A DNA stretch of 63,647 nucleotides, the filler included, from Candidatus Woesearchaeota archaeon (GTDB lineage: Archaea; Nanobdellota; Nanobdellia; Woesearchaeales; CG1-02-33-12), in assembly GCA_018399355.1 (NCBI GenBank). It is 16 parts of 16 records of this genome, joined end to end, with 100 filler letters (N's around TTAATTAATTAA, not from the genome) between each part and the next. Parts side by side here need not be neighbours in the genome. Positions count along the whole stretch, not along the records: positions 44,055 to 46,453 come from JAGYOA010000073.1; positions 46,554 to 48,915 come from JAGYOA010000074.1; 14 more parts are not named here. One strand, given 5' to 3'. This document shows, in pieces, positions 1 to 63,647 of the stretch (the stretch's first letter is position 1; the number at the start of each line of letters is the position of its first letter). Position numbers and translations under genes: made by a program. The notes under the pieces were generated by a model. That model was given only the letters and a program-made list of their open reading frames with translations, did no database searches and was not told the origin of the DNA.

Positions 1-177
1 ATAAAATATATTTTACAAAATATAATAAAAAGTTTTAAACTAGAAAAGTTGAATAAAAGCGAGAACTAAATTTAGGACATTATGGAAAAACAAATAACAA
101 TAAAAGAGACTAGATAAATAAAAAAACAAACAAAGATAAGCTTTAAGAAATTAAAAAAATAAAAAAGTGAGAATTAA

Positions 178-888
178 CTATCCTACGTAGCTCATTGCTT
201 TCTTTTCATGACTTTCCACTGTTTGCTTACTTTGCTGCAATATGCTCTTTAACTTGTCCTCAAAGTTCTTTGCTGTCTCAATCAAAGGATTATAATCTAC
301 CTTAAGGTCAAGGTGCTTATCAAGAACCTTTATTATTTCTGCAGCTGCCTTGCTGTCTGGAAGTGCAGAATGAGCCTCAGCAAAAATGCAGGATATTGGA
401 AAATTTTCTGCCTTTAACAGTAAAGCAGAGCTCACCCCCATTACTATTCCTTCATTAAGAGGATTTAAACCTTCTTTTTTAAACTTTTTATCTTTTGCAA
501 GATTATTAGTATAATAAAAAGTCTGTGGATTTTCAGACATATTCGGAGAATTCACACTTTCAATGCTTATTATTTCTTTTGCATCAAGTTCTTTTGCTAT
601 TGACATAATTATATCAGATATCTTCCATTCAGAACCAGGAGAAGCAGTCATGGAATGAACTATAACAAGGTTATATTTTTTATTGTAAGATAAAGATAAT
701 GGCTCTACAATCTTTCCTTTGTGTATAGCAATCATTGCTGGCTCATCTTCAAGCAATACTCTTCCTATCTGTTCTGTTTTCAGATGGTCAATCAGAAATT
801 CGCAAGCTATTGTTCCCACTAAACCAAACCCTGGAAATCCCTCTATAATCACTGGTTTTTTTGGTTTTTTTTTAAGTTTAATCTTCAT
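178..888 (-). CDS. PAC2-family proteasome assembly chaperone
   Basis: N-terminal IIEGFPGFGLVGTIA and later PDSKAAA motifs; about 240 aa. Confidence 0.85.
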   Translation of the reverse strand: MKIKLKKKPKKPVIIEGFPGFGLVGTIACEFLIDHLKTEQIGRVLLEDEPAMIAIHKGKIVEPLSLSYNKKYNLVIVHSMTASPGSEWKISDIIMSIAKELDAKEIISIESVNSPNMSENPQTFYYTNNLAKDKKFKKEGLNPLNEGIVMGVSSALLLKAENFPISCIFAEAHSALPDSKAAAEIIKVLDKHLDLKVDYNPLIETAKNFEDKLKSILQQSKQTVESHEKKAMSYVG

Positions 889-975
889 TGTAACACCTCA
901 TTAAAAAAACTCTTTTATTTCTTTATATAGTTTTTGGTTAAAAGAATATAGCTATGTCTACAGTTTTAGATATAA

Positions 976-1092
976 TTATTCAATAAATGTAATAAGGCCA
1001 CAGTCATTGCATACTAATTCCTTTGTGTCCTTATTATACTTTATATTAATGCTGCCGCATTCAGGGCATTTTTTTAAAATTTTTTTATTCAT
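976..1092 (-). CDS. 38-aa stand-alone TFIIB-type zinc-ribbon microprotein (not in ORF track)
   Basis: Manual translation MNKKILKKCPECGSINIKYNKDTKELVCNDCGLITFIE*, with CxxC-x15-CxxCG. Confidence 0.7.
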   Translation of the reverse strand: MNKKILKKCPECGSINIKYNKDTKELVCNDCGLITFIE

Positions 1093-1124
1093 ATGAGTAT
1101 GAGAGTGAAATAACTTTAAAAACC

Positions 1125-2942
1125 TTACTCTATTTTCATTATTGATTCAAATATTTTCTCTTTACCTTTCCAATCAAGAACTTCTTTTAACACATCAATA
1201 ATTGTTTCAACTGGAATTACTTTAATTTTTGATACTTTATCCGGGTCTATTATTATATCTTTCATATTTGATTTTGGAACAATGACATTTTTTATACCTG
1301 CATCTATTGCTGCTTCAACTTTTGAGCTTACTCCTCCTATTGGAAGAACTTCTCCTCTTACAGACAAAGATCCAGTCATTGCAAAATCTTGTTTCACTGG
1401 AATGTTTTTAAACGCAGATATAACCGAGGTTGCAACAGCTATGCTTGCTGAATCCCCCTCTACACCCTCATAAGTTTGCAAAAACTGCACATAAAGATCA
1501 TAATTTTCCTTTATGTCCTGACCAAAATATTTCTTTATAATCGCTGAGACATTCTTTATTGATTCTTTTGCTATTTTTCCAAGTTGCCCTGTCGCAATTA
1601 TTTCTGTTTCTTTTCCTCCAGGTGTAACCTGCGACTCAATTGGTAAGATTATTCCAGAGTATACTTCTTCTCCACCAATAACAGCAAGCCCATTAACTCT
1701 TCCGACCTTGTTTCCTGTAGTTATAATAACATCATACTCTTTTTTCTGTTCAATAAATTTATCAGCTATTTGCTTTTCAAGTGTTCTTGATATTTTTTTT
1801 GCATTTTTAACATGTTTTTTCGTTACAAGCTTTGAGTTTTCTTCTTTTGCAAGGTCTCCTGCAGCCCTTATAAGGCCCCCAAGCTCTCTTAACCTTAAGG
1901 TTAAATGTCCTTTCCTGTTTGCCATTTTTCTTGCTTCTTCAATAATCGCATCAACTGCCTCAGAATTAAAGTGTGGTATTTTCTTGTCTTTTGAAACTTC
2001 CTGAGCAACGAAAATAGCAATTCTTTTACGATTTTCAGGGGTATCCTCCATTGTCTTTTTCATAAAAACTTCATATCCATAACCTCTTATTCTCGACCTT
2101 AGTGCAGGATGCATATGTTTTAGTGTTTCAAGATTTCCTGCTGCAACAAGAATGAACTTGCATGGAACAGGTTCTGTTCTTACCATAGCTCCTGCGCTGC
2201 GCTCACTCTGACCAGTTATAGGGTATTTGCCTTCTTGTAAAGAGGTTAAAAGCTCTTGCTGTGTTGCAGGCTGCAATGTTGCAATCTCATCTATAAACAA
2301 AACACCCATATTTGCCTTGTGTATCATTCCTGCAACAACCCTTTCATGGGGAGGTGTTCCTAATCCTCCGCTCTGGAAAGGATCATGCAAAACATCTCCC
2401 AATAAAGCCCCTGCGTGAGCTCCTGTTGCATCAAAAAAAGGAGACTGATTTTTTTTGAAATTATCAACAATAACCTTTGGAACGCTAACCTTAGGATTCA
2501 TTTTTTTTCCAAGATTCATAAATATGACAAATGCAACCAAGAAAGCCATGCCTCCAAGAAAAAATGCTGCGAACATTATATCTGAATTGTACTGCGATCT
2601 TACCCACCAAGGCATTATCATTGATATAATAACAAGTATAAACAGGATTATGTTCTGGCTTTTGAAAAGGTCTGTACTCTCAATCCTTGACTTTGAAACA
2701 AGCTCCCTTCCTTTACCTCCAGGCATTACCCTTATCAAAGGCTGATTTTCATCATCAGGATTTGGAAAAGAAACAACATCAACAAGCTTTTCTTTTGGCA
2801 GAAGCTCTGCAAGAGCCATTCCAAGCATTGATTTTCCTGTCCCAGGATCACCTATTAAAAGAACGTGTCTTCTTTGGTCAGCTGCTTTTTTTATAACATT
2901 AACAGCCTCATCCTGTCCAACAACTTGTTCTATAATCTTCTC
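1125..2942 (-). CDS. lonB: Archaeal membrane-anchored ATP-dependent protease LonB (5' truncated by contig end)
   Basis: Walker A GDPGTGKS upstream of the called start, two TM segments, FIDEI Walker B, catalytic EGDSAS and PIGGVSSK. Confidence 0.95.
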
Positions 2943-3042
2943 NNNNNNNNNNNNNNNNNNNNNNNNNNNNNNNNNNNNNNNNNNNNTTAATTAATTAANN
3001 NNNNNNNNNNNNNNNNNNNNNNNNNNNNNNNNNNNNNNNNNN
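2943..3042. other. Artificial contig linker, first of 15 (others at 5903-6002, 8494-8593, 36298-36397, 38871-38970, 41427-41526, 43955-44054, 46454-46553, 48916-49015, 51333-51432, 53555-53654, 55736-55835, 57899-57998, 60062-60161, 61957-62056)
   Basis: Identical N44-TTAATTAATTAA-N44 with stops in all six frames. Confidence 0.99.
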
Positions 3043-4272
3043 GATTAAAAGTATTGGAACAAACAAATTTAACAAAGAAAGAATCCTATTTTTCTTATAG
3101 ATTATATTGGTTAGTATTAATCCTAAAAAAGAAAAAATAATCCATGAATAACTACTCATTAAAGGAAAGTTAAGGTAAAGAGATTTTAAAAATTCATTTA
3201 AGTAGGGAAATAAGTTATTTGATACATAACTAAATGAATATGATTTTACAAATTTGTTTTTAACTATACTCTCTAAACCTGAAAGTAGTATAACCGGATA
3301 ATACAAGATAGTTATTAGTAGTCCTAAAAATATTGAGAATATGATAAAATTTTTTAAAAAATCCTTATCCAATAAATTAAACTTTTTTTCATAAATAATC
3401 CAAAGATAAACAATTATTAAAAAATAAATCATGGAGGGGACAGTGTAAATACTCAAAGCTAAACATAAAGCTAATAATAGCCAATTTTTTAAATCATCTT
3501 TATTCAATATTTCATTTACTATAATTATAGAGGCCATTGCAAAAAAGGCTATTATTGAATATCCTCTTGCTTCAATAGAATATTCTATAAAATATCCTGA
3601 GATTATTACAAAAGAAGACATCAATATTCCAATTTCCTTATTAAAAAATTTTCTTCCAATATAATATGAAATAAATATATTAAGGATTCCAAATATAAAT
3701 GCAGGCATTCTTATAGCTGCTTCAGAACTACCAATGATATCTGTTGATATTTTAACTAATAATGTATGGAAAAGATGATTGTTCGGGTATGTATAGAGGG
3801 ATTGAGAAATATATACTGGCCAAGAAGCATACCAAACATATGTGGAAGATTCATCTACCTTTATGGGTATATTCAAATAAAGAACTCTTACTAAGACACC
3901 TAAAATAATAATAAACAGAAACCAATAATGAGTTTTATTTTTTTTATAATCTTTTTTTATTTTCTGAAAACATTTTAGAATATTTTTTGCATTAATTCTT
4001 ATGGAAAACAGTTCTTTATTGAAAACAAGCAAAAATAAAAAAACTAAAAGCCAAATAAACGAAAAAACAATAAGTTTTGTTTGTATTCCAGAAAAATTTT
4101 CATAATCACAGTGTTCAATGGAACTGCCTCTTGGAAGATTTGATGTACAATATTCATTAATAAAAAAAGGAGTAAGATAAAAAGAGCATATTAATGAAAT
4201 TAAAGAGAATAATATCGTAACAAAATATAAGAAATATTTTAATTTATTTTCAAATATTTTTTCTTTCACCAT
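3043..4272 (-). CDS. GT-C fold (PMT/GT39-like) membrane glycosyltransferase, 3' truncated
   Basis: Multi-TM; VDE motif, YPNNHLFHT, RMP and EARGYS motifs. Confidence 0.75.
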
Positions 4273-4286
4273 CTTTTTAAATTTCT

Positions 4287-5006
4287 TTAGTCAACAAACC
4301 TATACATGAATATAAACCAGGCTGCTTTGATTCCATCTTTCCATGTTATTTTTTTTCCTTCGCTGAAATCTCTTGAATAATATTTTATAGGAACTTCTTT
4401 TATTTTAAATCCTCTTTTTAGTATTTTTGCTGTTATCTCTGGCTCAAAATCAAATCGCCTTGCCCTTAATTTTCCGACTTTTTCTAAAACCTCTTTAGTG
4501 AAGACCTTATAGCAGGTTTCCATGTCTGTTAGCTTGGTAAAAAATAAAATGCTTGTTATTAAAGTCAATCCCCAATTGCCCAAAGAGTGAAACATATAAG
4601 TAAGATGCTTTTTTTTGAGATGGCCTTTTTTTGATTTAAACCTTGAACCGTAAACAACTTTTGTTTTATTTTCAATTATTGGTCTGATTAGTTTAGGATA
4701 GTCTTCTGGATTGTATTCAAGATCTGCATCCTGGATAAGGATTATGTCTCCTGTTGCGTGCTCAAACCCTGTTCTCAGGGCAGTTCCCTTGCCCATGTTA
4801 ACTTTGTGGTAAAGCACTTTATGCTTTTTCTCGATTTTTTTCAGTATTTCCCTGCTTTTGTCTTTTGAGCAGTCATCAACAAGAATTATCTCTTTTTCTA
4901 TTTCTTTTCCATTAATTAGAGGAAGTTTTACATTTTCAACCTTTTTTAAAATCTTTAATAAGGTTTTTTCTTCATTGTAAACCGGAATTATAATTGAAAG
5001 TTTCAT
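4287..5006 (-). CDS. GT2 glycosyltransferase (DPM1-like)
   Basis: SIIIPVYNE, VDDCSKD, QDADLEY, TDMETCYK. Confidence 0.92.
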   Translation of the reverse strand: MKLSIIIPVYNEEKTLLKILKKVENVKLPLINGKEIEKEIILVDDCSKDKSREILKKIEKKHKVLYHKVNMGKGTALRTGFEHATGDIILIQDADLEYNPEDYPKLIRPIIENKTKVVYGSRFKSKKGHLKKKHLTYMFHSLGNWGLTLITSILFFTKLTDMETCYKVFTKEVLEKVGKLRARRFDFEPEITAKILKRGFKIKEVPIKYYSRDFSEGKKITWKDGIKAAWFIFMYRFVD

Positions 5007-5009
5007 ATC

Positions 5010-5900
5010 TTACACATCAAAATTTTGTTTATACCAGTCAATAAATTTTTTAATGCCTTCTTCTATCTTGACTTTTGGAGTGTATTTCAGCAGCTTTTCT
5101 GCTTTTTTTGTGTCTGCATGGGTTATTTTAACATCTCCTGACTGCATAGGCAACATGTTTTTTATTGCTTTTTTATTTAATTCTTTTTCTATGCATTCTA
5201 TGAAATAAGAAAGCTCTATTGGGTTTCCATTGCCTAAGTTAATTATCTCGTATGGAAAAGGATTGTCTATTGCTGCTATTATTCCGTCTGTGATATCTGA
5301 GATATAGGTGAAGTCTCTAACCATTTTTTCATTGTTGTAGATATCAATCGGCTCATTTTCTATAATCTTTTTTACAAATTTGAATAATGCCATGTCAGGC
5401 CTTCCCCATGGGCCGTATACTGTGAAAAACCTTAATCCAGTGCAGTTAATGTTGTAAAGGTGGTGATAAGTGTAGGCCATTAATTCATTTGATTTTTTTG
5501 TTGCAGCGTAAAGTGAAACAGGATGGTCAACATTATCATCTTCTGAAAAAGGAGTTTTTTCGTTATCTCCATAAACAGAGCTGCTTGATGCAAATACAAA
5601 ATCTTTTATTTTGTATTTTTTGGCCATCTCAAGCATGACCATTGTTCCTAAAATATTTGATTTTTCATATTCATAAGGATTTTCCAGAGAATATCTTACG
5701 CCTGCTTGGGCTGCAAGATGGCAGATTTTATCAAATTTATGATTTTTGAAGATATCTTCCATTGCATTACGATTAGAAATATCTGCTCTTATTACCTCAA
5801 GATTGTTTTGATTGTTAAGTTGTTTTATTCTGGCTTCTTTTAAGTTAATATCATAATAGTCATTGAAATTGTCTATTATTGTAACATTGTCTCCTCTCTC
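5010..5900 (-). CDS. NAD-dependent epimerase (UDP-glucuronate 4-epimerase-like), 5' truncated
   Basis: HLAAQAGVRYS, YAATK, RFFTVYGPWGRPDMA; frame stays open to contig end. Confidence 0.9.
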   Translation of the reverse strand, partial: ERGDNVTIIDNFNDYYDINLKEARIKQLNNQNNLEVIRADISNRNAMEDIFKNHKFDKICHLAAQAGVRYSLENPYEYEKSNILGTMVMLEMAKKYKIKDFVFASSSSVYGDNEKTPFSEDDNVDHPVSLYAATKKSNELMAYTYHHLYNINCTGLRFFTVYGPWGRPDMALFKFVKKIIENEPIDIYNNEKMVRDFTYISDITDGIIAAIDNPFPYEIINLGNGNPIELSYFIECIEKELNKKAIKNMLPMQSGDVKITHADTKKAEKLLKYTPKVKIEEGIKKFIDWYKQNFDV

Positions 5901-6002
5901 TANNNNNNNNNNNNNNNNNNNNNNNNNNNNNNNNNNNNNNNNNNNNTTAATTAATTAANNNNNNNNNNNNNNNNNNNNNNNNNNNNNNNNNNNNNNNNNN
6001 NN

Positions 6003-6645
6003 GATTTTTTCTTATTATCTTTATTATTTCTTTTAATTTAGAATCAATCTGCTTGAATTTTTCCTTGAATATATTGTTTTTAACAGAATCTTTCTTAAGA
6101 ATTTTTATTTCTTTCTTAAGCTCTGATACGCTGCTTTTAAAATCATCATCTTTAACAAACTCCTGTTTGATTTCATCAAGCTCTTTTTTTATTGATTTTA
6201 TGTCTTCTGTTCTCTTTTTCAGCCTTGCATCAAACTTGTTTTCAAGCATTCTGAATTCATTTAAATTAATTAGATTATCTTTTATCTCATTGAATTCTTC
6301 CCTTATATTCTTGGCATTTTTAAGCTCTTCTTCCATTGACTCAAAGGAATTTCTAAGCTTTAATGCTTCTTTGAGCTCTTTCTTGAGTTTTTCTTTTTTG
6401 GATATTTCCTCATCAAGGTCGTTGCATCTCTGCCTTAATGAATCAAAAGAGCTTTCAAACTCATTGATTTTTACAAATTCCTGCTCAAGAGCTGAAATTC
6501 TGTTTTTTAGATCTAAAGAAATATTTTTGTTTTTTTCTTTTAAAATATTAACATCTTGCTTTACAGCAGAAAAAGATTTTTTAAGGTTTCTATTAATAAT
6601 ATAAAGCTTATTTTCAATATCCTTAACCTTGTCCCCCAACTCCAT
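6003..6645 (-). CDS. Coiled-coil hypothetical protein, 3' truncated
   Basis: Heptad-rich K/E sequence; ORF runs into linker. Confidence 0.6.
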
Positions 6646-6703
6646 TATTAATTATAAAGTAGCAAACAATATATAAGCTTTTCTGTGGTGAAACATAGTT
6701 TTT

Positions 6704-7522
6704 TTAAAGGTCAATCGGGCTTTTTACCTTGTTTATGTCTGCTTTTGAAATATGAGTGTAAATCTGGGTTGTTTCTGGGCGCGAGTGGCCCAGAAGCTTT
6801 TGTATTATCCTTAAGTCTGTCCCATTTTCAAGCAGGTGAGTTGCAAAGCTATGGCGCAGAGTGTGTGGTGTTACATTCTTTTTTATTCCTGCTTTTCTTG
6901 CTGATTTTTTTATTATTTGCTCTATTGATCTTAAAGAGTATTTTTTATTCCTGTTGGTTTTGAATACAATGCCTTCCTTGTTGATATCAAGATGGTTAAG
7001 GGCTTTCTTTACTTTTGGAGAAAGCATTACGATTCTGTCTTTGTTTCCTTTTGCAAGCTTTATGTGGATGATATTTCTTTTGAAATCGATATCCTCCCAT
7101 TTTAGGTTTATTGTTTCACTTGCCCTCATTCCTGAGCTGTAGGTTAACATTATTATTGTTCTGTGGATGAAATTAGTTGTTGAGATTATCATGTTTTCAA
7201 TTTCTTTTTTTGAAAGAACTATTGGAAGCTTTTTGTCTCTTTTAAGGTTGGGTGTTTTTAAGATAATATTGTTTATTTCCTTGTTTTGTTTTGCTTTTAT
7301 GCTTAGGTAAAATTTAATTGCAAAGCCCGCAACCCTGATTGTTTCCTTGCTTTTTTTATTGTTTATTAGGCTTAAAAGAAATTCCCTTGGTTTTAGTTTA
7401 GATTCAACAAACTTGCCTACATGGAATAGGTAAGCGCTTTTTGTTTTCCTGGAATATCCCTTTAGTTCAAGCTCATCTGTTAATACTTTTTTCCAGTTAG
7501 AGTGGTCTAATATTTTTTCCAT
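6704..7522 (-). CDS. Tyrosine recombinase (XerA/IntI-like, N-terminal SAM-like domain)
   Basis: GYSRKTKSAY N-domain; catalytic R (GMRASE), K (AKGNKDR), HTLRHSFATH, LLGH, TTQIY. Confidence 0.95.
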   Translation of the reverse strand: MEKILDHSNWKKVLTDELELKGYSRKTKSAYLFHVGKFVESKLKPREFLLSLINNKKSKETIRVAGFAIKFYLSIKAKQNKEINNIILKTPNLKRDKKLPIVLSKKEIENMIISTTNFIHRTIIMLTYSSGMRASETINLKWEDIDFKRNIIHIKLAKGNKDRIVMLSPKVKKALNHLDINKEGIVFKTNRNKKYSLRSIEQIIKKSARKAGIKKNVTPHTLRHSFATHLLENGTDLRIIQKLLGHSRPETTQIYTHISKADINKVKSPIDL

Positions 7523-7535
7523 TTTAATGATTTAA

Positions 7536-8108
7536 TTAAGTTGCATTTAAGACATTCTCCCAAAATTTATCAGGATTGTTTAGTATTATGTGATTTTGCA
7601 AAGCCTGTTTTGCCACATTTTCCTGCTGTTGGTTTAGCATTAGCTTGAATTCTTTTTCTGTTATGAAAATAGGGTTTATTTTAATCTTGAATAAGATTTC
7701 ATATTTTGAAAATGGAATTGTTTTTTGGCCGTTTTTGTTTATTATCATTAAGTCAATATCACTCTTTTCTGTTTCTTTTTTCTTGGCGTAGCTTCCGAAC
7801 AAAACCACTATATCCTCTGTGTTTAGCTCATTGTGAATTTTTTTAATGATTGAATATTGATTTAGATACTCTTTCCTTTCTTCATCAGATGATATTGCTA
7901 AATATGATTTCAGTATTTTGTTCTGTGTGTTAAGTTTGATTACCTTGGATTTTCCTATCTTACTTATTGTCAATAAATCCCTTATTTCATTAACACTTCT
8001 GTAAAAGCTTGCATAAGGTATTTTAAGCTTTAAGCTAAGCTCATGCATAGTGAATTGCTTTTCAGGGTTCTTCCCAAGCCAGTTTATTATTTTTTGTTTA
8101 TTATCCAT
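7536..8108 (-). CDS. wHTH plus minimal nucleotidyltransferase (MNT antitoxin-like)
   Basis: N-terminal HTH; LFGSYAK...SDIDL motif. Confidence 0.85.
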   Translation of the reverse strand: MDNKQKIINWLGKNPEKQFTMHELSLKLKIPYASFYRSVNEIRDLLTISKIGKSKVIKLNTQNKILKSYLAISSDEERKEYLNQYSIIKKIHNELNTEDIVVLFGSYAKKKETEKSDIDLMIINKNGQKTIPFSKYEILFKIKINPIFITEKEFKLMLNQQQENVAKQALQNHIILNNPDKFWENVLNAT

Positions 8109-8127
8109 ATTTGGATAATATTATCCA
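8101..8127. promoter_or_regulatory. Palindromic operator overlapping the MNT start
   Basis: Perfect 16-bp palindrome TGGATAATATTATCCA (8112-8127) plus a third TTATCCA at 8101, next to a TATA-like TTTATATA on the minus strand. Confidence 0.6.
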
Positions 8128-8595
8128 CAATTGATATATAAATCTTTTGATTGATAAATATGTTTTTAGTTAGGGCCTGAGAGGCCTTGTTTTATTGTGT
8201 AAAGACTAGGCCAATGCTAATTAATAAACCTTTACTAGATTTTTTCGGAAGAATCCAACCCAAAACAAAATATATTCCGGCTTAATAATAGTTAAATGAA
8301 ATAATTTTTAGTGGCTAAATGTAGAAAGGGGGACAATCAAAACAAAAGAAAAAAGGGAGGGGCTGGTGCTACGCACATATTGGCTCACAACTTTGTTGTT
8401 CGAAATTTAATAAGAGGGGGCTTTTAGTCCTAACGGACATTTTGTCTTTTTCTGTGAAAAAGAGAAATTAATACAAAGCTTTAAGAATAATGANNNNNNN
8501 NNNNNNNNNNNNNNNNNNNNNNNNNNNNNNNNNNNNNTTAATTAATTAANNNNNNNNNNNNNNNNNNNNNNNNNNNNNNNNNNNNNNNNNNNNAA

Positions 8596-9231
8596 TCATA
8601 TAAAACTTTAGACAAATTGGTAAGCAAAGCAGATAAATTAGCATTTAACAGATTAGGTGAACTATCTAGAGATGGTTATATTGTTAAGTTCTTTGATAAA
8701 ATATCAAATATGATTGTTCCGGGATATGAAAGACAGACCCTTACCTTTCTTTGCGTTAGCGATGGAGAGTATGAAAATTATTCAAAGTCAAACAAGTTGG
8801 TAATACCAAACACAAACATTGATCTTTACAAAGATAATCCTCTTAACATTTTTGAAAATGGAAAAGAATCTAGAATGAAGATAAACAAAGCAAGAGACCA
8901 TGAAGGTATGTGTGTATTTAATAAAGATAGAAATGAAATAACACATAATGGTGTTTTTCTTAAAGTAAGCCATGATAAGAGTAAAGTTTATGGTGAGTTC
9001 AAAGTTGAGAATGATTATGAGCTTATAAAAAAAACAGGTTATCTCTATAACCTACTTAAAATTTATGGAGAAAATGCAGAACTTGGAAGTAAATCAAAGG
9101 CAATGCTTTATTTTTCAAAGGTAAATAATGCAACATTTATGAGATTTAACAATAATTGTTATATAATAAAAAAAGGAAAAGTGGTTTATTCAAAAAAACA
9201 TAGAGATTTTAGTTTGTTGTCTCTTTTTTAA
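8596..9231 (+). CDS. Hypothetical protein, possible degenerate DAC/DisA_N fold; probably 5' truncated
   Basis: HEGMCVF...THNGVFL and LGSKSKAM...YIIKKGKVV parallel the DAC DGA and GTRHRAA blocks. Confidence 0.45.
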   Translation, partial: SYKTLDKLVSKADKLAFNRLGELSRDGYIVKFFDKISNMIVPGYERQTLTFLCVSDGEYENYSKSNKLVIPNTNIDLYKDNPLNIFENGKESRMKINKARDHEGMCVFNKDRNEITHNGVFLKVSHDKSKVYGEFKVENDYELIKKTGYLYNLLKIYGENAELGSKSKAMLYFSKVNNATFMRFNNNCYIIKKGKVVYSKKHRDFSLLSLF

Positions 9232-9240
9232 GATTAGAAA

Positions 9241-10500
9241 CTAAGTCCCTTCTTCCCATGAAGCAAGATACTTCTTCTGTTCTTCGGTAAGCGTGTCTAT
9301 TTTTATGTTCATTGCGTCAAGCTGAAGGCAGGAAATTTCATTGTCTATTTCTTCAGGAAGGATTATAACCTTTACTGGAAGATTTTCCTTGTTTTTAATC
9401 AAATGTTCAACTGCCAATGACTGTCCGCAAAAAGACAAACTCATGACTGTTGATGGATGGCCCTCTGCAGCTGCAAGATTAACCAAGCGGCCCTCTCCTG
9501 CAACATAAATCCTTTTTCCGTTAAGAATATACTCATCAAGGAAAGGCCTTATCCTTCTTCCTTTTGCTGATTTTTTCAATGACTTTAAGTCAATCTCAAC
9601 ATCAAAATGCCCTGAATTTGCAATTATTGCTCCGTCTTTCATCAGTTTCATATGATCAACAGTGATTACGTTTATATCTCCTGTTAAGGTTATAAACAAG
9701 TCGCCTAATTTTGCTGCTTCCTTCATTGGCATAACTTCATATCCGTCAAATGCTGCCTTCATTGCCTGAAAAGCATCAACCTCTGTTACAATCACCTTTG
9801 CTCCAAGGCCTTTGGCTCTTAGTGCAACCCCTTTTCCGCAGTCTCCATATCCGGCAACAACAACAGTATTTCCTGCTATCAATAAATTTGAGGCTCTTAA
9901 AATTCCGTCCATTGTACTCTGGCCAGTGCCATAATAGTTATCAACTAAATGCTTTGTCTTGTTGTCATTAACCGCAATTATTGGATATTTCAAGGCATTG
10001 TCTTTTTCCATTGCTCTTAACCTTATAACACCAGTAGTTGTTTCCTCACAACCGCCGATTATGTCTTTTATAAGCTCTGGATGGTTTTTATGGATCTCAC
10101 TAACTAAATCACATCCGTCATCTATTGTTATGTTTGGCTTAAATTCAATGACTTTTTTTAAGAATTTATAATAATCTTCGTTGGATTCCCCTTTATAACC
10201 ATAAACATTAAATCCCTGATTTGCCAGGGAAGCTGCAACATCATCCTGCGTGCTTAGAGGATTGCATGAGCATATAGCAACCTCTGCCCCTCCTTCTTTT
10301 AGGGTTTTTACTAAAGCAGCAGTCTCTTTTGTAATATGTAAGGCCATTCCAATTCTTATTCCTTTCAATGGTTTCTCTTTTGCAAACCTTTCTTTAACTT
10401 TCATCAGGGCCTGCATCTGGTTTTCAGCATACTCAATATTCATATCTCCTTGCTCTGCAAGGTTAATATCCTTTACAGAATAGTTGTTGTTTTCATCCAT
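9241..10500 (-). CDS. ahcY: S-adenosylhomocysteine hydrolase
   Basis: SCNPLSTQD, DDGCD, EETTTG, DNYYGTGQS, GRLVNL, GHP. Confidence 0.97.
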   Translation of the reverse strand: MDENNNYSVKDINLAEQGDMNIEYAENQMQALMKVKERFAKEKPLKGIRIGMALHITKETAALVKTLKEGGAEVAICSCNPLSTQDDVAASLANQGFNVYGYKGESNEDYYKFLKKVIEFKPNITIDDGCDLVSEIHKNHPELIKDIIGGCEETTTGVIRLRAMEKDNALKYPIIAVNDNKTKHLVDNYYGTGQSTMDGILRASNLLIAGNTVVVAGYGDCGKGVALRAKGLGAKVIVTEVDAFQAMKAAFDGYEVMPMKEAAKLGDLFITLTGDINVITVDHMKLMKDGAIIANSGHFDVEIDLKSLKKSAKGRRIRPFLDEYILNGKRIYVAGEGRLVNLAAAEGHPSTVMSLSFCGQSLAVEHLIKNKENLPVKVIILPEEIDNEISCLQLDAMNIKIDTLTEEQKKYLASWEEGT

Positions 10501-10512
10501 TTATACCACAGC

Positions 10513-10740
10513 TTATTTTTTTTCTTTTAAGACCACTTTAAACCTTTTGTCTTTCTTTGCCTTTTCTAAGGTATAATCAGCTGCTTTAAGCTTGTTCTTT
10601 TCAGCCCACGCCTTAGCAGCATCCTCTGTGCTGAATGTTTTTGGCCTGCTTTTCTTTTTCACTGTATCAAGTGTCCTGTGATGTCTGAAATGAGAGTTCA
10701 ATCCTTTTTTTCTTTTTTCCCTTGTGTGCGTTTTTGCCAT
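10513..10740 (-). CDS. Small basic hypothetical protein
   Basis: 75-aa ORF with AGGTGG SD, co-oriented with ahcY. Confidence 0.7.
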   Translation of the reverse strand: MAKTHTREKRKKGLNSHFRHHRTLDTVKKKSRPKTFSTEDAAKAWAEKNKLKAADYTLEKAKKDKRFKVVLKEKK

Positions 10741-10837
10741 GTTTCCACCTGTTTAAAAATAATCCAGAATCTTAAATAGTACTGGTTAGAAAAAGGATTG
10801 CATAACCTCTTTATATTTCTTTTGCAATTAAAGATAA

Positions 10838-10957
10838 ACAGGATTTACTCATGGACCCCACCTTCATTTTGATGTTATAAGTTTTACAGGGCCAAATAAA
10901 TATACTGACTGGAAAACCATAAAGATAAAATGGAAGGACAAGAAATTAAATTATTGA
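10838..10957 (+). pseudogene. C-terminal remnant of an M23 metallopeptidase
   Basis: Manual translation TGFTHGPHLHFDV..., preceded directly by TAA; no start codon. Confidence 0.6.
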
Positions 10958-11512
10958 TCTTTTTAATTTTTGAAATAAGCTTTTTTGAGGTTGATATTTT
11001 TTCAAAGTACCTTGTCTGACTCCCAAAATAATTTCTAATTTACCATCAAGATAATCTCTTGCAAATTCTTCATTTGGAAAAGGATTAACAGAAGTTCTTC
11101 TTATATAATCAATATTAACATCTTTATCAATTGTTTTTTCTCCGTTAACAAATCCATCAACATTAAGCAATTCTTCATCATTTAATCTTATAATTCTTTT
11201 TGTTATCCTTCTTTCTCTTCCTACTTTCTCATCGAAATATAATGCACCAAATTTTAAATCACTATTTTTGTCATATTGTCTAAAATCAATCTGAGATGTA
11301 GGTTTTAAATCTGGTACTAATCTATTCATAAATTCTTGAAGTTCGTCAGCTGTATATAAGCCCTTTTTTGGAGCTACTAAATAGTCTATAATATGACAAA
11401 AAAAATCTTTTCTATTTGACGAATATGGCAAATAATTTCTTTTTTTAGTATTGACTATAACCACTCCTGGGTTTGTTTCTAATGCTTGCCTAATAATTGA
11501 TAATTTGCTCAT
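10946..11512 (-). CDS. Hypothetical protein
   Basis: 188-aa ORF with upstream GAAAAGTTTATAAA promoter-like motif. Confidence 0.65.
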   Translation of the reverse strand: MSKLSIIRQALETNPGVVIVNTKKRNYLPYSSNRKDFFCHIIDYLVAPKKGLYTADELQEFMNRLVPDLKPTSQIDFRQYDKNSDLKFGALYFDEKVGRERRITKRIIRLNDEELLNVDGFVNGEKTIDKDVNIDYIRRTSVNPFPNEEFARDYLDGKLEIILGVRQGTLKKYQPQKSLFQKLKRSII

Positions 11513-11622
11513 TTTACTATATTTATAATAGAATCAACCTCATTTTATAAACTTTTCGTATTTTAACTATTTTAGAGTTAATAATATGTTTAGAAAATAA
11601 TTAATCTTTTTTAGAGTCATAG

Positions 11623-11979
11623 TTAAACCTTGACCTTTATCTTAAGAAGTACAAATATAGTCACTATGAGCCCATAAACAATCAGTATGAATTCTATTGG
11701 AACAAATCTGGCCATTAGTATTATTATTCCGAGAATTAAGGCAAGGAGGCCTGTTGCAAGGAATATTCCCTCAACTATGGACTGGACAAATCCTTTCTTT
11801 AGTTTGTAAAGCGTGTTAAGTGTTACTTTTTTTATATCCTCTACTCTTCTCTTCACCTTATATCTTGTGTCTATATATTCAACTAGTATCTGTGATATCA
11901 AATCAACATAATCTGCAACTGTATCAACATTCTTGCCAGTTGTTTTCTTGGAGACTTTTCTTATTACCTTGTTTGCCAT
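11623..11979 (-). CDS. Small two-TM membrane protein
   Basis: Two C-terminal hydrophobic helices. Confidence 0.65.
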   Translation of the reverse strand: MANKVIRKVSKKTTGKNVDTVADYVDLISQILVEYIDTRYKVKRRVEDIKKVTLNTLYKLKKGFVQSIVEGIFLATGLLALILGIIILMARFVPIEFILIVYGLIVTIFVLLKIKVKV

Positions 11980-11997
11980 CTTAAATAAAAAATAAAA

Positions 11998-12264
11998 TTA
12001 TTTTTTCTTTCTTCTTGCTACAGCTGCGGCAACTGCTCCCAATGCTGCTCCTACTCCTGCTGCAATTGCAACAGCTTTTTTTGGGTTCTTGCTGATGTAC
12101 TGGTTAACTTTCTTTTCTTGGGCTGCGAATTTCTGCTTTGCTTTTTTAAGCTCTGCCCTTGCCTTTTCTTTGTACTTTTTTGCCTCTGCAGCAGCTTTTT
12201 GCTTTGCAGTATCTACCTTTTTCACAGTTTTAGCCTTAGAACTCTTTTTCTTTTTTGCCATCAT
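11998..12264 (-). CDS. ElaB/YqjD (DUF883)-like tail-anchored protein
   Basis: Start re-called at MMAKKK after GAGGTG SD; K/A-rich helix then YISKNPKKAVAIAAGVGAALG..RRKKK. Confidence 0.65.
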   Translation of the reverse strand: MMAKKKKSSKAKTVKKVDTAKQKAAAEAKKYKEKARAELKKAKQKFAAQEKKVNQYISKNPKKAVAIAAGVGAALGAVAAAVARRKKK

Positions 12265-12362
12265 AACACCTCTTTTGTTGTTATAAATTATAATTAGATT
12301 ATTCATATATAAATATTTGCATTAATCAAAATTATTTTATACTATGAGATTATTATAATCAT

Positions 12363-13733
12363 ATGGAAGAATATGATGTTGTTGTGATTGGCTCTGGAGC
12401 AGGAATGAATATTGTTGAGAGCGCTGTGCACCATAAGATGAAAACAGCACTTGTTGACAAGGGCCCGGTTGGAGGAACCTGCCCTAATCTTGGATGCATT
12501 CCCTCAAAACTTCTTATTGCATCAGCAGATGTTGTTATGAACATAAGAAATTCAGAAAAATTTGGGATTAAATCCAAGATAGAAAAAATAGATTTTCCTG
12601 AAATAATGAAATATATGAAACACTATGTTGATCCAATAAGCAAGGATATGAGAGAAGGAATTCTTGAAGACAAAAGAATTGATTTTTACGAGGGGGAATA
12701 TTATTTTGTTGATGATTATACTATTGAGGTTAATAACAAAAAAATAAAAGGAAAAAAAATATTCATTGCCTGCGGAGCAAGGCCCCTAATACCCCCAATA
12801 AAAAATATTGAGAATATTGATTATCTTACAAACGAAAGCTTGCTTGATTTAAAAGAAATTCCAAAGACCATGGTTATCATTGGGGGAGGTTATATTGCTT
12901 CAGAGTATGCTCACTTTTTTGATGCAATTGGAACAGAAGTAAAGATTCTTGAGATGGGAAATAAATTAGTTGCCTCTGAAGAGCCTGAAATATCAGAACT
13001 TCTCAAAGAAGAGTTTGAAAAAAGGATGAAGATTCACATTAACACAAAAGCTATTGAGGTTATTAAAAATCAGGATTAATATTGTGTTAAATGTATTGAT
13101 ACAAAAACAAAAAAAGAAAAAATTGTTAAGGGAGAGAAAATACTTCTTGCATCAGGCAGAAAGCCAAATTCTGATATTCTAAAAGTGGAAAATACAGGAG
13201 TTGAAACAGATAACAATGGATTTATAAAAATCAATGAATATTTTCAAACAACCAAAGGAAACATCTGGGCTTTTGGCGATGTAATAGGAAAGCAGATGTT
13301 TACTCATGTTTCAAGAGCAGAGGCAGATTTTGTATGGCATAACTCAATGCACAAACAAAACCAGAAGTTTGATTATTCTAACTCACCTCATGCTGTTTTC
13401 ACTTATCCTGAGATTGCTGCAGTTGGATTAAAAGAACAGGAAGCAAAGAAAAACCACAAAATTCTTGTTGGAAAGGCTTTTTACAAAGATGTTTCAAAAG
13501 GGGCTGCTTTAAGACAGGAAAAAACATTTGCAAAAGCAATTGTTGAAAGAGACACATACAAAATACTTGGTTTTCACATTATTGGGCCCTATGCATCTGT
13601 TTTGATTCAGGAAGTTATCAATGCAATGGCCTATGATGGAAAATTAAACTCATTGGCAGCAGGAATGAGAATACATCCTGCAATGACAGAGCTTATAGCA
13701 GATGTTTTCAATAACCTTAATACAGTTGACTAA
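12363..13733 (+). pseudogene. Dihydrolipoamide dehydrogenase/mycothione reductase-like flavoprotein disulfide reductase interrupted by one in-frame TAA (13077-13079)
   Basis: GSGAG, GGTCPNLGCIPSK, GGGYIASE, HPAMTE; the two ORFs share a frame and the gap reads YCVK...LLASGRKPNSD. Confidence 0.85.
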
Positions 13734-14713
13734 TTGTATAATGTTTCAAATTCATCAAGAAATTCTTTTGCAATCATTTTGTCTTGAATTATCAATATGT
13801 TTTCATCATTTCTCTTATCAGCATTTTTTGTGGGGTTAAACGAACCGGTTATAACAGTTTTGTTGTCTATTATGAAAACCTTATGATGCATGTTGGCCTT
13901 ATTTTTATCTCTTATTACATCTATTCCCTGGTATTCCAGAAGATTAAATTCAGAATATTTGGTTACCTGCCTTGCTTCCATTACTCCTTTTACTTCAACA
14001 CCTTTGTAATGCATCAAAACAAGAGCAGTTGCTATTCCAGGATCTGTAAATGAAAAGGTCATGAAGTAAATGCTTTGGTTGGCTTTTTTTATCTGTTTTA
14101 TAACATGATAAGCGCAGTTGTCCTCAGGGCAGAAATAGCTGCTTACCCCGTTATTATTTATATAAATCTCAGGATTTTTAACTTTCTCGCCCTTGCCATA
14201 AGTATAATTCCAGAGTTCTTTAAACTCATTTTCATAATTTTCAGAAAGATATTCTGACTCGATTATTATAATATTATTGTTGTTCTTTTTTACTCCATTT
14301 TCAGTGGGATTAGTTGAGCCAGTCAATACAATCTTGTCATCAATGATGCAAAATTTGTTGTGCATTAAGGCATAATGTTTTGCATTTCTTGCAAAATCAA
14401 GATGCTCTACAAAATTGAAATTGTCTTCATCAACAACAAGCTTTACATCAATTTTTTTATTTTTTTCATCAAGAAGGCCTATTATACTTTCAACATCAAG
14501 GTCATAAAAAGCACAGTGTATTGATTCTTCTGCCTTGATTAACACATTTAGAATCTCCTGCTCGCAGTCATCTCTTGGGCAGAAGAAAACCCTTGGCGGA
14601 TTTTTGTACTCTTCTAGTTTGGTTTGTGAAACTTCTCTATTTAAATTACTTTCAAAGCATCCGCTGAGCAAAAAGACAGTGAGAAATAAAACAGCCAGTA
14701 TTTTCTTTTTCAT
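13730..14713 (-). CDS. Phospholipase D/Nuc-family lipoprotein with two HKD motifs
   Basis: LLSGC lipobox; MHNKFCIID..TGSTN and MHHKVFIID..TGSFN. Confidence 0.9.
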   Translation of the reverse strand: MKKKILAVLFLTVFLLSGCFESNLNREVSQTKLEEYKNPPRVFFCPRDDCEQEILNVLIKAEESIHCAFYDLDVESIIGLLDEKNKKIDVKLVVDEDNFNFVEHLDFARNAKHYALMHNKFCIIDDKIVLTGSTNPTENGVKKNNNNIIIIESEYLSENYENEFKELWNYTYGKGEKVKNPEIYINNNGVSSYFCPEDNCAYHVIKQIKKANQSIYFMTFSFTDPGIATALVLMHYKGVEVKGVMEARQVTKYSEFNLLEYQGIDVIRDKNKANMHHKVFIIDNKTVITGSFNPTKNADKRNDENILIIQDKMIAKEFLDEFETLYN

Positions 14714-14872
14714 CTAAATTAATTAAAATAACTAATTTATAACAATTAACAAAGAAAAACAATAAAATTTTCGGAAAACATGTTTTATTTTTAAGAAGAA
14801 GCTTAATAATTTTAAATCTTTTTAATTTCAGATAAGAAAAGCTTAAATAATAATCAAAAATTTTTATTAAGG

Positions 14873-15649
14873 ATGGCATTAAATGATATAATATGGATGT
14901 CTCTCTGGACATTGGGTTTTTTTGCAACAGGAGTATTCTTATTCTGGGAAGGAATTAAAACATTAAAGCATAAGCGCCTTATAGAAAATATACCTACAAG
15001 CAAGATAAGGTCCCTTGCAATGGGGTTAGTTGAGATTTATGGTGAGGTTTTTCCTGCATATAAAGAAGTATTGAAGAGCCCTTTCTCAAACAAGGATTGT
15101 GTTTATTACAGGTATTCTGTAGAAGAATACCGTAAATCTGGCAAGAACAGCCATTGGGTCACTGTTAATTCAGGATACAGAGAACAGCCTTTCTACCTAA
15201 AAGATAAAACAGGGGGCGTTCTTATTGATTCAAAATATGCTAAAGTTAATATTTCAAGGAACTTTGAATTTAAAACAGGATTTGGAAGAAAAACACCTGA
15301 TACAATAATAAATTTTCTTAAGTCAAACAGCATGAGTCATAAAACATTTTTTGGATTCAACAAAACAATGAGATATAAGGAAATTTTCATTGCTCCAAAA
15401 GACAAGCTTTACATACTGGGGACAGCAGAAGACAATCCATATGTTGAGGATGGAACAGCGAAGAATAATGTAGAAGACATAATGATACAAAAAGGAAAAC
15501 ATGGTGAAATTTATTATATATCAGACAAAAATGAAAAGGATTTATTAAGAGGAATGAAATGGACGATCTTAGGTTATATGGTTGGAGGGGCTTGCTTAAG
15601 CATAGCAAGCTTAATCATAAGTTTTAAATACGTGTTTAATCTGTTATAA
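14873..15649 (+). CDS. GIDE-domain membrane protein
   Basis: TM helices at both ends; PTSKIRSLAMGLVE, SPFSNKDCVYY, PFYLKDKTG. Confidence 0.75.
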   Translation: MALNDIIWMSLWTLGFFATGVFLFWEGIKTLKHKRLIENIPTSKIRSLAMGLVEIYGEVFPAYKEVLKSPFSNKDCVYYRYSVEEYRKSGKNSHWVTVNSGYREQPFYLKDKTGGVLIDSKYAKVNISRNFEFKTGFGRKTPDTIINFLKSNSMSHKTFFGFNKTMRYKEIFIAPKDKLYILGTAEDNPYVEDGTAKNNVEDIMIQKGKHGEIYYISDKNEKDLLRGMKWTILGYMVGGACLSIASLIISFKYVFNLL

Positions 15650-15668
15650 ATTTTAAGGGAGGTTTAAA

Positions 15669-16238
15669 ATGGCAGCTGGAACAATAATAATAATTTTAGT
15701 TATAGCAGCTTTTGTAATTATTGCATTAGTATCTTATATAGTCGGAATTTTCAACGGTCTTGTAAGGCTCAAGAACAACATCAAGAAGTCATGGGCAAAC
15801 ATCAACGTGCTTTTAAAGCAAAGAACAGATGAGCTTCCAAAACTTATAAACTCTGTAAAGGGATATATGAAGCATGAAAAAGAAACCCTTACAGAGCTTA
15901 CAAAGGCAAGAACATCAATGATGAAGGCAAAGACAATGTCGCAGAAAGCAGATGCTGACAATGCAATAAGTAGCGCTTTAAAAACAATCTTTGCAGTCGC
16001 AGAGAACTATCCTAATCTTAAAGCAAATGAAAACTTTATGCAGCTTCAGAACAGGATAAGCGGAATCGAGAACGAACTAGCAGACAGGCGCGAATTTTAT
16101 AATGACAGCGTAAACACTTACAACATAAGGATACATTCTTTCCCTGATATGTTTGTTGCAAGAAAAATGGGATACAAGGAAGAAGACATGTTTAAAGTTT
16201 CAGAACAAGACACAAAAGATGTTGAAGTAAAATTCTAA
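15669..16238 (+). CDS. lemA: LemA family protein
   Basis: WANINVLLKQR, AVAENYPNLKANENF, RREFYNDSV. Confidence 0.95.
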   Translation: MAAGTIIIILVIAAFVIIALVSYIVGIFNGLVRLKNNIKKSWANINVLLKQRTDELPKLINSVKGYMKHEKETLTELTKARTSMMKAKTMSQKADADNAISSALKTIFAVAENYPNLKANENFMQLQNRISGIENELADRREFYNDSVNTYNIRIHSFPDMFVARKMGYKEEDMFKVSEQDTKDVEVKF

Positions 16239-16240
16239 TT

Positions 16241-16864
16241 TTATTTTATTATTTTATTTAATTTGTCTATGCTTTTTAACAGAGAGAATTTTGTCTCACA
16301 GTGCTTTTTGTTTATTCTGTTGATGAGGCCCTTTATATCATCTATTTTTTTGTCTTCTACAGGCCTTTTAACACTTAGGTTATTAAATTCAGCAAACAAA
16401 TCACACTCACTCTCAAGGACGTTCCTGAGCAGTTTAACGAATATTATTCCTTCCTCTTTATAATGGCCTATCTTACTTGTCTTGTTTCCGCTGAAAACGC
16501 ATTCAGTAAAATAATTAATTTCCTTATCAAGGTTAAATGGAATTACAACCTTGCTTATCTTTTCTTTTTTTATTAAACTTTTTGTTGATTTTTTTATTTT
16601 TTCTAAATCAAACTGTTTAACATGTTTTTTAGTTAATTTAACTTTTTTATAAATTGAATTAATTATAATTTCTGAAATTCTTGCTTCAATACTTTTATCA
16701 TCAATTAAAAGAACTTTGTCATTTTCCTCAATAATCTTTTTCTGTTTTATCTCTTTTTTTACTCTTCTTTGTATTAAGTTACAGAAGCATCTTTTGCAAA
16801 GCAGATGCCCTAAGTAGGGTAGTTTTATCTCTCCTTTGTTTTTTTTGCACTTTTCACATAGCAT
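16241..16864 (-). CDS. TtuA/Ncs6-like protein, short and lacking the PP-loop
   Basis: N-terminal CxxC...LCKRCF zinc finger; no SGGKDS; KLLRNV..ECDLFA block. Confidence 0.55.
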   Translation of the reverse strand: MLCEKCKKNKGEIKLPYLGHLLCKRCFCNLIQRRVKKEIKQKKIIEENDKVLLIDDKSIEARISEIIINSIYKKVKLTKKHVKQFDLEKIKKSTKSLIKKEKISKVVIPFNLDKEINYFTECVFSGNKTSKIGHYKEEGIIFVKLLRNVLESECDLFAEFNNLSVKRPVEDKKIDDIKGLINRINKKHCETKFSLLKSIDKLNKIIK

Positions 16865-17076
16865 ATTTTTTTGTTTTTATCTTGTTTTAAATAATTATCC
16901 CCTTTAAAAAAGACAAAAAGATAACATTTATAAAGGGTACAGTCTTTCTAATAACTAGACGGGTTCTTTTACAGTGTTTTTCAGAAATTCATTAAATAAT
17001 GATACATAGACAATCTGATTTTCTCGTCTATAAAATCAAAGAATATTTTTGTTACTACTGGAGAATACTTAAAAAA

Positions 17077-17096
17077 CCGAAAGGTTTATATATAAG
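17077..17096 (+). promoter_or_regulatory. Archaeal BRE-TATA promoter
   Basis: CCGAAAGG TTTATATA, with no long downstream + strand ORF. Confidence 0.6.
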
Positions 17097-17118
17097 TTAC
17101 ACTTATACAGTAGTATAA

Positions 17119-17262
17119 ATGGGAAGTGGGGGTAGTAACATTCTAATCATACTCAACTATCACCTCTTTTTCCTGGGATTGAAGCTTCGGCTTCTTTCCC
17201 GGGTTTAAAGATCACCTCTTTTTCCTGGGATGAGAGCTTTGCTCTTATCCTGGGTTTATAAT
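17119..17262 (+). ncRNA. Candidate structured sRNA: two tandem units of ATCACCTC-T5-hairpin
   Basis: 21-nt identical prefix at 17159 and 17211; hairpins with a C(UUCG)G loop and G-U pairs; upstream promoter. Confidence 0.5.
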
Positions 17263-17271
17263 CATCAAGAA

Positions 17272-19044
17272 TTATCTTTTTAGCTTTATTTTAAGGTATT
17301 CTTCTTTTCCTTTTTTTCTGAATAAGATTAATCCTAATAAAAGCCCTACTAACAGCCCTGACAAAAAGATATAAAGAAGATAATTGTCAAAATAAAACAT
17401 TCTCTGTTTAGGGCTTTTCTCAAAATAAATCTCAAGGTTGCTTAATTCAAGAGCATACTCTGAATAAAGAAGCGCAGAGTACTTGTCATCTTTCTTTAAT
17501 GTTTTTGCATACTCATAGTATGAATAGCCTACTATTGGAAACATTCCTTTCTTGCTTGTTTCAACTATCTTTCTTCCCACTATCTCAAGCTTTTTATCTA
17601 TAAGGCTGGATATCTGATCCTCTTCTATCCCTATTGTAGAAAGTATTATGTCTGACTGCGCCTTTGCCTTGCTGGCCTTGAAAAGGCAAAGCTCATACTC
17701 CTGGCTTTCCATATCTTTGTATGCAAGATCTATTGACCTTCTTGTTCCCTCTATTTCTTTAGGGAAAAACATACTCACATACTGGTATCTTTCTTCTGCT
17801 TCCATTATTTTTGTCTGGCATGACTTTCTTAAAACCTCATTGTCAAGCTCAAGGTCTTTTCCGCTGTTTTTAAAAAACTCGCTCCATGCCTCTCCGCTGT
17901 AAAACCTTTCTATTGCATATGCAAGGGCACTGATACTCTCATTTATTTTTCCCCTTGCCAGATTATCATCGCTTGCATCAAGATAATCTTCTGCTTCAAT
18001 CAGTCTTTCTTTTACAACAGCATAAGTCTGCAAATCTGTTATAGTCTCATACTTAAAAGGAATCTTTGAGTCAAAAATACCTATATCCTGTCTTGTTGAT
18101 TCTATGATTTCTGCTATCTCAGATTTATTTAAATCCTGCATCAAAAGAACAAGATACTGATATTGAGTGTTTGCTCCAAAGCAGAAGCTTGCTGCAGAGT
18201 AATATTTTTCTTCATCAAATGCTGCTTTTCCTTTTTCGCTGAGGTTGAAAGCATTTTGCTGTATTTTATTGGTTCCTTCATCTAAATCATGCTTTTTTAT
18301 GTTTTCAAATTCGTCTTTAAGCTGTTGGCTTTTATTGCACAACATTTCACCCAGGGACATCATTATGCTTGAATATTCCTCGCTGGTTTCAGGAGTCTCG
18401 TTTGTTTTTTGTTTTTTTATTCCAGCCAGCTCATACAAAACATCATCAATATCAGAAACTTCAATAACCTCTATGTTTACATTTTTGCCGTATTCAACAA
18501 GGTCATATGACTCATTTTCTTCTTTTTTAAATCTTGTTCCTGATGGTATCAACACTTTTTTTAAATTTGCTTTTGAAGCGGCCTCTATTTTTTCCTTTAA
18601 CCCGCTGACAGGCCCAACTATTCCTCCTGAGTTTATTGTTCCTGTTATTGCAGTATTTTCATCTATTTGAATATTCTCGAGCATGGATATTGTAAGCGCA
18701 GCAACAGCAGATCCTGCGCTTGGCCCCCCTATAATAGAGGACTCTGCCCTTATGGTATAAAAGAAATCATAATAATCACAATCAACCTCAGCGTAATTGC
18801 ATGCAATGCTCTTTGCAAACCTTGTTGAAATCTGGGTGTCAAGCTGAGTAAGAGGAAAAGTATCTATGAAAACACGCCCATTACCGGGTTTTATTTCAAG
18901 ATATAAATGAGCATTGGAACCTATGTATCCATCTTTAGTCTGGCTCACTGCCAGCAAGGGCATATGGCCTGTTTTTGCATTGCACAAAGGCACTGCAATT
19001 AAAACACATAGAGATAAAATCAATAAAAAATTTATTTTATTCAT
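17272..19044 (-). CDS. Secreted, C-terminally anchored archaeal S16 (Lon-protease-domain) serine protease
   Basis: Signal peptide, IGGPSAG, TGTINSGG.VGPVSGLKEK, C-terminal TM. Confidence 0.88.
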   Translation of the reverse strand: MNKINFLLILSLCVLIAVPLCNAKTGHMPLLAVSQTKDGYIGSNAHLYLEIKPGNGRVFIDTFPLTQLDTQISTRFAKSIACNYAEVDCDYYDFFYTIRAESSIIGGPSAGSAVAALTISMLENIQIDENTAITGTINSGGIVGPVSGLKEKIEAASKANLKKVLIPSGTRFKKEENESYDLVEYGKNVNIEVIEVSDIDDVLYELAGIKKQKTNETPETSEEYSSIMMSLGEMLCNKSQQLKDEFENIKKHDLDEGTNKIQQNAFNLSEKGKAAFDEEKYYSAASFCFGANTQYQYLVLLMQDLNKSEIAEIIESTRQDIGIFDSKIPFKYETITDLQTYAVVKERLIEAEDYLDASDDNLARGKINESISALAYAIERFYSGEAWSEFFKNSGKDLELDNEVLRKSCQTKIMEAEERYQYVSMFFPKEIEGTRRSIDLAYKDMESQEYELCLFKASKAKAQSDIILSTIGIEEDQISSLIDKKLEIVGRKIVETSKKGMFPIVGYSYYEYAKTLKKDDKYSALLYSEYALELSNLEIYFEKSPKQRMFYFDNYLLYIFLSGLLVGLLLGLILFRKKGKEEYLKIKLKR

Positions 19045-19079
19045 AAATGAAAAGAATGATTAATCCATTAAATATCTTT

Positions 19080-21131
19080 TTATTTTTCCTGCTGCTTGCT
19101 TTTACAGTTAGGATTTATGCAGAATACCCATGGCCTTCTGCCTTTAGTTATTACCATAACCATTGGATAACCGCATTCAGGACATTCTTTTTCTGCTGAT
19201 TTTACAAGCCCTTTTTGCGGCAGGCTGAATGTGGTTTTGCATTTAGGATAGGCATCGCAGGCAATAAACCTTTTTTTTGTTTTCTTTGAGAATATTACTC
19301 TTAAATTACCTTTTTTGCATACAGGGCATTTTCCTATGTAGCTTTCCTTATTTCTTGTTTCAATAGTTGCTTCCTTTAATCCTTCGCCTATATCTTTCTC
19401 TTTTTTCTTGAAATCCTCGAGAATTTCCTTAAGGTTTTCTTTTGCTTTTTTTAATATTTGATCGGGTTTTTTCTCTCCATTCTCGATTTCTTCCATCTCA
19501 AGCTCGAACTGTCTTGTTAATTCCTCATCAAGTATTTTAGGGCAGTATTTCTCAAGCGTATCAACAGTGCTTATTCCTAGGTCAGTTGCTTCTATTGATT
19601 TTCCTGTTACATAACCTCTTTGGAATAGCGTATCAACAATATGGGCTCTTGTTGCTTTTGTTCCAAGGTTTTTTTTAGCTAATTCTTTTATTATAGATGA
19701 AGGGGTGTAATGCTTTGGAGGTTGTGTTTCCTTGTCAAGCATTTCTATTTTCTTTACATCAACATTTTCACCCTGCTTTACATCTGGAAGCTCTTCTTCT
19801 TTTCCTGCAACATAAGGAGCATAAAACTTGTGCCATCCTTTCTCAATAGTTGTTGTTCCCTTTGCAACAAAAATTTCAGTGTTGCAGTCAATTTTTATAG
19901 TCATTGTCTGCTTTGTTGCTGGCTCTGCAAAAACAGACATAAACCTTTTTACAATTAAATCATAAAGTTTGAGCTCTTTATCTTTAATTCCTTTTGGAGG
20001 AACCCCTGTTGGATAGATTGCAGGATGAGCAGGGTCTGTACTCTTGCCTTCACTTGGAGTTAAATTTGTTTTCATAATTTCGCTGCACAATACAGCATAA
20101 TTTTTCTGCTTTGAAAGGTCCTGGAGAATTTTTTTATATCCAATTTCTTTTGGCAGCTTTTGGCTGGATGTTCTTGGGTATGATATAAATCCAGATGTAT
20201 AAAGCTCCTGCGCAATCTCAAGCGATTCTTTTGGAGATATTCTTAATGCCCTGTATGCCTCAACTTGCATTGTTGTAAGGTCAAAAGGAGTAGGAGGACT
20301 TTGCTGAAATTTCTTTTTTTCAACATTGGATATTTTTGCATTTTTTTGATCTTTAACTTTCTTCATTACTTGATTTGCTTTATCTTTTTCCCAGAACTTA
20401 TCCTGTTCGTGCATAGCAGTAATATCTCCTTTGTCAACAACTCCATCCAGCTGGATTTGCCAGAAAGGAACAGGCTTAAAAGCTTTTATTTCCCTTTCAC
20501 GGTCAACTATTATTTTTAATGCAGGTCCTTGTACACGTCCGGAACTTAATACCTTAAAAAAACCAGCTGATTTTATTGCCAGAGTAAGTGCCCTTGAAAG
20601 GTTTATTCCATAGTACCAGTCCAGCTCATGCCTTGTCTCACCAGCATCTGCCAATCCATGGTTAATTGTTTTTGATTTTGTTTCATATGCTTTTACAATA
20701 TCCTCTTTTGTGAGTGTTGAGAATTTCATTCTGTTTGCTTCTTTTTTTTTGCATACAAACCTTAAAACATTAAATCCTATAAGTTCCCCTTCTACATCAT
20801 AATCACATGCCAGAATAAAGGAATTAGCATCTTTGCATGTTTTTTTAATTGTCTCAAGGTATTTTTTTGTGAATTTTGAGCCGTTGCTTTGTTCGTATGA
20901 AGGAATCCATTTTATATCAAACACAGGATAAACCCATCCTTTCTTTTCTTTTTCTTCTAAACCGTAAAGATGGCCGACTGCGCAGCAGACAACAATATCT
21001 TTGTTTCCGCGGGTAATTTTGTAGTAAGGAACTTTTTTGTAGGATTCTTTTATGACTTTTCCATCGGCGAGAGCGCTTGCTATTTTTTCCGCGGCCTTTG
21101 GCTTTTCGGTTATAATTAATTCATGGCCCAT
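19080..21131 (-). CDS. topA: Type IA DNA topoisomerase
   Basis: ITEKP, DYDVEGE, SSGRVQ, ISYPRT (catalytic Tyr), C-terminal Zn ribbons. Confidence 0.97.
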   Translation of the reverse strand: MGHELIITEKPKAAEKIASALADGKVIKESYKKVPYYKITRGNKDIVVCCAVGHLYGLEEKEKKGWVYPVFDIKWIPSYEQSNGSKFTKKYLETIKKTCKDANSFILACDYDVEGELIGFNVLRFVCKKKEANRMKFSTLTKEDIVKAYETKSKTINHGLADAGETRHELDWYYGINLSRALTLAIKSAGFFKVLSSGRVQGPALKIIVDREREIKAFKPVPFWQIQLDGVVDKGDITAMHEQDKFWEKDKANQVMKKVKDQKNAKISNVEKKKFQQSPPTPFDLTTMQVEAYRALRISPKESLEIAQELYTSGFISYPRTSSQKLPKEIGYKKILQDLSKQKNYAVLCSEIMKTNLTPSEGKSTDPAHPAIYPTGVPPKGIKDKELKLYDLIVKRFMSVFAEPATKQTMTIKIDCNTEIFVAKGTTTIEKGWHKFYAPYVAGKEEELPDVKQGENVDVKKIEMLDKETQPPKHYTPSSIIKELAKKNLGTKATRAHIVDTLFQRGYVTGKSIEATDLGISTVDTLEKYCPKILDEELTRQFELEMEEIENGEKKPDQILKKAKENLKEILEDFKKKEKDIGEGLKEATIETRNKESYIGKCPVCKKGNLRVIFSKKTKKRFIACDAYPKCKTTFSLPQKGLVKSAEKECPECGYPMVMVITKGRRPWVFCINPNCKSKQQEK

Positions 21132-21241
21132 TTAACAAAAGAGTTCACAAGTCTTATAAAAAGCTTGTGGAATTTATGTTTTTATTAAAAAACCCAAAAC
21201 ATATAAAAACAAGCAAGGATTATTTATTTCTATTAGTTTAA

Positions 21242-22249
<1,008 letters not shown>

Positions 22250-22262
22250 TTTTTCTTTATAT

Positions 22263-23420
22263 ATGAAGAGGAATAATATGAAAGAAATAGTTTCAGTTGT
22301 GAAGTGCGATTCTTACGATGAAAAGGTTGTGCTTGAGAAAGTAAGAGAATCTCTTAAATTAATAGACTTCAAGATAGAAAAAGGCACTAATGTCCTTATA
22401 AAGCCAAATGCGCTGATGGGCAAACACCCAGATGAAGCTGTTACAACCCATCCTTCAATAATAAATGCAGTATGTGAAATACTGAAAGAGAATGAATGCA
22501 ATATCTCAATAGGGGAATCAGCAGGATTTATGGCCATAGGCGGAACTGATTACGCGCTTGAAAAAAGCGGGATAAAAAAAGTTGCTGAAAAATTCAATGC
22601 AAAAATAATAAACTTTGATAAGTCAGGAATACTTTCTAAAGAGATAGATGGAAAGGTTTTAAGCAAAATAAACATTGCAAAGCCAATTCTTGATGCTGAT
22701 TTCATAATAAATCTTCCAAAGCTGAAAACACACTCCTTAGTTGGATATACCGGAGCTGTTAAGAATATGTTTGGAATAATTCCTGGAGGAAAAAAAGGGG
22801 ATTATCATAAAACATGCGGAAATCAGAAAAACTTTTCTGAACTTTTGATTGATATTTATCTTGCAAGAAAGCCGGATTTAAATATAATGGATGGAATCAT
22901 AGGAATGGAAGGAAACGGCCCTTCAGCAGGAAAAATAAAAAAAACAGGGATTATAATTGCAAGCGAAAACGGAATAGCACTTGATTTTGTTGCTGAAAAA
23001 ATAATAGGATTTAAAGGAGATGACATCCAGACAAACACTGCATTAATAAGAAGAAATCTCAAGCCAGAGATTGAAGTAAAGGGAGAAAAAGATATAAGAA
23101 TAGAATATGAAAAACCAATAAAAACATTCAGGGGAAGACTTGAGTTTTTAATGAAGATATACTATATTCTCGTAAACCCAAAAATAAGAGTAAACCATAA
23201 TAAATGCAGGAAGTGCCTTGCATGCATGAAATCATGTCCTGCAAAGGCAATAACCTTTGTTGATGGAAAGATAAAAATCAATAAAAACAAGTGTATAATG
23301 TGTTATTGCTGCCATGAGATGTGTCCTGAGGGTGCAATAGACATAGGATCCTCAAAATTCGCAAAATTTATAACCAAAATTAAATCTCCAATTTTAAAGG
23401 TGTTAAAATGCAAACAATAA
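22263..23420 (+). CDS. DUF362 domain protein with C-terminal 2x[4Fe-4S] ferredoxin
   Basis: VLIKPN, TTHP, NLPKLKTH, GMEGNGPS; two CxxCxxCxxxCP motifs. Confidence 0.9.
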   Translation: MKRNNMKEIVSVVKCDSYDEKVVLEKVRESLKLIDFKIEKGTNVLIKPNALMGKHPDEAVTTHPSIINAVCEILKENECNISIGESAGFMAIGGTDYALEKSGIKKVAEKFNAKIINFDKSGILSKEIDGKVLSKINIAKPILDADFIINLPKLKTHSLVGYTGAVKNMFGIIPGGKKGDYHKTCGNQKNFSELLIDIYLARKPDLNIMDGIIGMEGNGPSAGKIKKTGIIIASENGIALDFVAEKIIGFKGDDIQTNTALIRRNLKPEIEVKGEKDIRIEYEKPIKTFRGRLEFLMKIYYILVNPKIRVNHNKCRKCLACMKSCPAKAITFVDGKIKINKNKCIMCYCCHEMCPEGAIDIGSSKFAKFITKIKSPILKVLKCKQ

Positions 23421-24574
23421 AAGATATTGATGTAAACGGAAAGAAAGTATTGGTTAGGGTTGACTTTAATGTTCCTATTGATGAAAAAGGAAATGTTCTG
23501 GATGAGGAAAGGATTGTTTCATCCTTGCAAACAATAAATTATCTAATTGAGAATAATGCAAAAGTAATACTTATGAGCCATCTGGGAAGGCCAGACGGAG
23601 AGGTTATTGAAAAACTTAAGATGGATAAGGTTGCAAAGGCGCTTGGAGACCTTATTGAAAAAGAAATAATAAAGATAGATGACTGCATAGGAGAGCAGGT
23701 TAAGGCAAGAATACAGCAGATGAAGGATAAGGATGTTGCATTGCTTGAAAACCTGAGGTTTTACAAGGAAGAGGAAGAAAATGATCCTGGATTTGCTGAA
23801 GAGCTTGCTAGCCTTGCTGATATATATGTTAATGACGCGTTTGCAAATTCCCACAGAAGCCATGCATCTATGGAAGGAATAACAAAATTTATTTCAAGCT
23901 ATGCCGGCTTTCTTGTTGAGAAAGAGATGACCATTCTTTCAAAAATAACACAGAATCCTGAAAAGCCCTTTGTTGCAATAATTGGAGGGGCAAAGGCGGA
24001 CAAAATAGCTGTGATAAGAAACCTTTTGAATTTTGCAGATAAAATCATAGTAGGAGGGATTCTGGCTAATACTTTTTTAAAGGCAAATGACTCAAACATA
24101 GGAATTTCAAAGTTTGATTCTGAATCTGTTAATGCAGCCAAGGAATTGTTATCTCAGGCCAATGGAAGAATAATCCTTCCTGTTGATGTATTCGCAGCCA
24201 AGTCAATTGAAAAAGGAGAAAATTCAAAGATAGTTAAGATAGAAAAAATGACAGATGACTTAATGATCGGTGATATTGGACCAGATACAATAGCCCTTTA
24301 TAAAAAAGAAATGAAGGATGCAAAGACAGTTGTATGGGGCGGCCCACTGGGAGCCTTTGAATATGAGAAATTTGAAGGCGGAACTCATGAGATAGCATTG
24401 TTTTTGTCTGACTTAAAGGCAAAGGTCTTTATCGGAGGAGGAGAGTCTGGAACTGCAATGAAAAAGTTTGGACTTGAAAACAAGGTTAACTTTATCTCTA
24501 CAGGAGGGGGAGCATTCCTTGAGTTTTTAAGCGGAAAAACATTGCCTGCAATAAAGGCCTTACAGAAAAATTAG
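23408..24574 (+). CDS. pgk: Phosphoglycerate kinase
   Basis: RVDFNVP, SHLGRP, LLENLRF, STGGGAFLE. Confidence 0.96.
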   Translation: MQTIKDIDVNGKKVLVRVDFNVPIDEKGNVLDEERIVSSLQTINYLIENNAKVILMSHLGRPDGEVIEKLKMDKVAKALGDLIEKEIIKIDDCIGEQVKARIQQMKDKDVALLENLRFYKEEEENDPGFAEELASLADIYVNDAFANSHRSHASMEGITKFISSYAGFLVEKEMTILSKITQNPEKPFVAIIGGAKADKIAVIRNLLNFADKIIVGGILANTFLKANDSNIGISKFDSESVNAAKELLSQANGRIILPVDVFAAKSIEKGENSKIVKIEKMTDDLMIGDIGPDTIALYKKEMKDAKTVVWGGPLGAFEYEKFEGGTHEIALFLSDLKAKVFIGGGESGTAMKKFGLENKVNFISTGGGAFLEFLSGKTLPAIKALQKN

Positions 24575-25035
24575 CTTTTTTTATTTATCTTATTTATGAA
24601 TTTTTTTACTTTTTTTATGTGTTTTTCTTGTTTTATTTCTTGTTCTGTTAAGGATAAACATGCAGTAGGATTTGATTCGCAAACTCTTTCCATCTCAAGA
24701 AATACTTTTTTGTCATCATTTCCTTTCATAGTGCAGAAGAAGGCAGCATTATTTATTTTTTCATTGTTTTGAAATAAATAAGTTCTTACTGGGCTGGCCA
24801 TGTTTCCTGCCCATACTGGTGTTCCAATTATAACCATATCATAATTCTTAGGGTTAATTTCTGTTTGTTTTATTTTTGGCATTATTTTAAATAGGGACTC
24901 AAATGCTGATTTAAAAAATCCCTTTGGTTTGGCATCGAATATCTCTTCTATATCACAGTTTAGAACTTCTGAAATATTTACTGCAATTTCTTTTGTGTTT
25001 CCAGTTTTTGAGTAAAATACAACCAAAGCTTTCAT
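24571..25035 (-). CDS. Flavodoxin
   Basis: YSKTGNT, IGTPVWAG. Confidence 0.9.
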   Translation of the reverse strand: MKALVVFYSKTGNTKEIAVNISEVLNCDIEEIFDAKPKGFFKSAFESLFKIMPKIKQTEINPKNYDMVIIGTPVWAGNMASPVRTYLFQNNEKINNAAFFCTMKGNDDKKVFLEMERVCESNPTACLSLTEQEIKQEKHIKKVKKFINKINKKS

Positions 25036-25080
25036 ATTAACCTTTTTTATGGATTCATATATAAATCTTTTTAGTGAATT

Positions 25081-25293
25081 TTATTTAAACATTCTATAAA
25101 ATGGTTTTATTGTAGCTATTATAAAAATCATAAAGTACCAGTACCATTCCAGATTTAATATTGGCATCCATAGCTTTGCTATCATCAATGCAAAAGCAAA
25201 AACAGCAAGCTTTGTTAAAGCAATATCTGTCCAGTCCATTTCCTTTATTTTAGAGTTAGCCCATTCAAAAAGACCCATAAGATCACCTCTCAT
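25081..25293 (-). CDS. Small membrane protein (start likely MGLFEW after GAGGTGA SD)
   Basis: Two hydrophobic segments. Confidence 0.6.
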   Translation of the reverse strand: MRGDLMGLFEWANSKIKEMDWTDIALTKLAVFAFALMIAKLWMPILNLEWYWYFMIFIIATIKPFYRMFK

Positions 25294-25342
25294 ATTTCTT
25301 TGATTTAGGTATATTTAATGATTTCGGTTAAGAAAAATAAGG

Positions 25343-25457
25343 AGGACAGCTTTCTGAGTTTCCCATTCAAAAGAACAGTACACCCCAAAACGTAGGCCTG
25401 CTTGACTTCCGAGTTCGAGATGGGATCGGGTAGTTCCAGACCACTATGGCCGTCCAA
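25343..25457 (-). rRNA. rrf: 5S rRNA, stand-alone
   Basis: GGACGGCCATAG...CCCGATCCCATCTCGAACTCGGAAGTCAAG...TGGGAAAC...GCTGTCC; helix I pairs; own TATA upstream. Confidence 0.93.
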
Positions 25458-25501
25458 TATCAGGAAACTTGGTTTTATTTATAAATATTGCGGTTTTACC
25501 A

Positions 25502-25663
25502 CTAAAAAAAGGCATATATGAAAGGAGATACTCCACTGCTTTGACCTATAACAACTAATATTCCAACTAATATCAGCATTATAATCATGGGCACGAGCCA
25601 CCATGCTTTTCTTTCCATTAAAAAATCCCATGTTTCCCTTAATAATGATCTATTTTTCGTCAT
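25502..25663 (-). CDS. DUF5989/SxtK-like 53-aa membrane peptide (not in ORF track)
   Basis: Manual translation MTKNRSLLRETWDFLMERKAWWLVPMII...SPFIYAFF*. Confidence 0.85.
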   Translation of the reverse strand: MTKNRSLLRETWDFLMERKAWWLVPMIIMLILVGILVVIGQSSGVSPFIYAFF

Positions 25664-27010
25664 TTATTCACCTTTTGAACTAATATTTAATTCATTTAAA
25701 ATAATTCCTGCAACATTTTCTGCTATCAATCTGTTACCCTTTGGTGTGCAGTGTCCAAAACTACCATTAGCAAGCTTATCAACAAAATAATTCCAATAAT
25801 CCTCTTCTGCTAAAGCATCATTGAAGTTTTCCTTGTTGCTGACAAAGATTATATCCTTCTTATCATCTTCATCAAACATAATCTTTAAATCATTAACATC
25901 CATTGTAGGATACTGCATTGCAATATATTTTATATCTCTTTTTTTCAACTCATTGTAAAGCTCATTGTAATGGTATTTTGTTACATCAGAAAACATCCCA
26001 TAATAATCTCTTTCTTTTATTTCTATCTCTATTTTCCCTTCTGTTATTTTGTTGTTTTCATGAATATTCATACTACCAATATAAACCTCATCTGATTTTT
26101 CATTAATGTATATATTATTATTTTTTTCTGAACATATGTTAATTATTCTTTCGGCTTCTTTATCTTCTCCTGCATCGAGATATAGTTCACTTAATTTTTT
26201 ATAAATATATACATATTCAGGATCTTTTTCTAATCCTTCTTTAAGAACCTCTTCAGCCTCATCATATCTATCTTGTTTCATGTAAATCTTACCTAAACTA
26301 GCATAAATTGCCCCATATTCAGGATCTTTTTCTAATCCTTCTTTAAGAACCTCTTCAGCCTCGTAATAATTATCCATTTTAATGTAAACTTTGCTCAAAC
26401 CTACATAAAGATTTACATTATCAGGATTCTTTTCCAACTTTTTCATAAATTCTTCTTCTTGGTTTAATAAATCATCACTCTTTTCTAAAACATTATTTTT
26501 TCCTATCAAATTTTTAAAAGAATCAATTATTAATTTAATTAGTTTATAAACCCTAAAACTCTTAAGAATTAGATAATTTTCATTTTTTATGTCATTTTTA
26601 TAGATTACACTAATCTCTCTATCATTAACACCCATCATTGTTATGACTATATTAGGGTTATACTTTTCTAAATTTTCATCAAGTTTTGATAATATAAATA
26701 CAGTTCTTGTCCCTGCAAGTCCCTCATTAAAAACCTTAAATTTAATATCTTTACTCTTATTATTTAATATCCTCTCAAGATAGGCAGGCCAGGAAGACGT
26801 CCCCCCAAAAGCAGTAGTAGACTCTCCAAGACATAAAATCCTATACTCTGCATCAAGATCTTCTTTATTATGTGCTCTTTGATAAGAAGAAAGAACAAAT
26901 CCACCAACACGAAGAAAAACTTCAAGAAAAACAAAAGCCAAAAATATCCCAAAAAATATCAAAAACAATTTCTGAATTAAACTTTTCTTTAGCACTCTTT
27001 TCTTTTTCAT
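25664..27010 (-). CDS. SGNH/GDSL-like hydrolase with inserted TPRs
   Basis: CLGESTT, MMGVND, GHCT; tandem TPR repeats. Confidence 0.8.
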   Translation of the reverse strand: MKKKRVLKKSLIQKLFLIFFGIFLAFVFLEVFLRVGGFVLSSYQRAHNKEDLDAEYRILCLGESTTAFGGTSSWPAYLERILNNKSKDIKFKVFNEGLAGTRTVFILSKLDENLEKYNPNIVITMMGVNDREISVIYKNDIKNENYLILKSFRVYKLIKLIIDSFKNLIGKNNVLEKSDDLLNQEEEFMKKLEKNPDNVNLYVGLSKVYIKMDNYYEAEEVLKEGLEKDPEYGAIYASLGKIYMKQDRYDEAEEVLKEGLEKDPEYVYIYKKLSELYLDAGEDKEAERIINICSEKNNNIYINEKSDEVYIGSMNIHENNKITEGKIEIEIKERDYYGMFSDVTKYHYNELYNELKKRDIKYIAMQYPTMDVNDLKIMFDEDDKKDIIFVSNKENFNDALAEEDYWNYFVDKLANGSFGHCTPKGNRLIAENVAGIILNELNISSKGE

Positions 27011-27046
27011 CCTTTAATATTATCACTCTTTTTTATTAGAAAATTA

Positions 27047-28480
27047 TCAATCACCATTTATAAACCTAACTTTATTATCTAATTCTAAAATTTCTTTTTC
27101 ATAATTCTTGATAACATCCTTTGTATTTAGGTTTCTTATTTCAGCAAAGGATGTATAATACTTAGTTCTTAACCACTTGATTTTCTTTAGCCAATAAAGT
27201 CTTTTCAGTTGATTTTGAGTAATATCATCTAATTCAAGATTATCGATTCTTGATGTGTCATTTTCTCTGAAGAAATCTTCCATTATGTGCTTGACTATCT
27301 CATAGGACACTTTCTTATTTGCATGCAGTTTCATATGGCAATAATCAAAAAACTCATCATAACCAGGAATTCCATCCTTAGTATACTTCATGAAATCATG
27401 TTCCATATCAATTACCTTTACGTATTCATTAGAGGTTATATTTCTAATAATATTATTCCATTGTGACCTGGTCCTTACAAATGATTTGTCCATATCTTTT
27501 GCCATAATATAATGCTCTCTTGCAGTATCATAGTTACCAAGGTTATCATAGCATTTAGCAATATAAAAGAGTTTAAGACTATTAGTCCGGTATTCTCCTT
27601 TTTTGAGATGTTCAATACATTCATCATATTTCTCTTTTTCCATTAATTGATTTATCATTATTTTTTCTTCATTATCTATAATATCTGATGGGATCCAGCC
27701 CCTTATATTATTTGGTACTGTAAGAAAATATACTGGAATTTTATATTCATATGCCTTATATGTAATCTCATCAACATTTTTTTTGAATTTTACAGAATTA
27801 TAATTCACTACTTCCTTAAAATTCAAACTTTTATTTAGTTCAAATTCATTACCAACCTGTGAATTATCTCTTTCATTATTTCCAGATAAAATTATTACTA
27901 AATCTGCATCACCAAATTTAGTTATGTCGTTAAATGTATTAGTAGAACTTGCTAAGGAACATGCCCCCTTTGCGGCATTTATAACTTCAATATCCTTTGT
28001 AGGATAAAGCTTTTTAAGATATTTTTCTATCCAAGTGGAAATGCCACCTTCATTTGGCATTTTTAATAAACCACCAAGTTCGTCATAAATACTATTCTGC
28101 TGATGTACATAAGGAGATCCCATTGCTTCTGAACCACCAAGAATAAAAATACGAAATCCATTATCTTTTTTTTCAACTAAAAATCTATCTTTAATCATAT
28201 TTGGGTGAACTAATAAATAATATGAACCTTTTTTCACAAAATTGATACTAGAACTCTTACTGTCAGTTTTTACTAATAGAGTTTCAACAACCATCATAGC
28301 TAATATAATAATTATTATAAATGAAATAATTATATATACTGCTAAGATTAAATTAAAAGTATTCTTTCTTTTAGATTTTTTATTATATCTTTTAGGTTTG
28401 TAATTAACTCTCTTGAAATTATTTTTATTATTTGCTTGTTTTTTTATTGTCCTTTTATTAGTATTATTTGTGCTTTTCAT
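27047..28480 (-). CDS. Membrane-anchored SGNH-like protein with TPR
   Basis: ILGGSEA, SGNNE, FFDYCH. Confidence 0.75.
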   Translation of the reverse strand: MKSTNNTNKRTIKKQANNKNNFKRVNYKPKRYNKKSKRKNTFNLILAVYIIISFIIIIILAMMVVETLLVKTDSKSSSINFVKKGSYYLLVHPNMIKDRFLVEKKDNGFRIFILGGSEAMGSPYVHQQNSIYDELGGLLKMPNEGGISTWIEKYLKKLYPTKDIEVINAAKGACSLASSTNTFNDITKFGDADLVIILSGNNERDNSQVGNEFELNKSLNFKEVVNYNSVKFKKNVDEITYKAYEYKIPVYFLTVPNNIRGWIPSDIIDNEEKIMINQLMEKEKYDECIEHLKKGEYRTNSLKLFYIAKCYDNLGNYDTAREHYIMAKDMDKSFVRTRSQWNNIIRNITSNEYVKVIDMEHDFMKYTKDGIPGYDEFFDYCHMKLHANKKVSYEIVKHIMEDFFRENDTSRIDNLELDDITQNQLKRLYWLKKIKWLRTKYYTSFAEIRNLNTKDVIKNYEKEILELDNKVRFINGD

Positions 28481-28484
28481 TATT

Positions 28485-30215
28485 TTATATTACCTTTTGG
28501 TTATTCTTCTTTTTTATTAAAAAATTACCAATAACTAAAAAATCAATTCCTGTTTTCATCATGCAATTATATGCTTCTTCAGGAGAGCATACTATTGGTT
28601 CGCCCATCACATTAAATGAAGTGTTTATTATTATTGGAACATTTGAAAGCTTTTCAAACTCTCTTATTAGGCCATAATAAAGAGGATTATTTTCTCTTTT
28701 TATTGTCTGCAGTCTTCCTGAGCCATCAACATGAGTTACAGATGGAATCTTTTCATGCCATTGTTTTTTTATTGAATAAACAGCAAGCATAAAATCAGTT
28801 ATTTTTGGCAATGGATCATCACATTCAAAATATTTAGAAACATCCTCAATGCAGACAGCAGGAGCAAAAGGCCTAAAATCCTCGCGGTGCTTTACTTTCT
28901 TGTTAAGAATATCCTTCATATCCTTATTGCATGGATTTGCAAGTATACTTCTACTGCCTAATGCCCTTGGGCCAAACTCCATCCTCCCCTGAAACCATGC
29001 AACAATATTGTTATTATATATTAATTTTGTAGTTGTTTTTATCAGTTCTTGTTTATTTTTGAATTCTCTATATTCAATGTGATTCTTATCAAAAAATTCT
29101 TTTATTTGCTCTTTTGAAAAATCTGGTCCAAGATAAGCATTTTCAAGAACAAAATTTCTTTTTTTATTAAGAATAGAGTTATATGCATATGCTGCAGCTC
29201 CAATACTTGTTCCTCCATCTCCTGGGTCTGGCAATATCCATAAATTTTTGAAATTAGTGTTTTTTATTATCTTTCCGTTTGCAACACTGTTTAATGCGCA
29301 TCCGCCTGAAAGAACAAGGTTATCGCATTCTGTTTGTTTTTGTGCATGATCTAGTATTTTGAATAATGCTTCTTCATATATCATCTGCAATGCAGCCGCA
29401 ATATCTTTATGGCGCTTTGTTATTTTTTCATCAGGCTTTCTTATATTTCCATTAAGAAGGTTGCACATCTTTTTTGATGGCATTCTATCTGCAAAATGAT
29501 AAACAAAATAACTCATATCAAGATTATAGCTTCCATCTTCTTTTATATCAATAATCTTTTTTAGCTTTTTGTAATAGGAGTTTTTTCCCTTATCCATAAT
29601 TCCATAAGAACTCAAGCCCATAACCTTGTATTCTGAATTATTAACCTTAAATCCAAGATATGAAGTTATTGTTGAGTAAAGCATTCCCAGCGAGCTTGGA
29701 AATTTTATTTCTTTGATTAATTTTATTTTATTCTCTTCCCCGCTTCCATAAGTAGTTGTTGTCCATTCCCCAACACCATCAACAGTTATAATTGCAGCTT
29801 TTTTAAAAGGACTTAATAGAAAACTTGCTGCATGCGCTATATGATGTTCTATGAAAAAAATATCCTTTTTGTATTTTAGTTTTTTTCTTATTGTTTTGAT
29901 TAGCCTTACTTTTTCATTCATCCAAGAGGGCATTGATGATATGAATGTTTTAATACTCAAAGGAAACATCTGCAGATGCTGGTATAAAATCCTTTCAAAT
30001 TTCAGAAAAGGTTTTTCATAGAAAGAAATAAAATCAATATCATCAATTGTTATGTCTTGGCTTTTGAGGCAGTAGTTTATTGAGTTTATTGGAAATGAAA
30101 CATCATGCTTTTTCCTTGTGAACCTTTCTTCTGCAGCTGCAGCTACAATCTTTCCATCCTTCAACAATGCTGCAGATGCATCATGATAATAACAGCTTAT
30201 TCCTAGTATATACAT
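28485..30215 (-). CDS. CmcH/NodU-family O-carbamoyltransferase
   Basis: HDASAAL, EERFTRKKH, EYKVMGL, GGCALNSVANG, EFGPRALG, NTSFN. Confidence 0.96.
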   Translation of the reverse strand: MYILGISCYYHDASAALLKDGKIVAAAAEERFTRKKHDVSFPINSINYCLKSQDITIDDIDFISFYEKPFLKFERILYQHLQMFPLSIKTFISSMPSWMNEKVRLIKTIRKKLKYKKDIFFIEHHIAHAASFLLSPFKKAAIITVDGVGEWTTTTYGSGEENKIKLIKEIKFPSSLGMLYSTITSYLGFKVNNSEYKVMGLSSYGIMDKGKNSYYKKLKKIIDIKEDGSYNLDMSYFVYHFADRMPSKKMCNLLNGNIRKPDEKITKRHKDIAAALQMIYEEALFKILDHAQKQTECDNLVLSGGCALNSVANGKIIKNTNFKNLWILPDPGDGGTSIGAAAYAYNSILNKKRNFVLENAYLGPDFSKEQIKEFFDKNHIEYREFKNKQELIKTTTKLIYNNNIVAWFQGRMEFGPRALGSRSILANPCNKDMKDILNKKVKHREDFRPFAPAVCIEDVSKYFECDDPLPKITDFMLAVYSIKKQWHEKIPSVTHVDGSGRLQTIKRENNPLYYGLIREFEKLSNVPIIINTSFNVMGEPIVCSPEEAYNCMMKTGIDFLVIGNFLIKKKNNQKVI

Positions 30216-30221
30216 TTTAAC

Positions 30222-30452
30222 CTAAAATTGACGGTAATCATCATCTTTTTCTGTTTTTGATTTTAAATCTATCCAATAAGAGCTTTTTTTGTTTTTAGTC
30301 TCAATAAAAACCTTTCCAAATATTTTTGCAATGATTGAAGTTATTCCAACACCAATAAAATAAACTACTGAAAGTAAGATAAAATTAATAATAGAAGTAA
30401 GAATATTACTTATCCATTTTAGTCCATTAAAAATAATCTTGAAAATATTCAT
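30222..30452 (-). CDS. SxtJ-like membrane protein
   Basis: ILLSVVYF, SYW and C-terminal RQF; adjacent to the carbamoyltransferase. Confidence 0.7.
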   Translation of the reverse strand: MNIFKIIFNGLKWISNILTSIINFILLSVVYFIGVGITSIIAKIFGKVFIETKNKKSSYWIDLKSKTEKDDDYRQF

Positions 30453-31255
30453 TTTTGCTTTAGGTATCTGTTTAAATCTTCCTTTGTATGTATATGCACC
30501 TCTTTTTCAGAGCTCAGGTGGCCCTGCAAAAGCCCTCTTTCTGCCAACCTTGGGAAGATATCATCTTCCAGGCTGTGGCCCCTGTGAGTTAAAATCTCTG
30601 GCTCTGCAACAAACATTGACGAAAAGCCGATGTAAATATCCGATTCCTTTGGTTTCTGCTCAAACTTTAGTATTTTTGTTCCCTCCATCTTTACTATTCC
30701 TTTTCTTGATGGTTCAGGTGAGGTTGTTAACATTAAGGTTGCAACTGAATTATTCCTGAAATGCTGATTCCAGAGTTCCTCTATATTTACTCTGTCAAAT
30801 ATTATATCCCCAAATACAACAAGGAAAGATGAGCTTAGCTTTCCATTTAGTATTTTTAATGAGGATGCGCTTCCATCTGATTCCTTTTCCTCAACATATT
30901 CTATCTTAACTCCGTATGAGGAGCCGTCCCTTAAAATGTTGAAAACACTTGTCAGTATATTTGGCCTTGCAATAACATATATATTCTTAAAATTGTTCTG
31001 TCTTAGTTTCTTGACAGCTTTTTCAACTATTGTTGATTTTTTTAGTTTTGCAGTTATCCTGTATTCATTGCCGGAAATCTTCATTGAGTTTTCATCACCG
31101 CCTGAAAGAATAACTGCTGTCCTGTTTTCTCCAAGTGAACTGTCAACAAGCCTTTCTATTGCCTGGCTTCTGTTCCTTATAATAACATTATCAATTATAG
31201 AATCAATCCTTTTAAGCATTTCTTTATCAATTGTTATAGATATTTTTTGTTTCAC
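30449..31255 (-). CDS. RHH (CopG-like) DNA-binding domain fused to a sugar-nucleotidyltransferase-like domain
   Basis: KISITID..RNRSQAIE, then AVILSGG, FGDIIF. Confidence 0.8.
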   Translation of the reverse strand: MKQKISITIDKEMLKRIDSIIDNVIIRNRSQAIERLVDSSLGENRTAVILSGGDENSMKISGNEYRITAKLKKSTIVEKAVKKLRQNNFKNIYVIARPNILTSVFNILRDGSSYGVKIEYVEEKESDGSASSLKILNGKLSSSFLVVFGDIIFDRVNIEELWNQHFRNNSVATLMLTTSPEPSRKGIVKMEGTKILKFEQKPKESDIYIGFSSMFVAEPEILTHRGHSLEDDIFPRLAERGLLQGHLSSEKEVHIHTKEDLNRYLKQK

Positions 31256-31345
31256 AATCTGTATTAAAACAACCTTATATATAAATTTATCGCATAAAGT
31301 AGGATAAAGGTAAGATATTTAAAAAATTCATATTTTAATTTATTT

Positions 31346-32254
31346 ATGATAACCAGCAAACAGGGAAATTACAGAATTCTTGCAGAGAAAATAAAGAAGT
31401 TAGATATAAGCTATAATCCCAACCCTTACAATGGCTACAGTGAAGATACCAATAAAAAAGTAAATGAAATGAGAATAAGGGCAAAAGATGATGCAACCTT
31501 GTTTGACGGACCTGGAGGAAGATTGTCCTCTTATTCTTTTAATAACGAAAAGCTTGATTTAAATCTTGATTATACGACATATTTTTATCATGTTGCAACA
31601 AGAGGAAATATTAATAATAAGAAAGACTGCGCAAGATGGTTCGGATGCTCAGGTATAACCTTTTCAAAAGAAGGCAATAATCTTTTTATGTGGGTTGGTG
31701 AGAAAAGTAACTTAAATGAAATCGGCTCTGGGGAGATCCAGCTTCTTCCTGCCGGCGGGATTAATCCAATAAATGATTTTGGGTTTGACTATAGTGTTAA
31801 GAGAGAGCTTTATGAAGAGGCACTAAAAAAAAGACCATTATATGATTCTGTTAAAAATAATTTTGAGGTAGAGTTGTTAGGAAGTAGGAAAAGAAATATC
31901 AAAAAAGAAGTTATTAAAGGGGTTGAAAGACATTTTCTTGACCTTAACTGCAGGATAAAAATCTGCGAGCCATATATGCTTACTGACATGAGGGATATCA
32001 GCTCTTTTAATCTCGCGCATATTGTTTTTCTTGATCTGAAAAATAAAGAGATAAAGGATTCTTTCAATCTGATCCCAGAGAATGAAAGGGAATTCAATAA
32101 TCTAAACCCCTTAGAATTTAGAAAAAACTATCTTGAAGATTACCTTAAATCTGAATTTAATAAATTGAGGCCCCTGGTTAGAGCTGCAATAGACTCTTCA
32201 TTAAGGAATTATGATTATTTACATGAAAAATTAAACAGAGAGGGATGGAAATGA
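31346..32254 (+). CDS. Hypothetical protein with Nudix-like box
   Basis: PAGGI...SVKRELYEEA. Confidence 0.5.
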   Translation: MITSKQGNYRILAEKIKKLDISYNPNPYNGYSEDTNKKVNEMRIRAKDDATLFDGPGGRLSSYSFNNEKLDLNLDYTTYFYHVATRGNINNKKDCARWFGCSGITFSKEGNNLFMWVGEKSNLNEIGSGEIQLLPAGGINPINDFGFDYSVKRELYEEALKKRPLYDSVKNNFEVELLGSRKRNIKKEVIKGVERHFLDLNCRIKICEPYMLTDMRDISSFNLAHIVFLDLKNKEIKDSFNLIPENEREFNNLNPLEFRKNYLEDYLKSEFNKLRPLVRAAIDSSLRNYDYLHEKLNREGWK

Positions 32255-33531
32255 GAAAAAAATTAAATATATCAGTTATAGGCACAGGATATGTAGGATT
32301 AATAACAGGGGCAGGGCTTGCAAGCCTCGGAAATAAAGTAATATGCGTTGATATTGATGAAGATAAGGTCGGAAGGATAAACAGAAAAGACCCCCCTATT
32401 TATGAGAAAGGGCTTAAAGAGCTTCTTGAAAAAGTTGTGCCAAATAATCTTAAAGCAACAACTGAACTTAAGAATACAATAAATGAAACTTCTGTAACAT
32501 TCATATGCGTTGGAACTCCTTCAAGAAAAAAAGGAGACACTTATTTCAAGCAGCTGGATGATGTTTCAAAAGAGATTGGTCTTGCATTAAAAGAAAAACA
32601 AAAAGGACATCTAATCATTGTCAAAAGCACTGTTCTGCCGGGAACAACAGAAGAAAAGGTAATAAAAACTATTGAAAAATTCTCAGGAAAAAAATATGGA
32701 ATTCACTTTGGCGCTGTGATGAATCCTGAATTTTTAAGAGAAGGCTCTGCATTGGATGATTTTTTTAACCCAGACAGAATCGTTATTGGCTCAACTGATT
32801 CAAGGTCTTTGAAATCAGCAAGAAAGATTTATGAAAACTTCAAATGCCCAATTCTTGAGGCAACATTCAAAGAAGCTGAGATGATAAAATATGCATCAAA
32901 CTCATTTTTGGCAACAAAGCTTTCCTTTATCAATGAAGTGGGCAATGTATGCAAAAGGCTTGGAATAAACACCAATGTTATTGCAAAGGGAATGGGCCTT
33001 GACTACAGAATTTCTCCAAAATTTTTAAGGTCAGGAATCGGTTTTGGGGGATCGTGCTTTCCAAAGGATGTATCTGCTTTGGTTTTTAAAGCCACAGAAG
33101 TAGGCTATAACACAAGGCTGTTAAGGGCAGTTCTTGATGTCAACCATGACCAGCCAATAAGGCTTCTTGAATTACTTGAAAATACAGGCCCACTAAAACA
33201 AAGAAAAATAGCAGTACTCGGATTAACATTCAAGGCAGGAACAGATGACACAAGGGAAAGCCCTTCATTAAGCATAATAAAAGAGCTTTTGCTTGAGGAG
33301 TCAGAGCTGCATATCTATGATCCGATGGCAATGAACCATGTTAAAAAGCTTTTTCCACATCTCAACTATGAGAAAACTGCGCAGGATGCTGTTAATAACT
33401 CAGAGATAGTGTTAATACTCACTGAGTGGCCTGAGTTCAAGAAAGTGGATTACGGTGAAAAATTAGTTATTGACGGAAAGAATTTATTTAATGATGATAA
33501 GCCAAAGAATTACGAGGGAATATGCTGGTGA
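32245..33531 (+). CDS. ugd: UDP-glucose 6-dehydrogenase
   Basis: IGTGYVG, KSTV, NPEFLREG, GGSCFPKD. Confidence 0.95.
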   Translation: MEMRKKLNISVIGTGYVGLITGAGLASLGNKVICVDIDEDKVGRINRKDPPIYEKGLKELLEKVVPNNLKATTELKNTINETSVTFICVGTPSRKKGDTYFKQLDDVSKEIGLALKEKQKGHLIIVKSTVLPGTTEEKVIKTIEKFSGKKYGIHFGAVMNPEFLREGSALDDFFNPDRIVIGSTDSRSLKSARKIYENFKCPILEATFKEAEMIKYASNSFLATKLSFINEVGNVCKRLGINTNVIAKGMGLDYRISPKFLRSGIGFGGSCFPKDVSALVFKATEVGYNTRLLRAVLDVNHDQPIRLLELLENTGPLKQRKIAVLGLTFKAGTDDTRESPSLSIIKELLLEESELHIYDPMAMNHVKKLFPHLNYEKTAQDAVNNSEIVLILTEWPEFKKVDYGEKLVIDGKNLFNDDKPKNYEGICW

Positions 33532-33580
33532 TTTGGCAAGGTTTAAATAATACCTTAATAAATTTATAAGAGGTGATCTC

Positions 33581-34558
33581 ATGAAAGTTATTATTCCATT
33601 AGCAGGCAAGGGAACAAGATTAAGGCCCCATACATTTTCAAAGCCAAAGCCATTGTTGAGAGTTGCAGGAAAGGCAGTCTTAGGGCATATTCTTGACAAG
33701 CTCAGGCCGCTTGATATTGAAGAGATAATATTCATCACAGGCGATATGCAGGAACAGATAGAAAAATATGTAAGTGAAAATTATGATTATCATGCTAAGT
33801 ACATAAAGCAAAAAGAGCTTTTGGGTGATGGTTATGCTATAAATCTGGCATCAGAATATATCAAAGATGATGTCCTTATAATATTTGTTGATACATTGTT
33901 TCAGACTGATTTGTCAAAGATAAAAGACATAAAATCAGACGGCGCTGTATGGGTTCAGGAGGTTGATGATCCAAGGCGCTTTGGAGTTGTTGTTCTTGAG
34001 AACAGCCACATAAAAGAAATAGTTGAAAAGCCAGATGAGCCGATTTCAAATCTAGCCATCATTGGATTGTATTACATTAAAAACAGTGAATTAATGTTCC
34101 ACTGCCTTGATGAGATTATAAAAACAAACATAAGATCAAAGGGTGAGTTCAGACTGGCTGATGCCCTTGGCTTGATGATAAAAAATGATGCCAGGCTTGA
34201 GGCTCTTGAGGTTGATAAGTGGCTTGACTGCGGAAAGCCTGAAACATTATTAAGCACAAACAAGTATCTTCTGAGTGATGGATTCAGCAAGGAGGCAAAA
34301 ACAAAGGACTCTGTGATTATAAATCCTGTTTATATTGAGGATAATGTTACAATAGAAAACTCCATTGTGGGGCCTTATGCTTCAGTTGCCTCTGGCTGCG
34401 TTATAAAAAACTCTATTGTGAAGGATTCAATAGTTGGCGAGAAAGCTGTTATTCAGAACGCAGCATTAAACAAGTCACTTATAGGAGATAATGCAATTAT
34501 CAAGGACACATTCAGGAAATTAAACGTGGGGGATAATTCAGAGATAGATTTTGAGTGA
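33581..34558 (+). CDS. Sugar-1-phosphate nucleotidyltransferase
   Basis: AGKGTRLRP..KPKPLL, VEKP, WLDCG, C-terminal left-handed beta-helix. Confidence 0.92.
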   Translation: MKVIIPLAGKGTRLRPHTFSKPKPLLRVAGKAVLGHILDKLRPLDIEEIIFITGDMQEQIEKYVSENYDYHAKYIKQKELLGDGYAINLASEYIKDDVLIIFVDTLFQTDLSKIKDIKSDGAVWVQEVDDPRRFGVVVLENSHIKEIVEKPDEPISNLAIIGLYYIKNSELMFHCLDEIIKTNIRSKGEFRLADALGLMIKNDARLEALEVDKWLDCGKPETLLSTNKYLLSDGFSKEAKTKDSVIINPVYIEDNVTIENSIVGPYASVASGCVIKNSIVKDSIVGEKAVIQNAALNKSLIGDNAIIKDTFRKLNVGDNSEIDFE

Positions 34559-34604
34559 TTTTGATAAGGAAAAATTTAAAAATAAAGAGTGAATAGTTGT
34601 AATA

Positions 34605-34949
34605 ATGGATAGATACCCTGATGTATATGCCGGATACAATAGCTTTAAGCTAATCATAAGTCATTTTATATCAGCATTATTTCTTTTTCTGGTTGTTGAT
34701 TGGTATATAAACAGCATATTAAAGATAGAGAATTTTTATTTCTTTCTTACAGATATGGTTGTTTTTATGGGTTATATTTTTATCTATGCATTAATAACAT
34801 CTTTTTTTTCAGGAGTGATTGTTTATCCTATACTTAAGAATAAGGCTTTTCAAAGATATGAGGTTATTTTAATACCTATAATATTTGTTTTGCTGGTTTT
34901 ATTACTCTCTATAAGATTTAATTTTTTTAGTGATTTAATGTTTTTTTAA
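34605..34949 (+). CDS. Small membrane protein
   Basis: Three hydrophobic segments. Confidence 0.6.
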
Positions 34950-35887
34950 TCAGAAACAGCAGATTTGAAGTATTCTATTGTATTCTTTATTCCTTCTTGA
35001 AAACTTATTTTTGGCTCCCAGTCAAGCTTTTCTTTTGCTAATGTAATATCAGGCTTTCTCTGTTTGGGGTCGTCTTCTGGCAATGGCTTGAATGCAATTT
35101 TTGATGAGCTTTTTGTTTCGCTTATTATTTTTTCAGCTATTTCAGCTATTGTTGTTTCATTGGTGTTGCCAAGGTTTATCGGTCCTATGTAACTTTGGTT
35201 CATCATCTTGTATAATCCTTCAACCATATCTTTAACATAACAGAAGCTTCTTGTTTGGGAGCCATCACCAAATACAGTTATGTCTTGGTTTTTTAAGGCC
35301 TGGATTATAAAGTTTGAGATAACCCTTCCGTCGTTTTCAGCCATCTTTGGGCCGTATGTGTTGAATATTCTTACAATCCTTATATCCATGCTGTACTTTC
35401 TGTGGTAGTCCATAAATAAAGTTTCTGCAACTCTCTTGCCCTCATCGTAGCAAGCTCTAGGTCCTAAGGTATTTACATTTCCTCTGTATGTTTCAATCTG
35501 GGGATGGATTTCAGGATCTCCATATATTTCTGATGTTGAGGCCTGCAAAACCCTTGAGCCGTTTAGCTTTGCAAACTCTAGTACATTTATTACTCCCAAA
35601 GTGTTGGCCTTAACAGTTTCTATAGGGTCAAACTGGTAGTGCACTGGAGATGCAGGGCATGCAAGGTTGTAAATCTGGTCAATATGCTCTTTTATGACTT
35701 TTCTTAATGGATGGGTTATATCATGGGGTATTACTTTGAAATTAGGATTATTTTCTAAATGCCTTATGTTTTTTATGCGGCCTGTGAAGAAGTTGTCCAG
35801 GCAGATTATCTTGTTGCCGTTTTTCAATAGAAATTCACATAGGTGACTTCCAATAAATCCTGCTCCGCCTGTTACAAGTATATTCAT
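34946..35887 (-). CDS. UDP-glucuronate decarboxylase (UDP-xylose synthase)
   Basis: [30 protein letters not shown]. Confidence 0.93.
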
Positions 35888-35934
35888 TTTATATCTTAAA
35901 AGCAACTGAGTTTTATCTAATTATATAAATCTTT

Positions 35935-36297
35935 TTATTTATTTTTATAGAAAAGCCAAATATCATTTTTGTCGAATGATTTAATTTTAGCACCTTCATA
36001 ACTGGATAAATATTTGTAACCATCATTATCTATGTTTGATTTTGGATTGGATATAACATAAATTAATTCATAATCTTTGTCTTCTTTACAGTATATCTTT
36101 CTGAAATGTTCTTTAGTGAAATAGTATTCATAAGGATTTTGAGATATATTAAATAAGATTATACATGAATTGTTTTCTACTTTTTCATTTAAATAAATGT
36201 ATATAGACCTTGTGTCTCCTACATAATTAAAGTTGTTTTTATAAATATTACCAAAGTTATAAACTCCAAAAAGCACAATCACAATACAAAAGATATT
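35935..36297 (-). CDS. C-terminus of a membrane glycosyltransferase-like protein (5' truncated)
   Basis: Last TM helix plus soluble tail at contig end. Confidence 0.45.
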   Translation of the reverse strand, partial: NIFCIVIVLFGVYNFGNIYKNNFNYVGDTRSIYIYLNEKVENNSCIILFNISQNPYEYYFTKEHFRKIYCKEDKDYELIYVISNPKSNIDNDGYKYLSSYEGAKIKSFDKNDIWLFYKNK

Positions 36298-36398
36298 NNN
36301 NNNNNNNNNNNNNNNNNNNNNNNNNNNNNNNNNNNNNNNNNTTAATTAATTAANNNNNNNNNNNNNNNNNNNNNNNNNNNNNNNNNNNNNNNNNNNNT

Positions 36399-37208
36399 TT
36401 TAAATATGACCCTTCTGTAGTTCCTGGAACAAGTGAAATTGCGTTAGCTGGAGGGCAGGATTCCTATTCTGGTTATACTCCTCCAAGTTCTACTACTCCC
36501 ATATCTGGAATAGTATCCTCTTATGTTCCTTCTTCAGTTTCAACTACTTCGGCGCCTGCTTCAGTAACAAGTGATACAACAAGTATAACTCCTTCCTACT
36601 CAAGTGTGGTTGCACCTGTTTCAAGTAATGTTTTATCTCCTTCTTATACAAGTTCAAGAAGAGCAAGTTCAAGAAAATCTTCTATAACTAAGAGTTCAAT
36701 AACTCCTTCAGTAAGTAAAGCTTATTCTTCTGTTGTTAGTTCTTTTAAACCTTCCAAAGTTTCAATACCAAAGAGTTCTTATCTTTCAAATTTATATTCT
36801 GGGATATCAAGTGGAAAAAGTTTAGGTAAAAGTCCTTATATTTATTCTCCAACAAAACAAACTTCTTATAAATTTAAACTTCCAAAGCAAAGAAAAATGC
36901 CTAAACCTCTTGGAAGATATAACATTTTTGGAAGAAGGTTTGGAAAGTTTAAGATTGTTGGAACTGCAAAGACACAACAACAAGCATTTACCTTTGGAAA
37001 GAAATGGGCTTCTACTACTTTAGGAGCAACATTTAAAATTCCAAAAGCAAAGATGAGAAAACTTCCTGGATTTAAAACCAAGAAAACAAAGAAAGGAGAT
37101 ATTCTTTATATTGAACCTGCTAAAAAAAGATTAAAGAAAAGAGGTTTAAGTAAGGAAATTCCAGAGATACAATTTTTTAAAAAACTGAAAGGGGGTAGGA
37201 AAATATAA
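36399..37208 (+). CDS. C-terminus of a giant Ser-rich then Lys/Arg-rich protein (virus-like contig)
   Basis: Frame open from contig start; S/T/P-rich, then very basic. Confidence 0.65.
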   Translation, partial: FKYDPSVVPGTSEIALAGGQDSYSGYTPPSSTTPISGIVSSYVPSSVSTTSAPASVTSDTTSITPSYSSVVAPVSSNVLSPSYTSSRRASSRKSSITKSSITPSVSKAYSSVVSSFKPSKVSIPKSSYLSNLYSGISSGKSLGKSPYIYSPTKQTSYKFKLPKQRKMPKPLGRYNIFGRRFGKFKIVGTAKTQQQAFTFGKKWASTTLGATFKIPKAKMRKLPGFKTKKTKKGDILYIEPAKKRLKKRGLSKEIPEIQFFKKLKGGRKI

Positions 37209-37573
37209 TGGGAATAATTTCATCAATAAAAGATTCAAAGGAGAGATATAAAAAAATACAAGCTGAAAGAAAGGGATATAGAAAGATAATTTCTCAAAAA
37301 ACAAAGTTAGCCGCAAGACAAGCTTATGCAGATGAAGCAATAAAGGTTGCAAGAGAAAGAGCAAAAGCAAGAGCAAGAGAGCCTACTTTTGGACAAAAAT
37401 TATCTAAGTTTGCAGAAAAACAAGCTTCTTCTCAAAGAAGGAGAGTTAAAAAGAGAGTTCCAATAAAACAAAAAACTAATAAAAAGAAGAAAAAGAAAAC
37501 TTCAACTTACCCAATTTATTCAGCTCCAAAATCCCCTCAAAGTTTAAATCAAGCAATTTACGGGGGTTACTAA
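37208..37573 (+). CDS. Small basic protein
   Basis: TAATG translational coupling to upstream gene. Confidence 0.65.
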   Translation: MGIISSIKDSKERYKKIQAERKGYRKIISQKTKLAARQAYADEAIKVARERAKARAREPTFGQKLSKFAEKQASSQRRRVKKRVPIKQKTNKKKKKKTSTYPIYSAPKSPQSLNQAIYGGY

Positions 37574-37625
37574 ATGAAGAAAGGAATACAAAAAGCAAAC
37601 GGTTTAAGGAGATAAAAAAACAAAA

Positions 37626-38432
37626 ATGGAACAACAAGACCCATACAATGATATGGTAGAACAAGCAGGTGTGCATTCACAGGCACAGCAAGGAAACTTA
37701 TTGGCAAATCAATCAAAGCAACTTCAATACCAAATGGAAGATGTTGAGAAGAATCTTGCCGAGGCACAGTTAGATGTAGAGGAAACTTTAACAAAAATAA
37801 GTCATCTTTTAAAACAAGATGTACTAAAAACAAATGAACAGGGAATATTAGAATGGAAAGAAATTACTGATTCTAAAAAAAGAATACTTACAGATGAAGG
37901 AGTAGATAAGATTATGCAGATTATGCAATCTTATATTAATAAAGAAACATTATTATCTAACTTTGATGAGAAAATGATTTCTAGGAGAATGTTGGAATTT
38001 TCATTATCTTTTTCTGCACTTATCTTTTTAAAGTATGAGGTATTTTTTAGAAGCCCTTCAATGTTGGAATGTAAAGAGATACTTCAAGAAAGAATAAACC
38101 AAAAGATTGAAGTTAAGAAAATGACTGCACAGATTTTTAAGAAAGATTTTGATGAAGAACAAGTAGAAAAAGAAACCCTTTCAGAATTAGAACCAAGAAT
38201 GGATTATGAGATAGAGAAAATTAAAAAAGAACAGACTAAAATTAATCTAAGAGAATTTGAAATGATTTTTACACAACTAAAGGCATTGGTAGAATCAACT
38301 CATAACAGAGCTTGGAAAGGAGAAGAGAGAGGTTCATTAAGAAGACACTTTAATATCTCTGAAGTAATTGGTGGTAAATCTCCTGTGCCTCAACAAAAAG
38401 GGGGTATGTTTGGTTCATGGGGAAGGAAATAA
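37626..38432 (+). CDS. Hypothetical protein of virus-like element
   Basis: 268-aa ORF; C-terminal HNRAWKGEERGSLRRH. Confidence 0.7.
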   Translation: MEQQDPYNDMVEQAGVHSQAQQGNLLANQSKQLQYQMEDVEKNLAEAQLDVEETLTKISHLLKQDVLKTNEQGILEWKEITDSKKRILTDEGVDKIMQIMQSYINKETLLSNFDEKMISRRMLEFSLSFSALIFLKYEVFFRSPSMLECKEILQERINQKIEVKKMTAQIFKKDFDEEQVEKETLSELEPRMDYEIEKIKKEQTKINLREFEMIFTQLKALVESTHNRAWKGEERGSLRRHFNISEVIGGKSPVPQQKGGMFGSWGRK

Positions 38433-38870
38433 TAGTTGCATTTTTATTAGTTTTTTCTCTTTCTCAAGTATCATCACTCCCACAAGATGGAGATGATAAA
38501 ATAGAATTTAATTATCCTGTGAACTATTCTACAGTCCCAACAGTTAATAGTTCAGAATATTGGGATGATTTAGATACATATAATTCTACACAATTTGAAA
38601 ATGATGGGGGACTATTACACGCAGTTAAATCTTGGTGGGATGGTTTGTATTGTCAATTAACTGGTTGCACAATGGAAGGGGATATTGATATGGATGGAAA
38701 TGATGTTTTGAATGTTGGTAATATTTATAACAAAACAGAAGTGGATGATAATTTATCTGGTTATGTTCCTTATACTGGAGCTAGTCAGAATGTTGATTTG
38801 GGAGGACAGGATATTACTACTACTGGAACTGGTTTTTTTGGTTTTTTAGGAAGTTTGACTTCAAGAATTA
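38417..38870 (+). CDS. Secreted acidic beta-rich (fibre/adhesin-like) protein, 3' truncated
   Basis: Signal peptide; CQLTGCTMEGDIDMDGN, YVPYTGASQNVDLG. Confidence 0.6.
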
Positions 38871-38970
38871 NNNNNNNNNNNNNNNNNNNNNNNNNNNNNN
38901 NNNNNNNNNNNNNNTTAATTAATTAANNNNNNNNNNNNNNNNNNNNNNNNNNNNNNNNNNNNNNNNNNNN

Positions 38971-39348
38971 AGAAACCCCATAAAGTTTTTGATAAACATT
39001 ACTCAATGCAACTCCTATTATAACAGTTATTATTAATAAAACAATAAAAGGAGCTGCAAAAATTGGATGTGTTGGGATATACCAGGCAGTAATCATCAAA
39101 CCAAGAATTAATCCTGCAAAAACAACATACCATACAGCAGATAATGTATTATTGGCTACATTTTTTGTTGCCTGAAAACTTTCATTTACTTCTGGAGTAT
39201 CTGAAGCAATTTTTGTTTGTAATTCATCTGAAAAAGTATTTGCAATATATCCTCCAATAAGAATTACAAACCCAAGCGCAGCTATTGTTACTATTGCATA
39301 AAGCAATCCTGCGAAATTCCCTCTCTTATCATCTATAATTGTTCTCAT
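38971..39348 (-). CDS. Membrane protein with class III (prepilin-like) signal, 3' truncated
   Basis: DDKRG/NF followed by a hydrophobic helix and further TMs. Confidence 0.65.
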
Positions 39349-39449
39349 TTTGAATTTACTCCTTTTTGCTTTGCATCTTTATTTGCCTGTGAAACAATAA
39401 AAACTAAAATTGCAACTCCTATTATTACAATTAAAGCTTGGATTAACAT
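39345..39449 (-). CDS. 34-aa single-TM peptide (not in ORF track)
   Basis: MLIQALIVIIGVAILVFIVSQANKDAKQKGVNSK*, AGGAGG SD, ATGA overlap with next gene. Confidence 0.55.
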   Translation of the reverse strand: MLIQALIVIIGVAILVFIVSQANKDAKQKGVNSK

Positions 39450-39601
39450 ATGTTCCTCCTTTTACTTTGGTGAATCATTTCTCTATAAATTTGAGAGATA
39501 GTTTTTCCAGAAGTTTTTGCTATTGCTTTTATTTTTTCATAATCTCTTTTTGAGATTCTTGCACTTAATACAAATGTAGGTTCTTTTTTTTTCCTTCCCA
39601 T
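39443..39601 (-). CDS. 52-aa ribbon-helix-helix DNA-binding protein (not in ORF track)
   Basis: MGRKKKEPTFVLSARISKRDYEKIKAIAKTSGKTISQIYREMI. Confidence 0.65.
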   Translation of the reverse strand: MGRKKKEPTFVLSARISKRDYEKIKAIAKTSGKTISQIYREMIHQSKRRNIC

Positions 39602-39602
39602 T

Positions 39603-41426
39603 TTAAACTAACCACATCCCTCTTTTCTTCTTTTTCTTTTTAGCAATAATAGGTCTAATAGTTAATCCAGTAAATTCAGATTTTCTTTTTCTAGGTGCTC
39701 TTAAATCAGTAGCCAAAGCATAAAATGAAGGTTGCCTTCTAACTCTTGTTGGTTGTCTTTGTATTGGAGCTTTAAATGCTGGTTGTTTAAGTCTTTGTTT
39801 TAGAAAAGGGAAATACGGAGGAGCACCAAAACCTCCTTTTCTAGGAATTATAGGAGTATATCCTCTAAAAGTTTCTTTTTGTTTTATAGGCATTTTTAAT
39901 CTAGGTGTTATTTCTAATCTTGGTTTTTGTGGTTGCCTAATCTTTTGTCCAGGTCTTTGTCTTGATTTTTGTTTGATTTGTTGAAGAACCCTTATTTTTT
40001 GTTCAGGTCTTTGCCTTTCTTTAATTGCAAACTTTTCTTGTTGTTTTTGAACATCATCTTGCATTTCTCTAAACTTTAAACCAGAAACAACCTTTGCATC
40101 TTCTTTTTCTTCTGTAACAGCTTTTGTTGCTCCAGAAGCAAATCCATAAGTTGTTGTTGGAGGTTTAATAAAAGTTACAGGTCTTTGTTGTAAGCTTGAT
40201 TTAACAATGTTTTTTAATGCTTGTTGAGATACAAGTTCTGAACTTGTTTTTGTTGATTGCAGTGTTGCTGTTGAAGGAAGGTTTGCTCTTAATCCAGAAG
40301 TTCCTCCTCTTATTGAATAATAAGTAGAACCTCCAGATAATCTTTTCAAAAAACCCTTTGAGAAAATATTTCCTTTTGGTGTTACTGCAGTTGATTGAAT
40401 ATAAGCAAGGTCTTTTGAAGAAACATCAATTCCTGCTGATAAAAAAGGTTGTCTTGATTGAGTCCCATATTTTGAAAAACCTCCTCCTACTGAAACCCCA
40501 AAATCATCATATTGTTGTCTAAAACTTCTTTCAACTCCTTGAAAAAGTTTTCCTTTTGGTTTTTTGATTATTTTTAAATCAGGAAATCTTAAACCTTTCC
40601 TTACTTCTCTTCCATAACCTCCTGTTGTATAAACATCAAATTTTCCAGATTTTCCAACATATTTGGTTGATCCTCTTGAAACACCTTTTCCAAATTGAGA
40701 ACCTTTTTTATAAAAAAAACCAAGATCTGTTTGAACAACTCCTTCTTGTTTTGCTTTTGATTGTGCCCCTTTGAAATAAACACTTGTTGTTCCAAGCAAT
40801 TCTCTTTCAATTTGTGTTGTTGTTGTCATAGATGGAGAAAAAGCAGAAAATAACAAAACATCCCCTGCAATATCAGAAGAAAATTCTTTAGAAGGTTCAT
40901 TAATCTTATAACCACCTTTCCTTAAAATAGAGGAAGAAAGGTCAATAAGTTTTTCACCTCCAAAATAAGCAGTTTTTCTTACCATTGCTGGAAAATCTCT
41001 TTGTTCGTATAATTCCTTAAAAGAAGTTTCTTTTACTCTTTCTCTTTCTAATTCAGTTCTTAGATTTTGTTTTTTAAAATCTTTCCATAATTTGCCAGAG
41101 AAAGTTGGAGGTTCTGTTGTATCTATTGTTTTAATTTTCCCAGAAGGATCAATATAAGAAAAACCCTTTGTTTTTATTGGTGTTGCATCAGAAGGGAGAC
41201 CCCTTCCTTTAAACTCTTCAGCTTCAAATATCTTTTCTTCGCCATAATATTTTCCTCCTTTTTGTTTTAATGTTTCAAAAGCATCTCCTTTCATCATGCT
41301 CATTTTTTCTCCTTCAGGAGAAATATAAGTTCCTGTAGGAATTTCACTTCTAGTTGTTTTTTCAAACTGCAATAATTTTCTTGTTTGAGGAGATAATTTT
41401 TCAGCTTCCTTTTCTGTAAATATTAT
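39603..41426 (-). CDS. C-terminal part of a giant basic Q/R/K/P-rich protein (virus-like contig)
   Basis: Frame open to contig end; basic tail ending FTGLTIRPII. Confidence 0.7.
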   Translation of the reverse strand: MIFTEKEAEKLSPQTRKLLQFEKTTRSEIPTGTYISPEGEKMSMMKGDAFETLKQKGGKYYGEEKIFEAEEFKGRGLPSDATPIKTKGFSYIDPSGKIKTIDTTEPPTFSGKLWKDFKKQNLRTELERERVKETSFKELYEQRDFPAMVRKTAYFGGEKLIDLSSSILRKGGYKINEPSKEFSSDIAGDVLLFSAFSPSMTTTTQIERELLGTTSVYFKGAQSKAKQEGVVQTDLGFFYKKGSQFGKGVSRGSTKYVGKSGKFDVYTTGGYGREVRKGLRFPDLKIIKKPKGKLFQGVERSFRQQYDDFGVSVGGGFSKYGTQSRQPFLSAGIDVSSKDLAYIQSTAVTPKGNIFSKGFLKRLSGGSTYYSIRGGTSGLRANLPSTATLQSTKTSSELVSQQALKNIVKSSLQQRPVTFIKPPTTTYGFASGATKAVTEEKEDAKVVSGLKFREMQDDVQKQQEKFAIKERQRPEQKIRVLQQIKQKSRQRPGQKIRQPQKPRLEITPRLKMPIKQKETFRGYTPIIPRKGGFGAPPYFPFLKQRLKQPAFKAPIQRQPTRVRRQPSFYALATDLRAPRKRKSEFTGLTIRPIIAKKKKKKRGMWLV

Positions 41427-41526
41427 NNNNNNNNNNNNNNNNNNNNNNNNNNNNNNNNNNNNNNNNNNNNTTAATTAATTAANNNNNNNNNNNNNNNNNN
41501 NNNNNNNNNNNNNNNNNNNNNNNNNN

Positions 41527-41794
41527 GTTTATCTTCTATTAAATATAAAAAAGTATAACCTCCACCAGAAATATTTTTTTGTTTTCGCTTTACTAATTCT
41601 TTTTCAACCAAATTACTTATAGCTTTTTGAATAGTCGTTCTATCAAGCTTCATTAAATCTGAAATTTGTATTGCTGTAAAGCTTCTATCCTTTTTTAATA
41701 AAAACATCAATAAATTGTATTCTGTTTTATTCAACGCAAGAGAACATTTAATTAAATTTTCTTTGGATATTTTTTTACATGAGAATGTTATCAT
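41527..41794 (-). CDS. TrmB/MarR-like wHTH regulator, 3' truncated
   Basis: LNKTEY..LDRTTIQKAISNL..GGYTFLY. Confidence 0.8.
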
Positions 41795-41795
41795 T

Positions 41796-42062
41796 TTAAC
41801 CACCAAAATTTTTGCCTACAAACAAAAAGCAATGGCAATGTTTTTGTTTTTTTATTTCATCTTTATGATAAATACAAGGGCAAACTATCTCATCTCTATG
41901 GATTTTTCTGCAAGGGCAATATTTCTTGCCAAATTCTTCTTCATTTTTAATTAATGCTTTAATAAGATTTTCAACTATCTCTTTATTTGGATTTAGTCTG
42001 AAACCATTTTTTTCGGCATGCTTTTTATATTCTTTAATTAGTATTTGGACTTTTTTATCCAT
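41796..42062 (-). CDS. Ferredoxin:thioredoxin reductase catalytic subunit-like protein
   Basis: LNPN, YCPCR, VCPC, CHCFLF. Confidence 0.9.
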   Translation of the reverse strand: MDKKVQILIKEYKKHAEKNGFRLNPNKEIVENLIKALIKNEEEFGKKYCPCRKIHRDEIVCPCIYHKDEIKKQKHCHCFLFVGKNFGG

Positions 42063-42063
42063 A

Positions 42064-42240
42064 TTAATCCTCAATTTTTATTGCATTATTTGGACAAGCA
42101 GATACACATACTCTGCATTTTTTGCATTTTTCTGGGTGTTTAACAACTGCTTTTCCATTTTCAATTTCAAAAACGCCAAAAGGACATGCTTCAACACAAT
42201 TACCGCATCCAGAGCATTTATTTTTATTAACTTTTATCAT
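42064..42240 (-). CDS. 58-aa 2x[4Fe-4S] ferredoxin (not in ORF track)
   Basis: CSGCGNCVEACP and CKKCRVCVSACP. Confidence 0.9.
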   Translation of the reverse strand: MIKVNKNKCSGCGNCVEACPFGVFEIENGKAVVKHPEKCKKCRVCVSACPNNAIKIED

Positions 42241-42244
42241 ATTT

Positions 42245-42976
42245 TTATCCTCCTATTAATTTTGTGATTACAATGAATATTGATAAAGCAACTCCTGCTA
42301 AAAAAGCCCAAATGGAGTGCTTTTTTTCATATTCTCTTGCTTCTGGTAAAAGATGTGCTGCTGAAATATAAATTAACACTCCGCAGACAAATCCCAACGC
42401 CAATCCCAAAATAGAGCTATTTAATTTGTTTATAAAAGGATAAGCAATAAATGCTCCAATAGGGGTTGTAAGTGCTGCTACAAGAAAAGCATAAAATGCC
42501 GCTTTCTTCTTTCCTATTTTTGTTTTCATTAAAACCGAAAAGGTGATTACACCTTCGGCAAATTCATGGACAACTAAACCTATACCTGATAAAAAACCTA
42601 TCAATAAACTAGCACTAAAAGTAACTGCATAAATGATTCCATCAACAAAAGAATGTATTCCTATGCCTTCAACCGCAGTAATTCCGAAAGCTAATGATTT
42701 TTGTTTTGTTTTTTGTTTGATGATTTCATTGCTTAAAAACATGAACAAAAATCCAATCAAAGCCATAACTCCAGCATATGAGTTCATTTTTATTGCATTA
42801 GGCAATGCAAATATCAATGGTGTTGAAATTAAAACTCCTGCAGCAAAGCACATAAAATAGGCTTTTACTTTTGATGTCCATTTTTTATTTTTATAAATAA
42901 CAAAAATGCCTATGCTATTAACTATTGCTGAGCTAATAGCAAAAATTGCAATCCATGTAAAGGTATTAATTTCCAT
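42245..42976 (-). CDS. ZIP-family metal transporter
   Basis: FAAGV, IHSFVDG, VHEFAEG, HLLPEA. Confidence 0.9.
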   Translation of the reverse strand: MEINTFTWIAIFAISSAIVNSIGIFVIYKNKKWTSKVKAYFMCFAAGVLISTPLIFALPNAIKMNSYAGVMALIGFLFMFLSNEIIKQKTKQKSLAFGITAVEGIGIHSFVDGIIYAVTFSASLLIGFLSGIGLVVHEFAEGVITFSVLMKTKIGKKKAAFYAFLVAALTTPIGAFIAYPFINKLNSSILGLALGFVCGVLIYISAAHLLPEAREYEKKHSIWAFLAGVALSIFIVITKLIGG

Positions 42977-43208
42977 GATTTTCTCCTTTTGTATAATCTT
43001 TAGCTATTTTATAATCCTTAACTTCTTTTATGTCATCTTGCGACTCTACTATGAAATTTACTTTTCTTTGCATGCCTATTTCAGGAACAAATTGCGTTAA
43101 AAAATCAATAAATTGTTCATTATCTCCTTTGCACCCAACATGATTAAATACTTTTCCACCTAATTTTTCCATCCTGTTAAATAGCCATCCATTAAATATT
43201 TTTTTCAT
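42966..43208 (-). CDS. Hypothetical protein (homologue of 52183-52419)
   Basis: Near-identical protein encoded on another contig. Confidence 0.75.
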   Translation of the reverse strand: MKKIFNGWLFNRMEKLGGKVFNHVGCKGDNEQFIDFLTQFVPEIGMQRKVNFIVESQDDIKEVKDYKIAKDYTKGENHGN

Positions 43209-43226
43209 TTATAACTCTCCTTAAAT

Positions 43227-43547
43227 TTACCCTCTTTTGCCTCTGCCTCCACCGCCCATGCCCATTCCTCTTCCATTTCTAGGACCTAATCCTAAACCTC
43301 TGCCTTTTCCTGCACCTTTTCCTCTTCCTTGACCAAATCCTAAAGGATTATTTTTTAATTCTTTATTGCCAGAATCTTTTCCATCAAGTAAGATAGCATT
43401 TCTTGGGCAGGCATCAGCAGCTTCTTTTAAACACTCTGCCTTTTCATTTTTTATTTTAGCTTTTCCATTAACCATCTCAATTCCATCTGGACAGATATTA
43501 GCACAAACTCCGCAACCAACACATTCTTCTTGTATGATTCTAACCAT
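43227..43547 (-). CDS. Ferredoxin with Gly/Arg-rich tail
   Basis: CVGCGVCANICP...ACP; GRGxG repeats; start re-called at MVRII. Confidence 0.85.
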   Translation of the reverse strand: MVRIIQEECVGCGVCANICPDGIEMVNGKAKIKNEKAECLKEAADACPRNAILLDGKDSGNKELKNNPLGFGQGRGKGAGKGRGLGLGPRNGRGMGMGGGGRGKRG

Positions 43548-43750
43548 TTTTGACCTCCAATTTTTTAATTTCATTGATTGTCTTTTCAGCAACCCTTATT
43601 TCTTTGTTGAAATGATTTATCATTCTTTCCAAAAAAGCTTTTTTTCTTCTTTGCTATTAAATTTCTTCATAAGATATTTTGTTTTTTCAATATTTTCTTC
43701 AATTCCTAAATTTTCTTTTTTCTAATCTCACTTAACTCGTCCATTTTCAT
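43540..43750 (-). pseudogene. Deletion scar: thioredoxin-like N-terminus fused out of frame to the 3' half of a ferredoxin gene
   Basis: MKMDELSEIRKKKI* joined to sequence homologous to the 3' half of 52740-53093. Confidence 0.6.
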
Positions 43751-44056
43751 CCTTTTAAATTAGAATAGTGATTAAAGCAATCACTACCCTTATAAAAACC
43801 TATCGGTATAGGGAAATATTAGATACAATAAAATCACATAATCAAATTGCAATACTGTTCTTTTAGAAAAAGAACCAAAAATCTGGACTCCCCCTCATCC
43901 TTCGGACATATAGTCTCATACAGAGAAGTTTATTATCATGAAAATTTAACTCTTNNNNNNNNNNNNNNNNNNNNNNNNNNNNNNNNNNNNNNNNNNNNTT
44001 AATTAATTAANNNNNNNNNNNNNNNNNNNNNNNNNNNNNNNNNNNNNNNNNNNNAA

Positions 44057-44500
44057 GAATACAACAGGCTAAAAGAGAAATACTCTTTGCCTGATATAAA
44101 TGATATCAGCAGCTTTTTTGGTATTTACAGGATTGAAGAAGAAGATTTTCTTTTGACGCAGATAAGGAAAAAGATTGTTGAAAAACTTATGAGGATATCA
44201 GAAATTCTTGAAAATTTTCTTCATCCTGATACAACAATGTCAGATATATACGAATGCAGGGCATTTGATGAGTTTGAAAGGGACGAAATGTTTGAACTAT
44301 ACAAAAAGTTAAAGGTGATTGAAAAACAGTCAACCTTAATTTCTCTTGATTCAGATGAGCAGAGAGAAGCAGAATTTATAAGGCAAACATTAAATTCTTG
44401 GAATGAAATAAAAGAAAAGATGATTCACTTTATAACAAAGCTTGAAAATTTCTGGAAAAGTGAATCACCTGAAAAAACAAAGGAGGGTTACTTTGGTTAA
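44057..44500 (+). CDS. Conserved-looking hypothetical protein, 5' truncated
   Basis: Open frame ending GYFG just before adk. Confidence 0.65.
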   Translation, partial: EYNRLKEKYSLPDINDISSFFGIYRIEEEDFLLTQIRKKIVEKLMRISEILENFLHPDTTMSDIYECRAFDEFERDEMFELYKKLKVIEKQSTLISLDSDEQREAEFIRQTLNSWNEIKEKMIHFITKLENFWKSESPEKTKEGYFG

Positions 44501-44501
44501 A

Positions 44502-45140
44502 ATGAATATAGTATTATTAGGCTCGCCAGGAGTCGGAAAAGGAACATATGCAGAAAAGATATCTAAAATTTACAGTATTCCGCAGATTTCAACAGGAGAT
44601 ATTTTCAGAGAGGCAATAAAGAATGAGACAAAAGTTGGGCTGGAGGCAAAAAGCTACATGGATAAGGGCGAGTTAGTTCCTGATGAGGTCACAATAAAAA
44701 TAGTCAAGGAAAGATTGGAAAAAGACGACTGCAAGAACGGCTTTATGCTTGACGGGTTTCCAAGGACAATAGCCCAGGCAGACGCACTTTCTGAAATATC
44801 CAAAATAGACAAAGTTCTTAGTTTTGTTGCAGATGACGAAATAATAATTGACAGATTATCCGGAAGAAGAGTTTGCAGCGAGTGCGGAAGAATATTTCAT
44901 GTTAAAAACATTCCTCCTAAAATAGAGGGAATCTGCGATATCTGTGAAGGAAAGCTTATCCAGAGAGAGGATGACAAGCCCGAATCAATAAAAAAGCGCC
45001 TTGATGTCTATAAAAAACAGACAGCTCCTTTAATAGATTATTACAAGGAGAAAAATATATTGGCAGAAATTGATGCAAGTAAGCCGATTGAAAAGGTTGA
45101 TGAGATAATTTCTGATGTAAGGAAGGCACTCGAGGAATAA
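44502..45140 (+). CDS. adk: Adenylate kinase (Zn-lid type)
   Basis: GSPGVGKGT, LDGFPRT, CxxC..CxxC lid; start re-called at MNIVLLG. Confidence 0.95.
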   Translation: MNIVLLGSPGVGKGTYAEKISKIYSIPQISTGDIFREAIKNETKVGLEAKSYMDKGELVPDEVTIKIVKERLEKDDCKNGFMLDGFPRTIAQADALSEISKIDKVLSFVADDEIIIDRLSGRRVCSECGRIFHVKNIPPKIEGICDICEGKLIQREDDKPESIKKRLDVYKKQTAPLIDYYKEKNILAEIDASKPIEKVDEIISDVRKALEE

Positions 45141-45145
45141 AATTA

Positions 45146-46168
45146 TTAAAATATTTTCTTTATTACTATCGTCGCATAAGAGCCTTTTGGAAGATTAAAG
45201 GATATTATGCATTTCTTTTTGTTTATGTTTATTTCATCATCTTTAATTTCTGTTTTGATGTTTTCTGCTGTGATAAACATATCTCTATAATCTCCCTCAA
45301 AGCTTAGTTCTGGCATGGCCCTTATTATAAAATCCCTAAGGTTTATTTTGTGTTTTTCCATTAATCTCAATGATATTTCTTCTATTTTTTTATCTTTAAA
45401 TTCTGTTCCAAAGCCAATTAAGGGAATTTTTTGGTTTTGCATTTCATTATTTGGAAAAATAAAAATGCCATTAGAATAATTAACTGTTTTGTAATCATCT
45501 GTATTTGTTTTGATTATTTCAGCAACAGTCTCATTAAAAATTAAGCTCTGGAATGCATGAACATACATCATGCTTATCTTTTTTGGTATTCTTTTTATAG
45601 CTCCAACAAAATCATTCGGCTTTTTTAATGTATGTTCTTTTACATCCTTTTCAAAGCCACTTTGTTTTAGGTTATCACCCAGAATCAAATCAACTGCTTT
45701 TTTAAAATCTTTTTTTATTATTGCTTTTCCTATTTCAGCATTATTTTCACTAAAACGCTGCTCATCAAAATAGTTTGGGATTTGTAATTTTTCATTAACT
45801 TTTAAGTTAAGTTCATCAAGATTTCTTACTGTGATTATAAACTTATTTTGTTTTAAATCACCAAGGTTGATCCTTTCTTTTCCATTTCCGATGTACTTAA
45901 GCTCAATGTCCTTTAGTTTGATATCTTGTTTTTTTATTGGGCCTTTTATTGAAATAAACTGCTCTGTTAATGCATTCTTGTCTTTTGCGCCCGCATAACC
46001 TATATCTTTTCTTGATTTTTTAAGGTATTCAGCTATAGTTGAAACAGCTTTTTCAGTGGTGTAGTTTGTTTTTTTAAGCGTGAAATAGCTGTACTGCCCT
46101 TCTTCTGTCTTTAACTCGTTGATCTCTTTTACTATGAAATCTTCAGGAATCTGCTTTATTTTGTACAT
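45146..46168 (-). CDS. truD: tRNA pseudouridine(13) synthase
   Basis: PEDFIVKE, AGAKDKNALTEQ, PNYFDEQRF, LPKGSYAT. Confidence 0.93.
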   Translation of the reverse strand: MYKIKQIPEDFIVKEINELKTEEGQYSYFTLKKTNYTTEKAVSTIAEYLKKSRKDIGYAGAKDKNALTEQFISIKGPIKKQDIKLKDIELKYIGNGKERINLGDLKQNKFIITVRNLDELNLKVNEKLQIPNYFDEQRFSENNAEIGKAIIKKDFKKAVDLILGDNLKQSGFEKDVKEHTLKKPNDFVGAIKRIPKKISMMYVHAFQSLIFNETVAEIIKTNTDDYKTVNYSNGIFIFPNNEMQNQKIPLIGFGTEFKDKKIEEISLRLMEKHKINLRDFIIRAMPELSFEGDYRDMFITAENIKTEIKDDEININKKKCIISFNLPKGSYATIVIKKIF

Positions 46169-46222
46169 ATTTGTAATATAAACGCAAAACTTAATAAAGC
46201 TTCATATTTTTCCTGGGATAAT

Positions 46223-46283
46223 GAGCCTGTAGCCTAGTCTGGATAGGGTGACAGCCTCCTAAGCTGTAGATCCCGGGTTCGAA
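46223..46283 (+). tRNA. tRNA-Arg(CCT), positions 1-59 only; interrupted in the T-loop
   Basis: GAGCCTG acceptor 5' strand, D arm, ACAGC-CTCCTAA-GCTGT, CCGGG-TTCGAA; expected TCCCGGCAGGCTC is absent from the contig. Confidence 0.85.
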
Positions 46284-46433
46284 CAGCTTCTTGCTAAGCT
46301 GGCACGCATGTCCAGCATAAAGCTGGACTCGCTCGCTAACGCTCGCAAACAGCTGCTTGCTCAGCTGGCACGCAGAAGCGACATTCAATTGCTTCACAAT
46401 TGAAGTCCCTTGTGCTCGCTGAAGCTCGCAAAA
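46282..46433. repeat. Two tandem structured repeat modules inserted in the tRNA T-loop
   Basis: 27-nt repeat (46282, 46348) differing only by a compensatory pair; variable hairpin; GCTCGCTnnnGCTCGCAAA twice. Confidence 0.85.
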
Positions 46434-46665
46434 TGTGAGGGTTAGATTAAAGCNNNNNNNNNNNNNNNNNNNNNNNNNNNNNNNNNNNNNNNNNNNNTTA
46501 ATTAATTAANNNNNNNNNNNNNNNNNNNNNNNNNNNNNNNNNNNNNNNNNNNNTCGATTTGGTCATCGAGGCGCCCCATCCGAGCCCGTAACCCCGGCGT
46601 CCAGGCCGATCTCGGCGAGGACGCTCGGGGCGACCGGGCCGCCTTGCCAAACCATGAATATAAAT

Positions 46666-47061
46666 TTAGTATGCCTTGGCTATTACATACTCATTCTCAT
46701 CAGCTGTTGTGTCAATCTCCTTGCCCTTGAGGTATGATATTGTCTGACAGCCATAAAACCTCAAAAAGTGGGCTAAAGCGCTTGTGTGAGGTATATTACC
46801 ATCCTTATCTGTTGAAACCCATAATCCAGATTCAACAATTTTCTTGTTCTTCTCAAACTTAACCTTGCTTATCTCCATCTCTGGAACTTCTGGATGCTTT
46901 ACTTTAAGGACAAGTTTGTTACCTATTTCCTTGCCGTCGCTATTATGAACTCTCCTAACTTCAAAGGATGTTATTTTAACCTTCTCTGGCTTTACTGGCG
47001 GCTGTTCGTTGCCTACTGGTATATTCTCATATTCTATGCTTTCGTTTGTTTCATTTTCCAT
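46666..47061 (-). CDS. Hypothetical protein downstream of rep gene (possible OB-fold SSB)
   Basis: 131-aa beta-rich ORF with GGAGG SD; function inferred from context only. Confidence 0.55.
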   Translation of the reverse strand: MENETNESIEYENIPVGNEQPPVKPEKVKITSFEVRRVHNSDGKEIGNKLVLKVKHPEVPEMEISKVKFEKNKKIVESGLWVSTDKDGNIPHTSALAHFLRFYGCQTISYLKGKEIDTTADENEYVIAKAY

Positions 47062-47088
47062 TTTCTATTTTCCTCCATGTTCTTTTGA

Positions 47089-48915
47089 TTATAATTCCAC
47101 ACCTGCACAAATATCGCAGTATATCCTGCCTTGTCTATCTTCCAAAGTCCAACCATTTGAATTTGTTGAGCCACAAACACTGCAAGGAAGATGGGTTGGG
47201 TCAACCTTTCTAAAGTGCTTTCCATCCGCTCCTTTGATTGAAAAATTTGCTTCAGAATCATCAATTTCTTCAATTTTAACCTTTGTTTCCTGTGGAGATT
47301 GGTTTAGGTTTGCGGTTACGTTAGTTACGTTTGTTACATCAGTTACGTTGTCAGTCAGCCTATTTTGTGCATCACTTTCTTTTTGATTTTCCATACTTGA
47401 CAACATAACTGTCGTAACTTTCGTAACTGTCGTAACCTTTTCAGCATCTGGCACATACTTTTTCACTAATTTTTGAAACTCATTAGTGACTAAAATGATG
47501 TTTTTTGTCTTGCCTTCAACCTTGCTCCTTTTTGTTTCAATTCCCATTCCCTTTAGGTGTTTTCCAATGGTTCTTGAGGTTGTGTTCATCCCATTTCCAT
47601 CCATCTTGTCAGCTATCATCTGCGGAGTTATTGTTTCAATACCATCTTCAACCATCAAATTAACAATTGCATTGATTATTTCACCATCAAAGCTTGAGGC
47701 CCTGTTTTCAATAAGCTCAAGCTGGTATTTTTTAAGAAATTCCTTGAAATCATCAAAAGCCTCAGGAATATTGGCAAAAAGAGATGCAAAGCTTATTGTG
47801 GCCTGTTTCAACCTTGGCTCAATATTTCCAAGGTCTAAGCTCATAACATTGTCTGGATAAATATTAAAATAATAGTCAAACCTGAACTTCAATAGCTTGT
47901 TTCTCAACTCTTCCTGCTTCTTGAAAAATTTTGAAGGGAGTATTACTGGAATATCTCTCTCAGTTGTTCTTGTGATATGAGTGAGACACCTGCTTTCTAA
48001 GGCTTGGTCCTTGAAATATTTCCTAGTGGTTATTATCTTAGGACAGAATGGAGAATAAAACTCAACAAGAGTTGGGTCAAGCTTGTTGCACTGGTATATG
48101 CTTCTGTGCTTCTCAAATCCAAGATTATAAAATTTCACAATCTCATTCTTCTCATCATCTCCCCTAAAATCGCCTTCATCAGTTAATACAGTGCCTCTCC
48201 ACTTGTTAACCATTCTTTTTAATGCCGCAACAGTACCTGCTCCGCTTCCAACTATTGGCTTGTAGCATATTCTTCCAACTGCATCCAAAAATCTGCTCTT
48301 TCCTGTTCCAAAGTCTCCAAGGGCCCTCAAATAGTTAATAGTGTTCAGCCTGTCATAAACCCAAGTAAGCAGCACATACCATGCAGAAATAGTGAGATAC
48401 TTTTCCTCGCAATCATAATATTCCCTTATAAACTCCCTTATCTCATCTATCAACGAGTTTATATCACCATAATCCTTAATATCACTTGGCAGAAGGACAA
48501 CCTCCCTTACAAGCTCTTCTGCATTTATTGGCCTGTGCTTTATTCCATCAATAATAATTTCCTTTTCCTTTGTTATTGAATTGTCAACAGGATTATGAAC
48601 ATAATAAAAAGAAGTTCCCTTTTCCGTGTCATAGCATTGTTCTGCCATTTTTCCATCAAAAAGTATTAGGCTTGTATATTCAACATCCTCTTCTTCTTTG
48701 TTTTTCTTTGGCTTGTGTGTTTTTTTAGCACTATTCTCAAGGGTATTGAGCTCTTTTTCAGAGTATTTTTCCTTTATGTAGTCCCTGAGGCCCTCAATAG
48801 TCACATCATCCCTTGGGTTGTGCTCTCCAATTTTATCAAAAAAACTCTGTTTCTGCTCTTGTGTAAGGGTATCAAACCCAACCTTCTTTTTCAAGGCCGT
48901 AAGCAAGGCATTGTA
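47089..48915 (-). CDS. Plasmid/virus replication protein: P-loop NTPase, wHTH and C-terminal Zn finger; 5' truncated
   Basis: GDFGTGKS Walker A, LTDEGD Walker B, ALESRC Arg finger, RTIGKHLKGMG, CSVC..CDIC. Confidence 0.75.
   Translation of the reverse strand, partial: YNALLTALKKKVGFDTLTQEQKQSFFDKIGEHNPRDDVTIEGLRDYIKEKYSEKELNTLENSAKKTHKPKKNKEEEDVEYTSLILFDGKMAEQCYDTEKGTSFYYVHNPVDNSITKEKEIIIDGIKHRPINAEELVREVVLLPSDIKDYGDINSLIDEIREFIREYYDCEEKYLTISAWYVLLTWVYDRLNTINYLRALGDFGTGKSRFLDAVGRICYKPIVGSGAGTVAALKRMVNKWRGTVLTDEGDFRGDDEKNEIVKFYNLGFEKHRSIYQCNKLDPTLVEFYSPFCPKIITTRKYFKDQALESRCLTHITRTTERDIPVILPSKFFKKQEELRNKLLKFRFDYYFNIYPDNVMSLDLGNIEPRLKQATISFASLFANIPEAFDDFKEFLKKYQLELIENRASSFDGEIINAIVNLMVEDGIETITPQMIADKMDGNGMNTTSRTIGKHLKGMGIETKRSKVEGKTKNIILVTNEFQKLVKKYVPDAEKVTTVTKVTTVMLSSMENQKESDAQNRLTDNVTDVTNVTNVTANLNQSPQETKVKIEEIDDSEANFSIKGADGKHFRKVDPTHLPCSVCGSTNSNGWTLEDRQGRIYCDICAGVEL
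47315..47436. repeat. Inverted iteron-like arrays (candidate replication origin)
   Basis: GTTAC at 47315/47324/47333/47342; ATAAC/GTAAC at 47405/47414/47423/47432. Confidence 0.7.
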
Positions 48916-49016
48916 NNNNNNNNNNNNNNNNNNNNNNNNNNNNNNNNNNNNNNNNNNNNTTAATTAATTAANNNNNNNNNNNNNNNNNNNNNNNNNNNNN
49001 NNNNNNNNNNNNNNNT

Positions 49017-51332
49017 AGAAGTTCGTCAAGTGGTAGCAGTTCACAACAAGTTAAGAATATTACAATGGAGGTTAAGACTGATGGTTCTTCAGTTACAACC
49101 ACAAGAGATGCTAATACTGGTAGGGTTATAAGTCAAAGTTCTACACCTGCAACTAAAAGTAGTTCAGGGTTAAGAAGTCGTGACACTAAGATAGTTGTTA
49201 CACCAGAAATTAAAGATTTAAAAACTGGCAGAATAGTTCAACAAGCAGAACAGAAAGTAGTAGATTCAAGAACTGGAAGGGTTATATCAAAAGATAAAAT
49301 TAATATTGGTGGAAGCTTTCAAAAATTAGTAGATTCTATCCCTGAAAAAAATATTAATCAAATATACAACCAGTTTCAGGTTAGTAGCAGAAATGAGTTA
49401 TTAAGAAAAATTCAGCAAATAGATGCTAATAAGAAGTTATCTCCATTTGAAAAAGAAAGGCAAAAAAGAGAACTAACAGGTCAGGTTGTGGATAAAAGAG
49501 GTGCTCCAATATTTTTAAAACCATTAAAAAGAGAAGATTTAAATCTGTTTGGGGTTGCTCCTAAAACTAAAACTAATGCTTATATTAAATTTGAAGATAA
49601 ACTTAATAAAGAATATATAAGGATATCTAAAAAAAGTCCTAGTAGAAGAACAGAAAAAGAAAAAGCTACTTTAGGTTTATTAGGTGTTGGTTCTACTGGT
49701 TTAAAAACTTTGAGGAAAATACCAGCAGTAGCTACAAATGTTATTCTTGGGCTAGTTAGACCCGATAAAGTAATAAAAGGGTTAGCAGAAGTAGTAAAGA
49801 GTCCTGCTAAAAGAAAAGAATTAGAGAAGAGTATTGTTAATTTAGGTCAAGGATTAAGAAAAGGAGACCCCGAAGCTATAAGCACTTTGGCGAGTGAAAT
49901 AATAGTGCAAGGTATTCCTATAAGTAAAATATCTAAACAGGTTTCTAAGTTAAGTCCGAAATTTGTAAAACCAAAAGAAGGAGTTTTTACAATAAAAAAA
50001 GGTGCATTCTCAACACCAAAAAATTTTTTAAAAAACAAGTTACCTGATAGATTTAAAAAATATTTAGATAATCCCGAAATAGTATTAAGAGAACAAACTG
50101 TTAAAACGGGTTCAACTGCTTTAAAGGAGCAGGCTAAACTTGCAGGTCAAACAGTTACTGCTGTAAATGCAGCGGCAGACCAATTAACTAGCTGGATAAA
50201 AAGAAAAAAAATAATAAGAAAACCTATTCCTGGAGAAGCCAACTTCCCTGCAAAGATTAAACAATCTTTATTAAAATTTGATAGTGGTGTAAAACTTCCT
50301 GCTAAAGAATTTGCAAGAGTAAATTCTTACCTTAAAAAGAATGTTGCTCCTAATACAACATTACTAGAAAGGAGTTTATACTTAGACCCAGCAGGAGGTT
50401 TAAGAATTAGTAGACTAGGAATATCTGGAACAAGAAAAGCTACATTAAAAGATATTATTACTGGTAATTTTACATTTAAAGGTAATAAACCACAAGTTTT
50501 AATCTTTGAGAATGCTAAAATAGCTAAATTTCCTAAATATTTAAAAGATGTAGAAAAAAAATTAAAGGCAGGAAAGAAATTAACAGAGAAAGAAAGTAAT
50601 AGGCTTATATCGTGGCAAGTAAAAACTGGTAGTGGTAAATTTAAACCTATTGGAAGCACAATATATGCAGGAGGTAAAGAATTGGAAGTAACTTTAGCTC
50701 CAGGAGAATTTATTAAAAGGATTAAAAGGGTTGGATTTACTTTTATTAATAACAAAAAGGTTAATTTTGTTACTGCAGAAGTTTATAAACCAACGAAATC
50801 TTTAATTAAGAAAATTGATGATGCAAGAAATGGAAAACTTACAGATAAACAAATAAAGGTATTAGAAAATAATTTAAGTAAAAAGTTAGGAAGAAAAATT
50901 CAAGTAGAAACTCCTAAAAATATAAGGCGTATAGGTAAAAATAAACCTGTTTTAAGGTTAAGTGGGGGTAGATTAAAGGTTTTAAGGAGAGGAGATATAA
51001 AAACTACTACACCAAGAAAAACTACAAGTAAAAGGGTTGTTAAAAGAAAAACTACACCAATAACTAAAAAACCAAGAAAGCCTACCTCAAGAGTTCCTAA
51101 ACCTAAAGCTCCTACTCCAAGAAAAACTACCTCAAGAGTTCCTAAACCTAAAGCTCCTACTCCAAGAAAACCTACTCCTAGAGTTCCTAAACCTAAAGTT
51201 CCTACTCCAAGAAAAACTACTCCTAGAGTTCCTAAACCTAAAGCTCCTACTCCAAGAATTATTAAACCAAGAGTGCCCAAATCATTTAATGATATAAAAA
51301 ACAACCAGATAGCAACCTTTAGAGGTGTTTAT
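49017..51332 (+). CDS. Internal part of a giant basic protein with possible ART-like domain and TPRK repeats
   Basis: Open across the entire contig; KELEVTLAPGEFIKRI; P/K/T-rich repeats. Confidence 0.7.
51081..51260 (+). repeat. Four 45-nt in-frame tandem repeats (xT[S/P]RVPKPK[A/V]PTPRK)
   Basis: Units start at 51081, 51126, 51171, 51216. Confidence 0.92.
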
Positions 51333-51432
51333 NNNNNNNNNNNNNNNNNNNNNNNNNNNNNNNNNNNNNNNNNNNNTTAATTAATTAANNNNNNNNNNNN
51401 NNNNNNNNNNNNNNNNNNNNNNNNNNNNNNNN

Positions 51433-51756
51433 AGCTTTTTCAGACTCAGATCCTGGTTGCATCCAAATTTTATCAATTTTGAGGTTTTTGCATTCTTTTA
51501 CAATTTTTTCAGTAACTTCTGGAGGAACAACAGTTATAACTACATTCGGCTTTTTTGGCAATGACCTTAAATCTGCATAACAAACATTATCCTCTATACT
51601 ATCATATTTTGGATTTACAGGAAAAACATTAAATCCCTTAGATTTTAATTCATTAGATATCTTAAATCCCCATTTGTCAGGATTAGCAGAAACTCCAATT
51701 ATTGCAAAAATATTCTTTTTGTCTAAGAAATCATTTGCTTGTTCCATCTTCTTCAT
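51433..51756 (-). CDS. CoA-binding protein (YccU-like), 3' truncated
   Basis: AIIGVSANPDKWG, PVNP, IWMQPG. Confidence 0.9.
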
Positions 51757-52008
51757 CTTTACTTACAAACAAAAAGCAATGGCAATGCCCCTGTTTTTTT
51801 ATTTCTTCCTTATGATAAACACAAGGGCAAACTATTTCATCCCTATGAATTTTTCTGCATGGGCAATATTTTTTACCAAACTTTTCCTCATTTTTAATCA
51901 ATGCTTTAATAAGGTTTTCAACTATTTTTTTATTTGGATTTAATCTAAAGCCATTTTTTCTGCATGTTGCTTATATTTTTCAATAAGCTTTTTGACTTTT
52001 TCATCCAT
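51731..52008 (-). pseudogene. FTR catalytic subunit-like gene with a 1-nt deletion frameshift in an A-run
   Basis: 6 A versus 7 A in the intact copy at about 51954-51959; CPC/CPC/CHC motifs retained downstream. Confidence 0.8.
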
Positions 52009-52009
52009 A

Positions 52010-52186
52010 TTAATCCTCAATTTCAATTGCATTATTTGGGCAAGCAGATACACATGCTCTACACTTTCTGCACTTTTCTGGATGTTTTACTATTATTTTT
52101 CCATCTTCGATTTCAAAAACGCCAAAGGGGCATGCTTCAACACAATTTCCGCATCCAGAGCATTTTTCTTTATCAATCTTTATCAT
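52010..52186 (-). CDS. 58-aa 2x[4Fe-4S] ferredoxin (not in ORF track)
   Basis: CSGCGNCVEACP and CRKCRACVSACP. Confidence 0.9.
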   Translation of the reverse strand: MIKIDKEKCSGCGNCVEACPFGVFEIEDGKIIVKHPEKCRKCRACVSACPNNAIEIED

Positions 52187-52419
52187 TTTTGTTCTCCTTT
52201 TGTATAATCTTTAGCTATCTTATAATCTTCAGCTTCTTTTATGTCTTCTTGTGATTCTACTGTAAAAGTTACTCTTCTTCTTGTGCCTGTTTTAGGAACA
52301 AATTGAGTTAAAAAATCAATAAACTGTTCATTATCTCCTTCGCATCCAACATGATTAAACACTTGTCCGCCTAATTTTTCCATTCTATTGAATAGCCAGC
52401 CATTAAATGTTTTTTTCAT
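52183..52419 (-). CDS. Hypothetical protein (homologue of 42966-43208)
   Basis: FNGWLFNRMEKLGG.VFNHVGC. Confidence 0.75.
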   Translation of the reverse strand: MKKTFNGWLFNRMEKLGGQVFNHVGCEGDNEQFIDFLTQFVPKTGTRRRVTFTVESQEDIKEAEDYKIAKDYTKGEQK

Positions 52420-52438
52420 CTAAAAATCCTTATATTTA

Positions 52439-52747
52439 TCATCTTCTACCTCTGCCTTGACCCATGCCTTTACCGGCTCCTTGACCTCTTCCAAATCCTC
52501 TTCCCATACCTCTGCCTATTCCTCTTCCCTGACCAAAGCCTGCTGGGTTATTGTTTGGTCCTTTGTCTCCTGAATCTTCTCCATCAAACAAGATAGCATT
52601 TCTTGGGCAAGCATCAGCAGCATTTTTCAAACAGTCTGCATTTTCATCTTTTATTTTAGCTTTTCCACTAACCATCACAATCCCTTCTGGACAGATATTA
52701 GCGCAAACTCCGCAACCAACACATTCTTCTTGTATGATTTTAGCCAT
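52439..52747 (-). CDS. Ferredoxin with Gly/Arg-rich tail
   Basis: CVGCGVCANICP; GRGxG repeats. Confidence 0.85.
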   Translation of the reverse strand: MAKIIQEECVGCGVCANICPEGIVMVSGKAKIKDENADCLKNAADACPRNAILFDGEDSGDKGPNNNPAGFGQGRGIGRGMGRGFGRGQGAGKGMGQGRGRR

Positions 52748-53093
52748 TTTCTACCTCCCATTTTTTAATCTCATTAATTGTCTTTTCAGCAACTTTTATT
52801 TCTTTATTAAAATGTTTAATCATCCTTTCCAAAAAAGCTTGTTTTTCTTCCTTGCTATCAAAATTTTTCATCAGTTCTTTTGTTTTTTTAATATTTTCTT
52901 CAACTTCAAGAGGTATTTTTTCACTATCATGCCTTACTGCTTCCTGAGGGCATACTTCATGGCATTTTCCGCATCTTATGCATTTTTCCATATCAATTTC
53001 TGCTTTTCCTTTTCTCATTGAGATTGCATTAACTGGGCATTCTTTAACACATATCTTACAGCCTATGCATTTGTCTTTATCTATCCATGGCAT
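52740..53093 (-). CDS. 2x[4Fe-4S] ferredoxin with helical C-terminal extension
   Basis: CIGCKICVKECP and CIRCGKCHEVCP. Confidence 0.9.
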   Translation of the reverse strand: MPWIDKDKCIGCKICVKECPVNAISMRKGKAEIDMEKCIRCGKCHEVCPQEAVRHDSEKIPLEVEENIKKTKELMKNFDSKEEKQAFLERMIKHFNKEIKVAEKTINEIKKWEVENG

Positions 53094-53094
53094 T

Positions 53095-53554
53095 TTATTT
53101 TACACTCTCCATTAATTTAATTATATTTTTGCATGACTCGGATAATCCTTCCTGAAATTTTATATCTTCAGGCAACAGCTTAATAACATCATCTTTTTCA
53201 ACAGCAACATATCCAAGAATTGTTTTAGCATTTTCTCTGTATACCACAACTTGTTTTGGTGGAAGCAATACTGCCCCTCTTATCGGGCTCTTTAAAATAC
53301 TGTTATAAGCTTTTTCAGGATTGCAAAGCATAATAGAGTAATATTCAAAATCTTCAGCTACTTCAATGTCGTGATGTTTGAACTCATGTGCCATATCAAA
53401 AACATTTCTTATTATGAAATTAAAATCCTTTGCTTTCTTTTTAATATCTTCTAAAGATCCATTATTTTCTATTGTAATTTTTGCTAATTTTAATATTTTA
53501 CTTAATTCTGTTTCTTTATTTTCGTTTTCTATTACTTTTTTATGTTGTTTTTTG
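53095..53554 (-). CDS. DUF302-like protein, 5' truncated
   Basis: MLCNP..LLPPKQVVVY; frame open to contig end. Confidence 0.55.
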
Positions 53555-53654
53555 NNNNNNNNNNNNNNNNNNNNNNNNNNNNNNNNNNNNNNNNNNNNTT
53601 AATTAATTAANNNNNNNNNNNNNNNNNNNNNNNNNNNNNNNNNNNNNNNNNNNN

Positions 53655-54126
53655 AATTATCTTCGCTGTAATCTTTCATATCCATCTTGTTTACAGCAAT
53701 TATTATCTGCTCAACTCCAAGTGTTCTGCATAAGAAAATATGCTCTTTTGTCTGAGCCATAATTCCATCATTAGCAGCAACAACTAATACAGCAGAATCT
53801 GCCTGAGATGCTCCTGTAATCATATTCTTGATAAAGTCTTTGTGTCCAGGTGCATCAATTATTGTGAAATAGAATTTTTCTGTTTCAAACTTTTTATGTG
53901 CCAGATCAATTGTGACTCCTCTTTCTCTTTCTTCTTTTAAATTGTCCATTACAAAAGCAAACTCAAATCCAGCCTTTCCAAGCTCAGCTGCCTTGTCTTT
54001 CAGCTTTCTAAGTGCCTGCTCATTTATATTTCCTGAATCAAATAAGATTCTTCCAACTGTTGTTGATTTTCCATGGTCAACATGTCCTACGAACACAAGG
54101 TTCATATGTTCTTTATTTTTAGCCAT
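53655..54126 (-). CDS. tuf: Archaeal elongation factor 1-alpha, 3' truncated
   Basis: [28 protein letters not shown]. Confidence 0.97.
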
Positions 54127-54219
54127 AATAATCCCTCCTAAATTTTATTTTAATTTTAAAAACTCCCCTTAAAGGTGGTGGTTTTTAATTAATATATAAA
54201 GGTTTCTATAATAAAAACC

Positions 54220-55734
54220 TTATTCTTCTAGTTTAAGTCCCTTTCTCTGCCTTATCTGTCTGATTATTTTTTCCTGAAGTTCATTAGGAAGCTTTTCAAA
54301 GCCCTGGTCAACTAAAAAGTGGTTGCCTCTTCCTCCTGTTGCAGACCTCAAATCAGAGGTCATTCCAAACATCTCTCCAACAGGCAGCTTACCTTTAACA
54401 GATATAAGCTCTCCTTCCTGTTTCATATCAAGAAGCTGGCCTCTTTTATTAGAGATAAGCTTTGATATCTCTCCCATATATTCTGCGGGCGAATCAAACT
54501 GTAATGTTTGCAAAGGCTCATATATTAATGGCTTTGCAGTCATTATTGCTCCTCTTATACCTTCCCTTACAGCAGGGTAAAGCTGAGCAGGTCCGCGATG
54601 AATAGCGTCTTCATGCAGCTTAACATCCATGAGCATTACCTTGATTCCAACACAAGGTTCTCTTGCCAATGGGCCTGCTGACATAACATCTTCAAACATA
54701 TCAAGCACCATCTCTATTATCTCACCTATATGAACAATTCCACGAGTGGCATCAATAAACATATTTCCTTTGTAAATATCTTTTACTTTTCTTGAAACCT
54801 TTGATTCCATCCCAAGCTCTTCAAGCTTTGCCCAAAGCTCTGGATCTTTTTTCTTTATCCTGCCTTCAGAAATTTGTTTTGTTCTTATAGCTTCATATAT
54901 TTCCTTTTCCAGAGGCTCAACCTTAAAGTAAAGCTTGTTATGCTTGTTTGGACTTTTTCCTTCCATTTCATCTGATGTTTTTGTAATACCTTCCCTGTAA
55001 ACAACTATTGGAGGAGATGTTTTAACATCAACTCCCTTCTCTGTCTTTATCCTGTTTTCAATAACCTCAAGATGAAGTTCGCCCATTCCATGCATTAAAT
55101 GTTCTCCTGTTTCTTCATTGATTTCAATTTCTATTGTTGGGTCTTCTTTGCTTACTCTCCTTAAAACATCTATAAGCTTTGGCAAGTCAGAGGCCTTCAT
55201 TGCCTCAATGGCTTTTGTGACAACTGGCTCAAATATATGGGTTATTTGCTCAAATGGTTCTGATTCTTCTAATGTTATTGTCTCGCCAGGCATTGCCTTA
55301 ACGCCTGCAACACCAACAATGTTTCCAGCCAGTGCATTGTCAACTATTTCCCTCTTTGCCCCATTATAAATAAAAACTTGCTGTATCCTTAGCTTTTGCT
55401 TTGCTTTATTAAGGTAAACTTCCATTCCTTTTTTTATTGTTCCTGAAAATAATCTTCCACAGGAAAGCTCTCCTGCTTGCGGGTCAACAACTATCTTTGT
55501 GATTACAAAAAATAATGGTCCTTTTGAACTGCAGGATACAAGTGATTTTCCATCCTCGCTTTCAAGGTCACCATGCCATATTTTCTTTATTCTGTATGCC
55601 TGCGCCTGTACAGGATTAGGAAGATGCTTTATAACAGCATCAAGAAGCACTTCATGCAATGGAGCTTTCTCAGCCAGAGGTTTAGGATCTCCACTTTCAT
55701 AAGCATCTATTATATCTTTAAAGCTTATCCCTCT
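54220..55734 (-). CDS. fusA: Archaeal elongation factor 2, 5' truncated
   Basis: GMGELHLE, KSPNKHN, HEDAIHRGPAQ (diphthamide His), LRSATGG. Confidence 0.97.
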   Translation of the reverse strand, partial: RGISFKDIIDAYESGDPKPLAEKAPLHEVLLDAVIKHLPNPVQAQAYRIKKIWHGDLESEDGKSLVSCSSKGPLFFVITKIVVDPQAGELSCGRLFSGTIKKGMEVYLNKAKQKLRIQQVFIYNGAKREIVDNALAGNIVGVAGVKAMPGETITLEESEPFEQITHIFEPVVTKAIEAMKASDLPKLIDVLRRVSKEDPTIEIEINEETGEHLMHGMGELHLEVIENRIKTEKGVDVKTSPPIVVYREGITKTSDEMEGKSPNKHNKLYFKVEPLEKEIYEAIRTKQISEGRIKKKDPELWAKLEELGMESKVSRKVKDIYKGNMFIDATRGIVHIGEIIEMVLDMFEDVMSAGPLAREPCVGIKVMLMDVKLHEDAIHRGPAQLYPAVREGIRGAIMTAKPLIYEPLQTLQFDSPAEYMGEISKLISNKRGQLLDMKQEGELISVKGKLPVGEMFGMTSDLRSATGGRGNHFLVDQGFEKLPNELQEKIIRQIRQRKGLKLEE

Positions 55735-55848
55735 CNNNNNNNNNNNNNNNNNNNNNNNNNNNNNNNNNNNNNNNNNNNNTTAATTAATTAANNNNNNNNN
55801 NNNNNNNNNNNNNNNNNNNNNNNNNNNNNNNNNNNTTTGAGTTGGGAC

Positions 55849-57234
55849 TCAAGTGTTTTGTAAAGTTTCATTTTTAAACCTGTTTTTCCGGTGTTCTGAC
55901 CATCTTTTATAAGCTTCCTTAACAGCATTTTGTAAATCTTCTGAACTTAATTTTTCTGTTTTGACAACACATTTCAGGTTTCCATCATAATCTGGCCATT
56001 CCTTTGATACAAGCATGCCTTTTTTATCAAGCTCTTTGTAGTATCTTGTTCCTGGAAAAGGCGTAGCTATAGAAAACTGGACTGATTCAGGATCCATTCT
56101 TATTGCAAAATCAATTGTTTTTTGAATTGTCTTGTGAGTTTCTCCAGGAAGCCCAAACATGAATGTAAGGTGTGTTTTTATTCCGATTTTATTTGTGTAT
56201 TTTATCATTGCCTCAGCTTTTTTTAGGTTAAGGCCTTTCTTTGCATTGTCAACAAGCCTTTGTACAGCAGATTCAACACCATATTTTACAGCATAAAGCC
56301 CTGCTGATTTCATCTCATCAAGAATCTTTTCATCCATTAAGTCAGCCCTTGCCATTATGGCCCACGGAACATTAAGATTCCTTTTTCTTATGTCTCTGCA
56401 TATCTTTAACATCCTTTCTCTTCCAATGTTGAATGTATCATCATCAAAGTAAACAGACTTGAAACCTTTCTTCTTTACAAGGTATTCCATTTCATTAACA
56501 ACATCTTCTGGATTTCTTGCCCTATAATTGCGGCCGTGGTACATCATTTGGGGCCATGCGCAGAATGTACAGCCGTAAGGGCATCCTCTTGAAGCAATCA
56601 TTTGCACACTTGGAATTGGAATGCTTCCAGGGCAGTCATGGTATTTATCCATAGGAAGCTGCTCTCTTAATGGCCAGGAAATCTTGTTTACATCCTGCAA
56701 AGGCCTTTTTTCAGTTTTTATTGCTTTATTTTGCTTTTTGTATATAATGCCCTTAACTCTGCTTAAATCATCCTTATTTTTAAGGCATCTTGCAAGCCCC
56801 AAAAGTGTGAATTCATACTCACCGATAAGAACAAAATCAACGAAATCATGCTTTTTAATGAAATCAAGAGTTCTGATGTTCATATCTGCTCCACATAATG
56901 CAATTTTTGCTGATTCGCTGATTTTTTTGATTTCTGAGACAATTCTTAAATCTGTTTCAAGGGAAGGAGTAGATACTTCGTTTACAACCAAATCCGGCCG
57001 GAATTTTTTGACCTTGTTTAAGAATTCCTTCTCACTTATGCCTTCTGCAATTGCATCAATAAGCAGAACTTCAAATCCTTTTTTTCTTAAGAGTGCTGCT
57101 GCCTGTGCCAAAAAAAATGGAAAGGGCATATAATCCTCTTCTTCAGGAATTTTTATATGGGGCCATCTGCTTCCTGCCCTTACTCCTTTTTTTCCATTAA
57201 CCTCCCAAGGAGGATTAGCTAATAATACTTTCAT
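55849..57234 (-). CDS. B12-binding radical SAM protein
   Basis: SRGCPYGCTFC, FDDDTF, GVES, GLPGET. Confidence 0.92.
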   Translation of the reverse strand: MKVLLANPPWEVNGKKGVRAGSRWPHIKIPEEEDYMPFPFFLAQAAALLRKKGFEVLLIDAIAEGISEKEFLNKVKKFRPDLVVNEVSTPSLETDLRIVSEIKKISESAKIALCGADMNIRTLDFIKKHDFVDFVLIGEYEFTLLGLARCLKNKDDLSRVKGIIYKKQNKAIKTEKRPLQDVNKISWPLREQLPMDKYHDCPGSIPIPSVQMIASRGCPYGCTFCAWPQMMYHGRNYRARNPEDVVNEMEYLVKKKGFKSVYFDDDTFNIGRERMLKICRDIRKRNLNVPWAIMARADLMDEKILDEMKSAGLYAVKYGVESAVQRLVDNAKKGLNLKKAEAMIKYTNKIGIKTHLTFMFGLPGETHKTIQKTIDFAIRMDPESVQFSIATPFPGTRYYKELDKKGMLVSKEWPDYDGNLKCVVKTEKLSSEDLQNAVKEAYKRWSEHRKNRFKNETLQNT

Positions 57235-57327
57235 TTATAAATAAACCCCAAAAAATACAAATATGTGTTGAGTATCACAAAAATATTTAAATAGATTTGT
57301 GTTCTGTTGGCAATATATTTTATGAAA

Positions 57328-57897
57328 CTATATTTGTTCACATAAATAAGGAATATCCTCAAACTCTTGGCATACTATGTCATAATATTTAAGATCCAAA
57401 CAATATTTGATATAATCTTTATTTATATATTCATAACAAAATTCTTTTAATTTTTTTTCATAATGAGGATCACCCAATAATGCCATCTCTTTCTCCAGTT
57501 TTGAACCAATAAAACAAAATATTTTGTTTAATTCATAATTAGGCTTCATACATAATGAATTAATTTTTGAAGGATATTTTACTCCAATGTCATTCCCTAT
57601 TCCTTCGTAGCAAAATGGTTGATATTTTCTAGGTAATCTATCGCATACTTGCATTGCTTTTGTAAAATTATCTTGATACATCAAAGTTTTTTCTCCAATA
57701 CCTGTGAAGCAACCAATTATATATTGTGTATTGTTTACAGCAAAACATTTTTTCATAATATTTTGAGTATCTTCCTCATTGTAATACTTCCAACCTATGC
57801 TCCTCCCTAATAATGCATAACAAATAGGAGAGTTATTTATCCCTTTTTTATCTATTAAAAAAGCATTTCCAAGGATGCCCATCATTAAAAATAGTAT
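57328..57897 (-). CDS. Cys-rich hypothetical protein, 5' truncated
   Basis: Repeated C(Y/F)xGIG motifs. Confidence 0.55.
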   Translation of the reverse strand: MLFLMMGILGNAFLIDKKGINNSPICYALLGRSIGWKYYNEEDTQNIMKKCFAVNNTQYIIGCFTGIGEKTLMYQDNFTKAMQVCDRLPRKYQPFCYEGIGNDIGVKYPSKINSLCMKPNYELNKIFCFIGSKLEKEMALLGDPHYEKKLKEFCYEYINKDYIKYCLDLKYYDIVCQEFEDIPYLCEQI

Positions 57898-57998
57898 ANN
57901 NNNNNNNNNNNNNNNNNNNNNNNNNNNNNNNNNNNNNNNNNNTTAATTAATTAANNNNNNNNNNNNNNNNNNNNNNNNNNNNNNNNNNNNNNNNNNNN

Positions 57999-58208
57999 AT
58001 AAAACTAGCACAAGAATTAAAATTAGATTTAGATGGATTGGGAATTAAAGTAGATAGTGAAAAAAGAACAAGTGTTTCTGGTGTTTATGCTGCAGGAGAT
58101 GTTACAAATACGCCCTTTAAACAAATCTTAACTGCACAGGCTGATGGTGCAATTGCTGCGCATTCTGCATATGGAGATTTAACTAAAGAAAGGAATTCTA
58201 AGGACTAA
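57999..58208 (+). CDS. C-terminus of a thioredoxin reductase-like protein (not in ORF track)
   Basis: TSVSGVYAAGDVT..KQILTAQADGAIAA. Confidence 0.85.
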   Translation: MKLAQELKLDLDGLGIKVDSEKRTSVSGVYAAGDVTNTPFKQILTAQADGAIAAHSAYGDLTKERNSKD

Positions 58209-58237
58209 AAGATATAAATTTTTATAAAGAATCAACA

Positions 58238-58265
58238 ACCCAATCGCAGCAGAGCTGCAGGGTAT
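58238..58265. mobile_element. IS200/IS605-end-like or REP-like hairpin remnant
   Basis: ACCC..GCAGC-AGA-GCTGC-AGGGTAT, a GC island in an AT-rich intergenic region. Confidence 0.4.
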
Positions 58266-58358
58266 AGTATCCAAGGAGGAATAAAAAGTTTATTTTATTT
58301 CTTAATTTAATTGTTAAGAAAGCATAATATTTTTATAGTAAAAAGTTCCTTATAAATA

Positions 58359-59807
58359 ATGGTTAAAGTAATAAACTGGAAACCTGGAAGAACCTTTAAT
58401 GAATTTAGTCTTCTTACAGATTTAACCACAGAAAACACTACTTTAGATAATATAAGTCTTAAGACAAAATTAGGAAAAAATCTGACATTAAAAATACCTT
58501 TTATGAGTGCTGCTATGACTTCTGTAACAGGAGAAAAAATGGCACTCGCATTGGGCAAGGCAGGGGGAATAGGAATACTTCCTGTAAAATATTCTTCAGA
58601 AAAACAAGCTAAGATTGTCTCTAAAATCAAAGACCAGGATTTAACATTTGTAGAAGAGCCCATATGTGTAAGAGAAACAGAAACAATAGAAGAAGTAATA
58701 AGAAGAATAGAAAAACACGGATATTCGACTATTCCTATAGTAAATAAATTCAGGCAATTACTTGGAATTTTTACTCAAGAACATTATTGGAAAATGAATA
58801 TCAGCACTGAAGAAAAAGTTACTAAAGCAATGAAACCTATAGATGAGCTAAAAGAAAAAACATGTTTTAACCCTAACCTAACAGTTGAAGAAATAAAAAA
58901 ACAATTAATGGAAACTCAGGAAAAATATATAGTAGTTCTAGATGAAGAAAAAAGACTTATAAAAATGGCTTTTAAGCAGGATCTTGAAGATATAAAAGTG
59001 GGAGTTGCAATTTCTACATATCTTGGATGGGAAGAAAGAGTTGAAAAAAATATTCAAGCAGGAGCTGATTTAATTGTAATAGATACTTCTGATGCTTATA
59101 GTGAATTTGCAAAAGACACCATACAGAAATATAAAAACAAAGGTTATGGAGCACCTCTTTGTGCAGGAAATGTTATCACATATAATGGGGCAAAGTATCT
59201 TATGGAAGCAGGAGCAGATATGGTCAAAGTAGGAATGTCTTCTGGTTCAATATGTACAACTCAAAGAGAAAAAGCAACAGGAAGAGCTCCAATGACTGCT
59301 TTACTAGAAACAAGTAAAGCAAGAGATGATTATTTTAATGAAACAGGAAGATACATTCCTTTAGTAATAGATGGAGGAATAAACTCCTCTGCTGATATGG
59401 TTGTTGCTTTAACAATAGCAGATGTCATAATGATGGGAGGATATTTCAATAAATTTTATGAAGCTGCAGGACCTAAACTAGACAAAAATAATCTTTCAAC
59501 TACAGATGAATCAAAAATGGAATATGTAGAAACCTGGGGAGAAGGCTCTGAAAAAGCAAGAAACCTTGGAAGATATGGTCACAGCACTAAAAAAACATTC
59601 TTTCCTGAAGGAGTAGAAGGAACTGTGTCTTACAAAGGAAGATTAAAACCCAATATGGAAAGAGATTTAACAAAAATAAAATCAGCTTTAAGTCATATAG
59701 GTTCAAAAAACCTTGAAGAATTCAGAGAAAATTCTATCCTAGAACTTAATTCTCCCTTGACAAGTCAAGTAGTAAGTAACCCTCATAATATAAACATAAA
59801 AGAATAA
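58359..59807 (+). CDS. guaB: IMP dehydrogenase with CBS pair
   Basis: PFMSAAM, AGNV, KVGMSSGSICTT, IDGGI, PEGVEG. Confidence 0.92.
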   Translation: MVKVINWKPGRTFNEFSLLTDLTTENTTLDNISLKTKLGKNLTLKIPFMSAAMTSVTGEKMALALGKAGGIGILPVKYSSEKQAKIVSKIKDQDLTFVEEPICVRETETIEEVIRRIEKHGYSTIPIVNKFRQLLGIFTQEHYWKMNISTEEKVTKAMKPIDELKEKTCFNPNLTVEEIKKQLMETQEKYIVVLDEEKRLIKMAFKQDLEDIKVGVAISTYLGWEERVEKNIQAGADLIVIDTSDAYSEFAKDTIQKYKNKGYGAPLCAGNVITYNGAKYLMEAGADMVKVGMSSGSICTTQREKATGRAPMTALLETSKARDDYFNETGRYIPLVIDGGINSSADMVVALTIADVIMMGGYFNKFYEAAGPKLDKNNLSTTDESKMEYVETWGEGSEKARNLGRYGHSTKKTFFPEGVEGTVSYKGRLKPNMERDLTKIKSALSHIGSKNLEEFRENSILELNSPLTSQVVSNPHNINIKE

Positions 59808-60161
59808 AGTTCTTTTTATCTTCAGGATAAATTAATAATTTTATTTTTCTATGTCAAAAAAATATTTTTTGGTGGATCAAAGAGGAATTAATTATCAAAG
59901 GATGGGAAAAGATTATCAAAAGATAATTCCTAGAACTGAAAAAGTAAGTTGCAAATCAAATTTTGGTTTGAGAAAAAGTTTAGATGAAAGATTTTAGTTT
60001 TTCTAAACAATAAGACTTATAAGACTGTTTTTTCTTAGGGATTTATGAAAGGGAGGAATAANNNNNNNNNNNNNNNNNNNNNNNNNNNNNNNNNNNNNNN
60101 NNNNNTTAATTAATTAANNNNNNNNNNNNNNNNNNNNNNNNNNNNNNNNNNNNNNNNNNNN

Positions 60162-60449
60162 ACTAGATTATTAGATCGATTAAAAAAAAGAATAGAACAA
60201 GCAGAAGAGAGTGGGAGAGGTGTTAATTTATTATTTGGGGGGGAATTGGTTTTTGATATTTATTTAATTAAAAGTATTAAAGGGGATGAATATAAAATAA
60301 ATTTTATTGGTGACGGAGAAGTGAGTTTATTTGATTGGAATCCATCAATTGCATATAATGGATCAAAGGTTTTTTGGTGTGAGGGATTTATTGATAAAGA
60401 TAATTTTGAAGATCCAGAAAACTATAAAAAAGAGGGGTTTTTTTCATGA
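60162..60449 (+). CDS. Hypothetical protein, 5' truncated
   Basis: Open frame from contig start. Confidence 0.5.
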   Translation, partial: TRLLDRLKKRIEQAEESGRGVNLLFGGELVFDIYLIKSIKGDEYKINFIGDGEVSLFDWNPSIAYNGSKVFWCEGFIDKDNFEDPENYKKEGFFS

Positions 60450-60610
60450 GATCAATATCAGAGATGAATAAAAAAGGAATGGGTGAGATGATTAAAAATC
60501 AATTGACTTTGGCATGGTATTTTGACAAACCTTATGAAAAAATAATCTTGATCTTGTTGGGAATTTTGGGATTGTGGAAAGGCCTTGAATTAATTGGAGG
60601 ATTTTTATAA
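60446..60610 (+). CDS. 54-aa membrane peptide (not in ORF track)
   Basis: ATGA overlap; MNKKG motif and C-terminal hydrophobic helix. Confidence 0.5.
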   Translation: MRSISEMNKKGMGEMIKNQLTLAWYFDKPYEKIILILLGILGLWKGLELIGGFL

Positions 60611-60662
60611 GGGAAATTAAAGAAAACAAAAAGTTTATAAAGAAAAAGTGTGTGTGTAAAAT

Positions 60663-61082
60663 ATGACAGATAAAAAAAAGGAGTGTGACTATTGCAATGA
60701 AAGTGTTGATCTTCAAAAACAAAAAATTGTTTCAATAACAACTCACATTCCAAAAGATGAAGATCAAACATTTTATTATCATTTTGAGTGTTTTAAGAAA
60801 AACCACGACGAGAAAATTAAGAAAAAGGCAGATGCAATTATAAAAAACATGCAACAACAAGCACAAGGCATGTTGCAAAATGTTATGGGAGGAATTAATC
60901 TCGGAGGCATGGGTGCAATGTTTAATAATTCTTTGGGACAAAATAAATTCGCAATTGATACACAGGAAATCATTGACGAAGTTAAAAAAGAAGATGAGAA
61001 AAAACATCAAAAAAATAATTCTAAAATAAATGACAAAGAAAAAGATGGAAAAAGAGAAACAAAACGAAAGCAAAAAACTTGA
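60663..61082 (+). CDS. Hypothetical protein with CxxC/HxxC zinc finger
   Basis: CDYC...HFEC. Confidence 0.65.
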   Translation: MTDKKKECDYCNESVDLQKQKIVSITTHIPKDEDQTFYYHFECFKKNHDEKIKKKADAIIKNMQQQAQGMLQNVMGGINLGGMGAMFNNSLGQNKFAIDTQEIIDEVKKEDEKKHQKNNSKINDKEKDGKRETKRKQKT

Positions 61083-61185
61083 ATGTGAAGAATGTGGATC
61101 AAAGTTTGTTTATGTTCGGATCAAGGACAATCAGGTTGTTTGTCGTTCATGTGGCCATATTTCAGAGATGAAAAAAGAGGAATAA
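61045..61185 (+). CDS. 46-aa zinc-ribbon protein (not in ORF track)
   Basis: CEECGSKFVYVRIKDNQVVCRSCG. Confidence 0.7.
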   Translation: MEKEKQNESKKLECEECGSKFVYVRIKDNQVVCRSCGHISEMKKEE

Positions 61186-61192
61186 ATAAAAG

Positions 61193-61900
61193 ATGGTGAG
61201 TGTTCAAGATATAAATCCCTTTGCAAAGTTTAACATTGGAGTTGGTGCAATTGGAAATGCTTTAATTTTATTTGCAATTGTCACAGTTATTTTTGGGTTA
61301 ATTGGTTGGTTGATTTATTGGAGGATCTCTTCAAAACAATATAACAAAACAATTCCTCTTTATAAATCAATTAATGGAGTGAATCTTCTTCAAGCAACTT
61401 ATAAAGCAAAACTTGTTCCGATTTCAAAGGCAGGTGATGGATTATGGTATGTTAAAGGAGTTAAGAAATTTATTGTACCTGCAACAAAAACATCAGCACC
61501 AAATGTTTATCCACACGAAGAAAGGGAAGATGGTGAGTGGATTAATTTTGAAATTGGGACAGTCAATGAACAACAAAAATTGGCAGGTGTTAAGTTTATT
61601 CAACAAGATATGCGAACACAGAGGGTTGCAACAGGCCAAATTTTAGAACAAAGATTGATCAATAAAGGTTTTTGGGAAAAATATAAAGACATGATTGTTC
61701 ATTTGGTTTTTTATATCGTGGTGACTTTATTAATGATTGTGACTTTTTGGCAATGGGGAAAAATTGTCACAGATATTGGGAATTTAGTTAGTCAATTAAA
61801 TAATGTTGCTAAAACACTTAATGAATTAGAATGTGTTGGGGTTGGCGATAAAGGAATAATTCCTGCAATGATCCTTATGCTTTTTAGGAGGGAGAAGTGA
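61193..61900 (+). CDS. Two-TM membrane protein of virus-like element
   Basis: N- and C-terminal TM helices; GFWEKY. Confidence 0.7.
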   Translation: MVSVQDINPFAKFNIGVGAIGNALILFAIVTVIFGLIGWLIYWRISSKQYNKTIPLYKSINGVNLLQATYKAKLVPISKAGDGLWYVKGVKKFIVPATKTSAPNVYPHEEREDGEWINFEIGTVNEQQKLAGVKFIQQDMRTQRVATGQILEQRLINKGFWEKYKDMIVHLVFYIVVTLLMIVTFWQWGKIVTDIGNLVSQLNNVAKTLNELECVGVGDKGIIPAMILMLFRREK

Positions 61901-62140
61901 GTTTTGTGACAAATGTTATCACTCCAATCTTGCAACTTTCTGTTTATCTTTTTATGNNNNNNNNNNNNNNNNNNNNNNNNNNNNNNNNNNNNNNNNNNNN
62001 TTAATTAATTAANNNNNNNNNNNNNNNNNNNNNNNNNNNNNNNNNNNNNNNNNNNNAGATAATTTTCTTAACCATTGCTTTAATAATTCCTTTCTTTGAT
62101 CCATTTTCCACATATTGTCTAATTTAAGGACATAGCCCTA

Positions 62141-62809
62141 TTACGAAGTTTCCTCCTTTATTTTTGTTAAAATTTTATGGACAGCACTTTTGGAAAGTTG
62201 TTTTTTATTTCTTGCTTTATCCCAATAATAAACTTGATTTGAGATTTGCCTAATTGTTAAACCTTGATCCTTTAACTTTATCACATCTTCAATCACTCTC
62301 TTGCTTATTTCAGGCCTACCCCATTTATTTCCTTTGTAACTTAAAACCTTTCCATCCTTTACTCTAATTGATGCCTTAACTCTTGCACTCTTTTTCTTGC
62401 TCTCATCTTCTGCCAACCATCCCATTAAGTTAAGCATTAGTGTGTGCATAATTTCATTAAAGGGATCAGGAATATTGTGCAGTTGTTCCAACCATTCTTG
62501 ATTGTGAGAATGTATTTTGCAATTGTAGAGTTTGCAGTATTCAAAAAACTGCACTAACTTTTTCCTATTTCTAAATAGACGATCAAGATCCCACACAATT
62601 AAATGATCAACTTTTCTCTTTTTGATTACATCTTTAATTAAATTAAACTTCTCTCTTTCAACATGAGATTTAAATCCTGATTTCTTCTCCTGCAATATAT
62701 CATAATCAAATAGGTTTAATCTTTTCACTAATTTTAAACAATCTTTTATTTGATTTTCAGGATTTTGATCTTCTGTGCTTACTCTATTATATATTATTGT
62801 GGATTTCAT
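62141..62809 (-). CDS. Serine recombinase (resolvase family) with C-terminal HTH
   Basis: IYNRVSTEDQ, DLDRLFR, ES...SARVK, WGRP; start re-called at MKST. Confidence 0.92.
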   Translation of the reverse strand: MKSTIIYNRVSTEDQNPENQIKDCLKLVKRLNLFDYDILQEKKSGFKSHVEREKFNLIKDVIKKRKVDHLIVWDLDRLFRNRKKLVQFFEYCKLYNCKIHSHNQEWLEQLHNIPDPFNEIMHTLMLNLMGWLAEDESKKKSARVKASIRVKDGKVLSYKGNKWGRPEISKRVIEDVIKLKDQGLTIRQISNQVYYWDKARNKKQLSKSAVHKILTKIKEETS

Positions 62810-63046
62810 TTTAATTTTCTCCTGATCCATGCTATTACTTTACAGATCCAATGTTTTTTCATGCCCTCAATCATTTTTTTTCTTGTTTCTTCTTTCATCT
62901 TGAACTCTGTATCAACTCCTTAAAATCTGATCCTTTGAAAATTAAATTCATACGGGTGGTATTGGCCATTTCCGAACGAATCAAGGCAAAATATGGCGAA
63001 AATAGGCATTTCCTAAGGGATTCTTGATTATTAGAATGAAATATAA

Positions 63047-63646
63047 TCATTTTACAAATTCCTCCAACTTGTAACCTTTCTTTTCTGCCAATTTCTTATG
63101 TTGGTGAATTGTGGAAAGAGATAATCCCAATATTTTGTGTGCCTCTTCAAACTTATTCTCACACTCTAAATTGGCTAAAACATTCATTATCTTTTGTTGC
63201 TTTTCTGTGAGTGGTTTCCTGTTGTCTGTGGCATTATCCTGTTCCTCTTGCTCTGTCTTGCCTGATAGTTTGTCCATTGTTTTCAAGATGTCTTTATTGA
63301 GTTTAGAGGTGAATTCTGTTTTCTTCTGTTCATATAACTCCACCAATTCATCAGAGGGCTTTGGAATATACCAATCCCTTAATGGCACTGCCTTCTTGTT
63401 TCTAATCACATAAAGGGGATGTTGATATGTCTTTTTGAGATAAGAGTTATATTGTTGTATCTTTGGTCTAACTCTGCTCAACTCTCTCTTTTTATTTACA
63501 CCCACACACTCAAAAATACAATGCAGGAGTTTCATTGATTGACTATCCAAGAAATCAACATAAGGCGAACAAAAGATAAGAATAACATTCTGATGTCTGA
63601 ATGTTGATAAAAGATAATTCATCAACTTGTTTGTTGCACTTTGCCA
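63047..63646 (-). CDS. C-terminal part of a Zot/pI-like P-loop ATPase with HTH tail (5' truncated by window end)
   Basis: WQSATNKLMNYLLSTFRHQNVILIFCSPYVDFLD resembles the post-Walker-B RH block; Walker motifs lie outside the window. Confidence 0.55.
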   Translation of the reverse strand, partial: WQSATNKLMNYLLSTFRHQNVILIFCSPYVDFLDSQSMKLLHCIFECVGVNKKRELSRVRPKIQQYNSYLKKTYQHPLYVIRNKKAVPLRDWYIPKPSDELVELYEQKKTEFTSKLNKDILKTMDKLSGKTEQEEQDNATDNRKPLTEKQQKIMNVLANLECENKFEEAHKILGLSLSTIHQHKKLAEKKGYKLEEFVK

Positions 63647-63647
63647 A

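What the first reader, a model, noticed from the sequence alone, without database searches (positions are those of the whole stretch)
46223..46453. tRNA-Arg(CCT) broken in the T-loop by a tandem array of covarying hairpin modules
Seen: a normal tRNA runs through position 59 (...CCGGGTTCGAA) behind a TATA-like motif. In place of TCCCGGCAGGCTC come two modules. Each has (a) a hairpin, CAGCTT-CTTGCT-AAGCTG in copy 1 and CAGCTG-CTTGCT-CAGCTG in copy 2, whose only differences are a compensatory T-A to G-C pair; (b) GCACGCA; (c) a variable hairpin (GTCCAGC-ATAAA-GCTGGAC versus TTCAATTG-CTTCA-CAATTGAA); and (d) GCTCGCTnnnGCTCGCAAA. Known: archaeal tRNAs tolerate non-canonical T-loop introns, and Nanoarchaeum has split tRNAs, but such introns are not normally modular repeats. 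Inference: a small non-autonomous structured element that targets tRNA T-loops, accumulates in tandem and is removed by splicing. Alternatives are a split-tRNA half with a structured trailer, or a dead tRNA. The contig ends before any 3' exon appears.
Basis: partly seen in the sequence, partly recalled or inferred. Interest (0 to 1): 0.82.

Follow-up and report, generated by a model that had tools for sequence, protein, structure and literature searches.

The report
Repeat-built intron in archaeal tRNA
This is an arginine tRNA gene of a tiny Woesearchaeota-type archaeon whose T-loop carries a spliceable intron, cut short only by the end of the assembled contig, and the intron is made of two copies of a small folded repeat that also lands elsewhere in these genomes, which may show where archaeal tRNA introns come from.

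Summary
The gene is neither split nor dead: the contig ends at 46453, about 23 nt before the expected 3' splice site. In 11 of 12 relatives the orthologous tRNA-Arg(CCT) is complete, with an intron at 59/60 and the predicted 3' exon. Across 112 such introns the central splice helix pairs 4/4 in 108 and covaries with tRNA base 57. EndA and RtcB genes are present.

The module has 12 copies in this genome (9 in T-loop introns, 3 behind tRNA ends) and 173 in the 13-genome family. Its core is found across DPANN archaea: in D-loop and anticodon introns, at gene starts, in both orientations, and flanked by 12-45-nt duplications (28 of 84 copies, 0 of 262 controls).

Its first hairpin folds on the transcribed strand and shows three-way covariation. 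Its last two fold better on the opposite strand, as DNA mini-hairpins. No mobilising enzyme was found.

Verdict: relaxed BHB intron built from an apparently undescribed mobile repeat; a new variant of archaeal intron transposition. This scan noted the same family before on other DNA.

The parts
46191..46198 (+). TATA-like box of the tRNA promoter, in the short gap shared with the divergent truD gene
   Evidence: sequence; same motif in front of 10 orthologues; truD by Pfam
46223..46283 (+). 5' exon of tRNA-Arg(CCT), positions 1-59; anticodon at 46258-46260; T54-G57 (46278-46281) is the 5' strand of the central splice helix
   Evidence: orthologues
46284..46453 (+). 59/60 intron, cut off by the contig end; about 193 nt expected
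   Evidence: contig end; orthologue G004:C36 and the Ser intron on C3 share this tail and run 23 nt further to the splice site
46284..46349 (+). module copy 1
   Evidence: model R1, 82.9 bits
46284..46308 (+). core of copy 1: hairpin a plus GCACGCA; the first three tail bases track the AT/GC class of stem pairs 3-5
46310..46328 (.). hairpin c of copy 1 (variable, covarying)
46331..46346 (-). motif d of copy 1; on the minus strand an imperfect hairpin with tandem G.A pairs and a GTTA loop (GCGNNAGC mini-hairpin type)
   Evidence: PMC13037366 passages
46350..46432 (+). module copy 2
   Evidence: model R1, 83.0 bits
46350..46374 (+). core of copy 2 (hairpin a with the compensatory G-C pair, plus GCACGCA)
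46376..46411 (.). hairpin c of copy 2, long form with inner and outer stem
46414..46429 (-). motif d of copy 2 (minus-strand loop TTCA, a minority variant without the leading G)
46433..46453 (+). start of the intron tail; the contig ends here

Best explanation
The locus is an ordinary, most likely working tRNA-Arg(CCU) gene with a protein-spliced intron at 59/60 (about 95% sure; the rival routes of spread share this part). The T-stem, a 4-bp helix between T54-R57 and a YGAA near the intron end, and a 3-nt bulge form an hBH/BHL junction that EndA cuts and RtcB ligates (junction shown in relatives, splicing inferred). The intron is filled by copies of a 60-85-nt non-autonomous repeat. The repeat most likely spreads through a single-stranded DNA form of its antisense strand, stabilised by GNA/GNNA mini-hairpins. 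It is inserted by an enzyme encoded elsewhere at staggered breaks, which leave 12-45-nt duplications of gene starts and tRNA ends (duplications shown; intermediate and enzyme inferred). Copies that land in a tRNA loop and acquire a splice junction are removed from the RNA, so these introns become safe sites where copies pile up, nest and are exchanged between tRNA genes.
For: Orthologues: 11 of 12 relatives have the complete gene with a 59/60 intron. Splice helix 4/4 in 108 of 112 introns. G57 pairs with C in 32 and T in 14 of 46; A57 pairs with T in 62 of 66 (kin are not independent). EndA and RtcB are present; the EndA of G002 is closest to the N. equitans and M. jannaschii structures. Turnover: intron lengths at one site run from 42 to 149 nt among Arg(CCT) orthologues; the intron is absent from Val(CAC) in 2 of 8 genomes; the nearest neighbour of an intron lies in another tRNA type for 61 of 106. 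Extra-intronic copies: 25 trailers (2 inverted) and 10 non-tRNA copies among 156 classified. Flanking repeats of 12 nt or more in 28 of 84 non-T-loop copies against 0 of 262 controls; in 26 the repeat ends within 10 nt of the core. Antisense folding of hairpins c and d: G..A loops on the opposite strand 23 against 1 (controls 35 against 36); stem mismatches A.C 33 against G.T 8 (controls 82 against 68); motif d loops begin with G in 113 of 137 and all end in A.
Against: No mobilising gene was found. No recurring neighbour among 146 adjacent proteins. No enrichment in core-positive against core-negative genomes for Y1 transposase (16 of 36 against 41 of 115), RT (6 of 36 against 27 of 115) or GIY-YIG (13 of 36 against 46 of 115). 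Hairpin a favours the transcribed strand, not the antisense one (T.G at pair 5 in 57 copies against C.A in 7). 4 of the 23 G..A loops can also be read as RNA cUUCGg on the transcribed strand. A strict second helix is found in only 24 of 110 introns, and the splice helix has probability above 0.5 in only 71 of 109. 56 of 84 non-T-loop copies have no flanking repeat, and 3 of the 28 are tandem arrays. The 3' exon of this very gene is not in the assembly. One relative has an Arg 5' exon joined to a Val 3' exon across the module (G008), so some assemblies may be chimeric.
Confidence: 0.45

Rival explanations
1. Same intron, but the repeat spreads through RNA. The excised intron, or the intron-plus-3'-exon splicing intermediate, is reverse-transcribed at a nick (target-primed, with an RT borrowed from diversity-generating retroelements or viruses). 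The antisense mini-hairpins then protect the cDNA, and hairpin a with its tail is the RNA signal, as in a retron msr/msd pair.
For: The two halves favour opposite strands: hairpin a the transcript, hairpins c and d the complement. The element's 5' end coincides with the intron's 5' end. 5 of 23 same-strand trailer copies end in a splice-site tail joined to a second copy of the 3' exon, the geometry of a staggered-nick insertion. Variable-length duplications fit target-primed insertion (recalled). One nested array sits just upstream of an Avd/RT cassette (G011:C141).
Against: No RT in this genome, and RT in only 3 of 13 family genomes. No enrichment across the order. The core lies near 1 of 11 RT loci examined. 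The intronless Val(CAC) allele of G005 has G at 59, as a DNA deletion would leave, not the A expected from a spliced cDNA.
Confidence: 0.25
2. No dedicated mobility. These are old BHB introns shuffled between tRNA genes by gene conversion, as proposed for Thermoproteales. Tandem and trailer copies arise by slippage or unequal recombination at a fork-stalling hairpin.
For: In this family 146 of 156 copies are in or directly behind tRNA genes. Orthologous introns are on average more alike (0.31) than paralogous ones (0.27). No enzyme was found.
Against: The 28-nt core is kept almost letter for letter across distant DPANN groups, at unrelated sites including protein-gene starts and inverted positions, with a fixed 5' boundary next to the duplicated target. 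Covariation and strand asymmetry need selection that splicing alone does not explain.
Confidence: 0.22
3. The module is kept because the released intron is a functional small RNA (for example a circular RNA or a protein-binding pseudoknot); its spread is secondary.
For: Hairpin a folds on the transcribed strand, with three-way covariation of stem and tail in 45, 46 and 44 of 49 distinct cores.
Against: Introns at the same site can be 17-49 nt and lack most of the module. Copies occur inverted and outside tRNAs. The core was found in only 36 of 151 genomes of the order.
Confidence: 0.05
4. Split tRNA half with a structured trailer, a dead tRNA, or a chimeric contig.
For: The 3' exon is missing from the assembly. 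A cross-tRNA join exists in G008. No listed contig piece from four runs bridges the junction.
Against: The contig ends inside the tail. 11 orthologues are contiguous. The same two-module intron, 88% alike, is complete in tRNA-Arg(TCT) of G004. Copy 2 has no identical twin in this genome to have been mis-joined from.
Confidence: 0.03

Closest known systems
Non-canonical archaeal tRNA introns at 59/60 with hBH/BHL junctions, e.g. [quoted passage not shown]
   Same: Position 59/60, central 4-bp helix with a 3-nt bulge, relaxed second helix, EndA plus RtcB in a DPANN genome.
   Different: Here the introns reach 80-200 nt, are built of repeated modules, sit in about 18 tRNA types of one family, and their content also exists outside introns.
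Transposed tRNA-intron families of Thermoproteales (Fujishima et al. 2010; seen only through passages of PMC4090602 and bioRxiv 10.64898/2026.10.13.758758)
   Same: Near-identical introns in different tRNA types and at different positions; mechanism unknown.
   Different: A free, extra-intronic form of the intron core is visible here, with target duplications, both orientations and conserved structure on both strands.
Non-autonomous IS200/IS605 derivatives (PATEs) and REP/RAYT elements (recalled)
   Same: Short, enzyme-less, imperfect hairpins with a strand bias, dispersed and in tandem.
   Different: Long variable duplications flank many copies, which these families are not recalled to make. 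The IS200 elements in these genomes have unrelated ends.
tRNA-end duplications left by integrative elements (Caldiarchaeum tRNA-Thr model, PMC3293823, passages)
   Same: A tRNA 5' or 3' fragment repeated on the far side of an insert, linked to intron gain.
   Different: The insert is 60-200 nt with no recombinase, and protein-gene starts are duplicated too.
Mini-hairpin DNA GCGNAGC/GCGNNAGC in single-stranded phage origins and N4 promoters (PMC13037366, abstract start and passages)
   Same: Motif d on the antisense strand carries these loops, including GAA and GTTA.
   Different: A sequence resemblance only; no priming or binding was tested.

Membership tests
Archaeal BHB-type tRNA intron | Removal restores a full cloverleaf from two contiguous exons | tested here: met
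   Met in 11 of 12 orthologues and 6 complete paralogues of this genome; at this locus the 3' exon lies beyond the contig end
Archaeal BHB-type tRNA intron | Outer helix, 3-nt bulge and central 4-bp helix at the 3' splice site (hBH) | tested here: met
   108 of 112 introns pair 4/4, with covariation at base 57
Archaeal BHB-type tRNA intron | Strict second helix after a 3-nt bulge (full hBHBh') | tested here: not met
   2 or more pairs in only 24 of 110; a helix of 4 or more pairs with an offset in 62 of 110 against 11.6 shuffled, so the relaxed hBH/BHL form
Archaeal BHB-type tRNA intron | EndA and RtcB encoded | tested here: met
   one EndA gene of about 195 aa per genome in 4 of 5 relatives; the own copy is cut by a contig end
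Archaeal BHB-type tRNA intron | Spliced product detected | not testable with these tools
   needs RNA data or an in vitro assay
Thermoproteales-type transposed intron family | Closely related introns in different tRNA types | tested here: met
   nearest neighbour in another type for 61 of 106; 11 cross-type pairs score above 0.85 against 20 orthologous pairs
Split tRNA (Nanoarchaeum/Caldivirga type) | Halves at separate loci with complementary leader and trailer | tested here: not met
   no separate 3' half in the assembly; orthologues contiguous
MITE | Terminal inverted repeats and a short fixed target duplication | tested here: not met
   ends pair over about 5-6 nt, and only in the intron form; duplications run from 12 to 45 nt
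IS200/IS605 non-autonomous element or REP | Cognate Y1 transposase with the same ends or flanking repeats | tested here: not met
   20 Y1 loci examined carry their own ends; only 1 has a module nearby, inside a tRNA intron; no co-occurrence
IS200/IS605 non-autonomous element or REP | Strand-specific imperfect hairpin | tested here: inconclusive
   hairpins c and d favour one strand, hairpin a the other
Integron attC site | Integron integrase in the genome; invariant AAC/GTT cores | tested here: not met
   TIGR02249 over the cut-off in 0 of 151 genomes; module ends vary (CAGC, CAAC, CAAA)
Retron ncRNA or other RT-mobilised element | Linked reverse transcriptase | tested here: not met
   core near 1 of 11 RT loci; RT in 3 of 13 family genomes
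Retron ncRNA or other RT-mobilised element | Branched RNA-DNA product | not testable with these tools
   needs extraction of single-stranded DNA
Casposon or CRISPR array | Cas1 present | tested here: not met
   Cas1 in 8 of 151 genomes, in none of the 3 family genomes in that set
Described RNA families (group I/II introns, Rfam motifs) | Rfam match | tested here: not met
   only tRNA matches at E up to 1 in 44000-49000 and at E up to 0.1 in 12 loci with the core

The most novel reading that the evidence does not exclude
The module is a new class of protein-less mobile element of DPANN archaea with a two-faced design. A triple-stranded pseudoknot core acts on the transcribed strand and nuclease-resistant DNA mini-hairpins act on the complement. 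It inserts with long variable duplications and creates tRNA introns de novo, so it would be the first identified donor of archaeal BHB introns.
Probability: 0.35. Interest if true: 0.85.

Novelty: new variant of a known kind. Interest (0 to 1): 0.62.

Why it matters
How archaeal tRNA introns arrive and move is an open question. A 2014 review calls the mechanism unknown (PMC4090602, passages), and a 2026 preprint on Asgard archaea found no general route (10.64898/2026.10.13.758758, section 2.5 read). Here the intron core exists both inside introns and as a free repeat with insertion footprints, in a family where introns are still gained, lost and swapped. That gives a defined 60-85-nt substrate for splicing, folding and insertion tests. 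In practice these introns hide tRNA genes: ARAGORN found 15 genes in this 97.5% complete genome and missed all 8 module-bearing ones. Two contigs of this assembly end inside a module intron.

Tried and rejected
Extending the contig: no contig of the own assembly matched the gene found downstream of the orthologues (blastn and tblastx empty). Four public runs held as contigs gave no listed piece that bridges 46283/46284 (46 pieces not shown); this is no evidence either way. No RNA holder listed. The core pattern had 0 matches in viral contigs. Candidate enzymes rejected for lack of linkage: Y1 transposase (own copy is a broken IS200), GIY-YIG (own hit below cut-off), RT, integron integrase, Cas1. 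The DGR link suggested by G011:C141 did not generalise (1 of 11 RT loci). My idea that the whole module folds on the antisense strand was rejected, because hairpin a favours the transcribed strand. The idea that the YGAA of the splice helix is simply a duplicated T-loop works only for G57 tRNAs; A57 tRNAs carry T, not C, there. Splicing at 58/59 was rejected on helix geometry. ARAGORN labels on in-silico spliced genes were partly wrong where a second intron was present, so types were relabelled by rule; the Pro and Lys labels remain rough. A pseudoknot between the loop of hairpin a and the tail is suggested by a few compensatory variants in the match list, but the count held almost no variation at that pair (29 of 31 unchanged), so it is a lead only. 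Literature searches listed no paper describing this repeat. The library lacks most subscription papers, Fujishima 2010 was not read, and no supplements were opened; the tRNA tables of PMC5829648 and the closed bioRxiv supplements may bear on novelty.

Full report
Observation. The window is a concatenation of contigs, and the finding is the last 231 nt of the 2399-nt contig C71. The tRNA 5' part (46223-46283) passes the Rfam tRNA cut-off. The two modules are as described, and the insert folds better than all 200 shuffles. The gene lies divergent to truD, with adenylate kinase beyond. The genome is 918 kb and 97.5% complete. Named records that share the repeat are mostly titled Woesearchaeota or Nanoarchaeota, so I call the organism Woesearchaeota-type; this placement is inferred.

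It is an intron cut by the contig end. The module has 12 copies in this genome (a 13th weak match overlaps one of them). Nine sit right after position 59 of eight tRNA genes: Arg(CCT) twice, Ser(TGA), Pro(TGG), Pro(GGG), Val(CAC), Val(GAC), Gly(CCC) and Thr(TGT). Three sit 2-3 nt behind a tRNA 3' end. The six complete genes all end their insert in TGAAAG followed by the missing 3' exon. The orthologous Arg(CCT) gene is complete, with an intron at the same place, in 11 of 12 relatives. In the twelfth, G008, the Arg 5' exon is joined to a Val 3' exon, a misassembly or a recombinant. The G004 orthologue has the same tail as the window and runs 23 nt further to the splice site, so the intron here should be about 193 nt. 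The same two-module arrangement, 88% alike, is the intron of tRNA-Arg(TCT) in G004.

Splice junction. I collected 137 tRNA genes from the fetched loci of the family, 112 with a T-loop intron and 25 without. These loci were chosen by module matches, so the ratio is not a census. T54-R57 pairs 4/4 with the four bases before the last two in 108 of 112 introns. G57 goes with C (32) or T (14); A57 goes with T in 62 of 66. Position 59 is A in 109 of 112 intron-bearing genes and 9 of 25 intronless ones. The T-stem has pair probability above 0.5 in 105 of 109 folds and the splice helix in 71 of 109. The second helix is mostly offset: strict in 24 of 110, four or more pairs with an offset in 62 of 110 against 11.6 for shuffled tails. 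This is the relaxed hBH/BHL form, which PMC5829648 (passages) describes at 59/60 in ARMAN-2 and links to loop insertions in EndA, including alpha4 enzymes of DPANN. EndA and RtcB are present. A full-length relative of 195 aa matches the N. equitans and M. jannaschii structures best; I did not test its loop type or oligomer. Splicing itself is inferred.

The module is a dispersed repeat. A covariance model from 24 copies (12 of 18 pairs with changes on both sides, 0 of 500 shuffles as high) found 173 copies in 13 of 13 family genomes and matches in 28 of 151 genomes of the order. I classified 156 of the 173 (104 introns automatically and 17 by eye): 121 in 59/60 introns of about 18 tRNA types, 25 behind tRNA 3' ends (2 inverted), 10 away from tRNAs, several just upstream of a ribosome-binding site. 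A 28-nt core pattern matched 36 of 151 genomes of the order with 0 control matches, and 29 of 301 of the phylum sample, all in the same order. The 80 titles shown were Woesearchaeota, Nanoarchaeota, Nanohaloarchaea, Asbonarchaeaceae, one Altiarchaeales, unnamed archaea and records labelled 'uncultured Methanosarcinales', a label I did not check. Outside this family the core is also an intron in D-loops and at 37/38, so T-loop targeting is a family trait. Some tallies include genomes marked unpublished (G143, G132, G123); no claim depends on them alone.

Insertion footprints. Of 117 distinct core copies, 16 lay too near a locus edge and 17 were T-loop introns by a strict rule. Of the other 84, 28 are flanked by exact direct repeats of 12-45 nt, 26 of them ending within 10 nt of the core's 5' end; 0 of 262 control positions and 0 of 17 T-loop introns show this. 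Three of the 28 are tandem arrays. The duplicated stretches are tRNA 5' ends, tRNA 3' ends on either strand and protein-gene starts. In this family, 5 of 23 same-strand trailer copies end in a splice-site tail and a second copy of the 3' exon. One has an intronless gene in front (G005). This reads as a whole intron inserted with its 3' end at 59/60 and its 5' end behind the gene, that is, a staggered insertion. Introns also turn over: absent from Val(CAC) in 2 of 8 genomes, Val(TAC) in 1 of 5, Thr(TGT) in 1 of 2 scored; nearest neighbour in another tRNA type for 61 of 106. Orthologues remain a little more alike on average (0.31 against 0.27).

Which strand folds. Motif d is an imperfect hairpin whose inner pair switches from G-C to A-T on both sides in 27 copies, with 3 one-sided changes. 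On the transcribed strand it has tandem C.T mismatches. On the other strand it has tandem G.A pairs, and a loop that ends in A in 137 of 137 and begins with G in 113 (19 copies unparsed). These are the GCGNAGC and GCGNNAGC mini-hairpins, far more stable as DNA than as RNA and known from single-stranded phage origins (PMC13037366, passages). The variable hairpin c gives an independent test: G..A loops lie on the opposite strand in 23 cases against 1 (controls 35 against 36), and stem mismatches read A.C 33 against G.T 8 (controls 82 against 68). Whole modules fold better on the opposite strand in 130 of 152 with DNA energies. Against a purely antisense element, hairpin a has T.G on the transcribed strand in 57 copies at pair 5 against C.A in 7. 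Its tail shows three-way covariation: tail bases 1-3 match the AT/GC class of stem pairs 3-5 in 45, 46 and 44 of 49 distinct cores, as base triples would require. Earlier notes of this scan gave the triple idea; the counts are mine, and copies are related by descent.

The enzyme is missing. No mobile gene recurs among 146 adjacent proteins. RT, Y1 transposase and GIY-YIG are not enriched in core-positive genomes (P 0.19-1.0). The 20 Y1 loci examined are IS200 elements with their own ends. Integron integrase (0 of 151 over the cut-off) and Cas1 (8 of 151) do not fit. One nested array precedes an Avd/RT cassette, 1 of 11 RT loci.

Mechanism, shown and inferred. Shown: the gene structure in relatives, the covarying splice helix, the enzymes for splicing, the repeat's spread, the duplications and the strand biases. 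Inferred: splicing in the cell, a single-stranded DNA intermediate, insertion at staggered breaks, and introns as safe sites. I give 0.45 to a DNA-level route with an unknown enzyme, 0.25 to an RNA-to-cDNA route, 0.22 to passive conversion and slippage, 0.05 to a functional intron RNA and 0.03 to a split, dead or chimeric gene.

Comparison and novelty. As an intron it belongs to the known relaxed BHB class, and shared introns across tRNA types are known from Thermoproteales (PMC4090602, passages). It fails membership of MITEs, IS200/REP, attC, retrons and casposons on the features tested. Seven literature searches (listings and starts of abstracts) showed no description of this repeat, and Rfam has none. 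The Asgard preprint (section 2.5 and passages) leaves the route of intron arrival open. This scan has noted the same family twice on other DNA (both later marked as partly fallen, without detail) and similar DPANN families several times. These notes are not independent support. Verdict: new variant of a known kind, interest 0.62.

Noticed in passing
L013 (G008:C74:1-185): tRNA-Arg(CCT) 5' exon joined through a module intron to a tRNA-Val 3' exon near a contig end: misassembly or recombination between module copies.
   Followed up: no
window 46260/46261; L103, L113, L123, L154, L171, L017: Six relatives carry a second, hairpin-rich intron of about 39 nt at 37/38 of tRNA-Arg(CCT) that this genome lacks; a contig of run X2 shows the same insert.
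   Followed up: partly
L005 (G000:C33:4190-4345): Intronless tRNA-Thr(GGT) followed by an insert of about 75 nt with two hairpins and a 12-nt copy of its own 3' end; not matched by the module model.
   Followed up: no
L008, L009 (G000:C46): tRNA-Lys and tRNA-Arg(TCG) carry D-loop introns unrelated to the module.
   Followed up: no
L053 (G005:C60), L172 (G011:C7): Intronless Val(CAC) alleles have G or T at position 59, unlike the A of intron-bearing alleles; the G fits loss by a DNA deletion between short homologies.
   Followed up: partly
L322 (G011:C141:1-460): Nested array of module pieces directly upstream of a four-helix-bundle gene, an Avd-like gene and an RT (DGR cassette).
   Followed up: yes
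L326 (G009:C115:2685-2749): A module lies inside a 403-aa open frame without breaking it; the protein has no Pfam match.
   Followed up: partly
L082, L191-L193, L092, L196, L197, L087, L090, L094: In five other families the core is embedded in a longer multi-copy intergenic repeat of about 200 nt with further hairpins; no Rfam match.
   Followed up: partly
L232: Core plus a 40-nt stretch of a gene start repeated head to tail, like a small array with constant spacers.
   Followed up: no
L028 (G030:C5): tRNA-Arg(TCT) followed by several copies of its own 3' end separated by inverted core-like modules.
   Followed up: partly
window 46555-46650 and 47089-48906: The next contig (C72) starts with a GC-rich stretch of about 95 nt without an Rfam match, next to 131-aa and 605-aa open frames without Pfam matches; it looks like a piece of a virus or plasmid.
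   Followed up: partly
L042 (G000:C13:5440-5880): Broken IS200-type transposase gene between its two palindromic ends.
   Followed up: yes
window 25341-25457 (-): 5S rRNA gene.
   Followed up: no
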